Positions 1 to 50,575 of a stretch of DNA of 50,575 nucleotides are shown here, piece after piece. How positions within the stretch are numbered: position 1 is the stretch's first letter; every line of letters starts with the position of its first letter. Below the pieces are notes generated by a model, which was not told where the DNA came from, ran no database searches, and saw only the letters and a list, made by a program, of their open reading frames with translations. The DNA is taken from the IMG/VR virus record IMGVR_UViG_3300045988_081930, one strand, 5' to 3'. The position numbers were made by a program, and so were the translations under genes. The stretch is from a virus.

Positions 1-75
1 ATATTTAACGTGTTAGCGTTAAATATCGGCTGATTTGGCGGAGTAAGAGAGATTTGAACTCTCGCGGCGGTTTCC
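1..75. repeat. Terminal direct repeat, copy 1 (identical to 50501-50575)
   Basis: Read directly: the same 75 nt (atatttaacgtgttagcg...cggcggtttcc) at both window ends. Confidence 0.95.
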
Positions 76-99
76 CACCCTACGCCCTTAGCAGGGGCG
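36..99 (-). other. attP core candidate: 3' 64 nt of a tRNA-Ser(GCU) (anticodon arm, long variable arm, T arm, 3' acceptor strand plus CCA); not a complete tRNA
   Basis: Minus strand reads CGCCC-CTGCTAA-GGGCG (anticodon GCT), GTAGGGTGGGAAACCGCCGC, GAGAG-TTCAAAT-CTCTC, TTACTCCGCCA. No D arm or 5' acceptor strand (GGAGTAA) follows. Confidence 0.8.
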
Positions 100-145
100 A
101 GGAAATGAAGAAAAACATCGAATGTACGACTGTTTGTTCAAGGAA

Positions 146-165
146 GAACACACCGCGTACACACC
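146..165. repeat. Two arm-type-like repeats (GAACACACC, GTACACACC) between the att core and int
   Basis: Same 9-mer as the four tandem copies at 50383-50427, on the other side of the tRNA fragment. Confidence 0.55.
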
Positions 166-308
166 GAGATACATCTACTTTTTTGAGAATTATTCCACAC
201 AAACAACCCCAAAAAAGGCGTTGTAAAAGGCCGAAAATTGCATAATATTTAGATTGCAAAATTATTACATATTCGGACAAGTCAAAGTGCAAGTCTATAC
301 GTTCCTTG

Positions 309-1448
309 TTATAGCGTTAATCGGTTGACAGCTTCCAGCTTGGCGGCAAGTGAAATGTGGCCGTAGGAATTTGCGAGCTTGGATATTTTGGAATTGCTGT
401 GACCAACGATAGAGTTTATAACGACGTCGGAAACGGCGGGCACAAGCTCGTGCAATCTCGTGTAGCAGGTGTGGCGCTGGCAATAGCTGCCCAAGGGACG
501 GATGCCGGTGCGCTGGACCATCTGCGCCCAGTTGGAGTAGTAGGTGTTTTCGTCGTAGGCTACCATACCATAGCGGGCCTGCGGCATGACGGCTTTGACG
601 ATGGGCACGATACAATCGGCAATGGGAATTTCGCGGTCTTTACCGGCCTCAGTCTTGATGCCGCCGACAATGACCTGCCCGGCGGGATTTACCCGCGTGA
701 CATCCTGTGCGAACAGCTCCCCGGTACGCATACCTGTGTAGGCCATAATGAGGGCATAGCCGGTGATAAGGTCGTGAGTTTTATTCCAGTCATTCCAGAT
801 GGCGTGCATTTCCTCCGGCGTGCGTGCGTCCTTACTGGTAAGCGGCTTGCTGGGAAGCTCTATGCAGCGGATCACCTGGGATTTGCTGGCTGGGCAGACT
901 TCCTCCAATACGGCCATGTCAACGATCTTTTGCAGAATCGTCTTGACATCGCGCTTGGGGTAGAACGCGCCATCAATGCCGTCAACAAGATTCTGCAATT
1001 CAGAATAGCGTAGGCTGGCAACGTCCCGATCATAGATGCACTCCATGCGTTTGTAGGCAGTCATGTAGTGGCTGCGCTTGTCTGGGGTGATTTCAAGCCA
1101 CTTTTTGGACTGCTGGACCATCTGGAAAATCTCGTCCACGGTGTGGGACTTTGCGCCGCCGTTTTCCATTGCGCGGAGCTGGGGAAGGTAGTTGATGGCG
1201 TCGGCACGGGTGGCAAAGCCGCCCTTGGTGCGCTCGGAAACGATGACACCATGACGCTTGACGCGGACGCGGGCAGACCAGGTGCGGCCACGCTTGAAAA
1301 CTGTGCCGGTGCCGTTGGGGTTATGAGGCTTTTTGACGGGGGCTGCGGAGGCGGACGCCTGCTTTTTGCCGCAGAACATGCAGTATACAGATATATCCGG
1401 GATTTCCTGTTTACATTTTATGCAGAGCATGGGCACACCACCTGACAT
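309..1448 (-). CDS. int: Tyrosine integrase with N-terminal zinc-ribbon
   Basis: 379-aa ORF. CIKCKQ..CMFCGKK ribbon; C-terminal CQRHTCYTR ... VGHSN ... YGHISL, consistent with the R..HxxR..Y catalytic pattern; adjacent to the att site. Confidence 0.9.
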   Translation of the reverse strand: MSGGVPMLCIKCKQEIPDISVYCMFCGKKQASASAAPVKKPHNPNGTGTVFKRGRTWSARVRVKRHGVIVSERTKGGFATRADAINYLPQLRAMENGGAKSHTVDEIFQMVQQSKKWLEITPDKRSHYMTAYKRMECIYDRDVASLRYSELQNLVDGIDGAFYPKRDVKTILQKIVDMAVLEEVCPASKSQVIRCIELPSKPLTSKDARTPEEMHAIWNDWNKTHDLITGYALIMAYTGMRTGELFAQDVTRVNPAGQVIVGGIKTEAGKDREIPIADCIVPIVKAVMPQARYGMVAYDENTYYSNWAQMVQRTGIRPLGSYCQRHTCYTRLHELVPAVSDVVINSIVGHSNSKISKLANSYGHISLAAKLEAVNRLTL

Positions 1449-1643
1449 TGAAAGATACTATTTAGACAATGAAAAGACAGACGCAAGTTAAAAGAAAATC
1501 AAAAACAGCGCAGCAATGATAAAAACGCAATTAGATTAAAACAAAACGCAAGCTAGACGCAAGTTAATTGCAAAGATTAAAGCGTTTACTTTTTGGGGAA
1601 AATATTACTTATAAGTTATATTGAGAGAAATTTTCCGAAAAAT
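1449..1643. promoter_or_regulatory. AT-rich intergenic island with iterated ACGCAA motif (13-bp AGACGCAAGTTAA x2)
   Basis: AGACGCAAGTTAA at 1479-1491 and 1555-1567; AAAACGCAA at 1522-1530 and 1543-1551; much lower GC than the flanks. Confidence 0.5.
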
Positions 1644-2417
1644 TCAATCATCAAAAGTAACGTCAACAAGCGTGGGGAAGGTATAATCCACGCCATCCCA
1701 TGTATAGCGGCAGATGAAATTGGTGCGGAGCGTTGCGCCGAAACCGTTCTGTGAATCAACGTAGGACTTTACATAGAAGTAATCGGAATCGCGCACAACG
1801 GTCCAGTCGTCACCGAGAACATCCGGGTACACGGCGGTGGAGGGAGACTTCAAATAATTGGAAACATCGGACTGGGCGGAGTTGCAGAGGGTGGCGTACT
1901 GCATGGACGACACGAGAATGTCGTTTACGTCACCGACAACGGCACCGTTGTTGTAAATATCTGTATCACCGGCATAGATGCGGCAGACCTTATAATCGGC
2001 ATCGAAACGGATTTTGACGACGGATTTGCCCCAGTTACAGTATGCCTCGTTTGTGCCGATGGCTTTGACAAGACGGATTGTGGTTTCATCAAAACCGCAG
2101 TCGAGCATCGTCTGCTTCATATTGAGGTACTGCTCCAGCGGGTAGCCGACAAGATCGGCATCGGCCTGCTCCGGGTGCGGGGTTGGCTCCGGCGTGGCGG
2201 TGGTGGCAGGTTCCGGCGTGGCGGCGGCAGAGGAGGCGGAGGAGGCAGAGGAAGAATACGCGGGAGGCTGCGTTTTGCTTGGCGTGAAAACGCGGACAAC
2301 AAATTTAACGATAAATACAGAAAGAAGAACAAAGACGACAAGTGAGAGGATATAAGAAAGGCAACCGCCGGCATCCGGCTTTTGACCGACATTCTGATTG
2401 TTCATAGATTTCCACAT
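1644..2417 (-). CDS. Membrane-anchored protein of unknown function (moron candidate): N-terminal TM helix, S/A/T/P-rich linker, about 170-aa C-terminal domain
   Basis: 257-aa ORF between int and the repressor; hydrophobic CLSYILSLVVFVLLSVFIVKFVV, then SSSASSASSAAATPEPATTATPEPTP. Confidence 0.6.
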   Translation of the reverse strand: MWKSMNNQNVGQKPDAGGCLSYILSLVVFVLLSVFIVKFVVRVFTPSKTQPPAYSSSASSASSAAATPEPATTATPEPTPHPEQADADLVGYPLEQYLNMKQTMLDCGFDETTIRLVKAIGTNEAYCNWGKSVVKIRFDADYKVCRIYAGDTDIYNNGAVVGDVNDILVSSMQYATLCNSAQSDVSNYLKSPSTAVYPDVLGDDWTVVRDSDYFYVKSYVDSQNGFGATLRTNFICRYTWDGVDYTFPTLVDVTFDD

Positions 2418-2420
2418 CCT

Positions 2421-2450
2421 AAATAAAAAATAGCAGGGTCTCCCCTGCTA
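2421..2450 (-). terminator. Rho-independent terminator (minus strand)
   Basis: TAGCAGGG-tctc-CCCTGCTA stem at 2431-2450, with an A-run on the plus strand (a U-run on the minus transcript). Confidence 0.6.
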
Positions 2451-2545
2451 TGGTGAAGCGGATGCGGGCCGGAGGAAACGGAACAGCGGCACGCACCTTA
2501 TTATGTTAAGACAACAATAACACGAAACAGCAGAAAATGCAATAG

Positions 2546-2580
2546 AAAAGGCCAGAGCCGGCGGCGGTTCTGGCCTTTTT
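2546..2580. terminator. Bidirectional hairpin terminator downstream of the repressor gene
   Basis: AAAAGGCCAGA...TCTGGCCTTTTT, flanked by A- and T-runs. Confidence 0.6.
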
Positions 2581-2590
2581 GCTGGCGGGC

Positions 2591-2616
2591 GGGGCGTCGA
2601 GGACGCCGCCCCCTAC
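2591..2616. repeat. GC-rich hairpin module M1 (GGGGCGTC-GAG-GACGCCGCCCCCTAC), copy 1 of 3
   Basis: Near-identical copies at 12986-13012 and 33914-33939. Confidence 0.8.
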
Positions 2617-2636
2617 GACATGCCCGGCGGATCAGT

Positions 2637-3050
2637 CTACCCGTCGGAGGAAGATGCGGTATCGAGGTCTTTTTTTTGAGGATCGGGCGGGGTCTGGGAG
2701 AGCTTTTCGACAAGAGAATCCATGTAGCGCATGATGGCGGCGCGGTCCTGCGGGGACAGGTCAATAAATGCGGAGACGATGGCCTGCTCACGCGGGGTGA
2801 GCTGCTTTTCCTCGGCCAGGCGGGCGAGGATAGAGAGCTTGGATTCATCCAGCATGGAGCCTGCGCCGGTGCGCAGCCATGTTTCGTTGACGCCGAACTC
2901 GCGGCAGATAGAAGTAATGGTTTGGTCGGTTGTGCCGTTCTCGCCGCGCTCCACCTTGCTAAGGCCGGATTTTGTCATGCCGATGCGGCGACCAAATTCC
3001 TCAAGGGTAAGTTTGAAATACTGGCGGACTTCCTTTATGCGGTTATTCAA
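2637..3050 (-). CDS. XRE/cI-type HTH repressor (ORF open to 3131; likely TTG start at 3050)
   Basis: LTLEEFGRRIGMTKSGLSKVERGENGTTDQTITSICREFGV HTH. AAGGAGG lies 8 nt before the TTG. Divergent from the early operon. Confidence 0.8.
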   Translation of the reverse strand: MNNRIKEVRQYFKLTLEEFGRRIGMTKSGLSKVERGENGTTDQTITSICREFGVNETWLRTGAGSMLDESKLSILARLAEEKQLTPREQAIVSAFIDLSPQDRAAIMRYMDSLVEKLSQTPPDPQKKDLDTASSSDG

Positions 3051-3075
3051 TGTGTTCACCTCCTTTTCTAAGGTC

Positions 3076-3104
3076 AGTATAGAACAAAAAGTGTCGAAAG
3101 TCAA
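3076..3104 (-). promoter_or_regulatory. Sigma70-like promoter for the repressor (TTGACT-17-TATACT) with a TCGACAC operator half-site in the spacer
   Basis: Read on the minus strand: TTGACTTTCGACACTTTTTGTTCTATACT. Confidence 0.6.
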
Positions 3105-3124
3105 CTTAAATTTGCAAAATAGTG

Positions 3125-3153
3125 TTGACAAGGTGTCGAGAAGGTGTTATTAT
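3125..3153 (+). promoter_or_regulatory. Sigma70-like early promoter (TTGACA-17-TATTAT) with a GTGTCGA operator half-site in the spacer
   Basis: TTGACAaggtgtcgagaaggtgtTATTAT. Confidence 0.65.
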
Positions 3154-3229
3154 GGGGGCATGAGGTGTAGAACGGACACAAAAAAGATAACGAGAATACA
3201 CCTACGACACACGCGGGAGGTGATGCGGC

Positions 3230-3418
3230 GTGGTGGAAATGACAGAGAAAATGAAAGCCCTCGGCAACGACTTCATAGAGAAGTGCGAGAACCAAGGGCT
3301 GACGTTTGAGGAAATGAAATTCCTTTTAATGTACTTGAGCACGCGGACAGATGAAGCGCTGGAAAGGCTGCAAAAACATCATCTGACCGATGACGTGGCA
3401 AACATTAGACGGTTTTGA
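3230..3418 (+). CDS. Small early protein, unknown function
   Basis: 62-aa ORF, first gene after the early promoter; GGAGG upstream. Confidence 0.5.
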   Translation: MVEMTEKMKALGNDFIEKCENQGLTFEEMKFLLMYLSTRTDEALERLQKHHLTDDVANIRRF

Positions 3419-3596
3419 GTTGGTCGAGAACGGCATCCAGCCGGTCGGGAACCATAGCGCTGTATGCGTCGATGCTTGCGGAAAAAGCATCCAGCAGAGC
3501 CGCGGAAACCGACTTGTCGGCGGGCGGGTTGGACTGAACTTCCAACGCTGCCGCCTGCATGGCGAGATCGTACACGAGCTTTTGACGGTCAGACAT
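3405..3596 (-). CDS. Small protein, unknown function (MSDRQKLVYDL...)
   Basis: Internal ATG of ORF 3405..3770, preceded by AAGGAGG and a TTGTCT-17-TACAAT promoter. Confidence 0.5.
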   Translation of the reverse strand: MSDRQKLVYDLAMQAAALEVQSNPPADKSVSAALLDAFSASIDAYSAMVPDRLDAVLDQLKTV

Positions 3597-3597
3597 T

Positions 3598-3657
3598 TTA
3601 TAACACCTCCTTCCCCTGCCATTGTAGCACGGGAAAGCGAGGGAGACAACACGCAGG
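3598..3657 (-). repeat. About 60-bp direct repeat, copy 1, carrying a minus-strand promoter (TTGTCT-17-TACAAT) and the RBS of 3405..3596
   Basis: -10 at 3621-3626 and -35 at 3644-3649 (minus sense); near-identical to 3849-3911. Confidence 0.6.
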
Positions 3658-3848
3658 AAAGCAGGTGAGCAAAGCGAAACACATTTTAAGCAGTGCGATT
3701 GCGCGGTGCATTGTTGCCGATGCCAAAAGAAAAGGAAAGCGCCCGCCGCCCTTTGAGGGCACACGGGCACTGGTGGAAAGGCAGGGATGGCGGAAAATTA
3801 TCCGCCTGACAGCAAAGTGTTTTTTGCTGCTTCCACTGCAACGACTTT

Positions 3849-3911
3849 TTATAACACATCCTTCCCCTGCTATTGTAGCACGGGAAAGCGAGGGAGACAA
3901 CACACGCAGGA
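3849..3911 (-). repeat. About 60-bp direct repeat, copy 2, same promoter but with the RBS mutated (AAGGATG); no convincing ORF downstream
   Basis: -10 at 3872-3877 and -35 at 3895-3900 (minus sense). Confidence 0.6.
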
Positions 3912-3920
3912 GGTGAAAGG

Positions 3921-4118
3921 GTGGAGAAGGAAACGAGCGGAGAGAGGTCGGCAGAGATGTTCTATGTGAGTGCTCTGGTTGACAACGCAGAACTGGCGGA
4001 AAGGCTGTACAGCATCCTGCGCCGGGAATTGCAGAGCTACAAGCGGGAGAACAGAGACTGCACCTATATGGTGGAAATGGACCGGTGTGCAAAAGAGAAA
4101 AACAAAGAGGTGAATTAA
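3921..4118 (+). CDS. Small early protein, unknown function
   Basis: 65-aa ORF; GTG start 7 nt after GGAGG. Confidence 0.5.
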   Translation: MEKETSGERSAEMFYVSALVDNAELAERLYSILRRELQSYKRENRDCTYMVEMDRCAKEKNKEVN

Positions 4119-4120
4119 GA

Positions 4121-4276
4121 ATGAGTGAGAAAGAAAAGGAAATGCGCGAGATGGTGGAGACGCTGCGGAAGCTGCCGGACCATGCGCAGGAGAAGATCGG
4201 GTATATGATCGAGGGCGCCGCGCTGGTGAGCGGTGCGCACGAGGACGAGCCGAAGAAGGACGGCGGTGCGGCGTGA
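4121..4276 (+). CDS. Small acidic protein, unknown function
   Basis: ATG after AAGAGGTGA; MSEKEKEMREMVETLRKL... Confidence 0.5.
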   Translation: MSEKEKEMREMVETLRKLPDHAQEKIGYMIEGAALVSGAHEDEPKKDGGAA

Positions 4277-5187
4277 AGCACAACGACGGGCCTGATGCGT
4301 GGTTGACGGCGCTGCGGCACGAGATGGCGCAGGCCTGCATGGCGCGGGCCTGCGAGCTGCCGGAAAAGGTAATGCTCGGTGACGATTTGCCGGACGACCT
4401 GCCACCAGATGGCGGCGGCCCGGGGCCTTGGCGCTGGCTGGGGGTTGATGCACTGAAAATCAAGAACCCGGAAGTAATGATACTTGGAAAGGAAAGCTCC
4501 ATCCGGCACTGCGGGGCCACTATTCCCCTTCTGGCCTGCGGCCACCTCCCCCGCGCCGGGGGAGTCTGTCCCGCTGCGGCGGTGGAGGCAGGGGGCGGAA
4601 AGGACACGGACAAGATGGGCATAAATGTGAAAGGCATCGGAGAAGCGGTCTTGTTGGCGGCGCTATACAATGCGGCAAAGCCGGACGAGCAAGACGCAAT
4701 GTACAGCAAGCACGAAAGCATGACGAAAGAGGAAGCGTCGGAACTGCTGGACGAGTTGAGCGGGCATAAAGCGAACGAGCCGGTGCTCATCCGAAAACTG
4801 TACGGCAGACGGATTTATATGTATTTCTGGCCCGGAATGAAAAGAACTGACGCCACCCAGTACGACAACGAAAACGGGCAGGGCAAGGCAGAAAAGATAG
4901 TAGCAGCCATATACAAAGAAATTGCCGCCAAGAAGAACGCCGAGCGGAAAGCGGAGCGGGCGAAGCGACACAGGGTCGCCGTGTACTGGCAGGATGACAA
5001 CGACGGAATTTGCACCATAGCAGACGGACACAGCGAGCATCAGAACATTATGGCCGCTGCGTACTTGCTTGGCACACTGCTGGCGGAAGTGCCGGAGGAA
5101 CGCCGGACCGCAGAATACAACGGTGCGATCATGAAGGTTGACGAGATCATCCGGGAGTGCGGAAGAAAGGGAGAAACCGATGAATGA
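4273..5187 (+). CDS. Hypothetical protein; the ORF reads through an embedded GC-rich repeat. The C-terminal part (from M at 4615) looks like an independent domain
   Basis: 304-aa ORF, GTGA-coupled to the upstream gene; repeat 4525-4593 is in frame; a second possible start is MGINVKGIGEAVLLAALYN. Confidence 0.55.
   Translation: MKHNDGPDAWLTALRHEMAQACMARACELPEKVMLGDDLPDDLPPDGGGPGPWRWLGVDALKIKNPEVMILGKESSIRHCGATIPLLACGHLPRAGGVCPAAAVEAGGGKDTDKMGINVKGIGEAVLLAALYNAAKPDEQDAMYSKHESMTKEEASELLDELSGHKANEPVLIRKLYGRRIYMYFWPGMKRTDATQYDNENGQGKAEKIVAAIYKEIAAKKNAERKAERAKRHRVAVYWQDDNDGICTIADGHSEHQNIMAAAYLLGTLLAEVPEERRTAEYNGAIMKVDEIIRECGRKGETDE
4525..4593. repeat. GC-rich M2-type repeat embedded in a coding frame
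   Basis: ...cacctccccc...gctgcggcggtggaggcag, shared with 12930-12980 and 22790-22839. Confidence 0.7.
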
Positions 5188-5455
5188 AGGGTATGTAAAG
5201 GTTTCGTGGGAGAATAACGCGAAAACCGGGGAAGCGGAGAACGTTGTGATTGACACGGAGGCAAGCGCGACGGAGGAAGCAACGGTAGCCTGCCTTATGG
5301 TGCGCCACGCCTGTGAAACCATTGCACAGTACAGCGGCAAAGAAAAGGCGAAAAAATGCCTGCTGGAAACCGTGAAGATCGCTTTGGATGCAACGGATGA
5401 AGAAATCGAAGCGCAGGCAAAGACGCAGGGAAAGGACGGCGGAGACAATGAATGA
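5180..5455 (+). CDS. Small protein, unknown function (paralog of the next gene)
   Basis: MNEGYVKVSWENN... after AAGGGAG. Confidence 0.5.
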   Translation: MNEGYVKVSWENNAKTGEAENVVIDTEASATEEATVACLMVRHACETIAQYSGKEKAKKCLLETVKIALDATDEEIEAQAKTQGKDGGDNE

Positions 5456-5726
5456 GAATTTTATCAAGGTGATGTGGCAGCAGGACGAGAACGGGAACCC
5501 GCCGACAGGGTTTGCCGTGATGGCGCAGGGCGGCGTGCGCGGGTCCATGATGGCCGCGGCCATTGTGGCACGCAGCGTTGTGAGCGCGATGGAAAAACAG
5601 GTGGGCCGAGAGCGGGCAAAAGACGACTTGCTGGGCATGATCCGGCTGGTGCTGGAACAAGACGATAAAGAAATTCTTAGCGAGGGCGTAACGATTGCAC
5701 TGCCGAGGAGAGTGAAGCCGGAATGA
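5448..5726 (+). CDS. Small protein, unknown function (paralog of the previous gene)
   Basis: MNENFIKVMWQQD...; similar N-terminus and size to 5180..5455. Confidence 0.5.
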   Translation: MNENFIKVMWQQDENGNPPTGFAVMAQGGVRGSMMAAAIVARSVVSAMEKQVGRERAKDDLLGMIRLVLEQDDKEILSEGVTIALPRRVKPE

Positions 5727-6643
5727 GCGAGGATTGGGGGCTTGTGACCCTGCCGACAAGCGGCGACCCGGAGAAGATCGCAATCGGGCGGTTGAAAGCG
5801 GCAAGCGACATGGCGCTGAAGTATTACGGCACGCCGCTGGTGGTAACGACCAGCGGCGGCAAGGACAGCAGCGTGTGCGTGGAGTTGGCCCGGCGGGCGG
5901 GCATTCCCTTTGAAATACAACACAACCACACAACAGCAGATGCGCCGGAGACAGTGCGGTTTGTACGGCAGGAGTTTGCCAGACTTGAAAATCTGGGCGT
6001 GAAATGCACCATCAACTACCCCGTTTATAAGGGAAAACGCACAAGCATGTGGGACTTGATCCCGCAAAAGCTGATGCCGCCGACACGAATCATGCGGTAC
6101 TGCTGCGCTGTGCTGAAAGAACAGGGCGGAAACGGGCGGTTCATCACGACTGGCGTGCGGTGGGCGGAAAGCAGCCGAAGAAAGCGCGACAGAGGCGTTT
6201 TTGAAGCGTACACCCGGAACAAAGAGAACAAAATCGTTTTGAAAGGCGAAGAACAGGAGCCGAGCAAAATCTTTGAGGGGTGCAAGGTGGCCGCAAAGCG
6301 CGTAGTAAACCCCATTGTGGACTGGACAGACAATCAAGTATGGAGCTTTTTGTAGGATGCAAAGGTGCCTGTCAATCCGCTGTATGAATGTGGGTTCAGC
6401 CGCGTCGGCTGTATCGGCTGCCCGATGGCGAGCAAGAAACGGTATGCGGAGTTCCGACGCTGGCCTGCTTACGAGAAGCTCTACATACAAGCATTTGACA
6501 GGATGCTTGATGAGCGCAGAGCGCGCGGAAAGATGGACGGAAGCTGGATGACGGGCGGTACAGGGCAAGATGTGTTCCGTTGGTGGATGGAGGAAGATGT
6601 GCTGCCCGGGCAAATTTCTGTGGATGACATTTTAGAGAACTGA
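5723..6643 (+). pseudogene. PP-loop ATP-pyrophosphatase / PAPS-reductase-family protein interrupted by one in-frame TAG (6353-6355)
   Basis: SGGKDS P-loop in 5723..6355. ORF 6365..6643 is in the same frame and continues the domain (PVNPLYECGFSRVGCIGCP). Confidence 0.7.
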
Positions 6644-7052
6644 TCCCCGGCGGGAGGCCGCCGGAATATGGGCGGGGCGCTTAGCGACGGCGTTTGCAGC
6701 ACGGTTCAGAGCCGTGGACCCGCAGAAAACCTCCTATTCTCTATAACCACATGGCTGACAGCCGGGAAAGACCGGCAATATTATGCCGCCGCCGTGCCCG
6801 CATGAGGACCGGCGGGGCCATCCCGCGGCTGACAGTGGGGGAAAGTTTGTCGGCACCTGGCACGGGTAAAGTGCAGGGGCAAGGGCAATGTGAAACGGAC
6901 AGAGCCTACACCCCGCCCCGGCAACCTGTTCACGCCGGGGTTTATATGAGCCGCGCCGAGGTCGGCGTGCAGGGCTTGGGCATTTGCCCTGCACGGCTGG
7001 TCCGATACCAGCACGCGGCACCAGAGAGAAAAAAAGAAAGGCGGTGCGCAGT

Positions 7053-7283
7053 ATGCGGATCGAGGATGTGAGAACCCCTACCCTGCCGCTGGCGGATGCC
7101 TGCGAGATTTTGCGGTGCGAGGGATACCGCATGAGCGTGGACAAGCTGAAAGCGGGAATTTTTGGCGGGGTGTATCCGTTCGGTGAAGTGATAGACCGTG
7201 TGGAAGGGCTGACGAAGAATGACTGCTACACGGTTTACACAGCGTTTTTGCAGAAATGGATCGAAGAAAGGCGGGTCGGATGA
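7053..7283 (+). CDS. Small protein, unknown function
   Basis: Internal ATG of ORF 6984..7283; 76 aa. Confidence 0.45.
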   Translation: MRIEDVRTPTLPLADACEILRCEGYRMSVDKLKAGIFGGVYPFGEVIDRVEGLTKNDCYTVYTAFLQKWIEERRVG

Positions 7284-7609
7284 TGAAGAAGCTGCGGAGA
7301 AAGAGAATGCTGTTGCAGGGTGTGAGCGCTGTGTGCAACATGGGCGGTACATGGATGGTGGTCGTGACGGTTTGCCAGATCGTGCAGAGCGCCGAGCGAG
7401 AAACAGTGGGCGGCTTTGTGGTTGGTATGCTGGCGGCGCTGGCGTATGGGCTGTGTGCCCTGCTTTTGTGGAGCTATGGGCTGGACTTGGCAGCGGCAGC
7501 GCGGCGGATCACGCGGAAGGTGGCAAGGATGCAGGCCGAGGAAATGTATGCGGCCATGCACGGCATGGCACCGATGAAGCCGGACAAGATGTGGAAGAAA
7601 TGCGGGTGA
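7280..7609 (+). CDS. Small membrane protein (two hydrophobic segments)
   Basis: ATGA-coupled start; GTWMVVVTVCQIV and FVVGMLAALAYGLCALLLW. Confidence 0.5.
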   Translation: MMKKLRRKRMLLQGVSAVCNMGGTWMVVVTVCQIVQSAERETVGGFVVGMLAALAYGLCALLLWSYGLDLAAAARRITRKVARMQAEEMYAAMHGMAPMKPDKMWKKCG

Positions 7610-8354
7610 TGCGGCGTGCTGGATGTGACGATTACTGCCCCGGCGGATGTACAGGCGGAGGAGACGGACGCTTGGGATTTGGCGCAGATGTGGGCGGAGT
7701 TCCGGGCAGAGCTTGAGATCACGGGCGAGCAGGCGAAAGAAGCGTACAGAAAACTGCGCCGGCTGATCGGCTATGCCGGGTGCTGGAACTGGAAGCGCGA
7801 GCCGTGGGTGCCGCCGGAAAGGCCGGAGAAGCTGCGCGGGCTGCGGCAGTACGGCCCGGCGCGGGTTGCCATTGACACGGGCAAGGGTGCGGCGAATGTG
7901 AAGCTGGGCAGCATGTTTGACGGGTCCGGCACGATGCCGCTGTGTGCGGCGATGTGCGGTGCGCGGCCTGTTTGGGCCAGCGAGGTGGAGCCCTACCCTG
8001 TCGCCGTGACAAAGACGCATCTGCCGGGCATGAAGCATCTGGGCAGTGTTACAGACATTTGTGGCGGCAACATCGAGCCGGTGGACATTATAACATTTGG
8101 CAGCCCGTGTCAGGATTTGAGCATTGCGGGAAAGCGGGCCGGGCTGGACGGAAACCGTTCCGGGCTGTTCCGGCAGGCGATACGCATTATTTTGGAGATG
8201 CTGCAGGCGACAGGCTGGAAATACCCGCGGTTTGTGATCTGGGAGAATGTACCGGGGGCTTTATCATCGAACGGAGGGAAAGACTTTGAAACCGTACTCA
8301 ACGAATTGCTGCGACTTACCGGGACAGATCAGTTTGTTCGACAGCGCGGAAAGT

Positions 8355-8362
8355 GGGGGGGG
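8355..8362. repeat. G8 homopolymer at the first frame break of the C5-MTase
   Basis: ...RGKWGG| in one frame and |GGYEGYGAVAYRLVNAQYWGVPQRR in the next. Confidence 0.9.
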
Positions 8363-8606
8363 CTACGAAGGGTACGGAGCTGTGGCCTACCGACTTGTCA
8401 ATGCGCAATACTGGGGAGTGCCCCAGCGCAGGCGCAGAGTATACGCTTGCTGCGATACTGGCGGACGATCCGCCGACAAGATACTTTTTGAGCGTAAGAG
8501 CCATGGATGGAATTTTGAGCCGTGCATCCCGGCGGGGCAAACAGTTGCCGGAATTGCTGGTGACGGCTATCGCTGGCATGAAAGAATGGTGGAGGCAAAA
8601 CCCGCT

Positions 8607-8614
8607 GGGGGGGG
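8607..8614. repeat. G8 homopolymer at the second frame break of the C5-MTase
   Basis: The frame of 8247 ends 20 nt downstream; the homologous continuation is open across the tract in the frame of 8633. Confidence 0.85.
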
Positions 8615-9030
8615 TATGACCCCGCCTACACCATGAAGATACGGTCAGGATGCGAGGGCGGCGGCAAGGGACCACTGGTGCAGAATGATTTATCTGCCAC
8701 GCTGGCGACGCATCAGGACCAGACAGTGTTTGCACCGGCAAGAGATAAATGCCTGCCTGTAAACATGATGCTTGCAACGAGATGCAAAGCGCTTGGCAGA
8801 GGAACAGGGCTTGGCGTTGGAGACGTTGGTGAACCGCAGTACACAATAACCGCAGGGCATGAACATGCTGTGGCATACAGCTTTGACAGCCTTGCAAGTA
8901 ACTCTATGAAAAGCAGCAATCCGCACAGCGGATGCAGAGAGGTAGACACGGCAAAAACGCTGGATTGCGGTGTGCCTGATCCAAGCAGAAACCAAGGCGG
9001 GGTTGCGATTGTACAGAAAGGAAACGGAAA

Positions 9031-9463
9031 ATGAACAGTGACGCGATGTTTTCCAGCAAGACGGATATGTGGGCAACGCCGCAGGGATTCTTTGACGAGT
9101 TGGACAGAGAGTTTCACTTTGAGCTGGATGTGTGCGCCGCGCCGGAGAACGCGAAGTGCAGGAGGTTCTACACGAAGGAGCAGGACGGACTTGCGCAGCC
9201 ATGGACGGGCCGGGTGTGGTGCAATCCGCCGTATGGCCGGGAAATTGGCAAGTGGGTAAAGAAAGCCTTTGAAACTGCTGCGGGGGGGGGGATTTGCGGT
9301 AATGCTGCTCCCCGCGCGGACAGATACGCGGTGGTTCCATGACTACATATACGGAAAGGCGGAGGTGCGGTTCATACGCGGGCGGCTGAAATTTGGCGAC
9401 AGCAAAAACAGCGCGCCTTTTCCGAGCATGGTTGTGATTTTTGGAGAAAGGAAACGAAAATGA
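9031..9463 (+). pseudogene. dam: Phage Dam-family N6-adenine DNA methyltransferase, frameshifted at a G10 tract
   Basis: VWCNPPYGREIGKW in ORF 9031..9342; LLPARTDTRWFH...GRLKFGD...FPSMVVIF in ORF 9269..9463. Removing one G gives a 143-aa continuous protein. Confidence 0.8.
9282..9291. repeat. G10 homopolymer at the Dam frame break
   Basis: ctgcGGGGGGGGGGatttgc, read directly. Confidence 0.9.
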
Positions 9464-9786
9464 AAAAAGTAATTGCGATTGATTTTGATGGGACACTGTT
9501 TGAGAACAAGTGGCCGGAGATCGGGATGCCGATTGAGCCGAATATAAACCGCGCGAAGAATGAGAAGGCAAACGGCGCGGTGCTGATCCTGTGGACCTGC
9601 CGGGAGGGCGAGAAGCTGGCCGAGGCACTGGCCGCCTGCAAGGCCGTGGGGCTGGAATTTGACTATGTGAATGAGAACACGGACGAGCTGAAAGCGGAGT
9701 TTGGCACGGACCCGCGCAAGATCGCGGCAACGGAATACTGGGATGATAAAAATGTGTGCATGGGGCGCTGCGGGAAGGAGTGCTGA
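9460..9786 (+). CDS. HAD-superfamily-like small hydrolase
   Basis: N-terminal IAIDFDGTL (DxDGT motif); 108 aa. Confidence 0.55.
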   Translation: MKKVIAIDFDGTLFENKWPEIGMPIEPNINRAKNEKANGAVLILWTCREGEKLAEALAACKAVGLEFDYVNENTDELKAEFGTDPRKIAATEYWDDKNVCMGRCGKEC

Positions 9787-9789
9787 ACG

Positions 9790-10218
9790 ATGGAAGAAAT
9801 CAATGTAATGTTGGACGAAGGGGCGATTATGCCGACCCGCGCCCACGCGGAGGATGCCGGACTGGATTTGTACACGCCGGAGGGGTTTATGCTGCTGTCA
9901 TTCGGTGAAGTTGACAACTATACGGTGGACACGGGCGTACACATGGAAATCCCGGAAGGGTATGTTGGGATGCTGAAAAGCAAAAGCGGGCTGAATGTGA
10001 ACCGGGGCGTTATCACAGAGGGCGTGATCGACGCCGGGTATACCGGCAGTATCAAGGTGAAGCTGTACAATCTGGGCGAGGATATACAATATTTCCAGCG
10101 CGGCGACAAGATCGCGCAGCTGGTGATCCTGCCGATTGTGACGCCGACGCTGAAGCTGGTGGACAAGTTTGCCGAGACAGAACGCGGCGACAACGGATTT
10201 GGCAGCACGGGGAGGTAA
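9790..10218 (+). CDS. dut: dUTP diphosphatase
   Basis: AGLDLYTP, GVIDAGYTG, GDKIAQLVI and the C-terminal RGDNGFGSTG motif. Confidence 0.85.
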   Translation: MEEINVMLDEGAIMPTRAHAEDAGLDLYTPEGFMLLSFGEVDNYTVDTGVHMEIPEGYVGMLKSKSGLNVNRGVITEGVIDAGYTGSIKVKLYNLGEDIQYFQRGDKIAQLVILPIVTPTLKLVDKFAETERGDNGFGSTGR

Positions 10219-10223
10219 AAACC

Positions 10224-10835
10224 ATGAATATGCAGAAGATGGGAAAGCTGTGCAAGGAAAATATGAGCATGAAGCTGTACCGCAAGGGCTGCACGCAGTA
10301 CATAAGCGACGGGATCACGACGGTGGAGATACCGCGGAACTTCCCTGCCCTGTGCGATGAGAACGAGGCGGCAGCGGTGTTTGGATGGACGGACAAGCAG
10401 CTGGATGAAATCAGCTGCGAGGTCGAGGAGCTGGATGTTATCAACGACCTGTACGAGGTAACGGGCATCAGCATGGACGATGTGAGCGGTGAGGAAATCC
10501 CGTGCAAGAAAGCGCCGATTGGGTTTACCTATGCCGGGATGCGCCTGCTTGTGCTGCGGGATGAGCGCGGCGGGATCGCAGGGATCAATGAAAGGCAGAT
10601 GGAGCCGATCATGGACGAGCTGAAAAACGGGCAGTACATGGTGTGGTACAGGCGGACGATGAAAAACGGAAACCCGTACTATGTGCTGAAATGCGGGATG
10701 TACCTGCGCATGGCGGTGCTGCCGATTGTGTTTGATGATGTGTTTGCGGCGGCGCTGGACGAGATCAGGGCCGGGCTGGCAACAGCTGCGGCAATACGGC
10801 AACAGCACGGAGAGGGCGAAGAAAATGACGACTGA
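10224..10835 (+). CDS. Hypothetical protein
   Basis: 203-aa ORF, protein-like composition. Confidence 0.55.
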   Translation: MNMQKMGKLCKENMSMKLYRKGCTQYISDGITTVEIPRNFPALCDENEAAAVFGWTDKQLDEISCEVEELDVINDLYEVTGISMDDVSGEEIPCKKAPIGFTYAGMRLLVLRDERGGIAGINERQMEPIMDELKNGQYMVWYRRTMKNGNPYYVLKCGMYLRMAVLPIVFDDVFAAALDEIRAGLATAAAIRQQHGEGEENDD

Positions 10836-11097
10836 ACGGGCAGCGGAGATACTGGGCGGTGCGAAGGGCCACGGCGAGAAATTTTACGGCGAAGTGGTGG
10901 AAGCGTGCGTGATTGGCCGGGATGCGGTGTTAAAACTTGTGAAGAAATCGCCGTTCCCGGATGGAGACAAGAGCATTTACGCCTGCGCTTGCTGCGGGAG
11001 CGGAGAATACCTGTTCAACGAGGACGGAAACTACAACCGCTATTGCGGAAACTGCGGGCAGGCCATTGATTGGGATGCCGACAGAAAGAGAGGTTGA
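10825..11097 (+). CDS. Zinc-ribbon protein, unknown function
   Basis: CACCGSGE...CGNCGQ; ATG after GAGGGCGAAGAAA. Confidence 0.5.
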   Translation: MTTERAAEILGGAKGHGEKFYGEVVEACVIGRDAVLKLVKKSPFPDGDKSIYACACCGSGEYLFNEDGNYNRYCGNCGQAIDWDADRKRG

Positions 11098-11099
11098 CG

Positions 11100-11642
11100 A
11101 TGGAAAAGAGTGCAGCGCAGGACATGAAAAGCCTACTTGTGACTAACGGCATGACGAGCAGGGCGGCGGGCCGGGTTGTGGAAATCTTGGAGCCGATGGG
11201 ATATTTTGAGATTCCGGCAAGCATGACATACCACGGTGCGTGGCCCGGCGGGCTGTTTGAGCACAGCTGGGCGGTGACAAAGCAGCTTGTGTGCATGACC
11301 GACAAGCTGGGGCTGAAATGGCAGATGCGGCGCTCCCCTGTTCTGGTTGGGATGCTGCATGATCTGTGCAAGACAGAGGAGTACGAGAAATGCGGCGACG
11401 GCTGGAAGCACCACAGGCTGAAAGGCCACGGAGAGCGCAGCGCTGCGCTGGCAGAGGCAATCTTGAACGATACAGGGGCGTTGTCGCTGACGGAGGAAGA
11501 ACGGCTGTGCATCCGATGGCACATGGGCGCGTTTGACAACAAGGAAAACTGGAATTGTTACGGCGCGGCCATTGAGGAATACCCGAATGTGTTGTGGACG
11601 CACACGGCGGACATGGTGGCAAGCAGAGTGCTGGGGGTGTGA
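11100..11642 (+). CDS. HD-domain phosphohydrolase-like protein
   Basis: FEHSWAV, GMLHDLCK, KGHGERS; internal ATG of ORF 11070..11642. Confidence 0.6.
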   Translation: MEKSAAQDMKSLLVTNGMTSRAAGRVVEILEPMGYFEIPASMTYHGAWPGGLFEHSWAVTKQLVCMTDKLGLKWQMRRSPVLVGMLHDLCKTEEYEKCGDGWKHHRLKGHGERSAALAEAILNDTGALSLTEEERLCIRWHMGAFDNKENWNCYGAAIEEYPNVLWTHTADMVASRVLGV

Positions 11643-11645
11643 GCG

Positions 11646-12005
11646 ATGGAAAAGATTGCGGTGGAGACAGAAATCTGGCCCGCGGATGTTAAGTACGCGG
11701 AAGAGATAACGGAAGCAAGCCTTGCAAAACTTGGCGAAAAGTTCATGCAGAGAATGTGGGAGCTGCCGCGCGGGAAAAAGGTCTGCGTAAGCTGCATGGA
11801 GCAGAGAGAAACGCCGCCGTCCGGCATGCCGATGGTAATGCGGATTCTGCTGGATGTGCGGGAGGTACAGGAAGTACAGGAAAAGAACATTGTACGAGAA
11901 GCTATGCTGAAGATGTCGGCAACGGAGTGCATTAAGCTGCTGTACAAGAACGAGCCGCTGGGAAAGCGAATCGTGGCCGCGGCGAAGATAATTTTTGGGA
12001 GGTGA
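11646..12005 (+). CDS. Hypothetical protein
   Basis: 119-aa ORF. Confidence 0.5.
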   Translation: MEKIAVETEIWPADVKYAEEITEASLAKLGEKFMQRMWELPRGKKVCVSCMEQRETPPSGMPMVMRILLDVREVQEVQEKNIVREAMLKMSATECIKLLYKNEPLGKRIVAAAKIIFGR

Positions 12006-12012
12006 CGAGCAG

Positions 12013-12297
12013 ATGGATGATGCGAGGATCAAGGCGCAGAAGGATGCGCAGGGCTGGGCCAGTGTGATGGCCGGGAATGTGTACCGGCATTTTAAAGGCG
12101 GGCTGTATGTGGTGCAGGGCGTGGCTGTGCATAGCGAGACGTCGGAGCTGCTGGTGATCTACACAAGCAAGGATGAACCGCAGAAGATGTGGGCAAGGCC
12201 GCTGGAAATGTTCTTGTCGCCGGTGGACAAGGGGAAATACCCGCGTGCGAAGCAGAAAAAGCGGTTTGAAAAGGCAAAGGCGGTCAGGGATGAATAG
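12013..12297 (+). CDS. DUF1653-like protein
   Basis: YRHFKGGLYVVQGVAVHSETSELLVIY...WARPLEMF; ATG 6 nt after GGAGGTGA. Confidence 0.6.
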   Translation: MDDARIKAQKDAQGWASVMAGNVYRHFKGGLYVVQGVAVHSETSELLVIYTSKDEPQKMWARPLEMFLSPVDKGKYPRAKQKKRFEKAKAVRDE

Positions 12298-12427
12298 TTG
12301 TTACCACTGCACCCGGCGGAAACCGGGCTGCCACAGTGTATGCGAGGACTACAAGCGGGACTGTGAGGAGTACGAGCAGCGGCGGGCGTATGAGCGCAGG
12401 TTTGCCAGCGTGGACAGTATGCCGTAG
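12290..12427 (+). CDS. Small Cys-rich protein
   Basis: MNSCYHCTRRKPGCHSVCEDYKRDC; overlaps the previous stop. Confidence 0.4.
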   Translation: MNSCYHCTRRKPGCHSVCEDYKRDCEEYEQRRAYERRFASVDSMP

Positions 12428-12480
12428 ACGCAGACTGTGTACAAGATGATTTATGAACAGAAGAAACGGGGCGGGAAACA

Positions 12481-12714
12481 GTGAAGCGGAAGAAGGAAAA
12501 GCCCATTGCGGCGGGAGATGCCGTGATCGTGAGGAGGCGGTGCGCAGACGGTGGTGCGCGGCCTGCGTGGGGCAAGGTGGTATTTGCGGCCAATGGCGGG
12601 CGGTTCTACGTTGTGAACGTGGAGCTTGTGCCGTGTGCGTTCCGGCATGAGGTGATGATGATGCGGGAGACATTTTGGCCGGAGGATGTGGAAAGGGCGA
12701 GGATTGAGGGATGA
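12481..12714 (+). CDS. Hypothetical protein
   Basis: 77-aa ORF, GTG start. Confidence 0.4.
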   Translation: MKRKKEKPIAAGDAVIVRRRCADGGARPAWGKVVFAANGGRFYVVNVELVPCAFRHEVMMMRETFWPEDVERARIEG

Positions 12715-12926
12715 AACGAGTAAAAGTGTTGATCGTGCTGTTTGCGTGCATGGCAGTGATAGGCGTGATGCTGGTGATGGTGCTGCTGGCAAAGTTGCTG
12801 TGGCTGACGGCAAAGATGCTGACGATTCCGGCGAAGCTGCTGGTTGATACGGCGATTGCCGTGCGGCGGGCCGGAATCGGATTATGCCACACGGCGCGTG
12901 GCTGGTTGCGCTGGGCGGTGCGGTGA
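12711..12926 (+). CDS. Small membrane protein
   Basis: Hydrophobic VLIVLFACMAVIGVMLVMVLLAKLLWL. Confidence 0.5.
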   Translation: MKRVKVLIVLFACMAVIGVMLVMVLLAKLLWLTAKMLTIPAKLLVDTAIAVRRAGIGLCHTARGWLRWAVR

Positions 12927-12929
12927 AGG

Positions 12930-13012
12930 CTCCCTCCGCCGCCTGCGGGCGGCACCTCCCCCGCTGCGGCGGAGGAGGCAAGGCAGGGTGTTGAGGACGC
13001 CGCCCCCCCTAC
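12930..13012 (+). repeat. Composite GC-rich repeat (M2 with two c(UGCG)g hairpins, plus M1)
   Basis: GCCGCC-tgcg-GGCGGC at 12938-12953; CCGC-tgcg-GCGG at 12961-12972; M1 at 12986-13012. Confidence 0.8.
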
Positions 13013-13065
13013 GGGGAACGGGAGAACTACCTACGACCATACCTATATATAATACATAGTTACCA

Positions 13066-13089
13066 CCCGGCGGGTGCCGGGGATTTTTT
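13066..13089 (+). terminator. Rho-independent terminator ending the early operon, followed by another c(UGCG)g hairpin (13090-13107)
   Basis: CCCGGC-gggt-GCCGGG plus a T6 run. Confidence 0.65.
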
Positions 13090-13212
13090 AGCGGCCTGCG
13101 GGCCGCTGGGGGGCTTGTATACGGTTTTATCTTTTCCCCCCATTCTCTATCATTGACAAAATCCAAACGAGAGAGCCTGACGCAGGCAGGATGTGAACGG
13201 GAGGGCGCAGCG

Positions 13213-14142
13213 GTGAAAGCCAGATATGTGCGGGAGCAGAAAACGATATGCGGAAAAGAGTACATGGAGGTAGATCTGCTGAATGTGACGGCCAGCGAGC
13301 ACAGAGCCAGCGTGCGGGCGAAAAAGCAGTTTGCAAGCAGCTTGGCAATGAAGCGGTGCAATGACCGCAACGCCCTGCGCAAGCTGCGGTGGAAGGTATC
13401 AGAGAACTTTACCGAGCGGAAAAAGAAAACATGGCTGGTGCATCTGACATATTCGGACGACTTTCTGCCGGAGTATGACGAGGACGCGCAAAAGGCACTG
13501 ACGAACTACATTGAGCGGCTGAACCGGCGGCAGCGGCAGAAATACAAAGAAGCTATGGCGAAGGACCACCACAACCCCGGCGGGGTGCTGCGCAAGGTGA
13601 AATACATTGCTGTGACGGAGTTTCAGCATGCGGACGAGGAAAAGGGGCTGAAGGAAGTGCGTTACCACCATCACATGATCTTGGAGTGCGATTTGAGCAT
13701 TGACGAGATCAAGGATTTGTGGGTGACGCGCTGCGGCAAGGGCTGGGTGGAGCCGCTGGGCCTTGTGAAGGCGGATCGCGCCGAGTTTGACAAGGGCAGG
13801 CTGGATGCCTACTGCGAGTATATCACGAAATACGAGGGCAAGCGCACGCACAAGTGGCGGCAGAGCAAGGGCCTGCGGATGCCGACGCAGCCGAGGCCGA
13901 ACGACACGCGGTACACGCCGCGAAAGCTGGCCGAGGCGGCAACGCTGTACATAGACGACAAGAAATTTTGGGAGGATCGTTACGGCGTGCTGAAGCTGGG
14001 GCACGGCGAGGTGCGGCGGTATGCTTTTGTGGGGGCGGAGCCGCGGTTTAACGAGGTCACGGCGGAATGGCATGTGATCGCGCGGTTCTGGGCTGATCCG
14101 CGCCGGCAGGAGACGAAAAAGGCGGTGCGCAGGTGGGAGTAA
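13213..14142 (+). CDS. Putative HUH-type (rolling-circle) replication initiator (ORF open from 13153)
   Basis: VRYHHHMILE (HUH-like) and AYCEYITKYEGK (Y-containing motif); GTG after GGGAGGG. Confidence 0.45.
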   Translation: MKARYVREQKTICGKEYMEVDLLNVTASEHRASVRAKKQFASSLAMKRCNDRNALRKLRWKVSENFTERKKKTWLVHLTYSDDFLPEYDEDAQKALTNYIERLNRRQRQKYKEAMAKDHHNPGGVLRKVKYIAVTEFQHADEEKGLKEVRYHHHMILECDLSIDEIKDLWVTRCGKGWVEPLGLVKADRAEFDKGRLDAYCEYITKYEGKRTHKWRQSKGLRMPTQPRPNDTRYTPRKLAEAATLYIDDKKFWEDRYGVLKLGHGEVRRYAFVGAEPRFNEVTAEWHVIARFWADPRRQETKKAVRRWE

Positions 14143-14600
14143 GGCTGGAACTGGAAGATTTGCCGCCGCGATACCGTGCGCAGGCGGAATTACAGATTTT
14201 GCAGCGAAAAAGTGAAAAACAAACGCAAAAAAGGGCGGAAAACGGGGAAAATCGTGACGGAAATGCAGAAAAACGTAAGCCGGAGAGCGAAAAGCGTTAT
14301 TACAGGGAGGTGATATTGCCGAAGGTGGCGTGCGGGCTGGTCGTGAAGGTGCAGGAGCAGATCGTGTTTGAACTGCTGCCGGAAAAGGCGTATTGTGGGC
14401 TGAAGCTGCCGAAAGCACGGTACAAGCCGGATTTTGTGCTGACCTATGCAGACGGCACCGTGGAGATCGTGGAAGTGAAGTCGAGATTTACCCGGCGGAT
14501 GCAGCGGGACTATATTTACCGGCGCAGGCTGTTTATTGACCTGATCGCAGAGCCGCGGGGCTGGAAATTTACGGAATGGTACGCAGACAAGGAGGACTGA
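14133..14600 (+). CDS. DUF1064-like PD-(D/E)xK nuclease
   Basis: YKPDFVLTYADGTVEIVEVKS, matching the D...ExK pattern. Confidence 0.55.
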   Translation: MGVRLELEDLPPRYRAQAELQILQRKSEKQTQKRAENGENRDGNAEKRKPESEKRYYREVILPKVACGLVVKVQEQIVFELLPEKAYCGLKLPKARYKPDFVLTYADGTVEIVEVKSRFTRRMQRDYIYRRRLFIDLIAEPRGWKFTEWYADKED

Positions 14601-14602
14601 CG

Positions 14603-14983
14603 ATGAGTGACGAAGTAAAGCTGTGCGAGCTGTGCAGGATGCACAGGAAGATAAACATCGGACCGGCGGGGGCGTTGTGGCTGGAAAAGGACAGCGCGGG
14701 AGACGCGCTGCTGGTGGTGGAGCCGGTTATAGGCCGGACGCTGCCGGTGGTGGTGCCGGTGCGGTTTTGCCCAGCGTGCGGGCGGGATTTCAGGCAGAGA
14801 AAAGAAGAAACGGCGGAAGGCCTGCTGCCGGTGAGCGCTGAAAACATGGAATACCTGAAAAACAAGGCAAAAGAGATGCAAGGGAGCCTTGATGAAGCGC
14901 TGGACAGAGTATTGAACGATTGCTACTGGGCGGATAAAGAAAAAGAGCAGGAAGCGGGGACGAACGATGAAGCGAGTACCTAA
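14603..14983 (+). CDS. Zinc-ribbon protein, unknown function
   Basis: CELCRM...CPACGR; ATG after AAGGAGG. Confidence 0.5.
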   Translation: MSDEVKLCELCRMHRKINIGPAGALWLEKDSAGDALLVVEPVIGRTLPVVVPVRFCPACGRDFRQRKEETAEGLLPVSAENMEYLKNKAKEMQGSLDEALDRVLNDCYWADKEKEQEAGTNDEAST

Positions 14984-15587
14984 CTTTTATCGCAGGAACG
15001 CGGCGGCGGGAGCCGTGCGCCGTGTGCTGGACAAAAAAAGAGCCGATCCCGAGGAAGCGCGGGAGACGGTGGAGCAGATCGTGTCGCTGTGCGTGGCTAT
15101 GGCAGCAGTGAGCGTGATGGAGTGGAACGAGGGGCAGAGGGACGAGTATCTGCGGTGTGCGAACTGCTGCATAGAAGATTACAACATCCGTGCAGCTGCG
15201 CACAACGAACAGAGGGCGGCGCAGAGGTGGCTGGACAGCGTTGTGGAAGAGCTGCGGTTTGTCCTGCCTGCGGACGAGAGCCTGAAGCGCAAGGCGGCCA
15301 GAGAAGCGCTGATCCAGAAGAGAATGAGCAGCGACAGGGCGTGGAAGCTGTGGGCGGCGGCGCTTGTGGCGAAAAAGCCGAACGGCATGTGCATTGACCG
15401 GGAGACGGCGCAGAGGGTGCTGGACGAGGCACGGGACTACTACCGCGACAGGTTTTTGCCTGCCGTGAGGCTTGGCGACGGGTACGGCATGGAGACGCTG
15501 CGCCGGGATGCGGAGAATGTGCTGGGAGATGCCGCGCCGCTGGCGTTGGGCGCGGAGACGACGGTTTACAGTAACAGAGTTTGGTAA
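14967..15587 (+). CDS. Hypothetical protein
   Basis: 206-aa ORF. Confidence 0.5.
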   Translation: MKRVPNFYRRNAAAGAVRRVLDKKRADPEEARETVEQIVSLCVAMAAVSVMEWNEGQRDEYLRCANCCIEDYNIRAAAHNEQRAAQRWLDSVVEELRFVLPADESLKRKAAREALIQKRMSSDRAWKLWAAALVAKKPNGMCIDRETAQRVLDEARDYYRDRFLPAVRLGDGYGMETLRRDAENVLGDAAPLALGAETTVYSNRVW

Positions 15588-15602
15588 CAAGGGGGTGCTG
15601 TT

Positions 15603-16088
15603 GTGACGGCGGCAGAAGCGGAGATCATCATCAAGTATTATGCGGACATCGCAGGACAGCAGAGGGCTATTGTGCGGGAACGCATGACGCTGGACGCGGA
15701 GTACAATCCGCTGCGGGGCAATGCGCTGGACGGGATGCCGCATGCCGCCGGAAACGGCGACAAGACAGCAGACATGGCGTTGAAGCTGGCGGACACGGAC
15801 ACGGACAGACGGCTGCGGGAGCTGGATGTGCGGGAGGCTGTGTTGAAGGGAGACAAGGCAGCAATCCGCTGTGCGCTGGACAGACTGAACAGTAGACACA
15901 GAGAGGTGCTGGCAACGCGGTATATCGACGGCCACACTTGGGAATTTACAGCGTGCCGGGCGGGGCTGTCGCGCAGGCAGACGATCCGGGTCAGCGTTGT
16001 GGCGTTGGGGCGGCTGGGCGCGGTGCTGGAGGATGCACCCATGGCGGCGGAGATCCTTGCGCGGGCGCGCGACGCGCGCGCGGTATAA
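15603..16088 (+). CDS. Sigma-70 region-4-like / ArpU-RinA-type late transcription regulator
   Basis: REVLATRYIDGHTWEFTACRAGLSRRQTIRVSVVALGRL HTH. Confidence 0.55.
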   Translation: MTAAEAEIIIKYYADIAGQQRAIVRERMTLDAEYNPLRGNALDGMPHAAGNGDKTADMALKLADTDTDRRLRELDVREAVLKGDKAAIRCALDRLNSRHREVLATRYIDGHTWEFTACRAGLSRRQTIRVSVVALGRLGAVLEDAPMAAEILARARDARAV

Positions 16089-16103
16089 AGGCGGGGCGGA
16101 TCG

Positions 16104-16147
16104 TTTACGCTGAATTTACGCGGAAAGTCAGCGTAAAATACGCTGAA
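16104..16147. promoter_or_regulatory. Inverted and direct repeat cluster after the regulator gene (candidate regulator binding site or late promoter)
   Basis: TTTACGCTGA at 16104-16113 and TCAGCGTAAA at 16128-16137; TACGCTGAA repeated at 16106 and 16139. Confidence 0.4.
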
Positions 16148-16284
16148 GCAGGCCCGGCGGGCCGGATGCGTGCGCGTGCGTGAAAGAGATTTTTTGCGGG
16201 CGGTGAATTTGTGAGGGCGCGCTGGATTTCCGAATACTGAAAAGGGACGGGAGAAAAACAAACTTGCGAAAGGTGGAATGACAA

Positions 16285-16539
16285 GTGAAATTGTGTGACA
16301 GGTGCAGGGTGCCGGGCTGCCTGCTGGACTACGGCGGAAAGGCTTGCAAAGAGGCACGAAAGAAGCATTGCCCGGATGTGGTTTTTACCAATGCGGACAA
16401 AATCAGGGAAATGGATGACGAGGCGTTGGCGGTGGCTATCATGTGTCCACATGACGGCGATAAATGCCCCGGCCCCGGCAACGCGAAAACCTGCATAAAG
16501 TGCTGCTTGGACTGGCTGCGGGAATCGGCGGAGGGGTAA
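16285..16539 (+). CDS. Cys-rich small protein
   Basis: 84-aa ORF; GTG 7 nt after AAAGGTGGA; several CxxC motifs. Confidence 0.55.
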   Translation: MKLCDRCRVPGCLLDYGGKACKEARKKHCPDVVFTNADKIREMDDEALAVAIMCPHDGDKCPGPGNAKTCIKCCLDWLRESAEG

Positions 16540-16541
16540 GC

Positions 16542-16802
16542 ATGGCGCAGATCGTGACGGCGCAGTTTGTGGGGCAGACCTCTTGCGGGTTTGTCAGAAA
16601 CAAATACTATGAAATCGAGATCAGCGCCGGGCGGAGCGGGTGTTTGTGTGTGCGGGATGTGCAGGGGCAAGGCTTTTGCCCGTATTCCACGCTGGCCGCT
16701 CTGCGGAAAAACTGGAAGATCATCAACAACGAAAAAACGCCCGGCGGCGAACCGGGCAGAAATGAGGCAGGATATGAACGAGGATATTTTGACCCACGGT
16801 GA
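16542..16802 (+). CDS. Hypothetical protein
   Basis: ATG after GGAGGGG; MAQIVTAQFVGQTSCGF... Confidence 0.5.
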   Translation: MAQIVTAQFVGQTSCGFVRNKYYEIEISAGRSGCLCVRDVQGQGFCPYSTLAALRKNWKIINNEKTPGGEPGRNEAGYERGYFDPR

Positions 16803-17115
16803 AACCATGAGAGAGGAGCAGCTTTTGGAGGGGTTGCGTAAAACCCCCGAACTGAAACGGCGCTTGGTCATGCGCGTGGCGGCGGATTTGCTGGAAAGCG
16901 AGGCATTTTTGGAGGCGTACCCGCATTTGGAAACCGAGGAACAAATAAAAACGGCGCTTACCCGGCTTTTGCACAAGAACAAGGTAAGCACCATTGATGG
17001 GCGGCGTATGGCCGCAGAACTGGCGGAAAGTTACGAGGGAATGTATTCCCATTCGGACAGATCGGAGGGGCCAGCATCGGGGCATGAATCCCATTCGTCA
17101 CAGCCTGTTACATGA
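16777..17115 (+). CDS. Hypothetical protein (start uncertain)
   Basis: MNEDILTHGETMREEQLLEGL...; its 3' end overlaps the convergent gene 17031..17249. Confidence 0.4.
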   Translation, partial: NEDILTHGETMREEQLLEGLRKTPELKRRLVMRVAADLLESEAFLEAYPHLETEEQIKTALTRLLHKNKVSTIDGRRMAAELAESYEGMYSHSDRSEGPASGHESHSSQPVT

Positions 17116-17249
17116 CAAAAAACATTGTCGGCTTCTGCCTGCGGCGTGTCGCAAGCCTCCCAAACTGTTTCGTTATGGCACAGGCCGAAAGTGCCGTCAG
17201 GCTGGCGCACGATCTTCAAAATGCCAACTGGTGAGCGATAAATCCACAT
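17031..17249 (-). CDS. Small protein, unknown function; last gene of the inverted module
   Basis: 72-aa ORF; GGAGG RBS with a CACAAAAC leader. Confidence 0.55.
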   Translation of the reverse strand: MWIYRSPVGILKIVRQPDGTFGLCHNETVWEACDTPQAEADNVFCHVTGCDEWDSCPDAGPSDLSEWEYIPS

Positions 17250-17305
17250 AATAGCTAAACCTCCAAAATTGTTTTGTGCAATGCCTATAATACAGCGATT
17301 TTAGG

Positions 17306-17360
17306 CAAAAAACAACAGGAAAACACCCCCGGCGGGCCGTGTGGCCTTGGCTGGGGGTGT
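17306..17360 (-). terminator. Rho-independent terminator (minus strand)
   Basis: ACACCCCC...GGGGGTGT stem, followed on the minus strand by a U-rich run. Confidence 0.55.
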
Positions 17361-17436
17361 TGCTGTTTGCGCAGGTTTTGTGATCGTGGCGGGCAGTTTT
17401 GTGCCCGGGGCGGGCGGTTTTGTGCCCGGGGAGGGG

Positions 17437-17772
17437 TTATTTGTGATCGTCGGGGCCTGTTTCGTGATTGGCGGGCGGGTTGCCGGTCAAGGACGGCGGC
17501 AGGCCGTTTTCATCCAGCGGGCCGGTGTATTCTGTGAGGTCAATCAAGGTCACTTCCGGCGGAGGGGGTATGAGCTTATAATATTTGCCGTTTTCGTAGT
17601 GCAGATCGGTCACGCCGTCATACCATGCAATATCCCCGTGTTGGGCTTGGGCGGCCTCCATGCTTTGTTGTGCCTGCGCTTCGGTCAGACCGTCGAACAG
17701 CAGGCGGGCACCGTCGGAAAACTGGGCAACAAGACGGTAAGGCGGATAAACGGCCATGTTTTCGTTATTCAT
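17437..17772 (-). CDS. Hypothetical protein
   Basis: MNNENMAVYPPYRLVAQFSDG...; AAAGGG RBS. Confidence 0.55.
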   Translation of the reverse strand: MNNENMAVYPPYRLVAQFSDGARLLFDGLTEAQAQQSMEAAQAQHGDIAWYDGVTDLHYENGKYYKLIPPPPEVTLIDLTEYTGPLDENGLPPSLTGNPPANHETGPDDHK

Positions 17773-17810
17773 GCGTTGCACCCTTTCGTTTTGTGTTTTG
17801 TGATGGGCCT

Positions 17811-17819
17811 ATTATACCA
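17811..17819 (-). promoter_or_regulatory. Extended -10 promoter element (TGGTATAAT) on the minus strand
   Basis: Plus strand attatacca; about 35 nt upstream of the 17772 start. Confidence 0.45.
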
Positions 17820-17888
17820 CGCAATGCCCCGGCGGTGAACCGGGGCGGCGCGGTGTTTTTGTTTTGGGGTTGTTATCCGGGGCACAAT

Positions 17889-18785
17889 TTACAGGCCAAG
17901 CACCCGGCGGGCGGCGTATTCGGCATTTTGTGTTAGCTGGCGCTGCCATGCTTTGTTGCGGGGCGACCAGCGAAAACCGTTGGATTTGAGAGCGTCGCGG
18001 GTGTCTGCGTCGGGGATTTCGTCGAACAGGATTTGCAGGCGGTTTTCTTCGGCATTGCGCACGATCTCGCCGCCGTCAAATTTCGTGGCGTTGTCGGGCT
18101 GCTGGGCGGCGGCTTGCAGTTTGTCCAGATCGGCAAGGCGGGCTTGTACGCGCTTGATCTTGCCGCGCAGGCTGGACAGTTCAAAATTGCCGTAGGGTTT
18201 GCCGTACAGCTTGACGGAAAAGGCGTCCGGGTCGGTGAGTGCGTCGGCCTGCTGATCGGTGAGGCTGGCATAGCCGCGCAGGGTTTTGTGCTTGCGGTAG
18301 TAGGCATTGGCGGCCTTGCAATAATCAAGGGCGTTTTGCTCCTGCTGCAAGCGGTCTTGGAGCAGTTCACGGGCGTGGGGGTCGGTCAGGTCTACCGCGC
18401 CGGTGCCCACGCTGCGGATTTTGTCAAGGATGGCGTCAATCTCCTTGTACTCCTGCCAAAGAGAATCGCGGCGGGCGTTCTGCTTTTGCTTTTTGCGTAC
18501 CGGGAAGTTGCTGCCGCCGCAAACGAGGATGGAGGGGCAGGCCGATTCGTTGCGGTAATAGGCGTTGTAGTAGTCGGCAAGGCGGCGGGCGTAGCGGTCA
18601 AGCAGGGCGTCCAGCTTGTCGTGATAGTAGGGGCTGATCTTGGCTTTTCGTGCCTGTACCAGTGCGGCGGCCTTGTCCACGGCGGCACGGTATTCTTCCG
18701 TAGCGCTGCCGGGGCGGTAGTCGCTCATAGAATTAACATCGTTCGCACGGCGGGCGGTTTGTTCGTTGATTTCGTAGTATTGCAT
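17889..18785 (-). CDS. DUF3560-like protein (plasmid/ICE leading-region type)
   Basis: Internal ATG (MQYYEINEQ) after AGGAGG; C-terminal GFRWSPRNKAWQRQLTQNAEYAA. Confidence 0.55.
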   Translation of the reverse strand: MQYYEINEQTARRANDVNSMSDYRPGSATEEYRAAVDKAAALVQARKAKISPYYHDKLDALLDRYARRLADYYNAYYRNESACPSILVCGGSNFPVRKKQKQNARRDSLWQEYKEIDAILDKIRSVGTGAVDLTDPHARELLQDRLQQEQNALDYCKAANAYYRKHKTLRGYASLTDQQADALTDPDAFSVKLYGKPYGNFELSSLRGKIKRVQARLADLDKLQAAAQQPDNATKFDGGEIVRNAEENRLQILFDEIPDADTRDALKSNGFRWSPRNKAWQRQLTQNAEYAARRVLGL

Positions 18786-19109
18786 TTTGTGTGCCTCCTG
18801 TTTTGTGTTTTGGGTAATGGGGACGGGCCGCTTTACAACTGGCCCGGCGTGGCGTTGTGCCGCTGGGGGCTGCCGTGTGGTCTTATGCCAGGCGGCGGTG
18901 CCCATTGCGCAGGGCGGGCGGGGCCTGTTTTTGTGGTGATAAGCTGCCCGTAAACCGTGCCGGGTTCGCCCGGCGGCGGGTACAATCTGTTTTGTGGGGA
19001 GGTGTACCGGCTCCCGTTGGACTTATGCCAGCACCCCGGCGGGCTGGCGGCCATTGTTGGCGATGGGTGCGCGTTGTGAGTTCGTGCCGGGCTTGTGATC
19101 GTGTTTGTT

Positions 19110-19183
19110 ACCCATGAGCGCCCACCCTTTGCAGGGTGGCCGGGCTTGCACCGGCGGCGCGTTATGCGTCGGCCTTGCGGGTC
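19110..19183. repeat. 74-nt structured intergenic repeat, copy A
   Basis: acccatgagcgcccaccctttgcagggtggccgggcttgcaccggcggcgcgttatgcgtcggccttgcgggtc. Confidence 0.9.
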
Positions 19184-19625
19184 AATCAAGGCAAGTTTCG
19201 CGCTTGATTTTGTACTGCGCTTTGATCTTGTCATAGGCGCGGAGCGTGACCATGTAGGTGCCCTGTTCTGCGTCGTAGGTAATGCCGCGCCCGTGGAGCG
19301 GGGGCAGGCCGTCACGCAGGGGGCGCAGAAAGTAGTGCTTGCCATAGTAGGCAAGATCGGCGGCGTAGTCGCAGCCCGTGGGGGCCTGCTGCATTTCGTA
19401 GCAGTAGGAATACTCGCCGGGGGCGGTGGCCTGCACGGCGGGGGTCTTGGCGGCCTCCAATGCGTCATAATCGGGGGCGTAGCCGTAAACCTCGCCGGTG
19501 CTGGGGTCGTAGCGGGAAACGGAAAAATCCGGGATGAAAAGCGCCGTGTTTGCGCCGATCTGCTGGGAGTAGCCACCGGGAACCGGGGCAAAGGTGCCGG
19601 GAATTTTGCGTTCTGTTGCTGCCAT
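19182..19625 (-). CDS. Hypothetical protein
   Basis: Internal ATG (MAATERKIPG) after AGGAGG. Confidence 0.55.
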   Translation of the reverse strand: MAATERKIPGTFAPVPGGYSQQIGANTALFIPDFSVSRYDPSTGEVYGYAPDYDALEAAKTPAVQATAPGEYSYCYEMQQAPTGCDYAADLAYYGKHYFLRPLRDGLPPLHGRGITYDAEQGTYMVTLRAYDKIKAQYKIKRETCLD

Positions 19626-19633
19626 TGTGAAAG

Positions 19634-19748
19634 CCTCCTGTTTTGTGCTGTGTTTTGTGTGGGCGGTTTTGTGTACCCATGAGCGCCCGCCCCATGTGGG
19701 GTGGCCGGGCTTGCACCGGCGGCGCGTTATGCGTCGGCCTTGCGGGTC
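19634..19748. repeat. 115-nt intergenic repeat, copy B (74-nt core plus CACAAAAC leader and RBS)
   Basis: Core 19675-19748. The five substitutions relative to copy A are all inside one hairpin. Confidence 0.9.
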
Positions 19749-19755
19749 GTGTGGG

Positions 19756-19953
19756 TTAGTCGGAGATACAAAGCATATAGCCGCGCTTGGCGCAGATGAT
19801 CGAAAGCCGGTTAAACTCCATGTAGCGACGGAGGGCGTCGGGGTTGCGGGTGTCGGCCAGTTCTGCCCGGTGGCGCTGCATATAACGGCGCTGCGTGGCA
19901 AGCTCTTTTTGTGCTTGACGGTCAGACAAACGGAAAAGCGTGTAAGTGGTCAT
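19756..19953 (-). CDS. Small protein, unknown function
   Basis: MTTYTLFRLSDRQAQ... after AGGAGG. Confidence 0.5.
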   Translation of the reverse strand: MTTYTLFRLSDRQAQKELATQRRYMQRHRAELADTRNPDALRRYMEFNRLSIICAKRGYMLCISD

Positions 19954-19962
19954 AGTGTGCGG

Positions 19963-20077
19963 CCTCCTGTTTTGTGTTGCGTTTTGTGTGGGCGGTTTTG
20001 TGTACCCATGAGCGCCCACCCTTTGCAGGGTGGCCGGGCTTGCACCGGCGGCGCGTTGTGCGTCGGCCTTGCGGGTT
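19963..20077. repeat. 115-nt intergenic repeat, copy C
   Basis: Core 20004-20077; 2 differences from copy A. Confidence 0.9.
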
Positions 20078-20084
20078 GCGTGGG

Positions 20085-20576
20085 TTAGAACATGGAAATT
20101 TGCTCACATTCGGCGGCGGGCTGTGCAGGGGCGGGAGCTGCGGCGGCCTGCTGCGCTGCCTTGCGGGCCTTGCGTTCGTCGGCCAGCTTTTTGTTATAGG
20201 CGGCGATCTCCTCCGGGGTCTTGGCCTTGGGGGCGTCGTCCTGCCCGGCGGGCTTGACCTGATCGCGGGTGAACAAGTGCGCCTTGGCCATGTAGTAATG
20301 CGGGTCGGGGGCGTCGGCGTCGGGGCCGTTCTGCCCGGCCTTGGCGGCCTCTGCGCGGGCGGCCTTGGCGGCCTTGCCGGGGCGCTCGGTGTACTTCCAC
20401 AGATCGCAGGTAATGGCGGCGTGTTCGCCGCGCTTGACGGAGTAGCCCGCCTTTTTCCACTCTGCAAAGGTGTGAATGGGCAAGCAGCCCTTGGCGGCCA
20501 CGATGGCCTGCGCCTCTGCCTTGGTGTAAATGCCGTGTGCGATTGCCTGATTGATGATGATCTCGTTGTTAGTCAT
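20085..20576 (-). CDS. ArdC-N-like ssDNA-binding domain protein
   Basis: LPIHTFAEWKKAGYSVKRGEHAAITCDLWKY ... HYYMAKAHLFTRDQV; internal ATG (MTNNEIIINQ) after GGAGG. Confidence 0.5.
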   Translation of the reverse strand: MTNNEIIINQAIAHGIYTKAEAQAIVAAKGCLPIHTFAEWKKAGYSVKRGEHAAITCDLWKYTERPGKAAKAARAEAAKAGQNGPDADAPDPHYYMAKAHLFTRDQVKPAGQDDAPKAKTPEEIAAYNKKLADERKARKAAQQAAAAPAPAQPAAECEQISMF

Positions 20577-20692
20577 GGTGAAAACCTCCAAAATATTTTT
20601 TATTAGATCGGCCCGGCGGGCTTGCAGCGGGCCGGATGTTTTGATAAAATGGGGGTAGCCGCTGACAGGAGCGGCCACCCTTGCGAGGGGTG

Positions 20693-20733
20693 AAAAGGGT
20701 TCAGCGCTTTTGCCGGGGCTGAACCCCTTTTTT
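20693..20733. terminator. Bidirectional hairpin terminator
   Basis: GGGTTCAGC...GCTGAACCC, flanked by AAAA and TTTTTT. Confidence 0.6.
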
Positions 20734-20869
20734 ATTTCCCTGCGCTTGCGGTGGGCGGTGTCGTGCCTGCAATGTATTTCAGGCAGTCAAGCACCTGCGC
20801 CGGTGTCATGCCTTGCGCCCGGAGCCAATCGGCCAGCCGGTCAAGCTCTTTTGCTGTCGTGTCGTTCAT
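20732..20869 (-). CDS. Small protein, first gene of the inverted module
   Basis: MNDTTAKELDRLADWLRAQGMTPAQV; GGAGGAG RBS. Confidence 0.45.
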   Translation of the reverse strand: MNDTTAKELDRLADWLRAQGMTPAQVLDCLKYIAGTTPPTASAGK

Positions 20870-20910
20870 GGTGTCCTTTCTCCTCCTGTCCGGGTATTCA
20901 GCTTGCAACC

Positions 20911-21054
20911 CTGTTGCGTGTCGCCTGCTGTGCCTGAATGGTAGCACGCAACAGGGTTGTTTGTCAAGCCCTGTTGCGTGCTTTCTGCGTTTTGCACAAA
21001 ATCCTGTTGCGTGCTTTGTGCAAGTTGCACTGTTGCGTGTTTTTGATTTATAAT
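20911..21054. promoter_or_regulatory. Divergent control region: five copies of CTGTTGCGTG (one inverted), plus a TTGCAC-18-TATAAT promoter reading rightward
   Basis: Sites at 20911-20920, 20945-20956 (inverted), 20969-20980, 21003-21013 and 21030-21039. -35 at 21025-21030, -10 at 21049-21054. Confidence 0.65.
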
Positions 21055-21091
21055 ATATAATAAAACTATCCCCAAAATAGGAGGCTAACAG

Positions 21092-21310
21092 ATGGCAGTA
21101 TCAGAGAATAAGCGAAAAAATAACGATAATTACAACAAGAAATGCGATTACATCAGCATTAGGCCGCTGAAAGAACGCGGCGAACAGATCAGGCAGGCGG
21201 CCAAGCTGGCCGGGCAAAGTCTGCAAGGGTACATCTTGCAGGCCTGCGCCGAACGCATGGAGCGCGACGGCCTGCCCATCGACCAGCCCGCCGCCGATGA
21301 AGAAAAATAA
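21092..21310 (+). CDS. Ribbon-helix-helix (CopG/Arc-like) DNA-binding protein
   Basis: 72 aa; ISIRPLKERGEQIRQAAKLAGQSLQGYILQA, a beta-strand then helix pattern; AGGAGG RBS. Confidence 0.5.
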   Translation: MAVSENKRKNNDNYNKKCDYISIRPLKERGEQIRQAAKLAGQSLQGYILQACAERMERDGLPIDQPAADEEK

Positions 21311-21375
21311 AACAGATCAGCACAAAAGCCCCTGCAAGCTCACCGCCTGCAAGGGCTTTTCTTTTTCCCACTATT

Positions 21376-21598
21376 CACACCACCCCACCAGCCAGCAGGC
21401 CGCCCACCACCAGCAGCACCGGGCAGCAGCTCACCAGCCAGCACCACACCACCGCCACACAAGCACCAGCCCCAACACCGACAGCCAGCACACCGCCCAC
21501 ACCCAAACACAACACCCGACGGAACACCAGCGGCCAGCACCGCCACCCGGCAGGCCGCCGCGCCGACGATCACCAGCGGAACGCCAGCCCGCGCCGCC
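21376..21598 (+). other. Strongly strand-asymmetric C/A-rich, T-depleted tract (non-coding)
   Basis: By my count 1 T and 38 G in 21376-21569 (194 nt). Confidence 0.8.
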
Positions 21599-21795
21599 TG
21601 CGCAGTTACTAAACGCCCGCGCACTATACCGCCCGCGCGGTAATTACTAAACGCGCCTGTACGCACCCGCGCCAGCCCGTGCGCGGTAGGTACTGCGCGC
21701 GCGTACATTTAGCTTTGCGGGTTCGAGAGCGCGAAAGTTGGGTAGGTTTGTAATTTTTTTTGGCATTTCCGTTCGGGCGGGGCGGAAAAAGTGGG

Positions 21796-21882
21796 GGTTG
21801 AAATTGTCGGGAAAAGGTTGATCTGGGCGGGGTGCGGTTGATGATGGGTTGGGCGAAGTGGTGACAAATTGTCACCGGTTGA
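21796..21882. repeat. Phased GGTTGA repeats plus a 17-bp palindrome upstream of the terminase genes (cosB/pac-like candidate)
   Basis: GGTTGA at 21796, 21816, 21836 (20-bp phase) and 21877; GGTGACAAATTGTCACC at 21860-21876; TGTCACC again at 21934-21940. Confidence 0.5.
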
Positions 21883-22055
21883 GGATAGGAAAAATACAAA
21901 GCGTATAAAATATTTTCGAGAAAATTTACAAAATGTCACCCTATGGCACGGTTTGGGGGGTAAAATTGGTACAGTGAAAAAGTAAAGAGAACGCCCGGCG
22001 GGTTATCCTGCGCGGGCGTTCGGTGTTTATGCGGCAAGTTTTGGAGGGAGGAACG

Positions 22056-22772
22056 ATGGCGCGGAGATCGGATGCGAGGGATAAGGCGAAAGCTGAATAC
22101 ATCCGGCGGCGGGCTGTTGGGGAAAATATCAACCTGAAAGAATTTGCCGGGGAGATGGGCGCGAACTATGAGAGCTTGCGCCGGTGGAAGGTAAAGGACG
22201 GCTGGGAAAAGGACGTGCCGCGAAAGCGCGGCGGGCAGCCGGGAAACACGAACAGCAAGAAAAAGAAAAACGCAAAGGGCAATAAGGGCGGCGGCGCACC
22301 GACGGGAAACAAGAACGCCGAAAAGGACGGAGCGTACAGCGCCGTCTTTTTTGATGCCCTGCCGGACGCGGACAAGGATTTTTTAAACAAGACACCGACG
22401 GGGGCCGTGGAAAACCTGCTGCATGAGTTGAAAGTTTTGCGGTGGCGGGAAAAGAAAATCATTGAGAAAATCCACGAGTATGAGCAGGTGGAGGACGAAG
22501 AAACCCTGTACCTGAACGGCACGATGATGGACATGGAGATGAAGGACACGCCGTTTGCAAGAATCCAGAAATTGCAGGAGGCGTTGTACAAGGTGCAGGG
22601 CCGGGCGGCAACGATTGCCGGTGCGCTGCGGCAGGCCGAGGAAAACGACAGGCGGTACGAGCTTGAACGGGAACGGCTTGAACTGGCGAGGATGAAGGCC
22701 ACGGGCGAGGTTGAGGTTGAGGACGCGGAAACGGTGGCGGACGGGGATGCCGAAAATTTAGAGGACGGCTGA
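22056..22772 (+). CDS. Terminase small-subunit-like HTH protein
   Basis: N-terminal LKEFAGEMGANYESLRRWKVKDGWEKD, a basic G/K/N-rich linker and a coiled-coil C-terminus; ATG after GGAGGGAGG. Confidence 0.55.
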   Translation: MARRSDARDKAKAEYIRRRAVGENINLKEFAGEMGANYESLRRWKVKDGWEKDVPRKRGGQPGNTNSKKKKNAKGNKGGGAPTGNKNAEKDGAYSAVFFDALPDADKDFLNKTPTGAVENLLHELKVLRWREKKIIEKIHEYEQVEDEETLYLNGTMMDMEMKDTPFARIQKLQEALYKVQGRAATIAGALRQAEENDRRYELERERLELARMKATGEVEVEDAETVADGDAENLEDG

Positions 22773-22789
22773 CGGAAGGCCCGGGGAAA

Positions 22790-22839
22790 CTCCCTCCGGC
22801 CCTGCGGGGCCACCTCCCCCGCTGCGGCGGTGGAGGCAG
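22790..22839 (+). repeat. GC-rich M2 repeat (two c(UGCG)g hairpins)
   Basis: GGCCC-tgcg-GGGCC at 22798-22811; CCGC-tgcg-GCGG at 22819-22830. Confidence 0.8.
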
Positions 22840-22856
22840 AGACGAGGTGATGCGGT

Positions 22857-23348
22857 GTGACGCTGTATACGAGCAAGGCAGTGGCCCAGTGGTTGGGGCT
22901 GACGGAGAGACGGATACGACAGATGCGTGATGCTGGGATCATACGGGAAACGAAGCCGGGGCTGTATGACATGAAGCCTACGGTGCAAGCCTACCTTGCC
23001 TATTTGCGGAACAACACGGGCGATTTGAACCAGCAGCGGGCAGAGCTGACGAAAACGAAAAAGGAGCTTGCGAAGCTGGAATTGGACGAGCGCAAGGGCA
23101 ATCTGCACAGAACAGAGGACATAGAACAGGCGCTGACCACGATGCTGATGAACTTTAGGACGAAGGTCATGAGTATGCCTGCCAAGCTGGCAAAGACGCT
23201 GGCGGGCATGAGCGACAACGCCGAGATATACGACTTACTGAAAAAAGAAACGGATGAAGCGCTGGACGAGTTGAGCGACTACGACACAGCGTTTGCCGTA
23301 CAGCAGGAGGGCGCAGACGATGGAAGAACTGACGAAGAACCAGAGTAA
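22857..23348 (+). CDS. Nu1-like DNA-packaging protein (MerR-type HTH small terminase)
   Basis: SKAVAQWLGLTERRIRQMRDAGII; immediately upstream of the GpA-type TerL. Confidence 0.55.
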   Translation: MTLYTSKAVAQWLGLTERRIRQMRDAGIIRETKPGLYDMKPTVQAYLAYLRNNTGDLNQQRAELTKTKKELAKLELDERKGNLHRTEDIEQALTTMLMNFRTKVMSMPAKLAKTLAGMSDNAEIYDLLKKETDEALDELSDYDTAFAVQQEGADDGRTDEEPE

Positions 23349-23440
23349 ACGGTGCCGCGCCTGCGCTTTTGGTGAGGTCGTGAATGAGAGCACGGTGTTC
23401 TGCCCATTTGGGCGGTGCGCCGCAAAGAGGTTGCAGCGAT

Positions 23441-25279
23441 ATGGCAAAAAGAAAAACCATAGCCGTGCCGCCGCAGACAAGGGCGATGCTGGCGAGAGTG
23501 GTGGCAAAGCTGAAACCGCCGCCGGCCATGACGTTGAGCCAGTGGGCGGATAAAGAGCGGCGGTTAAGCCAGGGAGCAAGTGCCCTGCCGGGACGGTGGC
23601 GCACGGACAAGGCCCCCTACCAGCGCGGCATGATGGACGCAATCAGCGACCCCCATGTGCGCAAGGTGGTTGTGAAAAGCTGTGCGCAGATCGGCAAGAC
23701 GGATGCGTTGGTGCTGAACACCATCGGCTATTACATGAACTATAACCCCTCCCCCATTATGGTTTTGCAGCCGACGTTGGACATGGGACAGGGATTCAGC
23801 AAGGAGAAGCTAAGCCCGATGCTGCGCGACACGCCCTGCCTGCGCGGACTGGTGGATAACCGCAGCCGGATGAGCGGCAACACGATCTTGCTGAAAAACT
23901 ACCCCGGCGGGTATTTGGTCATAGTTGGCGCTAATAGCCCGGCCAGCCTTGCGAGCCGCCCCATCAAGGTGCTGCTGGCCGATGAGATAGACCGATACCC
24001 GGCCAGCGCCGGAACCGAGGGCGACCCGCTATCGCTTGCCGAGAAGCGGCAGACGACCTTTTGGGATAAAAAGCAGGTGTTTGTGAGCACGCCGACGCTG
24101 GAACAGACGAGCCGGATCAAGGTGGAGTTTGAGCACAGCACGCAGGAGGAGTTCCAAATCCCCTGCCCAAGTTGCGGACATTACCAGCCGCTTGTGTGGG
24201 CGAACCTGAAATTTGACCCGGAGAACCCGAAGGACCCGCAGCATGTGTGTGAGCGGTGCGGCGTGGCAGACAGTGAGACGCACTGGAAAAAACAGATGAT
24301 CCGCGGCGAGTGGGTGGCGAAATGCCCCGGAGAAGCGGCACGGGGATTCCACCTGACAACGCTTTGCTCGAGCTTTTGCAGCTGGGAGGAAGTAGTTGAA
24401 AAGTTTTTGAAGGCAAAGGAACAGCTGAACGCAGGAGACCCGGAGCTGATGAAAACATGGGTGAACACAGAGCTGGGCGAGACGTGGACAGAGCAGGGCG
24501 AAACCGTGGAGGAAGCAGACCTGTACGGGCGGCGCGAAGCCTACAAGGCGGATGTGCCGGACGATGTGGTAGTGCTGACTGCCGGAGTAGATACGCAGGA
24601 TGACCGCTTTGAAGTGGAGGTCGTGGGCTGGGGAGCCGGAAAGGAAAGCTGGGGCATACGCTACCAGAAGATTTACGGGGACCTTTTGAAGGATACGGTG
24701 TGGAAAGACCTTGACGAGTTTTTGGACAGAACGTGGTACAAGGCGGACGGCACGCCGATGAAGATCATAGCGACCTGCATGGACAGCGGCGGACACTTCC
24801 CCGATGAAGTGCTGCGGTTCTGCAAGGACAGATGGCACCGGCGCATATTTGCCATTAAAGGCCGCGGCGGTACGGATGTGCCCTACCTGAAAAACCCAAC
24901 GAAGAACAACCGCGTGAAAGCGCCGCTGTTCACGATTGGCGTTGACACCGGCAAGGGCATTTTGTACCAGCGGTTGAAGGTGAAGATGCCGGGGCCGAAC
25001 TACTGCCACTTCCCGCAGGGAGAAGCGGCGGGATATGACTACAACTACTTCCGCGGATTGACAGCGGAAAAGATGGTGGTGCGCTACCGCAAGGGGCGGG
25101 CTGTGATCGCATGGGAGCTGAAGGGCGACTACAAGCGCAACGAGCCGTTGGACCTGCGGAACTACGCCACGGCGGCGCTGGAAATTACAAACCCGGTGCT
25201 GGAAAGCAGCCCGGTGGCGGGTGAAGCGCAGCGCACCGTGCGGCGCACGGGCCGCAGACAGGTTAGCGGAGGTATTTAA
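23441..25279 (+). CDS. terL: Terminase large subunit, lambda GpA family
   Basis: LSQWADKERRLS..GRWRTDKAPYQRGMMDAISDP..VVVKSCAQIGKTD; internal ATG of ORF 23384..25279. Confidence 0.85.
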   Translation: MAKRKTIAVPPQTRAMLARVVAKLKPPPAMTLSQWADKERRLSQGASALPGRWRTDKAPYQRGMMDAISDPHVRKVVVKSCAQIGKTDALVLNTIGYYMNYNPSPIMVLQPTLDMGQGFSKEKLSPMLRDTPCLRGLVDNRSRMSGNTILLKNYPGGYLVIVGANSPASLASRPIKVLLADEIDRYPASAGTEGDPLSLAEKRQTTFWDKKQVFVSTPTLEQTSRIKVEFEHSTQEEFQIPCPSCGHYQPLVWANLKFDPENPKDPQHVCERCGVADSETHWKKQMIRGEWVAKCPGEAARGFHLTTLCSSFCSWEEVVEKFLKAKEQLNAGDPELMKTWVNTELGETWTEQGETVEEADLYGRREAYKADVPDDVVVLTAGVDTQDDRFEVEVVGWGAGKESWGIRYQKIYGDLLKDTVWKDLDEFLDRTWYKADGTPMKIIATCMDSGGHFPDEVLRFCKDRWHRRIFAIKGRGGTDVPYLKNPTKNNRVKAPLFTIGVDTGKGILYQRLKVKMPGPNYCHFPQGEAAGYDYNYFRGLTAEKMVVRYRKGRAVIAWELKGDYKRNEPLDLRNYATAALEITNPVLESSPVAGEAQRTVRRTGRRQVSGGI

Positions 25280-25282
25280 GCT

Positions 25283-25519
25283 ATGGCGGGAATCACGAAG
25301 AAAGAAGCGCAGCGGCACCTGGATATATGGCTTGAAGCGGAAGCACAGATCGCTACCGGGCAGAGCTACCAGATCGGCAGCCGTATGCTGACCCGTGCCG
25401 ACCTTGCCAGCGTGCGCAAGCAGATCGATTACTGGAATAACAAGGTGGAGCAGGCGGAGGCTGTGGAACAGAACCACGGGCGAAACCGTACCTACCACTT
25501 TGTGTACCGGGATCTGTAA
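25283..25519 (+). CDS. Head-tail joining protein, lambda gpW-like
   Basis: 78 aa, located between the GpA terminase and the lambda-type portal, as in lambda A-W-B. Confidence 0.5.
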   Translation: MAGITKKEAQRHLDIWLEAEAQIATGQSYQIGSRMLTRADLASVRKQIDYWNNKVEQAEAVEQNHGRNRTYHFVYRDL

Positions 25520-25531
25520 GGAGGGGCGGCT

Positions 25532-27100
25532 ATGAAAGCAAAAGTGAGAGCGGTGCGCCGTACCACTGCGCCGACGCTGACGGCGGTGCGCCGGGCACAG
25601 AACACCGGGTACAGCAACTACGGCGCGAACCGGCAGAAGAAGTCGCTGCGCGGATGGATGTACTACGGCGGCGATGCCAAGCGGGACATTGAGGACAACA
25701 TAGACACGCTGCGTCAGCGGAGCCGGGATGCTTACATGGGTGTGCCGACGGCCACGGCGGCGTTGAAAACGCTGCGCACCAACACGGTGGCGGCGGGCCT
25801 GACACCAACCCCGCAACTGGACGGTGAATACCTGCGCATGGACGTGGACAGGATCGCCGAATTGCAGGCAAACATTGTGCGCGAATGGAACCTGTGGGCA
25901 AAAAGCCAGATGTGCGACGCGGACGGGCTGGACAACTTTTACCAGCTGCAACAGCTGGCCTACTTATCCGCCCAGATGAACGGCGACGCCTTTGCCCTGC
26001 TGCAAACAGAGGACGCACCGGGGATGCCGTACAGCTTGCGGGTACGGCTGATCGAAGCTGACAGAGTATGCAGCCCGAACCTGATGGATGTGCTGACGCC
26101 AACGACCATTGACGGGTACAGCGTGCACAGGATCGTGCAGGGCGTGGAGACAGACGAGCGCGGCAAGGTGGTGGCCTACTGGATATGCAGCAGGCACCCG
26201 CTGGCGGCAGAGATGCAGGACGGCGCAACGACCTGGACGCGGGTGCAGGCCCGCGGAGACAGGACGGGGCGGCGGAACGTTTTACACATTATGCAGCGGG
26301 AACGAGCCGGGCAGGTGCGCGGCGTGCCGGTGCTGGCCCCGGTGCTGGAAAGCCTGAAGCAGTTGGGACGGTACAGCGACGCCGAGCTGAACGCAGCGGT
26401 CATCACGGCGGCCTACACGATCTTTATCGAAAAAGAAGCTGCCGGAGAAGCACCGCCGCTGGGTGAGATGATCCCGGAGGACCAGCTGATAGACGCAGCA
26501 GACCCGACAAGCATTGAGCTTGCCCCGGGCGCGGTGGTGGACCTGGCCCCCGGCGAGAAAATGAACGAAACGAAGCCGAGCAGGCCGAACGCAAACTTTG
26601 AAGCATTTTACCGGGCTGTAACAAAGGAAATCAGCGAAGCGCTGGAAATCCCCATTGAAGTGCTGGAAAAGAATTTCAGCACGAGTTACAGCGCGGCCCG
26701 CGGTGCACTGAATGAGTTCTGGCGCACCTGCGAGATGCAACGCAGTTGGTTTGCGGACAAGTTCTGCCAGCCGATCTACGAAATGTGGCTTGACGAAGCG
26801 GTAAGCCGAGGGCGCGTGAAAGCGCCGGGATATTTTACCGACCCGGCGGTTGCCGGCGCATACAGCGCCTGCAAGTGGAACGGCCCGGCAAGAACGAACC
26901 TGAACCCCATACAGGAAGTGATTGCCGCCGAAAAGCGCATTGCGCTGGGCATAAGCACGGCAGAGCAGGAGACCGCACAGATGACGGGCGGAAGCTACAC
27001 TGCTAACATCCGGCAACGGAAGATCGAAGCGGAGCAAAAAGCGGAGGTGGACAAGATTGGCAGCGAAGAAACAAAACAAACTGACCCGGGGGGCCGGTAA
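25532..27100 (+). CDS. Portal protein (lambda family)
   Basis: 522-aa ORF in the portal position, followed by the protease. Confidence 0.8.
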   Translation: MKAKVRAVRRTTAPTLTAVRRAQNTGYSNYGANRQKKSLRGWMYYGGDAKRDIEDNIDTLRQRSRDAYMGVPTATAALKTLRTNTVAAGLTPTPQLDGEYLRMDVDRIAELQANIVREWNLWAKSQMCDADGLDNFYQLQQLAYLSAQMNGDAFALLQTEDAPGMPYSLRVRLIEADRVCSPNLMDVLTPTTIDGYSVHRIVQGVETDERGKVVAYWICSRHPLAAEMQDGATTWTRVQARGDRTGRRNVLHIMQRERAGQVRGVPVLAPVLESLKQLGRYSDAELNAAVITAAYTIFIEKEAAGEAPPLGEMIPEDQLIDAADPTSIELAPGAVVDLAPGEKMNETKPSRPNANFEAFYRAVTKEISEALEIPIEVLEKNFSTSYSAARGALNEFWRTCEMQRSWFADKFCQPIYEMWLDEAVSRGRVKAPGYFTDPAVAGAYSACKWNGPARTNLNPIQEVIAAEKRIALGISTAEQETAQMTGGSYTANIRQRKIEAEQKAEVDKIGSEETKQTDPGGR

Positions 27101-28241
27101 TCACTTTTGGCAGGTAAAGAACCTTGCCGGTAACGAAGCAGAGCTGATCCTGTACGGCACGATCAGCGACAACAGCTGGTGGGGAGACGAGATCACCCCG
27201 CAGCAGTTTGTTGACGACATCAAGGGACTTGGCAGCATTGACACGCTGACCGTGCGGATCAACAGCGGCGGCGGCGATGTGTTTGCGGCGCAGGCAATCG
27301 GCGCACAGATCGACAGCCTGAACAAGGCGGGCACCGAGACGGTGTGCCGCATTGACGGGCTTTGTGCGAGTGCAGCCACGATCATTGCGGCGCACTGCAA
27401 AAGGACGGTGGCGAACAGCGACGCGCTGTACATGATCCACCTGCCGAGCGTGTGCCTGTGGGATGCCTGCGACGAGAACGACCTGCAAGCGTACCTGAAC
27501 GAGTTGAAGGCCGTGAAGGACAGCATTTTGCAGCTGTATGCCAAAAAGACAGGGCAGGACATGGATGTGCTGACCGGATGGATGGAGGACACAAGCTGGT
27601 TTACCGCCAACGAAGCCAAGGAGAATGGCTTTATTGACGAGGTGGACGAGGATGCCGAACCGGCCCTGATCGAGAACCGGGCCGGTGCGCTGTTTGTAAA
27701 CAGCGTGTACACCGGGCTTTGCATGAACGAAGCCCCTGACTATGTGAAAAGCGCCCTGCGCAAGCAGCGGCGCTTTTCTAATACAAAAAACCCGGCGGAT
27801 GCGCCGGAAAACAAGGAGGAACCCAAAATGGCAGAGAACAAGACCACCGGCGCACCTGCTGCACCGGCCATTACCACCGTGGACGCCCTGCGCACCGCAT
27901 ACCCCGACCTGGTGAAGCAGATCGAGAACGCGGCAGCACAGAGCGCCGCAACCGCCGAGCGTGCCCGCATCAAGGACATCGAGGACATGACGGCACCCGG
28001 CGACGAGCAGACCGCTTACGACGCCAAATTTGGCGACAAGCCGCAGGACGCCGCTGCCTATGCTATCGCCTGCATGAAGGCCCAGAAGGCCGCCGGCGCA
28101 AAGCACATGGCTGATGCCGAGGACGACGCGGCAAAGAGCGGCGTGAACGGCGTGAAGCAGGAAGAGCCCGCGGGCAAACCCAAGAACAGCGGCGAGGACA
28201 GCGCAATCGCCTGCATCCGCCGCGCCAACAACGTGAAGTAA
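27057..28241 (+). CDS. ClpP-like prohead protease fused to a scaffold-like C-terminus
   Basis: INSGGGDVFAAQAI...GLCASAATIIA...ALYMIHLPS; A/E/K-rich C-terminal half. Confidence 0.75.
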   Translation: MAAKKQNKLTRGAGNHFWQVKNLAGNEAELILYGTISDNSWWGDEITPQQFVDDIKGLGSIDTLTVRINSGGGDVFAAQAIGAQIDSLNKAGTETVCRIDGLCASAATIIAAHCKRTVANSDALYMIHLPSVCLWDACDENDLQAYLNELKAVKDSILQLYAKKTGQDMDVLTGWMEDTSWFTANEAKENGFIDEVDEDAEPALIENRAGALFVNSVYTGLCMNEAPDYVKSALRKQRRFSNTKNPADAPENKEEPKMAENKTTGAPAAPAITTVDALRTAYPDLVKQIENAAAQSAATAERARIKDIEDMTAPGDEQTAYDAKFGDKPQDAAAYAIACMKAQKAAGAKHMADAEDDAAKSGVNGVKQEEPAGKPKNSGEDSAIACIRRANNVK

Positions 28242-28253
28242 GGAGGAAGAACT

Positions 28254-28610
28254 ATGGCTATGGACCTTGCTGTGCAGACCTTTAGCACGAAGCCGGAGTA
28301 CCTGATCGCAGGTACGGACATTCGCATTACGACTGCCGTTAAGGCGGCCGGTGCCGCGCTGACCCGCGGCATGGTGGTATGCCTTGCCGACGGCAAGCTG
28401 AAGCAGCCCACCGTTACCGGCAGCGCTGACCACTATACCGTTGCCACTGACGGTATGTACGGAATTGTGGCTGACGATGCCGACAACGGCAAAGATGCCG
28501 TTGTGTACCTGACCGGCGAATTTTTTGCCGATGCACTGGTGCTGCCTGAACACGCCAAGGCCGCAGATGTGGAGATCGCACTGCGCAACATTGGCATTTT
28601 CCTGAAGTGA
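28254..28610 (+). CDS. Head decoration protein (lambda gpD-like)
   Basis: 118 aa between the protease and the MCP; ...DAVVYLTGEFFADAL. Confidence 0.55.
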   Translation: MAMDLAVQTFSTKPEYLIAGTDIRITTAVKAAGAALTRGMVVCLADGKLKQPTVTGSADHYTVATDGMYGIVADDADNGKDAVVYLTGEFFADALVLPEHAKAADVEIALRNIGIFLK

Positions 28611-28628
28611 AAAGAGGAGGAATGAGAT

Positions 28629-29666
28629 ATGCCTAACATGGTTGATCTGTACACCCCGCGCACGCTTGCCGAGGTTGTGAAAACCACCCCGCCGGTCCGC
28701 ACTTTTTTGCGTGACCGTTTCTTTACCAACGTCAAGACCTTCCCCACCGAGCGGGTTGACATTGACATTGTGAAGGGCAACCGCAAGATGGCTGCCTTTA
28801 TCCACCCGATGGTTGGCGGCGAGATCGTGCAGGCTGCGGGCTACGAGACCAAGAGCTATGCCCCGCCCCTGATCAACCCCGCCACGATCAGCACCGCAGA
28901 CCAGCTGTTGAAGCGCCTGCCCGGCGAGGATATGTACAGCGGCAAGACCCCGGCGGACCGCGCTGCCGAAAAGCTGATCGAGGAATACAACCAGCTGAAC
29001 GACATGACCACCCGCCGCGAGGAGTGGATGGCCGCGCAGGTACTTACCACCGGCCAGCTGAAGGTGAAGGGCAAGGGCGTTGACGAGGTGATCGACTTTG
29101 GGCTGACGAACAAGATCACGCTGGCGAGCACCAAGAAGTGGGGCACTTCCGCTGCCGACATCTGGGGAAACCTGAAGGACTGGAAGCAGCAGGTAAGCCG
29201 CAACGGCTTTGCCAACGCCAACATGGTGATCATGGGCAAGGCTGCCGCTGACGCCTTTTTGGCGGATGCCACCATCAAGAACCTGCTGGACAACCGCCGC
29301 ATTGAGATCGGCGCGATCAAGCCCGAGGAAATGGAGGGCGGCCTTACTTACTACGGCCACCTGAACCTGCCCGGTGTGGACATCTACGGCTACGATGAGG
29401 TCTATCTGGATGACGAGACGGGCAAGACCAAGCCGCTGATCCCCGACAATGTGGTGCTGATGATCCCGAGTGCTGCGAGCTTTATGCGTGCCTACGGCCT
29501 GTGCACCTATCTGGACGACGCCGGGGCATGGCACGAAGCCGAGACGGACCGCCTGCTGTGCACCTATGTGGAGCACCGCCCGGACCGCCGCTTTATCGAG
29601 TTGCAGACCCACCCGCTGCTGATCCCCGACAAGATCGACAGCTGGTTTGCGGCGACGGTGCTGTAA
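28629..29666 (+). CDS. Major capsid protein, lambda gpE family
   Basis: 345 aa; N-terminal LYTPRTLAEVVKTTPPVRTFLRDRFF; position after the decoration gene. Confidence 0.8.
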   Translation: MPNMVDLYTPRTLAEVVKTTPPVRTFLRDRFFTNVKTFPTERVDIDIVKGNRKMAAFIHPMVGGEIVQAAGYETKSYAPPLINPATISTADQLLKRLPGEDMYSGKTPADRAAEKLIEEYNQLNDMTTRREEWMAAQVLTTGQLKVKGKGVDEVIDFGLTNKITLASTKKWGTSAADIWGNLKDWKQQVSRNGFANANMVIMGKAAADAFLADATIKNLLDNRRIEIGAIKPEEMEGGLTYYGHLNLPGVDIYGYDEVYLDDETGKTKPLIPDNVVLMIPSAASFMRAYGLCTYLDDAGAWHEAETDRLLCTYVEHRPDRRFIELQTHPLLIPDKIDSWFAATVL

Positions 29667-29685
29667 GGGAAACGAGAGATCGGGC

Positions 29686-29840
29686 AAGGCTGCCCCTCAT
29701 CCGGCCCTGCGGGGCCACCTTCCCCCAAGGGAGAAGGCATGGGGAGAAGCTGCCCCCATCCGCCGCCTGCGGGCGGCACCTTCCCCCCTAGGGGGGTTAG
29801 GGATGAGAACTCCCTCCCCCGCTGCGGCGGAGGAGGCAGG
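29686..29840 (+). repeat. Largest composite GC-rich repeat (two M3 units plus a partial M2), after the MCP gene
   Basis: GGCCC-tgcg-GGGCC at 29703-29716; GCCGCC-tgcg-GGCGGC at 29762-29777; CCGC-tgcg-GCGG at 29819-29830; CTCATCC/GGATGAG outer inverted repeat. Confidence 0.85.
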
Positions 29841-29912
29841 GAGAGACGAGAACGGCGGAAACAGGGCGCCGAACGGAATGTGGCGGACGCGGAGTTATGG
29901 CCGGGTGAAGGG

Positions 29913-30311
29913 ATGGTTGGGATGGAATTAGAGCAGGATTACGGGCCGGGCACAGAGCCGGAAGAAAAGATGCTGACGTTCAAGGACTGCGCGGCGGCAG
30001 ACATTGACGACGTGTTTTTTAACACGGACGAGTTTGCCGACGAGCACACGATCAACGGGAAAAAGCTGCTGGCCGTGCTGGACGAAAACACCCTGATGGA
30101 CCGTAGTGCCCACTGGGAGGGCGGTGCGAAGCAGAGCTTTGACCAAGGGCTGTACAAGGCGGATGCCAAGCTGTTTGTGAAATGCAGGGAGCTGGGCGGA
30201 CGGCCAAAGGTGAGCAGCCCGATGATCGTGGACGGGAAAAAGTATCTTGTGGGCAACGTGGATGAAGAAGCGGGCGTGTACAGCGTGGAGCTTGTGAGGG
30301 TACGGCAATGA
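29913..30311 (+). CDS. Head-tail connector/completion protein (unassigned)
   Basis: Internal ATG after GGTGAAGGG. The ORF's upstream part is the repeat region. Confidence 0.5.
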   Translation: MVGMELEQDYGPGTEPEEKMLTFKDCAAADIDDVFFNTDEFADEHTINGKKLLAVLDENTLMDRSAHWEGGAKQSFDQGLYKADAKLFVKCRELGGRPKVSSPMIVDGKKYLVGNVDEEAGVYSVELVRVRQ

Positions 30312-31012
30312 GCAATTTTACCTGGTACGACGCAGGCACAACGACCATTGGCGTGAACGCCGAGGAAGTAAGCCAACGGTTGGGAGAATTGCGCCGGAAA
30401 ACACCAGCGGTAATCAAAGTGGCGGTGAACGCCACGGCGAGAGAGACGCGCAAGGAGATGCTGCGGCGCGTGCTGAAACGCTATGCACTGACGGCAAAGG
30501 GCAAGGAACGCGCCAAGGGCCTGAAACAGAAGGTAAAGGCCACAAATACTGACCCGGCGGCTGTGCTGTGGATCGGCGGCATCAACGGTGCGCGGGCTGA
30601 CCTTGCGTACTTCCAGCACCGGGTAACGGTGCCGCACCCGGGTTTGAGCTGGCAGACGGGACCGAGCGTGTTTAAGGCGCGGGTCCTGCGCAACGGCAGC
30701 TTGCATGACCTGACAGGCGGCGGCGCGTACAGCAAGGGCTTTCTGGCGGAGTTCAAGAGTACACACATCGGCATGATCCAGCGCCATATTGGCGCGGCCA
30801 GCAGCGAGACGACGACCAAGAGCGGCGCACCGCGCTGGCGCAGCGCAAGCGGCGTTGTGGAGGAAACGAGGACTTACGGTTCCCCATCCGGCACGGCACA
30901 GCACCATACCGTGTGGGAGAAAGAGGATGTGCATGTGTACGCTGAAAACACGCTGAACGACAGACTGGAAAAGCAGATCGCCAAAGTGATGGCAAGAGCA
31001 GCAAAGGGGTGA
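30308..31012 (+). CDS. Structural protein, head-tail junction (unassigned)
   Basis: 234-aa ORF, coupled start. Confidence 0.5.
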   Translation: MSNFTWYDAGTTTIGVNAEEVSQRLGELRRKTPAVIKVAVNATARETRKEMLRRVLKRYALTAKGKERAKGLKQKVKATNTDPAAVLWIGGINGARADLAYFQHRVTVPHPGLSWQTGPSVFKARVLRNGSLHDLTGGGAYSKGFLAEFKSTHIGMIQRHIGAASSETTTKSGAPRWRSASGVVEETRTYGSPSGTAQHHTVWEKEDVHVYAENTLNDRLEKQIAKVMARAAKG

Positions 31013-31018
31013 TGAAAC

Positions 31019-31540
31019 ATGCAGGGTGACAAGATTGCAGGATTTACCACCGCCATGATGCAGGATGCGCTTTGCGACGAGCTGCGAAACCTGTTTGCCG
31101 GGCGGAAGTTCAACGGGCAGGGCGGATTGAAAGCGCTGAAAGTGTTCCGCCAGAATTTGCCCATTGATACGGGACTGGACGAGGACGCCGACACGGACGC
31201 TGCGGCCAGCCCCTACATTGTGGTGCTGCTGGAGGGCGGGAAAATCTACAACCCGCAGGATGCAAAAGTGGTGAGCGCCACGCTGACCGTGTGCTGCTAC
31301 GACGAGGGCAACGAGCGAGACGGCTTTAGGGACGTGCAGAACATCCTGGAAGCGATTGAGCAGCACTTTTGCGTGAAGCCGTTTTTTGGCGGCGCGTTTA
31401 CGGTGCTGAAAGGGCACGAGCATTACTTTGAAGATGCGCTGCAAATGGACGACACATGGCCGTACTATTTTGGTGCGTTGAGCTTTGACGTGACCGTGCC
31501 GGTGCCGACGAGCGAAAGCACGTTTGATGAACTGATCTGA
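31019..31540 (+). CDS. Structural protein, tail completion/terminator candidate
   Basis: 173-aa ORF upstream of the sheath gene. Confidence 0.45.
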   Translation: MQGDKIAGFTTAMMQDALCDELRNLFAGRKFNGQGGLKALKVFRQNLPIDTGLDEDADTDAAASPYIVVLLEGGKIYNPQDAKVVSATLTVCCYDEGNERDGFRDVQNILEAIEQHFCVKPFFGGAFTVLKGHEHYFEDALQMDDTWPYYFGALSFDVTVPVPTSESTFDELI

Positions 31541-31553
31541 AAGGAGGCCGAAG

Positions 31554-31814
31554 ATGGCCGAGAAGAAAGAGAAACAGACGGCGCAGAAGCCGGAAGTGAT
31601 TGTGTACTGCGGGCCGAGCGTGCGCGGGATTGCCAAGCAGTACACCGTGTACCGCGGCAGACTGCCGGACGCGCTGGTAAAGTTTTTGGCAAAGCACCCG
31701 GCGGCACAGAGCTTGTGCGTACCGCTGAGCGAGTTTGCCGCGACCCGCGCCGGGCTGAACACCAAGGGATCGCCGCAGGCGACCTTGTACAAAACGATTT
31801 TGAACGAACTGTAA
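31554..31814 (+). CDS. Small structural-module protein
   Basis: 86-aa ORF, GGAGG RBS. Confidence 0.5.
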   Translation: MAEKKEKQTAQKPEVIVYCGPSVRGIAKQYTVYRGRLPDALVKFLAKHPAAQSLCVPLSEFAATRAGLNTKGSPQATLYKTILNEL

Positions 31815-31827
31815 GGAGGAAACAAAG

Positions 31828-33273
31828 ATGGCTTACAAACATGGCGTTTATGTGAGTGAGAACGCAACGAGCCTGACCGCCCCTGTGACCGGCAATGCGG
31901 GCTTGCAGGTGGTGGTCGGCACTGCCCCCGTGAACACGGTTGCCGACCCGGCGGCTGCTGTGAACGCGCCTGTGCTGGTGAACAGCTATGCCGAAGCTGT
32001 GGCCGCTGTTGGCTACAGCGACGACTTTGCCAGCTATACCATGTGCCAGGCGATCAGCGCGGCATTTCAGGTGATCGGCTGCGGGCCGCTGGTGCTGATC
32101 AACGTGCTGGACCCAGCGAAGCACACCACCGCCGTGACCGAAAAGACGGCGCAGGTCAACAACAAGATCGCGGTTGTGGAGGAGAAGGGCATGCTGCTGG
32201 ACGGTCTGACCGTCAAGGGTGATGCCTCTGCCGTGCTAAAGGCCGGTGAGGACTACACCGCGAGCTTTGACGATGAGGGCAACCTGATGATCGCCCTGAT
32301 CGGCAGCAAGACGGCGACCACCCTGACCGTGAGCGGCAAGAAGCTGGACCCCAGCAAGGTTACTGCCGCCGACATTGTGGGAGGCGTTGACACGGCCACA
32401 GGCAAGGTGAGCGGCCTTGAAGCGGTGCAGCAGGTCTACCCGAAACTGGGCATGACGCCGGGCATCCTGCTGGCACCCGGCTTTAGCAAGGATGCCACTG
32501 TGGCCGCTGCCTTGCAGGCAAAGACAACGGGTATCAACGGAAGTTTCCGCTGCATCTGCGTGTGCGACGTGGACAGCGGCACGAGCGGTGCCAAGGTGTA
32601 CACCGACGTCAAGACCAAGAAGGAAGCAAGCGGGCTGAACGGCGCGAACTGCTACGCCGTGTGGCCCTGCGCCAAGGTTGGCGCGAAGGTGTACAGCGGC
32701 AGCGCCATTGTGGCCGCCGAGATGGCGTATCAGGATGCCAGCAACGACGATGTGCCCAACATGAGCGTGGACAACAAGGCTGTTGCGATCAGCGCTGCGT
32801 GCCTTGCCGACGGCACGGAGGTCTATCTTGACCAGGAGCAGGCCAACGTGCTGAACGGCGCAGGTGTTGGCACCTTCCTGAACCTGAACGGCTGGCGGTG
32901 CTGGGGCTCCAACACTGCCGCCTACCCCGGCAACACTGACCCCAAGGACCGCTGGATCAACATCCGCCGGTTTATGAACTGGGCGGCCAACACCTTTATC
33001 CTGACCTACACGCCGAAGATCGGCCAGGTGATGAATCGCCGCCTGATCGAGAGCATTGTTGACAGCGAGAACATCCGCGGCAACAGCTTTGTTTCCCGCG
33101 GGATCTGTGCTGCATACAGTATTGCGTTTATGGATGCCGACAACCCCACCACCGACCTGCTGAACGGCAAGATCGTGTTCCGCCAGAGCATGACCCCGTT
33201 CACCCCGGCGGAGGAGATCGACGATGTGATCGAGTTTGACCCGGATGCGCTGGCCGATGCGCTGGCCGGCTGA
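31828..33273 (+). CDS. Contractile tail sheath protein
   Basis: 481 aa; N-terminal AYKHGVYVSENATSL...VVVGTAPV, typical of sheath proteins; followed by the tube gene. Confidence 0.8.
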   Translation: MAYKHGVYVSENATSLTAPVTGNAGLQVVVGTAPVNTVADPAAAVNAPVLVNSYAEAVAAVGYSDDFASYTMCQAISAAFQVIGCGPLVLINVLDPAKHTTAVTEKTAQVNNKIAVVEEKGMLLDGLTVKGDASAVLKAGEDYTASFDDEGNLMIALIGSKTATTLTVSGKKLDPSKVTAADIVGGVDTATGKVSGLEAVQQVYPKLGMTPGILLAPGFSKDATVAAALQAKTTGINGSFRCICVCDVDSGTSGAKVYTDVKTKKEASGLNGANCYAVWPCAKVGAKVYSGSAIVAAEMAYQDASNDDVPNMSVDNKAVAISAACLADGTEVYLDQEQANVLNGAGVGTFLNLNGWRCWGSNTAAYPGNTDPKDRWINIRRFMNWAANTFILTYTPKIGQVMNRRLIESIVDSENIRGNSFVSRGICAAYSIAFMDADNPTTDLLNGKIVFRQSMTPFTPAEEIDDVIEFDPDALADALAG

Positions 33274-33293
33274 TGGCGAGGAGGTAAAGAGCG

Positions 33294-33818
33294 ATGATTT
33301 CTAACAACTACATCCCCGAAAAGGTAAACGACTACAACGTTTACCAGGACGGTAACAAGATGATCGGCCTTGCCGCCGAAGTGGAGCTGCCCAGCATCAA
33401 GATGAAAACCAGCACCATTGAGGGTGTTGGTGTTGGCGGCGAGATCGACAGCCCGACCATTGGGCAGTTTGAAAGCCTGGAAGCCAAGCTGAAGTTCAAC
33501 ACGCTGTATTCCAGCGCAACGGACCTGATGAACCCGCTGAACACGGTTAACCTGACGCTGCGTGCGGCCCAGCAGGTGTACGACAAGACCGGCGGCTATG
33601 CCTTTAAGGGCCTGCGCATTGTGATGGGCGGGCGCGTAAAGGAGTTTAACCCCGGCACCGTGAAGAAGGGCGACGCGATGGACGCCGAGACCACGCTGGA
33701 GCTGACCTACTACATGATCGAGGTGGATGGTGAGCAGGTCGTTGAGGTGGACAAGCTGAACGGCGTGTACAAGGTGAACGGCAGCGATATGCTGGCCGGT
33801 ATTGCCGCGCTGACCTGA
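33294..33818 (+). CDS. Tail tube protein (P2 FII-like)
   Basis: IPEKVNDYNVYQDGNKMIGLAAEVELPS...; 174 aa. Confidence 0.75.
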   Translation: MISNNYIPEKVNDYNVYQDGNKMIGLAAEVELPSIKMKTSTIEGVGVGGEIDSPTIGQFESLEAKLKFNTLYSSATDLMNPLNTVNLTLRAAQQVYDKTGGYAFKGLRIVMGGRVKEFNPGTVKKGDAMDAETTLELTYYMIEVDGEQVVEVDKLNGVYKVNGSDMLAGIAALT

Positions 33819-33849
33819 TGCCTGACGGGATGAACGGCGGGTAAAAGCG

Positions 33850-33939
33850 AGGCTGCCCCTCATCCGGCCCTGCGGGGCCACCTTCCCCCCCCAAGGGGAA
33901 GGCTTGGGGATGCGGGGCGTCGAGGACGCCGCCCCCTAC
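33850..33939 (+). repeat. Composite GC-rich repeat (M3 plus M1) after the tube gene
   Basis: GGCCC-tgcg-GGGCC at 33866-33879; CCTTCCCC..GGGGAAGG hairpin; M1 at 33914-33939. Confidence 0.85.
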
Positions 33940-34057
33940 AACGGGGGCTTTGTGTGGGTGGGTTAGGTGCCCTGCGTGAGGTGCGCAGGGTGGTTATAGT
34001 AAAACAGGCAGGGCCGCCCAGAGATGGGCGGCGTTTTTGAGCAGAAAGGACAAGACG

Positions 34058-34639
34058 ATGGACATTATCAAGCTGGCAAAGCCCTATGTGTTTGAGGGCA
34101 CGGAGTACGGCGAAATTGACTTGAGCGGCCTTGACAAGCTGACGGTGCAGGATGCCATTGACGCACAACTGGCACTGACGGGCCAGCCGGGCGCGGTGAT
34201 CCTGCCGGAGAGAAGCACGGCCTACATTGCAAGACTGTGCGCCAAGGCGGCGGGACTGCCCATTGAATTTTTTGAACTGCTGCCGGTGAGCGCGGCCCGC
34301 AAGGTGCGCGGTGCCTTTACCGAGTTTATGACGAGCGATGCCGACGAGGACACGGGCATGGTGCTGAAGCTGAAAGCACCGTACACCTACAAGGGCAAGA
34401 CCTACAAGGAAGTGGACATGAGCGGCGCGGCGGAGTTGACTGTGCTGGATATGGCGGCGGCGGAGAACGAGCTTGCCGCTGCGGGCCATGTGGCCGCAGA
34501 ACCGGCGCTGGACTACCTGTACTGCTGCCTTATGGCGGCACGCGCCAGCGGCATGGACAAGGCGTTCTTTACCGGGATGCCCCTTGCGGAAGCGACGCAC
34601 ATCAAGAACGCAATGAACAGCAACCGTTTTTTCGAGTAA
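34058..34639 (+). CDS. Tail assembly chaperone (gpE/G-like), zero-frame product
   Basis: Located between the tube and tape-measure genes; internal duplication (two similar halves). Confidence 0.65.
   Translation: MDIIKLAKPYVFEGTEYGEIDLSGLDKLTVQDAIDAQLALTGQPGAVILPERSTAYIARLCAKAAGLPIEFFELLPVSAARKVRGAFTEFMTSDADEDTGMVLKLKAPYTYKGKTYKEVDMSGAAELTVLDMAAAENELAAAGHVAAEPALDYLYCCLMAARASGMDKAFFTGMPLAEATHIKNAMNSNRFFE
34627..34633 (+). other. Slippery heptamer T_TTT_TTC for a -1 programmed frameshift; the extended chaperone would end at 34788
   Basis: The -1 frame is open from 34633 to the TAG at 34786-34788 (...ATMTSIEFYLKLPVRDFIEINNEVAAEWQKLRN). Confidence 0.6.
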
Positions 34640-34766
34640 AGGGCGGCGGCAAGGGACTGCGCAAATGCGCGGTGCGCCTTGCCGGGGCCACGATGACGAG
34701 CATTGAGTTTTACTTGAAACTGCCGGTACGGGATTTTATAGAGATCAACAATGAGGTGGCGGCAGA

Positions 34767-37700
34767 ATGGCAAAAACTACGGAATTAGAGCTTGCGATCA
34801 GGATTGCGGGCAAGGTTGACCCGAGCTTGCAGGCAGCGATCAGCCAGGCGCAGAAGCAGGTAAGCACGTTGAGCGCAACGCTGGGAACTAATGGCCGCGT
34901 CGGGCTGGCGGTCATGGGCGTTGGGCTGGCCGCTACGGTGAAGGGCATTGCGGACTGCACGACGGAAGCCGAAAAGTTTGAAAGCCAGATGGCGCCTGTG
35001 ATCCGCTATGTGGACGGCCTTGCAGACAGCATGGGCAATGTGAGCGACGCAATGGCCGAGAACGGCAAGACGTTCAAGCAGAACCGCGACGAGCTGGCAC
35101 GGTACATTCAAGACCTTAGCACAGAGATACCGCGTGACACCGAAAACCTGACGACCATAAGCGCCGCACTGGGCCAGAGCGGAAAGGGCGTTGACGAGCA
35201 GTTAAACACAAGCCTGCTGCGCGATACCGCAAAAGCTGCCACGGCCATGGACTTGGACGACCAGACCGCGGGCGAGTACATGGCGAAGTGGGAACAGGCG
35301 TTTACAAAGACGGACGCGAACGGGCGGGCCGTTACGGACGAGAACGGCAACGCGGTACACTACGACCACGACGACGTTATGCGGCTGATGAACCAGATAA
35401 ACTATCTGGGCGCTAACAACGCAACGACAGCTGCGGCGATCGCAAACAGCGTGAACCAGTCGGCATCCATCGGCCAGATGGCGGGCGTTGCCCCGGAGGT
35501 GACGGCGGCCATTGTAACGGCTATGCAGGCAAGCGGCGTTGCCGACGATAGAGTGGGCACGACGGTTTCCCGCATTTACACGAACATAAGCAAGGGTTCG
35601 AGCGCCACGAAGAAGCAAAAGGAAGCGTGGGCTGCGCTGGGATTTGATGCGGAAGATGTTGCTGCATCCATGCAGGAGGACGGTACGGGTACGCTGCGAC
35701 AAGTGTTTGCCGCAATAAACGCACTGCCGAAGGACAAGAAGGTTGCAACGCTAAATACGCTGTTTAACCAATGGGCCATTGAGGGCGGCGCGAAAATAAC
35801 AAGCAACCTTGACTTGCTGGACAAGACGCTGGGCGAAGTGCAGGACCCGGGAAAATACATGGGCAGCATGGAACGCGAGTTCATCATCAACGCGAGTACA
35901 AGCAAAAGCATTGGCGCTATGATGGCGAACGCAAAAACGGCGTTGATGCAGGATGTGGGCGAAGAGTTTTTGCCGGTAAAAAAGCAGTTCAGCCTACTTG
36001 CCATTGACGTGATGAACGGAATCCGGCACAACCTTCCGCAGCTGCAAACGCTGGCAAGCACGCTGGCCGATGTTGCGACGAAAGGCGTGACGGTGCTGGG
36101 CGATGCCCTGCAAAGCGCTATGCCATACATCCAGCAGGGGCTTGACTACTTGAACCAGAACGGCGAGAAGGTGGCAAAGATACTGGCCGGAGTGGCCGGG
36201 GCATTTGCCGCCATGAGCATTGCACCGCAGGCCGAGATGGCCGCCAAGGGCGTGGGCGGTGTGGTAAAGGGCGGAGCCGGGCTGTTTACGAACGCCGTAA
36301 GTAGCGTGAGCAAGGCAGGCGGCGGCATTGTGAAAACAGGCGGAAACCTGCTTGGCGGACTTGGAACGCTGCGCGACATTGTGGGCGCGGCAAACCAGGA
36401 CGCAGCCATGAACGGGAGCAGCACAACGAGCGTGCTTGCAAGGCTGGCAGTGGACAGCGCGGCGCAGACGAAGCCGGGCAAGGCGGTGGCGAGCGCCGGA
36501 AACTGGGCCGGAAGCCTGTTTGGAAACATAAAGGGATTTGCAAAGTCGCAGTGGAACTTGGCAAGTGGCATGGCAAATGGTGTTACCGCAGGCGTGAACG
36601 GGATAGGCAGCTTTATCAACAACATCATAAGCCCCGCTGCCCCGGCGGGTACAACGGCACTTGTTGCAGCTGCGCCGACGGCACTGACAGCGCCGGGAAC
36701 GGCCATGACAGCGGCACAGACGCCACTTAGCGACATGGGACTGCTGGGCGCTGTGATGAGCCGGGTGCGCGGTGGTGCTGCGGCAGCAGGACGGGCAGCG
36801 GGAAACCCACTGAAAAATGCGGGAACGCAAATCTTGCAGGGCGCAGGAGGAATGGCGGCGAGCGCAGCAGGCGGCGTAAAGACGCTTGTGACGGGCGCAA
36901 TGCCGTTTGTAGGCGCGTTCGGAGGGATCGCCTCGGCAGCGCTGCCGGTGGTGGCCGTGATCGGGTCTATTGTGGCGGCGGTGAGCATACTGGGCGACCA
37001 CTTGGACGATATACGCGGCATCATTGGAAATGTGTTTGGCGAGAACGGCGTTGCGGTGTTTGACAGATTTTTGAATACCATAACGATGGTGAAGGACAGG
37101 ATCGTTGGGATATTCAGCCCGGAAAACCTGGCGAGCGCGCGCACGGCGATTGTGGGGATGTTTGGTGAGAACGCGGGAACGGGCTTTGACAACATTGTGA
37201 GCATTGGGCAGAGCGTGATCGGCGTATTCCAGCAGATCGTGAATTTTGGTACACAGACCGTGAAGCCGATGTTTGAACAGGTGTTCGGATGGGTAAGCAC
37301 AACGCTGCTGCCGGGATTGCTGAATGCCTTTAACGCGATAGCACCGCAGATCGGGCCGCTGGTGACGAACATCGGAACGGCGGTGATGAATGTGGCAACG
37401 ATGATTGGAAACGCAATCCAGACGATCCTACCCGTTATTGAAAACATTGTGATGGTGCTGGTCAATGTGGTGGCAACGGTGGCACCGCCCATCATTGCGG
37501 CAGTATCGCAGATTTTTGCGAACATCTCCAACGTTGTGATGAGCTTGCAGGGCGTGTTTGACGGGCTGATCCAATTTATAACGGGGGCGTTTACCGGGAA
37601 CTGGGCGAGCGCATGGGAGGGCGTGAAGTCTATCTTTGGCAACGCTTTTTCGGCGCTGGTGGAGCTGTGCAAGGTTCCCATCAATGCGGTGATCGGAGTG

Positions 37701-38216
37701 ATCAACGGCGCGATCCGCGGAATCAACTCCATTGTGGGCGGCGGCGTTACCATCCCGGACTGGCTGCCCGGCGGAGGCGGAACATTCAGCCTGCACCTGA
37801 ACGAGATACCCATGCTGGCAAAGGGCGGCTTTACAGACGGCGTGAGCATTGCCGGTGAGGCGGGCACGGAGGCGGTAATCAGCTTTGACCCGAGTGTGCG
37901 CAGCGCCAACATTGCGAACTGGCAGAAGGCCGGACAAATGCTGGGCGTTGACCCGGTGCAGGCGGCCAGCGTGGCAGGCGCGGGAAGCCTGACGACGGAC
38001 CGCGTGGAGGTGGCCGACATTGGCGGCGGCTCCCCTGCCCCCGGCGGAACCACGGCGGTGGGCGGAGGCAGCTTTACGTTCAGCCCGAACATCACGATAC
38101 AGGGTAATGCCGACTACAGCGTGATGATGAACGCCATGACGGACGCGAAGGACCAGTTTGAACAGTGGTTCAACGAGATGATGCGCAAGCAGCAGCGCAC
38201 GGCCTACGCAAGGTAA
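34767..38216 (+). CDS. Tail tape measure protein
   Basis: 1149-aa ORF, A/G-rich with hydrophobic stretches, in the canonical position. Confidence 0.85.
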   Translation: MAKTTELELAIRIAGKVDPSLQAAISQAQKQVSTLSATLGTNGRVGLAVMGVGLAATVKGIADCTTEAEKFESQMAPVIRYVDGLADSMGNVSDAMAENGKTFKQNRDELARYIQDLSTEIPRDTENLTTISAALGQSGKGVDEQLNTSLLRDTAKAATAMDLDDQTAGEYMAKWEQAFTKTDANGRAVTDENGNAVHYDHDDVMRLMNQINYLGANNATTAAAIANSVNQSASIGQMAGVAPEVTAAIVTAMQASGVADDRVGTTVSRIYTNISKGSSATKKQKEAWAALGFDAEDVAASMQEDGTGTLRQVFAAINALPKDKKVATLNTLFNQWAIEGGAKITSNLDLLDKTLGEVQDPGKYMGSMEREFIINASTSKSIGAMMANAKTALMQDVGEEFLPVKKQFSLLAIDVMNGIRHNLPQLQTLASTLADVATKGVTVLGDALQSAMPYIQQGLDYLNQNGEKVAKILAGVAGAFAAMSIAPQAEMAAKGVGGVVKGGAGLFTNAVSSVSKAGGGIVKTGGNLLGGLGTLRDIVGAANQDAAMNGSSTTSVLARLAVDSAAQTKPGKAVASAGNWAGSLFGNIKGFAKSQWNLASGMANGVTAGVNGIGSFINNIISPAAPAGTTALVAAAPTALTAPGTAMTAAQTPLSDMGLLGAVMSRVRGGAAAAGRAAGNPLKNAGTQILQGAGGMAASAAGGVKTLVTGAMPFVGAFGGIASAALPVVAVIGSIVAAVSILGDHLDDIRGIIGNVFGENGVAVFDRFLNTITMVKDRIVGIFSPENLASARTAIVGMFGENAGTGFDNIVSIGQSVIGVFQQIVNFGTQTVKPMFEQVFGWVSTTLLPGLLNAFNAIAPQIGPLVTNIGTAVMNVATMIGNAIQTILPVIENIVMVLVNVVATVAPPIIAAVSQIFANISNVVMSLQGVFDGLIQFITGAFTGNWASAWEGVKSIFGNAFSALVELCKVPINAVIGVINGAIRGINSIVGGGVTIPDWLPGGGGTFSLHLNEIPMLAKGGFTDGVSIAGEAGTEAVISFDPSVRSANIANWQKAGQMLGVDPVQAASVAGAGSLTTDRVEVADIGGGSPAPGGTTAVGGGSFTFSPNITIQGNADYSVMMNAMTDAKDQFEQWFNEMMRKQQRTAYAR

Positions 38217-38229
38217 GGAGGCGGAGAGT

Positions 38230-38433
38230 ATGAGCTATACGACGATCAGCGGCGACACATGGGACGGCATTGCCAAGACGGTGTACGGCGCGGAGCGGTA
38301 TGCCGACTACCTGATGCAGCAGAATCCAACGAAGATCAACGTTTTCCGCTTTGATGCAGGGGTGGTGCTTGCCACCCCTGCCCTGCCGGAAGAAAAGAGC
38401 GGCTTTTTGCCGCCGTGGAAATTTGAGGGATAA
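38230..38433 (+). CDS. LysM-like tail protein (P2 gpX / XkdP-like)
   Basis: YTTISGDTWDGIAKTVYG...; 67 aa. Confidence 0.6.
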   Translation: MSYTTISGDTWDGIAKTVYGAERYADYLMQQNPTKINVFRFDAGVVLATPALPEEKSGFLPPWKFEG

Positions 38434-38436
38434 GCT

Positions 38437-39810
38437 ATGGCAACGAGCGTAAAGGCAAGGCGCACCGAGATCAGCCTTTGGTACAACAGCACGCCGGTGA
38501 GCGACGAGATCGGGCCGGATGTGGAGAGCCTGACCTACACGGACTGCGCAAGCGATGCCTGCGACAGCATTGACATTGCGGTAAACGCACGGGACGAAAA
38601 ATGGCTGAACAGCTGGTGGCCGCAGCAGGGCGCAACGCTGCACCCGAAGGTAACGGGGCTTGACTGGAACCTTGAAAATGACCGCTGGGATATGGACTGC
38701 GGCCTGTTCATACTGGACGATGTGCAGTACGGCGACGCGCCGGGAAGGCTGTCTTTGGGCGGCGTGAGCAAGCCTGCACAGACGGATTTCAGCGAGCAGG
38801 AACGGACTGATATATGGAAGAATACCAGCATACAGCGCATCGGCGCGACGATTGCCGGGCGGTACGGGCTGGGGTTTGCCTATGACGGGGACGACCACGA
38901 CATTGAAAAGCGCGAGCAGAACGAAAGCGACAGCGAGTTTTACCAAAAGCTGTGCAAGGACTATGGACTTGTGCTGAAGGTGTACGCAAACAAGCTGTGG
39001 GTATATGACCGAGAACGGTACAAGGGAAAGCGTGCCGTGCAGGATGTGCCGCGCACGGCCATGAAGCCGGGCAGCTTTACCTACACAGAGACGCTGGCCG
39101 GGACCTACACCGGCGGCACATTTGCCTACACCGACCAGGACAAGGACATAGACATTACGGCCAGCGTGGGCGGCGGAAAACGCACCAAGAGCCTGAACCA
39201 GTATGCGAGCAGCGTGGCGGATGCCGCGGCGCAGCTGGTGGCAGCCTTGAACGATGCCAACCACGGCAGCCGGAAGATCAGCTTTACCATTGGTGGCAAC
39301 TTTATCATCTTTGCCGGGAACAACGTGCGGATCGAGGGATTTGGGCCGAAGATCGACGGCAAGTATTTTGTGGACAAAACCACGCGGACGATTGACCGCA
39401 ACGGATTCAGCTGCAAGATAGAGGCCAGCGGTATTGACGACCCGTTTTATGCGTGGCAGGTGGGCGGCAGCATAAAGATACACGAAAAGAGCGCCAGCGA
39501 AACGGCCACGAAGTACGACAGCACCTACGAGACGACGAAGCCTGCGGCCAGCGCCGCCAGCACAACGGCAGCGGCCAGCGCGGGAACGACAGCCGGAACC
39601 GGCGGACGCGCCGTGAGCCTTAAAAACTGCCCGCTGTATTACACGAGCGTGGCAAAGACCAAGAGCAACACGGTGAGCGGCACCTATTACCTGTACGACG
39701 GAATCCTTGTGGCAGGGCGCTACCGCATAACGAACACGGCAGCACGCTGCGGCAAGCTGCCGGTGGGCAAGAACGTAACGGGCTGGGTGGACGCAAAGTA
39801 CATCAAGTGA
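38437..39810 (+). CDS. Baseplate hub / late-control gpD-like protein (XkdQ-like)
   Basis: 457-aa ORF after the LysM protein; position-based, plus an SH3-like C-terminus. Confidence 0.6.
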   Translation: MATSVKARRTEISLWYNSTPVSDEIGPDVESLTYTDCASDACDSIDIAVNARDEKWLNSWWPQQGATLHPKVTGLDWNLENDRWDMDCGLFILDDVQYGDAPGRLSLGGVSKPAQTDFSEQERTDIWKNTSIQRIGATIAGRYGLGFAYDGDDHDIEKREQNESDSEFYQKLCKDYGLVLKVYANKLWVYDRERYKGKRAVQDVPRTAMKPGSFTYTETLAGTYTGGTFAYTDQDKDIDITASVGGGKRTKSLNQYASSVADAAAQLVAALNDANHGSRKISFTIGGNFIIFAGNNVRIEGFGPKIDGKYFVDKTTRTIDRNGFSCKIEASGIDDPFYAWQVGGSIKIHEKSASETATKYDSTYETTKPAASAASTTAAASAGTTAGTGGRAVSLKNCPLYYTSVAKTKSNTVSGTYYLYDGILVAGRYRITNTAARCGKLPVGKNVTGWVDAKYIK

Positions 39811-39821
39811 GGTGATGCAGG

Positions 39822-40868
39822 ATGGCAACGGCACCGCAGGTGCGGACAGGCCGGGTAAGCAGCATCGACTACAAGCACGGCACCTACGAGGTGGTGTTTG
39901 CTGACCGCGCAAGCGTGAGCTGCACCATCAATGCGCAATCCAACGGCGAATACAAAATGCCGGAGATCGGGCAGACGGTGAGCGTCACGATGAACGGCAA
40001 CGGAACCGTGGCGGGTGCAACCATGGGTACGGTCTGGAACGCAAGCAACAAGCCTGCCGAGGGGTACAAGGGATTGTACCGCAAGGAATATGGCCGGGTG
40101 AACGGAGACAGCTACGAGCGGTACGACGCCAACACCGGCGAGTACACGCAGTATTGCCGCACGAAAACCGGGCGCAATTCCAACGGCGTGATCTATGACG
40201 AGTGCAAGGGAGCTTACACGGCCAGGAGCGGCGGCGCTATGACGCTGCGCAGCACCGGGGCCAGCGTGGGCATTACCGCAGCCAGCGGCGTAGGAATAAC
40301 CGCCGGTGCGGCGGTGGACCTGCAAGCAACGACTTATGCCAGCGTGACAGCGGGCACGATGTACAACGTGGAGTGCGGCACGGACTACACCATGACGGTG
40401 GGCGGAAAAGGCACGGTGGAGATCAAGGGAGCCTACTTTGAAAAATGCCTTGCCGCGAGGCGGCTGAAGGTGGACGGCGCGGACACAGAGAGCTACAACG
40501 GCGTGATCCAGCGGTACTACAATGCGAAGCTGACCGAAAAGGTAAGCGCAGATTGGAAGGTGACGGTGGAAGCGAATGTTGAGCGCGAAGTGACAGGCGA
40601 TGTAAAGCACACAGTGACCGGCGACACAACGCAAACCCTGACAGGCAACGTAACACAGAACATTGAGGGCGATGTGACCCAGACCGTGAACGGCAATGTG
40701 ACGCTGACGGTGGGCGGTGCGGCCATTACGATAAGCAGCGGCGGAGATGTGAGCGTTAGTGCGCCGAACGTGACGGTTGATGGTGCCGCCGGAGATGTGA
40801 AGGTGGACGGGGTAAGTCTTGTACACCACAAGCACAAGGACGGCGGACAAGGTGAGCCGGAGAAGTAA
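39822..40868 (+). CDS. Baseplate central spike (gpV-like) with beta-helical repeats
   Basis: VRTGRVSSIDYKHGTYEVVF OB-like N-terminus; VTGDVKHTVTGDTTQTLTGNVTQNIEGDVTQTVNGNVTLTV repeats. Confidence 0.65.
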   Translation: MATAPQVRTGRVSSIDYKHGTYEVVFADRASVSCTINAQSNGEYKMPEIGQTVSVTMNGNGTVAGATMGTVWNASNKPAEGYKGLYRKEYGRVNGDSYERYDANTGEYTQYCRTKTGRNSNGVIYDECKGAYTARSGGAMTLRSTGASVGITAASGVGITAGAAVDLQATTYASVTAGTMYNVECGTDYTMTVGGKGTVEIKGAYFEKCLAARRLKVDGADTESYNGVIQRYYNAKLTEKVSADWKVTVEANVEREVTGDVKHTVTGDTTQTLTGNVTQNIEGDVTQTVNGNVTLTVGGAAITISSGGDVSVSAPNVTVDGAAGDVKVDGVSLVHHKHKDGGQGEPEK

Positions 40869-40880
40869 GGAGGCGGCAGG

Positions 40881-41270
40881 ATGATCGGAACACTGGGAAG
40901 CGTTGTTTTTAGCGTAAGCAGCAACCGCGTACTGACACCGACAGGGATCAGCGGAACCAGCGGCAGCGATTGGGGTAGCCATGACGTTGTGCACGGAAAG
41001 GTACGCAGCGAGTGGGTGGGACCGAAATGTAAGACCTACAGGTTTGACATGACGCTGCGGGCGCAGGACGGCGTGCCGCCGCGCCGGACGCTGAACCAGC
41101 TGCAGCAGATGGCGGAGAGCGCCAACGCCTACTACTTTGTGCTGGGCGGCCAGCCGATGGCAGACAACCCGTTTAAGATCACGAGCCTTAGCGACGAGTG
41201 GGGCGCGGTGCTGCACGGCGGGGCGCTGATCGAGTGCAAGGTGAGCGTGGAGTTGGAGGAATACTTATGA
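40881..41270 (+). CDS. Tail/baseplate protein, P2 GpU-like pattern
   Basis: 129 aa; G..VF.V...W..H.V.GK...E.VGP...F.M.L pattern. Confidence 0.45.
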   Translation: MIGTLGSVVFSVSSNRVLTPTGISGTSGSDWGSHDVVHGKVRSEWVGPKCKTYRFDMTLRAQDGVPPRRTLNQLQQMAESANAYYFVLGGQPMADNPFKITSLSDEWGAVLHGGALIECKVSVELEEYL

Positions 41271-41581
41271 TCGACACCGAAAACACAGAGATCATTTTGC
41301 AGGCGGGCCGGGCCGACGACAGCACCGCCGCCGATGTGCAGCGGTGCTTGAAGATGCTGTACAGCGCACACCCGGGAGAGCAGGCGCTTGACCGGGATTT
41401 TGGCATAGACCGGGAACCGCTGGGACTGCCCATGAGCAGCGCCAAAGCCCTGATGGCCGCCGAGTTTGTGGCAAAAACAGCGCGGTATGAGCCGAGGGCA
41501 CGGGTGCTGCGGGTGGACTGGAACGAAAGCAATTTAGCCGAGGGAATCTTGATACCGAAGGTGGTGGTAGAAATTGTCTAA
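41267..41581 (+). CDS. Baseplate wedge protein (gpW/gp25-like)
   Basis: 104 aa, ATGA-coupled, upstream of the J-like gene. Confidence 0.6.
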   Translation: MIDTENTEIILQAGRADDSTAADVQRCLKMLYSAHPGEQALDRDFGIDREPLGLPMSSAKALMAAEFVAKTARYEPRARVLRVDWNESNLAEGILIPKVVVEIV

Positions 41582-42731
41582 GATCGCAGAACTGGCGAAC
41601 GCGCCGGAAGTGAGCTTTATCGGATACCTGACGCTGGACGAAGTAAAGCAGATGGTAAGTGACTGGTACAACGAGAAGTACAAGGAGCTGACCGGCACAG
41701 CCCCGGTGCTGGGAGACGCCGCGCCGGAAAAGCTGCTGCAATATGCCATTGCCATGCTGGGCGGGCAGACATTGCAGTACATCCAGGACAAGGGCAACGG
41801 TGAGCTGCTGGCAACGAGCTATGGCGACTATCTGGACCAGCTGGCGGCGAACCTGGGCGTTGTGCGCAAGCCTGCCGACAGAGCAACGGTGACGCTGCGT
41901 TTTACGCTGGCTGACACGAGGAACAATGCTGTGGGCATACCAGCCGGTACGCGGGTGCGCACCGAAAACAGCCTGTACTTTAATACGCTGGACTATGCCG
42001 AGGTGAAGGCCGGAGAGCTGACAGCGGATGTGCTGGCGCAGGCGCAGGAGGCGGGAGCCGAGAGCAACGGGATCGAAGCCGGCGCAATCAACACGCTGGT
42101 TGACCCGATCCCCTACATGGAGAGCGTGACGAACATTGAGGCAAGCCACGGCGGAACCGACACGGAGGACGACGATGCGTTGAGCGAGCGGGTGTTTTTG
42201 GCACCTTCTGTGTTCAGCTGCGCGGGGCCTGCGGACGCTTATGTGTACTACGCCAAGGCGTGGCGCAACGATGTGGCGGATGTGAAGATCGACAGCCCGG
42301 AACCGTGCGAGGTAGACATTTACTTTTTGCTGGGCGATGACGGCAGACTGCCGACGGGCACCGAGCTGAAAGAGATGCAGGCATACTTTGCAGACGAGGA
42401 CAAAGTAAAGCGCCCACTGACCGACAAGGTCGTGTGCAAGGCCCCGGCGGAGATCGGGTACGGCATTGACCTGACATACTACATTGCCAGCAGTGACCGC
42501 AACAACGTGGCCGCCATACAGGAAGCCGTGAGCGCCGCAGTGGCAAGCTACAAGGCGTGGCAGCGCAAACTTGGCCGGGATATTAACCCGACGGAGCTGA
42601 TTGCCGCTGTGCGCGGTGCTGGGGCCAAGAGGGTGAAACTGAAAGCCCCGGCGGATACCGTGGTAAGCGCGGCGGCCATTGCACGGTGCGACAGCGAAAC
42701 CGTGAACTACGGAGGGCTGGAAGATGATTAG
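41574..42731 (+). CDS. Baseplate J-like protein
   Basis: 385-aa ORF in the canonical W-J-I order. Confidence 0.7.
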   Translation: MSKIAELANAPEVSFIGYLTLDEVKQMVSDWYNEKYKELTGTAPVLGDAAPEKLLQYAIAMLGGQTLQYIQDKGNGELLATSYGDYLDQLAANLGVVRKPADRATVTLRFTLADTRNNAVGIPAGTRVRTENSLYFNTLDYAEVKAGELTADVLAQAQEAGAESNGIEAGAINTLVDPIPYMESVTNIEASHGGTDTEDDDALSERVFLAPSVFSCAGPADAYVYYAKAWRNDVADVKIDSPEPCEVDIYFLLGDDGRLPTGTELKEMQAYFADEDKVKRPLTDKVVCKAPAEIGYGIDLTYYIASSDRNNVAAIQEAVSAAVASYKAWQRKLGRDINPTELIAAVRGAGAKRVKLKAPADTVVSAAAIARCDSETVNYGGLEDD

Positions 42732-43515
42732 TCTGCGGCAAGCGAAGCTGACAGACGCGATACCGGCAACGCTGGCGGCGCAGCCGTGGGCGCAGGCTTT
42801 GGCCTACGCAGAATGGCGGATGCGCGGCCTGCTGCTGGAATACGCGCAGGACAGCCAGATATACACCGCGCTGGACACATGCCCGGAAATGGTGCTGGAT
42901 GCACTGGCCGTAAGCTGGAAAGTGGACTGGTACGACACCACCTACCCGGTAGAGATCAAGCGCAGCATTATCCGCAGCTGCATGGCGGTGCGCCGGTACA
43001 TGGGCACAGCATGGAGCGCCAAAAAGGCGCTTAGTGACGTATGGCCGGACAGCGGCATCGAGGAATGGTTTGACTACGGCGGAGAGCCGGGGCGGTTCCG
43101 CGTGGTGTGCAATGTGACAGACCCAACCGTTACCGCGCAGGTGGAAGTGATAGAAAACAATGTGATGCTGTACAAGCGGGAGAGTGCCCACCTGGACAGC
43201 ATCAGCTTTATGGTCCGCCACGGTATACAAATTGGAGCGGTATACGAAGCGTACAAATACGATGTGCCGCGGTGCGGGATGATCCGCTGCGGCGCATGGC
43301 CGCGCCGCGCCACGCTGGGCAGAACCGAGGGCGCAGGGCTGGTGCTGACGCCGGCAGCAGACGCCTTTGCGGCGGAGATACCGCTTTGCGGTACACTGCC
43401 CTACCCTGCCACGCTGGGCCGCACAGAGATCGCCCCGGAAGTGGGCGCATACAAAGTTACCCCGGTACGAAGCGGACAACGGCGCTGCGGATATACCGTG
43501 GTGAAAAAATCGTAA
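42724..43515 (+). CDS. Tail protein I-like (XkdU-like)
   Basis: 263-aa ORF after J; LDALAVSWKVDWYD. Confidence 0.6.
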   Translation: MISLRQAKLTDAIPATLAAQPWAQALAYAEWRMRGLLLEYAQDSQIYTALDTCPEMVLDALAVSWKVDWYDTTYPVEIKRSIIRSCMAVRRYMGTAWSAKKALSDVWPDSGIEEWFDYGGEPGRFRVVCNVTDPTVTAQVEVIENNVMLYKRESAHLDSISFMVRHGIQIGAVYEAYKYDVPRCGMIRCGAWPRRATLGRTEGAGLVLTPAADAFAAEIPLCGTLPYPATLGRTEIAPEVGAYKVTPVRSGQRRCGYTVVKKS

Positions 43516-43536
43516 CGGGAAAGGAGGGGCAAGAAG

Positions 43537-43857
43537 ATGGCATTTTTTACCGAGGATTTCCTGAATGCGAGGCGGGCTGACCTGCTGCGCAGCGTGCAGC
43601 GGTTCCAGTACCAGATCAACGGCGGCGGCTGGCAGGACGGCGAGATCAACAGCAAGGCCGTGATCGGCAATGCGGTGGTGGTATTTGTGAGCGTGCCGAG
43701 CTCCGGCGCAGCGGACACCATTACCGGCGTGCGGGTGTACGACAACAACGACAAGCTGGCAGGACAGCAGGCCGTGAGCGTGAAACGGACGAGCGTGAAC
43801 GCGGCGCTTTTGCGGTTTGTGTTCCCGCTGACGGAAGCGCAGACGGCAACGAGATGA
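43537..43857 (+). CDS. Small tail-fibre-module protein
   Basis: 106-aa ORF. Confidence 0.5.
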   Translation: MAFFTEDFLNARRADLLRSVQRFQYQINGGGWQDGEINSKAVIGNAVVVFVSVPSSGAADTITGVRVYDNNDKLAGQQAVSVKRTSVNAALLRFVFPLTEAQTATR

Positions 43858-43874
43858 AAGAGAGGTGAACGACT

Positions 43875-44411
43875 ATGTATGAACGCACATTCTGGCTGGA
43901 CCATGTAGAGGACCAGGGCGGAGAGGTGATCCAGGAGGGCACGCCGCTGGACCAGGCACACTTCAACAAAATGGAGGTAGGCATTGAGGACGCGAACCTT
44001 GCGCACAAGATCGTGATGATCTTTGCACGGTGGATCGAGCGCAGGCTTGCCGCCATTGAGGGAACCAGCGGCACCCACACCACCGACATTGCCGGGATCA
44101 AGGCGAAGGACACGACGCAGGACGGACGATTGACGGCGCTGGAAAGCGAGACTGCGGCAGAGGTGAAGGAAGTGACCCTGACCGCCAACAGCAACCCGTG
44201 GCCGTTTTGCAACGATGACAAGAACGTGATCCTGACTACCGTGCGCAAGAACACCAACTACACGGTGGATGTGTATGTCAAGAGCGTGGCAGACGGACGG
44301 CTGGGCGACATTACCGTGAGCGGCAAGGGCACGAACAGCTTTAAGGTACGCCACGACGGCAGCGCCAAGACCGTGGTGCTGACTTTGAAAATTACGGGAG
44401 GTATGAAGTGA
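43875..44411 (+). CDS. Tail fibre protein
   Basis: N-terminal ERTFWLDHVEDQGGEVIQEGTPLDQAHFNKMEVGI, typical of Firmicutes prophage fibres. Confidence 0.55.
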   Translation: MYERTFWLDHVEDQGGEVIQEGTPLDQAHFNKMEVGIEDANLAHKIVMIFARWIERRLAAIEGTSGTHTTDIAGIKAKDTTQDGRLTALESETAAEVKEVTLTANSNPWPFCNDDKNVILTTVRKNTNYTVDVYVKSVADGRLGDITVSGKGTNSFKVRHDGSAKTVVLTLKITGGMK

Positions 44412-44875
44412 TGAAAGTTACCGAACTGAACGAGGGCAAGAAGATCGCCTACGCTGTGAAGAAAACCATGCTGACGCTGGACGGCGGGCGCATTGCGCTG
44501 GACTTGCAGAAGTACCAGAAGGACTACCCTGTTACGCTGGACTTTATGACGGACGGCGAGGGCAACTTGCTGATGAACGCTTTTGACAGCCTGCGCGCCT
44601 ATGTGGCGGAAATCCGCCTGCCTGCCTATGAGACCGAAACCGTGGAGGTTGAGGACGAGGAGACCGCTGCGGCAGACACCACCCCGGCGGATGAGCAGGA
44701 CGCAGCTGCACAGGCCGGCGTGACCGAGGAGGCGCAGGATGCCGAGACCGTTGCGCAGGGCGAGACGCAGAAAAAGACCGTGACCCGCCGCCTGCCGCTG
44801 GACATGAGCAAGGTCGAACTTGACCTGTTTGCCATTGACGGCATTTACATCAACCAGCTGGACGGCGAGTTTTAA
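44408..44875 (+). CDS. Tail-fibre-module protein, acidic
   Basis: 155-aa ORF. Confidence 0.5.
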   Translation: MMKVTELNEGKKIAYAVKKTMLTLDGGRIALDLQKYQKDYPVTLDFMTDGEGNLLMNAFDSLRAYVAEIRLPAYETETVEVEDEETAAADTTPADEQDAAAQAGVTEEAQDAETVAQGETQKKTVTRRLPLDMSKVELDLFAIDGIYINQLDGEF

Positions 44876-44888
44876 GGAGGAATGAGAG

Positions 44889-45983
44889 ATGGCTAACAAC
44901 TTTGATGCAATGCGCATGGCCGTGCGGGCCGTGTTCCCAACCAATGATGTGCTGATGGACGATAAGGACGAGCCGAGCGTTATGGTGTACATCCCGGCGT
45001 TCCGCCTGTGTGATGTGCTTTCGACCAGCGACACGAGCGTACACCCGGCGTTCCGCATGAACGGCAAGGAGATCGCGGGCTTTTACATGGGCAAGTACCA
45101 GACGAAGCACTACAATGGCCGCGCCTACAGCCTGCCCGCGCAGGACCCCGCCAACGGCCAGAACTACGACCAGTTCCGCCAGCAGGCCGCCGCCAAGGGC
45201 GCGGGATGGCATGAGACGACCAACGCCGAGTGGGCCGCTGTGGCGCTGTGGTGCCACAAGAACGGCTGTGAGCCGAAGGGCAACAACAACTACGGCAAGG
45301 ACACCAACGAGAGTGGGTATATTGCTATCCCGGCACCGGGCGTGCAGGATAACAACAAGACCGCCCGCGTGCTGACCGGCACCGGCCCGGTCACTTGGAG
45401 CCACAACGGCCAGATGGACGGCATCTTTGACATGAACGGCAATGTGTGGGAATGGGTACTTGGCCTGCGTCTGGTCAAGGGCGAGTTGCAGATCATTGCG
45501 GACAACAACGCCGCCGACAGCTCTTGCGATTCGAGCGCAACCTCTACCGCATGGAAGGCCATCAAGGCAAGCGACGGCACCCTGATCACCCCGGACGGGA
45601 ACGGAACTACCGAGGGCAGCGTGAAGCTGGACTACATCGGCAGAAAGGGCGTGTGGAGCGCCAACATGACCAACCGCGAGGACAAGGGCGTCGGCTGCGG
45701 ATTCAAGGACGTGAGCGCCGATGCCACCGTGGGCGATGCCGCAAAGCTGCTGCTTATGAGCCTTGCACTGATGCCGGACACCGCGCTGACGGGCACCGGC
45801 ATTGACGCAACCTACGGCGGCAACTACTTCTACTTCAACAACGGCGCGGATGAGCGGTGCCCGCATCGCGGCGGCGGCTGGCACAATGGCGGCTATGCGG
45901 GCGTGTTCGGCTTGAACTTGGGCTACCCGCGCTCGTATGCCAGCTGGAAGCTTGGCGGGCGCTGCGCTTTTGTAAAGCAGTAA
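44889..45983 (+). CDS. DGR target protein (receptor-binding candidate) with a C-terminal lectin/FGE-like variable region
   Basis: The last 117 nt are the VR; ...GGGWHNGGYAGVFGLNLGYPRSYASWKLGGRCAF. Confidence 0.8.
   Translation: MANNFDAMRMAVRAVFPTNDVLMDDKDEPSVMVYIPAFRLCDVLSTSDTSVHPAFRMNGKEIAGFYMGKYQTKHYNGRAYSLPAQDPANGQNYDQFRQQAAAKGAGWHETTNAEWAAVALWCHKNGCEPKGNNNYGKDTNESGYIAIPAPGVQDNNKTARVLTGTGPVTWSHNGQMDGIFDMNGNVWEWVLGLRLVKGELQIIADNNAADSSCDSSATSTAWKAIKASDGTLITPDGNGTTEGSVKLDYIGRKGVWSANMTNREDKGVGCGFKDVSADATVGDAAKLLLMSLALMPDTALTGTGIDATYGGNYFYFNNGADERCPHRGGGWHNGGYAGVFGLNLGYPRSYASWKLGGRCAFVKQ
45854..45970 (+). repeat. DGR variable repeat (VR)
   Basis: Gapless alignment to TR: 15 mismatches, 14 of them at TR adenines. 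Confidence 0.9.
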
Positions 45984-46004
45984 GCTGGACCCTGATGTGC
46001 TGGG

Positions 46005-46024
46005 GTCTGCGCGATAGCGCAGAC
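46005..46024 (+). other. Perfect 8-bp stem with GATA loop downstream of the VR (DGR target-recognition hairpin candidate)
   Basis: GTCTGCGC-gata-GCGCAGAC. Confidence 0.7.
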
Positions 46025-46075
46025 ACAAACCCTGCGCGGCTTTGAGCCGCGCCGAATTTACAGGAGGTGTTGACT

Positions 46076-46483
46076 GTGCCGAGAAATGCCGAGGTGCCGC
46101 CCCAGAGGACGGCTGGCGAAGCACAATATCAACCGTTTTGGCTGCGCGAGAAAACCAAAGAAATGCTGCATTATGGATATAAGCTGACAATGATGTTCCC
46201 ACGGAAAAGCAAAGAGCTTGCCGATGAAATGCGCCGCACCATGATCAGCATGTACAGAATGACGGTTGAGTTAGACAAGAAGTGCTACAAGAAAACGACC
46301 ACACAAACGCTGGACATTGAGCTGGCATGGCTGCGCGAGCTGGTAGTGATGGCAAGTGATAAGGATTTCTACGGTGATAAAATGCAACCGCCCCTTACCA
46401 TGCACCAGCGGGAAGTGTGGGCGAAAATGAACGATGAGATCGGACGGCTGCTGGGCGGCTATTTGAAAACGCTGAAACAGTAG
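46076..46483 (+). CDS. avd: DGR accessory variability determinant (Avd-like)
   Basis: About 135-aa basic helical ORF between VR and TR; GTG 8 nt after AGGAGG (ORF track start 46067). Confidence 0.7.
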   Translation: MPRNAEVPPQRTAGEAQYQPFWLREKTKEMLHYGYKLTMMFPRKSKELADEMRRTMISMYRMTVELDKKCYKKTTTQTLDIELAWLRELVVMASDKDFYGDKMQPPLTMHQREVWAKMNDEIGRLLGGYLKTLKQ

Positions 46484-46522
46484 ACGGACGCTTTTCATAA
46501 ACCGGGAATGCGCTATTTTACG

Positions 46523-46639
46523 GCGGTGCCCGAATCGCGGCGGCAACTGGAACAATGGCGGCAATGCGGGCGTGTTCAACTTGAACTTGAACAACCCGCG
46601 CTCGAATACCAACTGGAATATTGGCGGGCGCTGCGCTTT
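46523..46639 (+). repeat. DGR template repeat (TR), followed by an approximately 180-nt spacer up to the RT
   Basis: 26 adenines, AAC/AAT-rich in the VR reading frame; non-coding context. Confidence 0.9.
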
Positions 46640-46821
46640 ACGATCAAACACACGCAAGGTGGCGGAGGTTTACGCCGGACAAGAGGGCTGCTGCTTACGA
46701 GCGGCAGTCGGTGTGTGAACTTAAAGGAGCGCATTTCCGTTCCGGGCGTTGAACCCGGAAAAAATGTGAATTGCCCGGGAAACAGAAATGCGACACCGGG
46801 CGGAGCGAGAAGTAAAAATTT

Positions 46822-48054
46822 ATGAGTAAAAAGCTCGGAGAGCCGGTAGCGCTGGCACGGGCAGAAGATGGGCACACGGTCATTGGGCCGGGTGCCTTTG
46901 CTGTTATGACGGACTTTGCGTGGCTGGAACGGGCAAACCGCAACGCACGCAAGGGAAAGAGATACCGCGAGGAAGTGCGGTATTTCCATCAGAATCTTGA
47001 CGGCAACATGCTGGACATACAGCGGGATGTGAGGGCCGGCACCTACCGCACGGGCGGCTACCGGCATTTGTGGGTGCAAGTGCCGAAGAAACGGCTTGTG
47101 ATGGCGCTGCCCTACCGTGACCGCATTGTACAGTGGAGCGTGTACCAACTGCTGAACCCGTATTTTGACCGCACATTTATTACAGACAGCTACGCTTGCC
47201 GCGTAGGCAAAGGGAGCCACAAGGCTGTTGGGCGGCTGCAATACTGGCTGCGGCAGATAGACCGAAGCATATACCCGGATTGGTACTACCTGAAGCTGGA
47301 CATAAGCAAATACTTCTACCGCGTGGATCATGCGGTGCTGCTGGAAATACTGGGCAGGCGGATCACGGACCCGGATGTTATGGCCCTGCTGGAACGGGTG
47401 ATCAACAACCCGAACGAGCCGTTTGGACTGCCGCGCGGCAAGAAGCCGGAGGACGTGGCGTTTGAAAGCTGGCTGTACAACGTGGGGATGCCGATAGGCA
47501 ACCTGCTGTCGCAGATGTTCGCAAACATTGTGTTGAACGAGCTTGACCAGTATTGCAAGCACGTCTTGAAGCTGCACTGCTACATCCGCTACATGGACGA
47601 CATACTGGTGCTGGGGCCGGACAAAGAACAGCTGAAGCAGTGCCATGCGGCGATTGCGGCATTTTTGAGCGAGATGCTGCACCTTGACCTGAACGCCAAG
47701 ACCTGCATACGGCCTGTGAGCATGGGCATTGAGTTTGTGGGGCAGCGTGTTTGGGCGACGCACGCGGTACTGCGCAAGAGTACGGTACGCCGGATGAAAC
47801 GCGAGGTGCGCAAGATCAGCGAGGATGTGCGGGACGGCGTTATTAACCGGCAGGAGTATCAACGGCGGGTGGCAAGCATACGCGGCATGATGGACCACAC
47901 GAACAGAGGTGCGCTGCGCTGGCGGCTTAACGAGATAACACGGAACATCGTAGGTGAAGAATATGGACAACTGCCTTATGGCCGAGGCGACAGTGATCGA
48001 AAAGCTGTGCGCGGTGGTGGAGCTGCAAAGCGAGATCATCCGCGTGCAGCATGA
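46822..48054 (+). CDS. DGR reverse transcriptase
   Basis: MPIGNLLSQMFANI and YIRYMDDILVLG motifs; 410 aa. Confidence 0.9.
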   Translation: MSKKLGEPVALARAEDGHTVIGPGAFAVMTDFAWLERANRNARKGKRYREEVRYFHQNLDGNMLDIQRDVRAGTYRTGGYRHLWVQVPKKRLVMALPYRDRIVQWSVYQLLNPYFDRTFITDSYACRVGKGSHKAVGRLQYWLRQIDRSIYPDWYYLKLDISKYFYRVDHAVLLEILGRRITDPDVMALLERVINNPNEPFGLPRGKKPEDVAFESWLYNVGMPIGNLLSQMFANIVLNELDQYCKHVLKLHCYIRYMDDILVLGPDKEQLKQCHAAIAAFLSEMLHLDLNAKTCIRPVSMGIEFVGQRVWATHAVLRKSTVRRMKREVRKISEDVRDGVINRQEYQRRVASIRGMMDHTNRGALRWRLNEITRNIVGEEYGQLPYGRGDSDRKAVRGGGAAKRDHPRAA

Positions 48055-48154
48055 TGTGATCCACCAGCTGGGCGGCTATGATCCTACGGAGGAACAGACC
48101 GCGCAGGCGGACGGCATGAGCCGGGAGCTGTGCGGGGATATTTTTGATTTGTAG
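47954..48154 (+). CDS. Small protein overlapping the RT 3' end (lysis-module accessory?)
   Basis: 66-aa ORF; start uncertain (ATGs at 47954, 47963 and 47981). Confidence 0.35.
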   Translation: MKNMDNCLMAEATVIEKLCAVVELQSEIIRVQHDVIHQLGGYDPTEEQTAQADGMSRELCGDIFDL

Positions 48155-48156
48155 GT

Positions 48157-49479
48157 TTGATACGAAAGGGGCTGAACGGAATGGAACAGACGGGCATTTT
48201 TAAAGGCCGTGTTGAGGTGCGGTATAATTATGGCCGTTTTGGCTGGACCCGCGGCGGCGGGAAAACCTGGCATGGCGGCATTGACATTGTGGGACTGGAC
48301 GACGCGACCATCTATATGCCGTTTTACATGGGCAAAAAGATCACGGGCACTGTTGTGAATGCACGCATTGTGCTGAACAAGAGCAACAGGACGTGGGAGT
48401 GGGGCTGGTATGTCTGCGTGAAGCTGGACAAGAACCAGACGCCTGACACGGTGAACTACCTGTACTTCTGTCATTGTGCATCCCTGCTTGTGAAGCAGGG
48501 GCAGAAAGTAAGCAGCGGCACCGCGCTGGCCGTGATGGGCAACAGCGGGAATGCGGCAGACGCAAACCCGCCGTACAAGCACTGCCACCTTGAAACACGC
48601 GCCACGGCGACAGGCACGGGCGTTGACCCGACGAAATATGCAGGTGTGCCGAACACCGTAGGCGTATACGGCAGTGCAGCCCAGAGCACGGAGCCTGCCG
48701 GGAGTGTGACCGGCGCCGGCGTGGGGGCAACCATCATCGACGTGTCGAAGCATCAGGGCGACATCGACTGGGCCAAGGTGCCGTACATGGCTATGGTGCG
48801 AATCGGCTACCGCGGATACGGCAGCGGCGCGCTGTGCAAGGATGAAAAGTTCGACGCAAACCTTGCCGGGGCCAAGGGCAACGGCAAGTTGCTGGGGTTC
48901 TACTTTTTCAGTCAGGCCGTGACGGAAGCGGAAGCGCGGGCGGAAGCGGAGTTCTGCGCGAAGCTGGCACCGAGCGGCTATCCCCTGTTTTTCGACAGCG
49001 AATGGGGGCACACGACAAAGACCGGCGCACACGATGGCCGCGCGGACAGCTTGAGCAAGGCACAACGCACGGCCTGCGCAAAAGCGTTCTGCGAGAGAGC
49101 GGCGGAGCTTGGCTTTACGCCGGGTGTGTATACTTTCGCATTGTTCACAACCACGAACATTGACTACGCAGGGCTGTGTGCAACGTGGCCGGGCTGGCTG
49201 GCAGATGTACGCGCAAACTATGACAAGGCGCTGCCGCGGTACATCCACCAGTATGCGAAAAGCGCAAAAGGTGGCGTGGCGGGCATTGCCACGGAAACGG
49301 ACCTGAACAAGATCATTAAGGAGCTGCCGAAGATGGACAAGCCTACCGCGCCCACGAAGCAGACCATCAGCCTTGACCCGGTGACGCTGCCGAACGCGGC
49401 GGCGATGGAGTTTTACCTGCTGGCGAAGAAGTACGGGCTGGACAACGACAAGTATTACCACGCAAAGTACGCGGACTGA
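48157..49479 (+). CDS. Bifunctional endolysin: M23 peptidase plus GH25 muramidase plus a C-terminal domain (likely start ATG 48181)
   Basis: WHGGIDIV...HCHLE (M23 HxxxD/HxH); IIDVSKHQGDIDW...GFYFFS...DSEW (GH25). Confidence 0.8.
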   Translation: MIRKGLNGMEQTGIFKGRVEVRYNYGRFGWTRGGGKTWHGGIDIVGLDDATIYMPFYMGKKITGTVVNARIVLNKSNRTWEWGWYVCVKLDKNQTPDTVNYLYFCHCASLLVKQGQKVSSGTALAVMGNSGNAADANPPYKHCHLETRATATGTGVDPTKYAGVPNTVGVYGSAAQSTEPAGSVTGAGVGATIIDVSKHQGDIDWAKVPYMAMVRIGYRGYGSGALCKDEKFDANLAGAKGNGKLLGFYFFSQAVTEAEARAEAEFCAKLAPSGYPLFFDSEWGHTTKTGAHDGRADSLSKAQRTACAKAFCERAAELGFTPGVYTFALFTTTNIDYAGLCATWPGWLADVRANYDKALPRYIHQYAKSAKGGVAGIATETDLNKIIKELPKMDKPTAPTKQTISLDPVTLPNAAAMEFYLLAKKYGLDNDKYYHAKYAD

Positions 49480-49540
49480 CCGCGAAAATGAAGAAACCAT
49501 TCTGACGATGGCCGCCGAACAAGGCGGGGAGGAAAACGAC

Positions 49541-50185
49541 ATGGAAAACAACGAGAACATTTTCTTGGTGATCAAGGGTGCAATCGCGGCGCTGGCTGGG
49601 ATGTACTCGGCTGCATTTGGCGTTGTGGGCTGCCTGGCCTTGGTGTGGGTGGCCTGCATGGCTGTGGACTACATCAGCGGAAGCGCTGCCGCCTGCAAGA
49701 ACGGCGAGTGGTCGAGCAAGGTTGCCAGAGAGGGCATTTACCACAAAGGTGGGATGTTGCTTGTGGTGGTGGTGGCTGCCATTACCGATGCGGCGGTGCA
49801 CATGGCTGTGGAGAGCATACCGAGCATCGGCATCAATTACAGTGCGGTGATCCTGCCGGTGGTGCTGGTATGGTACATTTTTACGGAGCTTGGCTCCATT
49901 GTGGAAAATGCCGCGGCTATGGGTGCGAATGTGCCGGAAAAGCTGGTGAAGCTGCTGGCGGCTGGCAAGGCTGCTGTGGAGAAAGACGGCGCGGAGACAG
50001 TTATTGATGCGGCGCTTGGCGGTGTAAGCGGCCAGAGCGGAAAAAATGCGCTGGAGAAGCTGGACTATGACGAGCTGGTGGAGCTGGCGTGCCAGATGGG
50101 ATTGACGGTGAAGGACGGCGAAAGCCGGGCAGAGCTGTTGAGTGAGATCATCAAGTGCGCTGTGGAGCATGAGAGCAAGCAGTAA
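49541..50185 (+). CDS. Holin (toxin-secretion/phage-lysis holin family) with a C-terminal extension
   Basis: VDYISGSAAACKNGEWSSKVAREGIYHKGGMLLVV plus hydrophobic segments; ATG 8 nt after GGGGAGG. Confidence 0.7.
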   Translation: MENNENIFLVIKGAIAALAGMYSAAFGVVGCLALVWVACMAVDYISGSAAACKNGEWSSKVAREGIYHKGGMLLVVVVAAITDAAVHMAVESIPSIGINYSAVILPVVLVWYIFTELGSIVENAAAMGANVPEKLVKLLAAGKAAVEKDGAETVIDAALGGVSGQSGKNALEKLDYDELVELACQMGLTVKDGESRAELLSEIIKCAVEHESKQ

Positions 50186-50196
50186 TACGCAATGAG

Positions 50197-50256
50197 AAAG
50201 CCCCGGCGGGCGGTACGGTGAGGAACCGTGCGGCCTGCCGGGGCTTTTGGTATTTG
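50197..50256 (+). terminator. Rho-independent terminator after the lysis genes
   Basis: AAAGCCCCGGC...GCCGGGGCTTT stem, then TTTTGGTATTTG. Confidence 0.7.
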
Positions 50257-50382
50257 TTGGGGAAAATTTGGAGAGAACTTGGAACGAGTTGAGGCGGGAG
50301 CATTTTTTGGGAGGTGACGAAAATGGTGGGAATGACAGCGGGAAATGAAAAAATATACGATGCTATGTGGGGAACAAAGATT

Positions 50383-50427
50383 GTACACACCGCAGTACAC
50401 ACCACGGTACACACCAGCGTACACACC
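50383..50427. repeat. Four tandem 12-bp-phased GTACACACC repeats (integrase arm-type site candidates)
   Basis: Copies start at 50383, 50395, 50407 and 50419. Confidence 0.6.
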
Positions 50428-50479
50428 CAGCACGGTTCTCTGTGTTTTTGGGCGTTTTTTACGAATAGTTACGAACGGA

Positions 50480-50532
50480 AAATATAAAAAGAATCAGCCG
50501 ATATTTAACGTGTTAGCGTTAAATATCGGCTG
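50480..50532 (-). terminator. 16-bp perfect hairpin plus U-run immediately 3' of the tRNA fragment on the minus strand
   Basis: CAGCCGATATTTAACG-tgttag-CGTTAAATATCGGCTG; the minus strand continues ATTCTTTTTATATTTT. Confidence 0.7.
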
Positions 50533-50575
50533 ATTTGGCGGAGTAAGAGAGATTTGAACTCTCGCGGCGGTTTCC
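50501..50575. repeat. Terminal direct repeat, copy 2 (circular-contig overlap)
   Basis: Identical to 1-75. The hairpin begun at 50495 is completed across the junction. Confidence 0.95.

What the first reader, a model, noticed from the sequence alone, without database searches (positions are those of the whole stretch)
19110..20077. Family of 74/115-nt structured intergenic repeats with compensatory stem changes in the inverted module
Three copies of a 74-nt core (19110-19183, 19675-19748, 20004-20077) each sit within 0-7 nt of the stop codon of a minus-strand gene. Copies B and C extend to 115 nt, including the CA-rich leader and RBS of the next gene. The core can be drawn as an outer ACCC/GGGT helix and a GCGCC/GGCGC helix enclosing two hairpins: CCACCCT-TTGC-AGGGTGG and GCCGG-GCTTGCA-CCGGC (plus-strand sense). 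Copy A differs from C at 2 positions, one in a small hairpin loop and one at the last base. Copy B differs from A at 5 positions, all inside the first hairpin: a T-A pair becomes C-G (double compensatory), an A-T pair becomes G-T, and the other two changes lie in the loop. Conservation of pairing rather than sequence argues for a functional RNA or ssDNA structure. The G-T pair is tolerated only in plus sense, which is antisense to the genes, so the orientation is unresolved. A degenerate fourth copy lies at about 20590-20690. I cannot assign it to any known element. Candidates are intercistronic processing or stability elements, attenuators, or ssDNA-promoter-like hairpins as in plasmid leading regions.
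Basis: partly seen in the sequence, partly recalled or inferred. Interest (0 to 1): 0.65.

Follow-up and report, generated by a model that had tools for sequence, protein, structure and literature searches.

The report
Three twister-sister ribozymes in phage operon
The three repeats are copies of the already described twister-sister self-cleaving ribozyme, lying between small early genes of a gut-bacterial phage, where they most likely cut one long messenger RNA into single-gene pieces; this is an ordinary member of a known RNA class.

Summary
They are not an unknown element. All three are full-length matches to the Rfam family Twister-sister (RF02681) on the minus strand, scoring 91.5, 87.2 and 90.0 bits against a gathering score of 34. 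The minus strand is the coding strand of the flanking genes, which settles the orientation; the plus strand scores only 10-14 bits with my own model. By correspondence with the crystal structure, the predicted cleavage sites (CUC^AU) lie between 19116|19115, 19681|19680 and 20010|20009.

The window is a temperate sheathed-tail phage of gut Clostridia. Across 119 twister-sister copies in 75 related viral, metagenome and genome loci plus the window, 80 of 83 distinct contexts have the ribozyme starting -1 to +11 nt after a stop codon. It is then followed either by a short G-poor leader with a Shine-Dalgarno site or by a conserved ~140-nt non-coding module. Co-oriented arrays of 2-5 copies are common.

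The most likely role is self-cleavage of the polycistronic early transcript into separate mRNAs. This is inferred, not shown. The "fourth copy" is not a ribozyme. Novelty is low. The only possibly new item is the conserved module that follows copy A.

The parts
19105..19185 (-). Twister-sister ribozyme copy A (P1-to-P1 core 19110-19182). Predicted cleavage between 19116 (C) and 19115 (A). The stop codon UGA of the upstream gene (19184-19182) overlaps the first base of P1.
   Evidence: Rfam RF02681 91.5 bits, E 3e-20, model 1-81/81. Own model R1 105.8 bits. Cleavage step placed by correspondence with C62-A63 in CUC^AU of the crystal structure (PMC5660989).
19670..19750 (-). Twister-sister ribozyme copy B (core 19675-19747). 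Predicted cleavage between 19681 and 19680. P5 carries one C-G-for-U-A compensatory change and one A.C mismatch.
   Evidence: RF02681 87.2 bits. R1 100.1 bits. Differences listed.
19999..20079 (-). Twister-sister ribozyme copy C (core 20004-20076). Predicted cleavage between 20010 and 20009.
   Evidence: RF02681 90.0 bits. R1 103.7 bits.
19954..20009 (-). 56-nt G-poor leader that would become the 5' end (5'-OH) of the gene-3 mRNA after cleavage of copy C. Holds three CACAAAAC motifs and AGGAGG.
   Evidence: Sequence, (distance 56).
19626..19680 (-). 55-nt leader of gene 2 after cleavage of copy B. Same design as the leader after copy C; the two leaders differ at 2 positions.
20085..20576 (-). 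Gene 4 (163 aa, hypothetical; weak PHROG anti-restriction-like hit). Its stop lies 8 nt before P1 of copy C.
19756..19953 (-). Gene 3 (65 aa, hypothetical), between copies C and B.
19182..19625 (-). Gene 2 (147 aa, hypothetical), between copies B and A.
18976..19115 (-). Module X: a conserved non-coding stretch that begins at the cleavage site of copy A. It has a covarying hairpin (19048-19043 : 19032-19027) and a candidate pseudoknot. Its ACCCAU (19068-19063) is complementary to the new 5' end AUGGGU.
   Evidence: Alignments A3/A4, pair counts. Always preceded by a twister-sister copy. No Rfam hit.
18811..18848 (-). Hairpin plus CCCCAUUACCCA tail just upstream of the Shine-Dalgarno site of gene 1. 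Sub-threshold resemblance to RAGATH-5.
   Evidence: RF02685 15.1 bits against gathering 50. Full RAGATH-5 hits in relatives.
17889..18785 (-). Gene 1 (298 aa; the matching PHROG family is annotated 'primase'), downstream of copy A and its 330-nt leader.
   Evidence: phrog_19458 E 4e-136.
20577..20731 (-). It holds a terminator-like hairpin (20730-20693) and two further hairpins (20683-20653, 20634-20609). It is not a ribozyme; at most 20666-20689 is a relic of the ribozyme's 3' part.
20938..20967 (-). Promoter-like site (TTGACA-18-TG-TACCAT) that could drive the leftward operon holding the ribozymes.
   Evidence: consensus match only.

Best explanation
The three repeats are twister-sister self-cleaving ribozymes of the four-way-junction type. 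They are transcribed as part of the leftward (minus-strand) early operon of a temperate phage of gut Clostridia.

Proposed mechanism. As the operon is transcribed, each ribozyme folds into P1, internal loop L1, P2 and hairpins P3, P4 and P5. It then cuts its own backbone between C and A of CUC^AU, six nucleotides before its 3' end.
- The upstream fragment keeps its open reading frame. A few nucleotides after the stop codon it ends in the compact ribozyme fold with a 2',3'-cyclic phosphate.
- The downstream fragment starts with a 5'-hydroxyl and AUGGGU. A 50-nt G-poor, unstructured leader with a strong AGGAGG site follows. After copy A the conserved module X follows instead.
- The net effect is that one polycistronic transcript becomes separate mRNAs whose stability and translation can be set independently.

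Shown here: family identity, strand, conserved catalytic nucleotides, covariation, and the intercistronic placement rule.

Inferred: that cleavage happens in vivo, and what it achieves. I put identity at about 0.97 and this functional reading at about 0.55.
For: - Rfam cmscan gives RF02681 at 87-92 bits against gathering 34, full model length, with every highly conserved consensus position identical in all three copies.
- My own covariance model, built from 47 distinct sequences, scores 100-106 bits on minus and 10-14 on plus.
- There is covariation in P1 (A-U 33, G-C 8, G-U 4) and P5. Overall 96.4% of cells are paired, against 24-47% for slid partners.
- The L1 residues match the crystal-structure description: G5, A8-U61, C62-A63, U64 (PMC5660989).
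- The copies lie on the same strand as the flanking reading frames, which have Shine-Dalgarno sites.
- Context across 119 copies: 80 of 83 distinct contexts have the stop of a reading frame of at least 40 aa within -3..+12 nt of P1. The antisense control gives 8 of 83 and random positions give 9.3%. Of the 49 copies without module X, 48 have a Shine-Dalgarno site 15-48 nt after the cleavage site. No locus has copies on both strands, and arrays hold up to 5 copies.
- Ribozyme positions are kept between orthologous genes that are only 38-40% identical in protein sequence.
- A 2019 review records the same idea, processing of polycistronic transcripts, as suggested but unproven for bacterial hammerhead and twister ribozymes (PMC6765202).
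Against: - There is no direct evidence of cleavage.
- Nearest-neighbour folding does not recover the native fold (native -27 against MFE -32 to -33 kcal/mol). Z-scores are not significant and are slightly better for the plus strand. The strand call therefore rests on the covariance models and the gene context.
- Copy B has an A.C mismatch in P5 and could be slower.
- In Firmicutes a 5'-OH end can be a substrate for RNase J1, as for the glmS ribozyme product (my own knowledge). Cleavage could therefore lower rather than stabilise downstream expression.
- The stop codon abuts or overlaps P1, so a terminating ribosome would unfold the ribozyme. The timing of folding relative to translation is unknown.
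Confidence: 0.8

Rival explanations
1. The ribozymes are active, but their purpose is to lower or time expression. Cleavage exposes a 5'-OH that targets the downstream cistrons for 5'-exonuclease decay, as with glmS. Alternatively it uncouples them from the promoter-proximal genes, so that it acts as a polarity or attenuation device rather than a stabiliser.
For: The anatomy and the family assignment are the same as for the best explanation. The 2019 review leaves the direction of the effect open. Module X after copy A can pair with the new 5' end, which suggests that the 5' end matters.
Against: Strong AGGAGG sites 15-48 nt from the new 5' end and G-poor leaders look built for efficient ribosome loading. 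Essential-looking genes, such as the one matching the 'primase' family, lie downstream of all three ribozymes.
Confidence: 0.2
2. The stop-to-Shine-Dalgarno cassettes mainly serve at the DNA level. They would be homologous linker sequences that let phages swap or lose genes by recombination, and ribozyme activity would be secondary.
For: The 127-nt cassette is repeated at 92% identity between unrelated genes. Relative L049 lacks gene 3 and one ribozyme, exactly as expected from recombination between copies B and C. A and C differ at only 2 of 74 positions although they flank unrelated genes.
Against: A linker needs no conserved catalytic core and no compensatory stem changes, yet both are present. 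Distant relatives keep the core while P5 is completely rewritten.
Confidence: 0.1
3. The structure works on the plus strand, or as single-stranded DNA: an antisense RNA, an ssDNA promoter, or an origin hairpin as in plasmid leading regions.
For: The plus-sense fold is somewhat more stable (z -1.4 to -1.7), and the B-copy change gives G-T in plus sense.
Against: The plus strand scores 10-14 bits against 100-106 for minus. The invariant loop nucleotides match the ribozyme only in minus sense. There are no promoter hexamers inside the copies. There is no match in 72,556 plasmids. The placement rule holds only in the sense orientation, 80/83 against 8/83.
Confidence: 0.02
4. The copies are inactive relics, or merely recent duplications without function.
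For: A and C are nearly identical. A possible relic fragment exists at 20666-20689.
Against: All conserved positions are intact in all three copies. The flanking genes are not paralogues. Positions are conserved across relatives whose proteins are only 38-40% identical.
Confidence: 0.04

Closest known systems
Twister-sister self-cleaving ribozyme (Rfam RF02681; Weinberg et al. 2015; four-way-junction crystal structure, Zheng et al. 2017, PMC5660989)
   Same: Full-length match with the same helices P1-P5, the same invariant L1 and SL4 loop nucleotides, and the same C-A cleavage step. As reported for the class, it lies among phage-type genes and close to other ribozyme copies.
   Different: Nothing structural differs. 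Copy B has one A.C mismatch in P5. Copy A is fused at its 3' side to a conserved extra module that is not part of the family model.
RNase III processing sites between the early genes of phage T7 (my own knowledge)
   Same: Structured elements in intergenic spacers of a phage early operon that convert a polycistronic transcript into separate mRNAs with structured 3' ends.
   Different: Those are long double-stranded hairpins cut by a host protein. Here the longest helix is 6 bp and the RNA is predicted to cut itself.
Bacterial and phage hammerhead and twister ribozymes, and the RAGATH motifs
   Same: The same kind of neighbourhood. A role in processing polycistronic mRNAs has been suggested but remains unproven (PMC6765202; PMC10085705). 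In relatives, RAGATH-5 occupies the same stop-codon-to-leader slot one gene upstream.
   Different: They are different folds and different families.
Synthetic ribozyme insulators such as RiboJ (my own knowledge)
   Same: Self-cleavage is used to give a downstream cistron a defined 5' end that does not depend on what lies upstream.
   Different: RiboJ stays on the downstream RNA. Here nearly the whole ribozyme stays on the upstream RNA, and only AUGGGU goes downstream.
glmS ribozyme
   Same: A bacterial self-cleaving RNA in an mRNA, where the 5'-OH product determines mRNA fate.
   Different: glmS needs a metabolite cofactor and lies in a 5' UTR. No ligand dependence is known or indicated here.

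Membership tests
Twister-sister ribozyme (RF02681) | Full-length covariance-model match above the curated gathering score (34 bits) | tested here: met
   91.5, 87.2 and 90.0 bits, model 1-81/81, E about 1e-19 to 1e-20.
Twister-sister ribozyme (RF02681) | Secondary structure of P1, internal loop L1 and P2, with a junction carrying hairpins P3, P4 and P5 | tested here: met
   All helices form in A and C. B has one A.C mismatch in P5 (alignments).
Twister-sister ribozyme (RF02681) | Highly conserved nucleotides of L1 (GCAAGG / GCUCAU) and of the P4 loop (GUGCAAGCC) | tested here: met
   Every upper-case consensus position is identical in all three copies. They are also invariant in 47 distinct homologues.
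Twister-sister ribozyme (RF02681) | C-A scissile step in the 3' strand of L1, flanked by U and U (U61 C62 A63 U64) | tested here: met
   GCUC^AUGGGU is present in all copies. Correspondence taken from PMC5660989.
Twister-sister ribozyme (RF02681) | Stems supported by covariation among homologues | tested here: met
   Four pairs have changes on both sides and 96.4% of cells are paired. No shuffle (0/500) reached the observed percentage paired, both-sided-change counts or covariation score. Slid controls give 24-47% paired. Caveat: the homologues were collected with a pattern that fixes the conserved loops.
Twister-sister ribozyme (RF02681) | Mg2+-dependent site-specific self-cleavage giving 2',3'-cyclic phosphate and 5'-OH | not testable with these tools
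   This needs an in vitro cleavage assay or end-specific RNA-seq.
Intrinsic terminator / attenuator | G+C-rich hairpin followed directly by a U-tract on the transcribed strand | tested here: not met
   No minus-strand terminator-like site lies in 19105-20079. The sequence after the ribozyme is AACAAAC or ACACAAAAC.
ssDNA promoter / single-strand initiation hairpins of plasmid leading regions | A hairpin that restores -35/-10 hexamers in a plasmid leading region | tested here: not met
   There are no promoter-like hexamers within the copies, no similarity in 72,556 plasmids, and the context is a phage operon.
RNase III intercistronic processing site | An extended hairpin of about 20 bp, with or without an internal loop | tested here: not met
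   The longest helix is 6 bp and the fold is a four-way junction.
RAGATH-5 (RF02685), for 18811-18848 only | A match above the gathering score (50 bits) over the whole model | tested here: not met
   15.1 bits, model 13-53 only. Relatives have true hits at 62-65 bits.

The most novel reading that the evidence does not exclude
Copy A is not a stand-alone ribozyme. It is the 5' half of a composite element. The ~140-nt module X (18976-19115) would then be an undescribed structured RNA whose 5' end is made by ribozyme cleavage. Its ACCCAU segment competes with, or replaces, helix P1 of the ribozyme.

That arrangement would do one of two things. It could lock the cleaved state and hide the 5'-OH end from 5' exonucleases. 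Or it could make cleavage conditional on the fold of X, giving a natural allosteric twister-sister.

X is found only after a twister-sister copy (45 of 45 viral loci and about 15 metagenome loci). It sits in front of unrelated genes. It has a covarying hairpin and a candidate pseudoknot. It has no Rfam match.
Probability: 0.25. Interest if true: 0.6.

Novelty: already known. Interest (0 to 1): 0.3.

Why it matters
As an identification it matters little. Twister-sister is a curated Rfam family, solved by crystallography, and identical copies are present in public viral contigs.

Its value is as a clean natural test bed for an open question: what self-cleaving ribozymes do in phages and bacteria. 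Here three copies sit in one short operon. Each starts at or just after a stop codon and each lies just before a ribosome-binding leader. The same rule holds in 80 of 83 distinct contexts. That makes the 'polycistronic mRNA processing' hypothesis directly testable with point mutants and end-mapping. Some related copies lie in genomes of named gut bacteria, for example Gemmiger formicilis.

Tried and rejected
- The discovery paper (Weinberg et al. 2015) is not held. Statements about it rest on later papers and on my own knowledge.
- tRNA-like idea (74 nt with an acceptor-like helix): ARAGORN finds no tRNA.
- Energy-based folding as a test of structure and strand: not informative. Z-scores run from -0.5 to +0.3 on minus and -1.4 to -1.7 on plus, and the native fold is not the MFE.
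- GenBank phages and PLSDB plasmids: no copy of the ribozyme. The only phage hit is a contig fragment, MT837378.1, that covers gene 1 and stops about 215 nt before copy A.
- Fourth copy: rejected as a ribozyme.
- Gene-plus-spacer duplication: rejected. Genes 2, 3 and 4 share no significant similarity.
- The metagenome scan for module X used too loose a pattern. About 105 of its 120 hits were chance matches in G+C-rich metagenomes, and only about 15 were true, all next to a twister-sister copy.
- Pfam, NCBIfam and PDB sequence searches gave no function for genes 2-5.
- Module X as a protein-coding gene: rejected. Its indels are not multiples of three and one variant has an in-frame stop.

Full report
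**The observation.** The region holds three near-identical 74-nt copies at 19110-19183 (A), 19675-19748 (B) and 20004-20077 (C). Read on the minus strand, A and C differ at 2 positions and A and B at 5, all five in one hairpin. B and C stay similar over 115 nt, with 9 differences. The repeat finder extends B and C to 127 nt at 92% identity, 19633-19759 and 19962-20088. The flanking genes are on the minus strand and have AGGAGG sites:
- gene 5, 20732-20869
- gene 4, 20085-20576
- gene 3, 19756-19953
- gene 2, 19182-19625
- gene 1, 17889-18785

So the repeated unit is a whole intergenic cassette, from stop codon to ribosome-binding site.

**What it is.** Rfam cmscan of the whole window gives exactly three matches above gathering score. 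All are Twister-sister (RF02681) on the minus strand:
- 19105-19185: 91.5 bits
- 19670-19750: 87.2 bits
- 19999-20079: 90.0 bits

The gathering score is 34 and each match covers the full model. In the alignments every highly conserved consensus nucleotide is identical in all three copies. These are GCAAGGCC.AC, GCC.GUGCAAGCC.GGC and GGCGCUCAU. The helices P1 (ACCC/GGGU), P2 (GCC/GGC), P3, P4 and P5 all form. No tRNA is present.

**Strand.** I built a covariance model from 47 distinct sequences. It scores 100-106 bits on the minus strand and 10-14 bits on the plus strand. In RNA sense it is an A.C mismatch at the second pair of P5. Across the 47 sequences that same pair reads A-U 27, C-G 9, G-C 3, G-U/U-G 4 and other 4, which is clear RNA-sense covariation with an occasionally tolerated mismatch. 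P1 also covaries (A-U 33, G-C 8, G-U 4). Energy-based folding gives no help. The native fold sits about 5-6 kcal/mol above the predicted minimum and the z-scores are not significant. They are slightly better in plus sense. This is expected for a fold held by tertiary contacts and Mg2+. It does mean the strand call rests on the models and the gene context.

**Cleavage sites.** The four-way-junction crystal structure places cleavage at C62-A63, with A8-U61 paired and U64 opposite G5 (PMC5660989). That is the C^A of GCUC^AUGGGU. In window coordinates on the minus strand the cuts fall at:
- 19116|19115 for A
- 19681|19680 for B
- 20010|20009 for C

Almost the whole ribozyme stays on the upstream fragment, and only AUGGGU goes downstream.

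**Surroundings.** The window is a temperate sheathed-tail phage. It has an integrase (309-1448), small and large terminase, portal, protease, major head protein, tail sheath and tape measure. The ribozymes lie in the leftward operon that starts near a promoter-like site at 20967-20938. Genes 2-5 have no assignable function. Gene 1 matches a PHROG family annotated as primase. A strict twister-sister pattern finds 59 loci in IMG/VR. It also finds 7 in bacterial genomes: Gemmiger formicilis, Acutalibacter, Oscillospiraceae, Oribacterium and Clostridiales. GenBank phages and PLSDB plasmids hold no copy.

**Placement rule.** My model finds 107 copies in those 66 loci, 9 more in loci fetched later, and 3 in the window.
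- After removing duplicate contexts and copies at locus edges, 83 contexts remain.
- In 80 of the 83, a reading frame of at least 40 aa ends -1 to +11 nt before the first base of P1.
- In 28 of them the last base of the stop codon is the first base of P1.
- The antisense control gives 8 of 83, and random positions give 9.3%.
- Of the 49 contexts without module X, 48 have a Shine-Dalgarno sequence 15-48 nt after the cleavage site.
- Copies within a locus are always co-oriented. Ten loci have 2 copies, ten have 3, three have 4 and one has 5.

**Not a recent gene-plus-spacer duplication.** Genes 2, 3 and 4 are not paralogues. In distant relatives (L034, L035, L038, L003) the ribozymes sit between orthologues that are only 38-40% identical in protein (gene 1 and gene 4), or 72-93% (gene 2). 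P5 is entirely rewritten there with pairing kept. One relative, L049, lacks gene 3 and one ribozyme. That is what recombination between cassettes B and C would produce.

**How it most likely works.** Co-transcriptional self-cleavage divides the early polycistronic RNA.
- Each upstream mRNA ends, right after its stop codon, in a compact fold with a 2',3'-cyclic phosphate. Such an end should hinder 3' exonucleases.
- Each downstream mRNA begins with a 5'-OH, a G-poor leader and a strong ribosome-binding site.

Identity and anatomy are shown here. Cleavage in vivo and its consequence are inferred. A 2019 review lists this idea as suggested but unproven for bacterial hammerhead and twister ribozymes (PMC6765202). 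A 2023 paper still calls the reason for the phage association unknown (PMC10085705). The main rival is that cleavage lowers downstream expression through decay from the 5'-OH end. I could not obtain transcript data.

**The 'fourth copy'.** The spacer 20577-20731 holds a terminator-like hairpin straight after gene 5 and two further hairpins. Neither Rfam nor my model reports anything there at E<=10. A local alignment finds one 25-column stretch (20666-20689) resembling the 3' part of the ribozyme. In it CUCAU has become CUCCU. The score is just above the best of 300 shuffles. At most it is a relic.

**Beyond the finding.** Copy A is followed not by a short leader but by 330 nt before gene 1.
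- The first ~140 nt (module X, 19115 to 18976) are conserved in front of unrelated genes in many phages.
- X was found only directly after a twister-sister copy: 45 of 45 viral loci and about 15 metagenome loci.
- It is not coding and has no Rfam match.
- One hairpin covaries at four pairs, and a candidate pseudoknot switches between A-U (13 sequences) and G-C (15 sequences).
- Two further 6-bp pairings are invariant and so untested. One of them joins ACCCAU to the new 5' end AUGGGU, which is the 3' strand of ribozyme P1.
- Diversity is low, so this remains a lead.

Further downstream, a hairpin with a CCCCAUUACCCA tail resembles RAGATH-5 below threshold. In relatives a true RAGATH-5 starts exactly at a stop codon and precedes a short leader. 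That is the same slot the ribozymes occupy.

**Verdict.** This is a real feature, correctly noticed and correctly suspected of being a functional RNA, but it belongs to a known family. Novelty is 'already known' and interest is low to moderate. The placement statistics and module X are the only additions.

Noticed in passing
window 18976-19115 (-): Module X is a conserved non-coding stretch of ~140 nt directly after ribozyme copy A. In related loci it is always preceded by a twister-sister copy and followed by unrelated genes. It has a covarying hairpin, a candidate pseudoknot, and an ACCCAU complementary to the post-cleavage 5' end. It has no Rfam match.
   Followed up: partly
window 18811-18848 (-) and 18882-18889 (-); L068 8370-8420 (-): A second GGCAUAAG unit and a sub-threshold RAGATH-5-like hairpin lie in the long leader of gene 1. 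In relatives a full RAGATH-5 (62-65 bits) starts exactly at a stop codon and precedes a short leader with a Shine-Dalgarno site. That is the same slot the ribozymes occupy.
   Followed up: partly
window 17271-20002 (-): The octamer CACAAAAC occurs 15 times, all on the minus strand and all within 2.7 kb, against 2.4 expected in the whole window. There are three per leader after copies B and C, one in module X, and three in the tandem repeats at 17375-17424. It could be an unstructured translation leader or a protein-binding motif.
   Followed up: partly
window 17377-17466: Four tandem 21-nt repeats (minus sense CACAAAACYGCCCGCC...) lie just after the gene at 17437-17781 and before a terminator-like hairpin at about 17331-17316. 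They look like iterons and sit near the gene matching the 'primase' family.
   Followed up: no
window 44889-48054 (+): A reverse transcriptase gene (46822-48054, phrog_1423, E 1e-121) lies next to a tail-related gene (44889-45983). This is probably a diversity-generating retroelement of the phage.
   Followed up: no
window 20943-21030: Direct and inverted repeats of CCTGTTGCGTGC lie around the divergent promoter region between the leftward operon and the rightward gene at 21092. They look like operators.
   Followed up: no
L074 1482-1560 (+): This twister-sister copy has a mutated cleavage-site strand (GGGCGGGCTTGGGT instead of GGGCGCTCATGGGT) and a changed P2. It is probably a dead copy, the only one among 119.
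   Followed up: no
L049 (whole locus): This relative has gene 4 | ribozyme | gene 2 | ribozyme | gene 1. Gene 3 and one ribozyme are missing, as expected from recombination between two ribozyme cassettes.
   Followed up: partly
L068, L069, L071, L072, L073, L075: Related phages carry the D12-methyl RNA motif (RF02950, 84-95 bits) and clusters of tRNA genes a few kb from the ribozyme.
   Followed up: no

What the first reader, a model, noticed from the sequence alone, without database searches (positions are those of the whole stretch)
44889..48054. Complete diversity-generating retroelement aimed at the distal tail-fibre-module protein
VR (45854-45970, the last 117 nt of ORF 44889..45983) and TR (46523-46639) align without gaps. 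I count 15 mismatches, 14 of them at TR adenines, so 14 of the 26 TR adenines are changed to C, G or T. This is the signature of DGR mutagenic retrohoming. The order is target/VR, hairpin, avd-like ORF, TR, an approximately 180-nt spacer, then RT, which mirrors Bordetella phage BPP-1 (mtd-avd-TR-brt). The RT carries the DGR-typical IGNLLSQ and YIRYMDD motifs. Both repeats end in the same GC-rich TTGGCGGGCGCTGCGCTTT (IMH-like). A perfect 8-bp stem with a GATA loop (46005-46024) lies 34 nt after the VR, like the BPP-1 target-recognition hairpin. The target follows the baseplate and fibre genes, so it is probably the receptor-binding protein.
Basis: partly seen in the sequence, partly recalled or inferred. 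Interest (0 to 1): 0.75.

Follow-up and report, generated by a model that had tools for sequence, protein, structure and literature searches.

The report
Intact phage diversity-generating retroelement (DGR)
This is a complete diversity-generating retroelement in a temperate gut phage that rewrites 14 codons of a lectin-fold protein encoded next to the tail genes; it is real and well supported, but it is an ordinary member of a DGR family already described in Faecalibacterium phages.

Summary
VR 45854-45970 and TR 46523-46639 align without gaps. They differ at 15 positions, 14 of them at TR adenines (P = 3e-10). All 26 TR adenines sit at codon positions 1 or 2.

All parts of a Bordetella phage BPP-1-type DGR are present:
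- The target is a C-type-lectin/FGE-fold protein. Its model matches the DGR variable protein TaqVP (5VF4) with TM 0.79.
- An 8-bp hairpin with a GATA (GRNA-type) loop follows the VR.
- Avd is present.
- The RT's best solved relative is BPP-1 bRT (E 7e-47), and its catalytic residues are intact.
- The 182-nt spacer RNA has covarying helices that reproduce the BPP-1 priming and stop architecture.

Comparative data show the lineage is active:
- In 50 related TR/VR pairs, 672 of 691 mismatches lie at TR adenines.
- Lineage-specific non-adenine changes in a TR are copied into its own VR.
- Near-identical proteins vary strongly only at the 14 codons templated by TR adenines.

The closest cultured relative is Faecalibacterium phage FP_Lagaffe, which has the same gene order and a published DGR. 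This is therefore a new member of a known kind.

One detail may be undescribed. Phased CTG repeats (spacing 7-7-8 nt) lie between the VR and the hairpin throughout this clade. The receptor-binding role of the target is inferred, not shown.

The parts
44889..45983 (+). DGR target gene (364 aa): a single-domain C-type-lectin/FGE-fold variable protein with the VR at its C-terminus
   Evidence: phmmer against PDB finds 5vf4 (TaqVP) at E 4.8e-57. The AF2 model has pLDDT 80.8 and pTM 0.87. Foldseek matches 5vf4 with TM 0.79 and E 8e-34, then FGE, TvpA and Mtd. PHROG 2889 scores 3e-119. The protein is 52% identical to the 'BPP-1 major tropism-determinant-like protein' of FP_Lagaffe.
45854..45970 (+). 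Variable repeat (VR), 117 nt, codons 323-361
   Evidence: It aligns without gaps to the TR, with 14 of 15 mismatches at TR adenines. The 14 codons templated by TR adenines are the only strongly variable columns among proteins at least 90% identical.
45952..45970 (+). GC-rich 3' end of the VR (IMH-like), identical to TR 46621-46639
   Evidence: The survey PMC5758913 notes DGRs in which IMH equals IMH*, so that recognition must extend downstream.
45985..46009 (+). Phased CTG triplets at 45985, 45992, 46000 and 46007 (spacing 7-8-7), between the stop codon and the hairpin; the last triplet lies inside the stem
   Evidence: Across 17 non-redundant relatives there are 3.5 CTG per 36 nt, against 0.46 in shuffles (maximum 1.0 in 2000 shuffles). 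The triplets fall at fixed phases of about -29, -22, -15 and -7 from the hairpin. The repeats are also present in FP_Lagaffe. Function unknown.
46005..46024 (+). Target-site hairpin/cruciform: 8-bp GC-rich stem with a GATA (GRNA-type) loop
   Evidence: z-score -3.6 for the 111-nt region. Among 25 distinct relatives all loops are GATA, GGTA, GGGA, GAGA or GACA, and the stems carry compensatory changes. It fits the consensus of Guo 2011.
46034..46052 (+). Second hairpin (GCGCGGCT-TTG-AGCCGCGC) just before the avd ribosome-binding site; role unknown, weakly terminator-like
   Evidence: It is conserved in the close clade, and hairpins followed by a T-run occupy the same place in more distant relatives. 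The terminator scan did not call it.
46076..46483 (+). avd (accessory variability determinant), 135 aa from GTG 46076; the longest ORF starts at 46067
   Evidence: Pfam bAvd 1.1e-17, 64.9 bits against a cut-off of 40. PHROG 3206 'Avd protein of DGR' 1e-21. NCBIfam DivGenRetAVD 4e-18, but 65.6 bits is below its cut-off of 80. The match to the BPP-1 Avd structure 4dwl is weak, E 0.86.
46503..46514 (+). Upstream strand of the 12-bp duplex with spacer 46728-46739; analogue of the BPP-1 avd:Sp 'cPRT Stop' duplex
   Evidence: MAFFT plus RNAalifold on 25 relatives gives 21-25 of 25 canonical pairs at every position, with compensatory changes such as UA/CG and GC/AU. The BPP-1 element is described in bioRxiv 10.1101/2023.10.23.563531.
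46523..46639 (+). Template repeat (TR), 117 nt, 26 adenines, non-coding
   Evidence: Close relatives differ little in the TR: 2 differences against 15 in the VR for L071, and identical TRs in L004 and L005 whose VRs differ at 13 sites.
46640..46821 (+). Spacer RNA (182 nt). It contains the primer-side strand 46717-46726, which pairs with TR-end 46636-46645; a candidate priming adenosine at 46725; the stop-duplex strand 46728-46739; a hairpin 46686-46695/46700-46709; a stem-loop 46740-46745/46755-46760 followed by an A-run at 46761-46766; and a 3' stem 46774-46778/46796-46800
   Evidence: Covariation counts are. The order of priming A, 2 nt, 12-nt stop strand, stem-loop and adenosines matches BPP-1 Sp (A56, Sp57-58, Sp59-70, Sp71-78, A80/A81). 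The priming site is inferred by analogy only.
46822..48054 (+). DGR reverse transcriptase (410 aa)
   Evidence: Pfam RVT_1 1e-20. The best PDB hit is BPP-1 bRT 8ub7 at E 6.6e-47. D160, D259 and D260 align to the catalytic D138, D215 and D216 of bRT, and IGNLLSQ aligns to IGSLTSQ. PHROG 1423 scores 1e-121. Homology to relatives ends near residue 372-377.

Best explanation
This is a complete Avd-type diversity-generating retroelement of the BPP-1 kind, carried by a temperate contractile-tailed gut phage related to Faecalibacterium phage FP_Lagaffe.

How it most likely works:
1. A transcript running from the avd-TR gap through the TR and the 182-nt spacer folds around an RT-Avd complex.
2. An upstream segment (46503-46514) pairs with the spacer (46728-46739). 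The 3' edge of the TR (46636-46645) pairs with spacer 46717-46726.
3. This places a spacer adenosine, probably A46725, to prime cDNA synthesis from about TR C46636.
4. The RT copies the TR and misincorporates at the 26 adenines.
5. The roughly 120-nt cDNA replaces the VR (45854-45970). Replacement is guided by the shared GC-rich end, the downstream GRNA-loop hairpin (46005-46024) and possibly the phased CTG repeats.

The outcome is that 14 codons of a C-type-lectin-fold protein are rewritten, giving up to about 2e15 protein variants. The protein is probably displayed on the tail and probably serves to adapt receptor binding.

Status of each step:
- Shown: all parts are present and intact. TR-to-VR transfer and adenine-specific mutagenesis have operated repeatedly in this lineage.
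- Inferred by analogy with BPP-1: the priming site, the extent of the cDNA and the homing mechanism.
- Inferred from gene position and homology: the receptor-binding role.
For: Repeat statistics:
- In the window, 14 of 15 mismatches are at TR adenines, P = 2.8e-10, and every adenine is at codon position 1 or 2.
- In 50 distinct TR/VR pairs from relatives sharing this RT, 672 of 691 mismatches are at TR adenines. That is 53% of adenines changed against 0.4% of other bases.

Information flow from TR to VR:
- Lineage-specific non-adenine changes in a TR are mirrored in its own VR. Examples are GGT in L010, TGGAACAAC in L006-L009, and both TR changes in L071.
- Among 11 proteins at least 90% identical, all 14 codons templated by TR adenines vary, with a mean of 5.9 residues per column. 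The other 350 columns average 1.1.
- The 90%-identity cluster of the target holds 1418 member sequences.

Proteins:
- RT matches bRT 8ub7 at 6.6e-47 with catalytic residues conserved.
- Avd matches bAvd at 1e-17.
- The target model matches TaqVP with TM 0.79.

Cis elements:
- The hairpin matches the published consensus and covaries.
- Spacer RNA helices covary and reproduce the BPP-1 topology.

Context:
- The window carries integrase, terminase, portal, capsid, sheath, tape measure, and baseplate J and I genes, then the DGR, then endolysin and holin.
- FP_Lagaffe has the same order, and read-level VR variation is published for it (PMC5883640).
Against: - No read-level data were available for this genome. 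The six assemblies that carry this exact RT have the same VR where read, and may derive from one sample. Current activity of this particular copy is therefore not shown.
- Avd scores below the NCBIfam trusted cut-off (65.6 against 80 bits) and only E 0.86 against the BPP-1 Avd structure.
- One VR/TR mismatch (T-to-G at 45950) is not at an adenine.
- No promoter was detected for the avd-TR-RT unit.
- Nothing shows that the target protein is in the virion. It has no recognisable fibre or anchoring domain, and its closest solved relative, TaqVP, is a monomeric bacterial protein of unknown function.
Confidence: 0.93

Rival explanations
1. The cassette is a DGR by descent, but this copy is now silent. 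It would be a relic whose VR differences date from past activity, so it does nothing in this genome today.
For: The assemblies that carry the identical RT show an identical VR. No promoter-like site lies upstream of avd or the TR. Published work found no read-level signal for some Faecalibacterium prophage DGRs, including Lagaffe_CP, at the time of sequencing (PMC11792537). One relative, L014, has a split RT ORF.
Against: All ORFs are intact and the catalytic residues are conserved. The TR keeps 26 adenines, all at codon positions 1 or 2. The cis RNA and DNA elements are conserved. Very close relatives with 96-98% identical flanks have different VRs with nearly unchanged TRs. The identical assemblies may simply be the same sample.
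Confidence: 0.1
2. The DGR is active, but the diversified protein is not the host-receptor-binding tail protein. It might bind another ligand such as mucin or glycans, or act away from the virion.
For: The protein is a single globular CLec domain with no fibre or collar domain. Its nearest solved relative, TaqVP, is a monomeric chromosomal protein of unknown function. Its PHROG family 2889 is 'unknown function'. Other Faecalibacterium phage DGRs target Hoc-like capsid decoration proteins.
Against: The gene sits where tail-fibre genes lie, directly after the baseplate J/I homologues and three small conserved ORFs and before the lysis genes. This synteny is kept in FP_Lagaffe. The fold class is that of Mtd, the BPP-1 receptor-binding protein. 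The C-terminus also matches a PHROG annotated 'tail protein', and BFVD structural neighbours include tail-collar fibre proteins.
Confidence: 0.25
3. The RT belongs to another retroelement or defence system (group II intron, retron, DRT or Abi), and the repeat pair is an unrelated duplication.
For: JGI names the protein 'retron-type reverse transcriptase'. NCBIfam gives sub-threshold matches to group II RT, Drt3a, Drt2 and retron RT.
Against: All of those matches are far below their cut-offs: 126 against 300 bits for group II RT, and 51 against 200 for Drt3a. The best solved relative by 30 orders of magnitude is the DGR RT bRT. There is no intron RNA or maturase/endonuclease domain, and Rfam finds no group II intron or retron msr/msd. 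The adenine-specific repeat pattern and the presence of Avd are specific to DGRs.
Confidence: 0.01

Closest known systems
Bordetella phage BPP-1 DGR (mtd-avd-TR-brt), the prototype
   Same: The order is the same: target with C-terminal VR, hairpin, avd, TR, spacer, RT. The RT is homologous (E 6.6e-47) and Avd is of the same family. The target has the CLec/FGE fold. Both have a GC-rich repeat end and an 8-bp hairpin with a GRNA loop (GAAA in BPP-1, GATA here). The spacer topology is the same: priming A, 2 nt, 12-nt stop strand, stem-loop, adenosines.
   Different: In BPP-1 the hairpin abuts the stop codon. Here 21 nt carrying phased CTG repeats intervene, and the hairpin starts 34 nt after the end of TR homology. 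In BPP-1 the upstream strand of the stop duplex lies inside the avd coding sequence and the TR abuts the avd stop. Here it lies in a 39-nt avd-TR gap. BPP-1 IMH and IMH* differ within the repeat, whereas here the 19-nt ends are identical. The spacer is 182 nt against about 140-144 nt. Mtd is a multidomain trimer, whereas this target is a single TaqVP-like domain. BPP-1 is a podovirus of a proteobacterium, whereas this is a contractile-tailed phage probably infecting a Firmicute.
Faecalibacterium phage FP_Lagaffe (Lagaffevirus) DGR, described by Cornuault et al. 2018 (PMC5883640) and Gulyaeva et al. 2024 (PMC11792537)
   Same: The block is syntenic and homologous: baseplate J, baseplate I, three small ORFs, Mtd-like target, Avd, RT, then endolysin and holin. 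The TR/VR pair is 115 nt with 13 mismatches, all at adenines, and phased (A)TCTG repeats precede a hairpin after the VR. Both are temperate gut phages.
   Different: Identity is only 52% for the target, 45% for the RT and 39% for Avd, and megablast finds no nucleotide similarity. Lagaffe has a second VR and target paralogue, whereas this window has one. The Lagaffe hairpin has a 7-nt loop, CCACCAA, instead of a GRNA loop.
TaqVP, the Thermus aquaticus DGR variable protein (PDB 5VF4)
   Same: It is the best sequence and structure match over the full length (E 4.8e-57, TM 0.79, 35% identity). The VR is at the extreme C-terminus, with invariant final residues encoded by the IMH-like segment.
   Different: TaqVP is encoded in a bacterial chromosome, has 9 variable residues and has no known function. 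This protein is phage-encoded in the tail module and has 14 variable codons.

Membership tests
Diversity-generating retroelement (DGR) | A TR/VR repeat pair whose differences fall almost only at TR adenines | tested here: met
   14 of 15 mismatches are at adenines, P = 2.8e-10. The family-wide count is 672 of 691.
Diversity-generating retroelement (DGR) | An RT of the DGR clade with intact catalytic YxDD and the [I/L]GxxxSQ motif | tested here: met
   The best PDB match is bRT 8ub7 at 6.6e-47, against 2e-17 for the best group II RT. YMDD, IGNLLSQ and D160 align to the bRT active-site residues. No formal phylogeny was made.
Diversity-generating retroelement (DGR) | The VR lies inside a protein-coding target, with TR adenines at codon positions 1 and 2 (AAY codons) | tested here: met
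   12 AAY codons plus ACC and ATT, with no adenine at position 3.
Diversity-generating retroelement (DGR) | One-way TR-to-VR transfer with an invariant TR | tested here: met
   This is comparative evidence only. Non-adenine changes in a TR are copied into its own VR. Against L071 the TR differs at 2 of 117 positions and the VR at 15 of 117. L004 and L005 have identical TRs and VRs that differ at 13 sites.
Diversity-generating retroelement (DGR) | Ongoing mutagenic retrohoming in this genome (read-level VR heterogeneity or an experimental homing assay) | not testable with these tools
   No reads were available. The assemblies carrying the identical RT share one VR.
BPP-1-type (Avd-dependent) DGR cassette | An Avd accessory protein encoded between the target and the TR | tested here: met
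   Pfam bAvd 64.9 bits, above the cut-off of 40. PHROG 'Avd protein of DGR' 1e-21. The NCBIfam equivalog score is below its cut-off, 65.6 against 80.
BPP-1-type (Avd-dependent) DGR cassette | A GC-rich hairpin with a 4-nt GRNA loop within 4-34 bp after the VR (Guo 2011) | tested here: met
   8-bp stem, GATA loop, 34 nt after the VR. It covaries in 25 relatives.
BPP-1-type (Avd-dependent) DGR cassette | An IMH in the VR that differs from IMH* in the TR, giving directionality | tested here: inconclusive
   The 19-nt GC-rich ends are identical and the sequences diverge completely right after them. This situation is known from the survey PMC5758913. The discriminating element was not identified; the CTG repeats and the hairpin are candidates.
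BPP-1-type (Avd-dependent) DGR cassette | [quoted passage not shown] | tested here: met
   The helices are predicted by RNAalifold on 25 relatives, with compensatory changes. The topology matches BPP-1. Function and the priming nucleotide were not tested.
CLec/FGE-fold DGR variable proteins (Mtd, TvpA, TaqVP) | An FGE-type C-type-lectin fold with the VR forming the C-terminal ligand-binding surface | tested here: met
   Foldseek matches 5vf4 with TM 0.79 and E 8e-34, with weaker matches to FGE, 2y3c and 1yu3. The phmmer alignment includes VR residues 320-362 against TaqVP 342-384. Pfam FGE-sulfatase scores only 22.5 bits, just under its cut-off of 23.3. Solvent exposure of the variable residues was not measured.
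Phage tail fibre / receptor-binding protein | Presence in the virion tail and binding to a host receptor | not testable with these tools
   There is only positional and homology evidence.
Group II intron, retron or defence RTs (considered and rejected) | A score above the family cut-off and the associated RNA or effector | tested here: not met
   All NCBIfam matches are far below their cut-offs. Rfam finds no intron or retron RNA in the window.

The most novel reading that the evidence does not exclude
The phased CTG triplets may be a cis element of DGR target recognition that I did not find described in the papers searched. They have spacing 7-7-8 nt and fixed phase, lie between the VR and the GRNA hairpin, and are conserved across the whole Lagaffe-like RT clade while the surrounding sequence diverges. 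In this clade IMH and IMH* are identical, so the repeats could supply the donor/recipient discrimination that BPP-1 encodes in the 21-bp part of its IMH. One possibility is that they are read by a multimeric factor such as the Avd pentamer or a host protein.
Probability: 0.3. Interest if true: 0.5.

Novelty: new member of a known kind. Interest (0 to 1): 0.3.

Why it matters
DGRs are common in gut phages, and this family has a published, cultured representative, so the element itself adds little. Its value is as a very clean, well-populated example: thousands of natural variants of one scaffold.

Two things could be useful:
- The family alignment gives a covariation-supported map of the DGR RNA in a Firmicute phage (stop duplex, primer duplex, candidate priming adenosine). 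This extends the BPP-1 cryo-EM model to a distant clade.
- The phased CTG repeats offer a concrete, testable candidate for how a DGR with identical IMH and IMH* tells target from template. Homing is the least understood step of DGR biology.

Tried and rejected
- Second VR or remote target. An adenine-tolerant scan of both strands with the full TR and with 40-nt pieces found only the VR and the TR. tblastn of the target protein found no paralogue.
- Known phage at the nucleotide level. Megablast of the cassette against 50,697 phage records found nothing.
- Host from genomes. The scan of GTDB species representatives with the RT gave only distant hits at 28-33% identity (Collinsella, Turneriella). 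The host is only inferred as Faecalibacterium or a related Firmicute, from the Lagaffe relationship and a Lachnospiraceae MAG homologue.
- RNA-guided recognition of the CTG region. RNAduplex between the region upstream of the hairpin (both strands) and the spacer or upstream RNA was no better than shuffled controls in 16 lineages.
- My first manual pairing of spacer GGAGCGCA with the TR end TGCGCTTT. I dropped it because covariation supports pairing of that spacer segment with the segment upstream of the TR instead.
- Promoter and terminator scan of the cassette. Nothing exceeded the shuffle expectation.
- Rfam. There is no DGR-related family, and the only hits are the unrelated twister-sister ribozymes.
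- ORF 46508-46825 (105 aa, called as a gene in the JGI record). I rejected it as coding because it spans the TR and the structured spacer RNA.
- Search for a published description of the CTG repeats. I searched the library once for three DGR phrases together and found nothing, and searched one DGR survey for 'CTG' and 'heptad' with no match. Figures were not viewable, so the motif may still be shown somewhere.

Full report
**Observation.** VR 45854-45970 and TR 46523-46639 are a gapless 117-nt direct repeat. There are 15 mismatches. Fourteen are at TR adenines, out of 26 adenines, and one is a T-to-G at 45950. The chance of that bias is 2.8e-10. In the reading frame of ORF 44889-45983, all 26 TR adenines fall at codon positions 1 or 2. 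They form 12 AAY codons plus ACC and ATT, so adenine mutagenesis can give about 2e15 proteins without creating stop codons. Both repeats end in the same 19-nt GC-rich stretch and diverge completely after it. The hairpin at 46005-46024 (8-bp stem, GATA loop) starts 34 nt after the VR and is predicted to be stable. A second hairpin at 46034-46052 precedes the avd ribosome-binding site. There is only one VR and one target in the window.

**Proteins.**
- The RT (46822-48054) matches Pfam RVT_1. Its best solved relative by a wide margin is BPP-1 bRT (8ub7, E 6.6e-47, against 2e-17 for a group II RT). D160, D259 and D260 align to the catalytic aspartates of bRT, and IGNLLSQ aligns to IGSLTSQ. Matches to group II, retron and defence RT models are all far below their cut-offs.
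- Avd (46076-46483) passes the Pfam bAvd threshold and hits the PHROG 'Avd protein of DGR'. It is below the NCBIfam equivalog cut-off.
- The target protein matches TaqVP, the Thermus aquaticus DGR variable protein (5VF4), over its whole length including the VR (E 4.8e-57; identity of 5VF4 confirmed). An AlphaFold2 model (pLDDT 80.8, pTM 0.87) superposes on 5VF4 with TM 0.79. FGE, TvpA and Mtd follow as weaker matches.

**Evidence of activity from relatives.**
- The exact RT occurs on six assemblies. The two that were read (JGI 3300056168 and ENA ERZ28597612, 52-kb contigs) are identical to the window.
- The 90%-identity cluster of the target has 1418 member sequences. Eleven full-length members differ from each other almost only at the 14 codons templated by TR adenines. 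All 14 of those columns vary, with a mean of 5.9 residues, against 1.1 for the other 350 columns.
- Two scans of IMG/VR with the RT returned 62 loci with 43-98% RT identity and the same layout. In 50 distinct TR/VR pairs, 672 of 691 mismatches are at TR adenines. That is 53% of adenines changed against 0.4% of other bases.
- Lineage-specific non-adenine substitutions in a TR reappear in its own VR. This is direct comparative evidence of TR-to-VR copying.
- In the closest independent relative (L071), the VR differs from the window at 15 of 117 positions, the TR at 2 of 117, and the rest of the target gene at 28 of 965. Both TR changes are mirrored in the VR.

**Cis elements.**
- The hairpin after the VR is conserved in position, with its loop 42-52 nt after the end of TR homology. 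Every loop is GRNA (GATA, GGTA, GGGA, GAGA or GACA). The stems carry many compensatory changes, and one subtype has tandem A.G/G.A mismatches. This fits the consensus of Guo et al. 2011: a 7-10 bp GC-rich stem, a 4-nt GRNA loop, and a position 4-34 bp from the VR. In BPP-1 the stem structure and the loop sequence were shown to be needed for homing (PMC3240598).
- For the RNA, I aligned a composite of the region upstream of the TR, the TR ends and the spacer from 25 relatives. RNAalifold predicts four elements, each with compensatory changes:
  - a 12-bp duplex between 46503-46514 and spacer 46728-46739;
  - a duplex between the TR 3' edge 46636-46645 and spacer 46717-46726;
  - a hairpin at 46686-46709;
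  - a stem-loop at 46740-46760 followed by AAAAAA, then a 3' stem at 46774-46800.
- The order matches the BPP-1 ribonucleoprotein solved by cryo-EM, in which Sp A56 primes, Sp59-70 pairs with the avd 3' end as the 'cPRT Stop', and a stem-loop with A80/A81 follows (bioRxiv 10.1101/2023.10.23.563531; BPP-1 sequence).
- By analogy, A46725 is the candidate priming nucleotide and C46636 the first templated base. The cDNA would be about 120 nt. This is inference only.

**Genome context.** The window is a temperate phage with a contractile tail. It carries an integrase at 309-1448 on the minus strand, large terminase, portal, major head protein, sheath, tape measure, and baseplate J and P2-I homologues. 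Three small conserved ORFs of unknown function follow, then the DGR, then a GH25/M23 endolysin and a holin. The closest cultured phage is Faecalibacterium phage FP_Lagaffe. It has the same block in the same order, with identities of 52% for the target, 45% for the RT and 39% for Avd. Its DGR is annotated and published, with read-level VR variability (PMC5883640; PMC11792537). Lagaffe has two VRs and this phage has one. The target family is very large, with more than 2538 clusters and some clusters holding thousands of variants.

**What is not shown.**
- Current activity in this genome is not shown, because no reads were available.
- The homing mechanism is not shown.
- Neither virion location nor receptor binding of the target is shown.
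- The 19-nt IMH-like ends of the VR and the TR are identical. What marks the VR as recipient must therefore lie downstream, a situation noted in the DGR survey PMC5758913.

**A possibly new detail.** Between the stop codon and the hairpin there are CTG triplets in fixed phase. In the window they are at 45985, 45992 and 46000, with a fourth at 46007 inside the stem. In most relatives the pattern reads TAACTG-TACACTG-CGCCCTG-AAACACTG-A. In 17 non-redundant lineages there are 3.5 CTG per 36 nt, against 0.46 in shuffles, and none of 2000 shuffles exceeded 1.0. The triplets fall at about -29, -22, -15 and -7 from the hairpin. Lagaffe has them too, even though its hairpin loop differs. I found no complementarity to the DGR RNA beyond chance. 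I also found no mention of the motif in the papers I searched. The repeats may be the downstream discriminator of the target site, but that is a hypothesis.

**Verdict.** This is a canonical Avd-type DGR that is very probably functional and belongs to a known family of Faecalibacterium-type phage DGRs. It is a new member of a known kind and of modest interest.

Noticed in passing
window 19105-19185, 19670-19750, 19999-20079 (minus strand): There are three full-length twister-sister self-cleaving ribozymes (RF02681, 87-91 bits). They lie within a 127-nt repeat family. Each sits just after the stop codon of a small minus-strand ORF and about 40 nt before the AGGAGG of the next ORF, as if to cut a polycistronic early transcript into single-gene units.
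   Followed up: partly
window 45985-46009; also L004-L065 and L068 (FP_Lagaffe) downstream of each VR: Phased CTG triplets (spacing 7-7-8 nt) lie between the end of the target gene and the GRNA hairpin. They are conserved across the RT clade while the flanking bases diverge, at 3.5 against 0.46 expected per 36 nt. I did not find them described in the DGR papers I searched.
   Followed up: partly
window 46034-46052: A second perfect 8-bp hairpin (GCGCGGCT-TTG-AGCCGCGC) lies between the DGR hairpin and the avd ribosome-binding site. More distant relatives have a hairpin followed by a T-run at this place. It may be a terminator or attenuator separating the target gene from avd-TR-RT.
   Followed up: partly
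window 47954-48154 and RT codons about 373-410: A 66-aa ORF overlaps the last 100 nt of the RT ORF. RT homology to relatives ends near residue 372-377, and the RT tail is low-complexity (GRGDSDRKAVRGGGAAKRDHPRAA). The small ORF has no family match.
   Followed up: no
window 46508-46825 (= L001 3687-4004): The JGI record calls a 105-aa gene across the TR and the spacer. It is probably a false gene call over the non-coding DGR RNA.
   Followed up: partly
window 45950: The single VR/TR mismatch that is not at an adenine (TR T, VR G) turns AAT into AAG (Lys354), a residue adenine mutagenesis cannot produce. The close relative L071 has the TR-like T here. This is therefore a private point mutation or a rare RT error away from an adenine.
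   Followed up: partly
L004 vs L006, and L005 vs L010 (IMG/VR relatives): These pairs have 0-2 differences in the 900 nt of the target gene upstream of the VR, yet 7-8 differences in the TR, which are copied into the VR. This suggests recombination that swaps DGR cassettes or TR alleles between otherwise identical phages.
   Followed up: no
L014 3471-4576: In this relative the RT reading frame is split into two ORFs, yet its TR/VR pair still shows only adenine mismatches (14 of 14). It is either a recently inactivated DGR or an assembly error.
   Followed up: no
L011, L016, L022, L026, L030, L032, L040, L044-L046, L053, L064 hairpins: A subtype of the post-VR hairpin has conserved tandem A.G/G.A mismatches at the third and fourth stem layers below a GC-GATA-GC apex. 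The window's hairpin has a continuous stem.
   Followed up: no
window 43537-44875: Three small ORFs (106, 178 and 155 aa; PHROGs 7177, 9010 and 8734, all of unknown function) always lie between the baseplate P2-I homologue and the DGR target, including in FP_Lagaffe. They are candidates for the adaptor that mounts the variable protein on the baseplate.
   Followed up: partly
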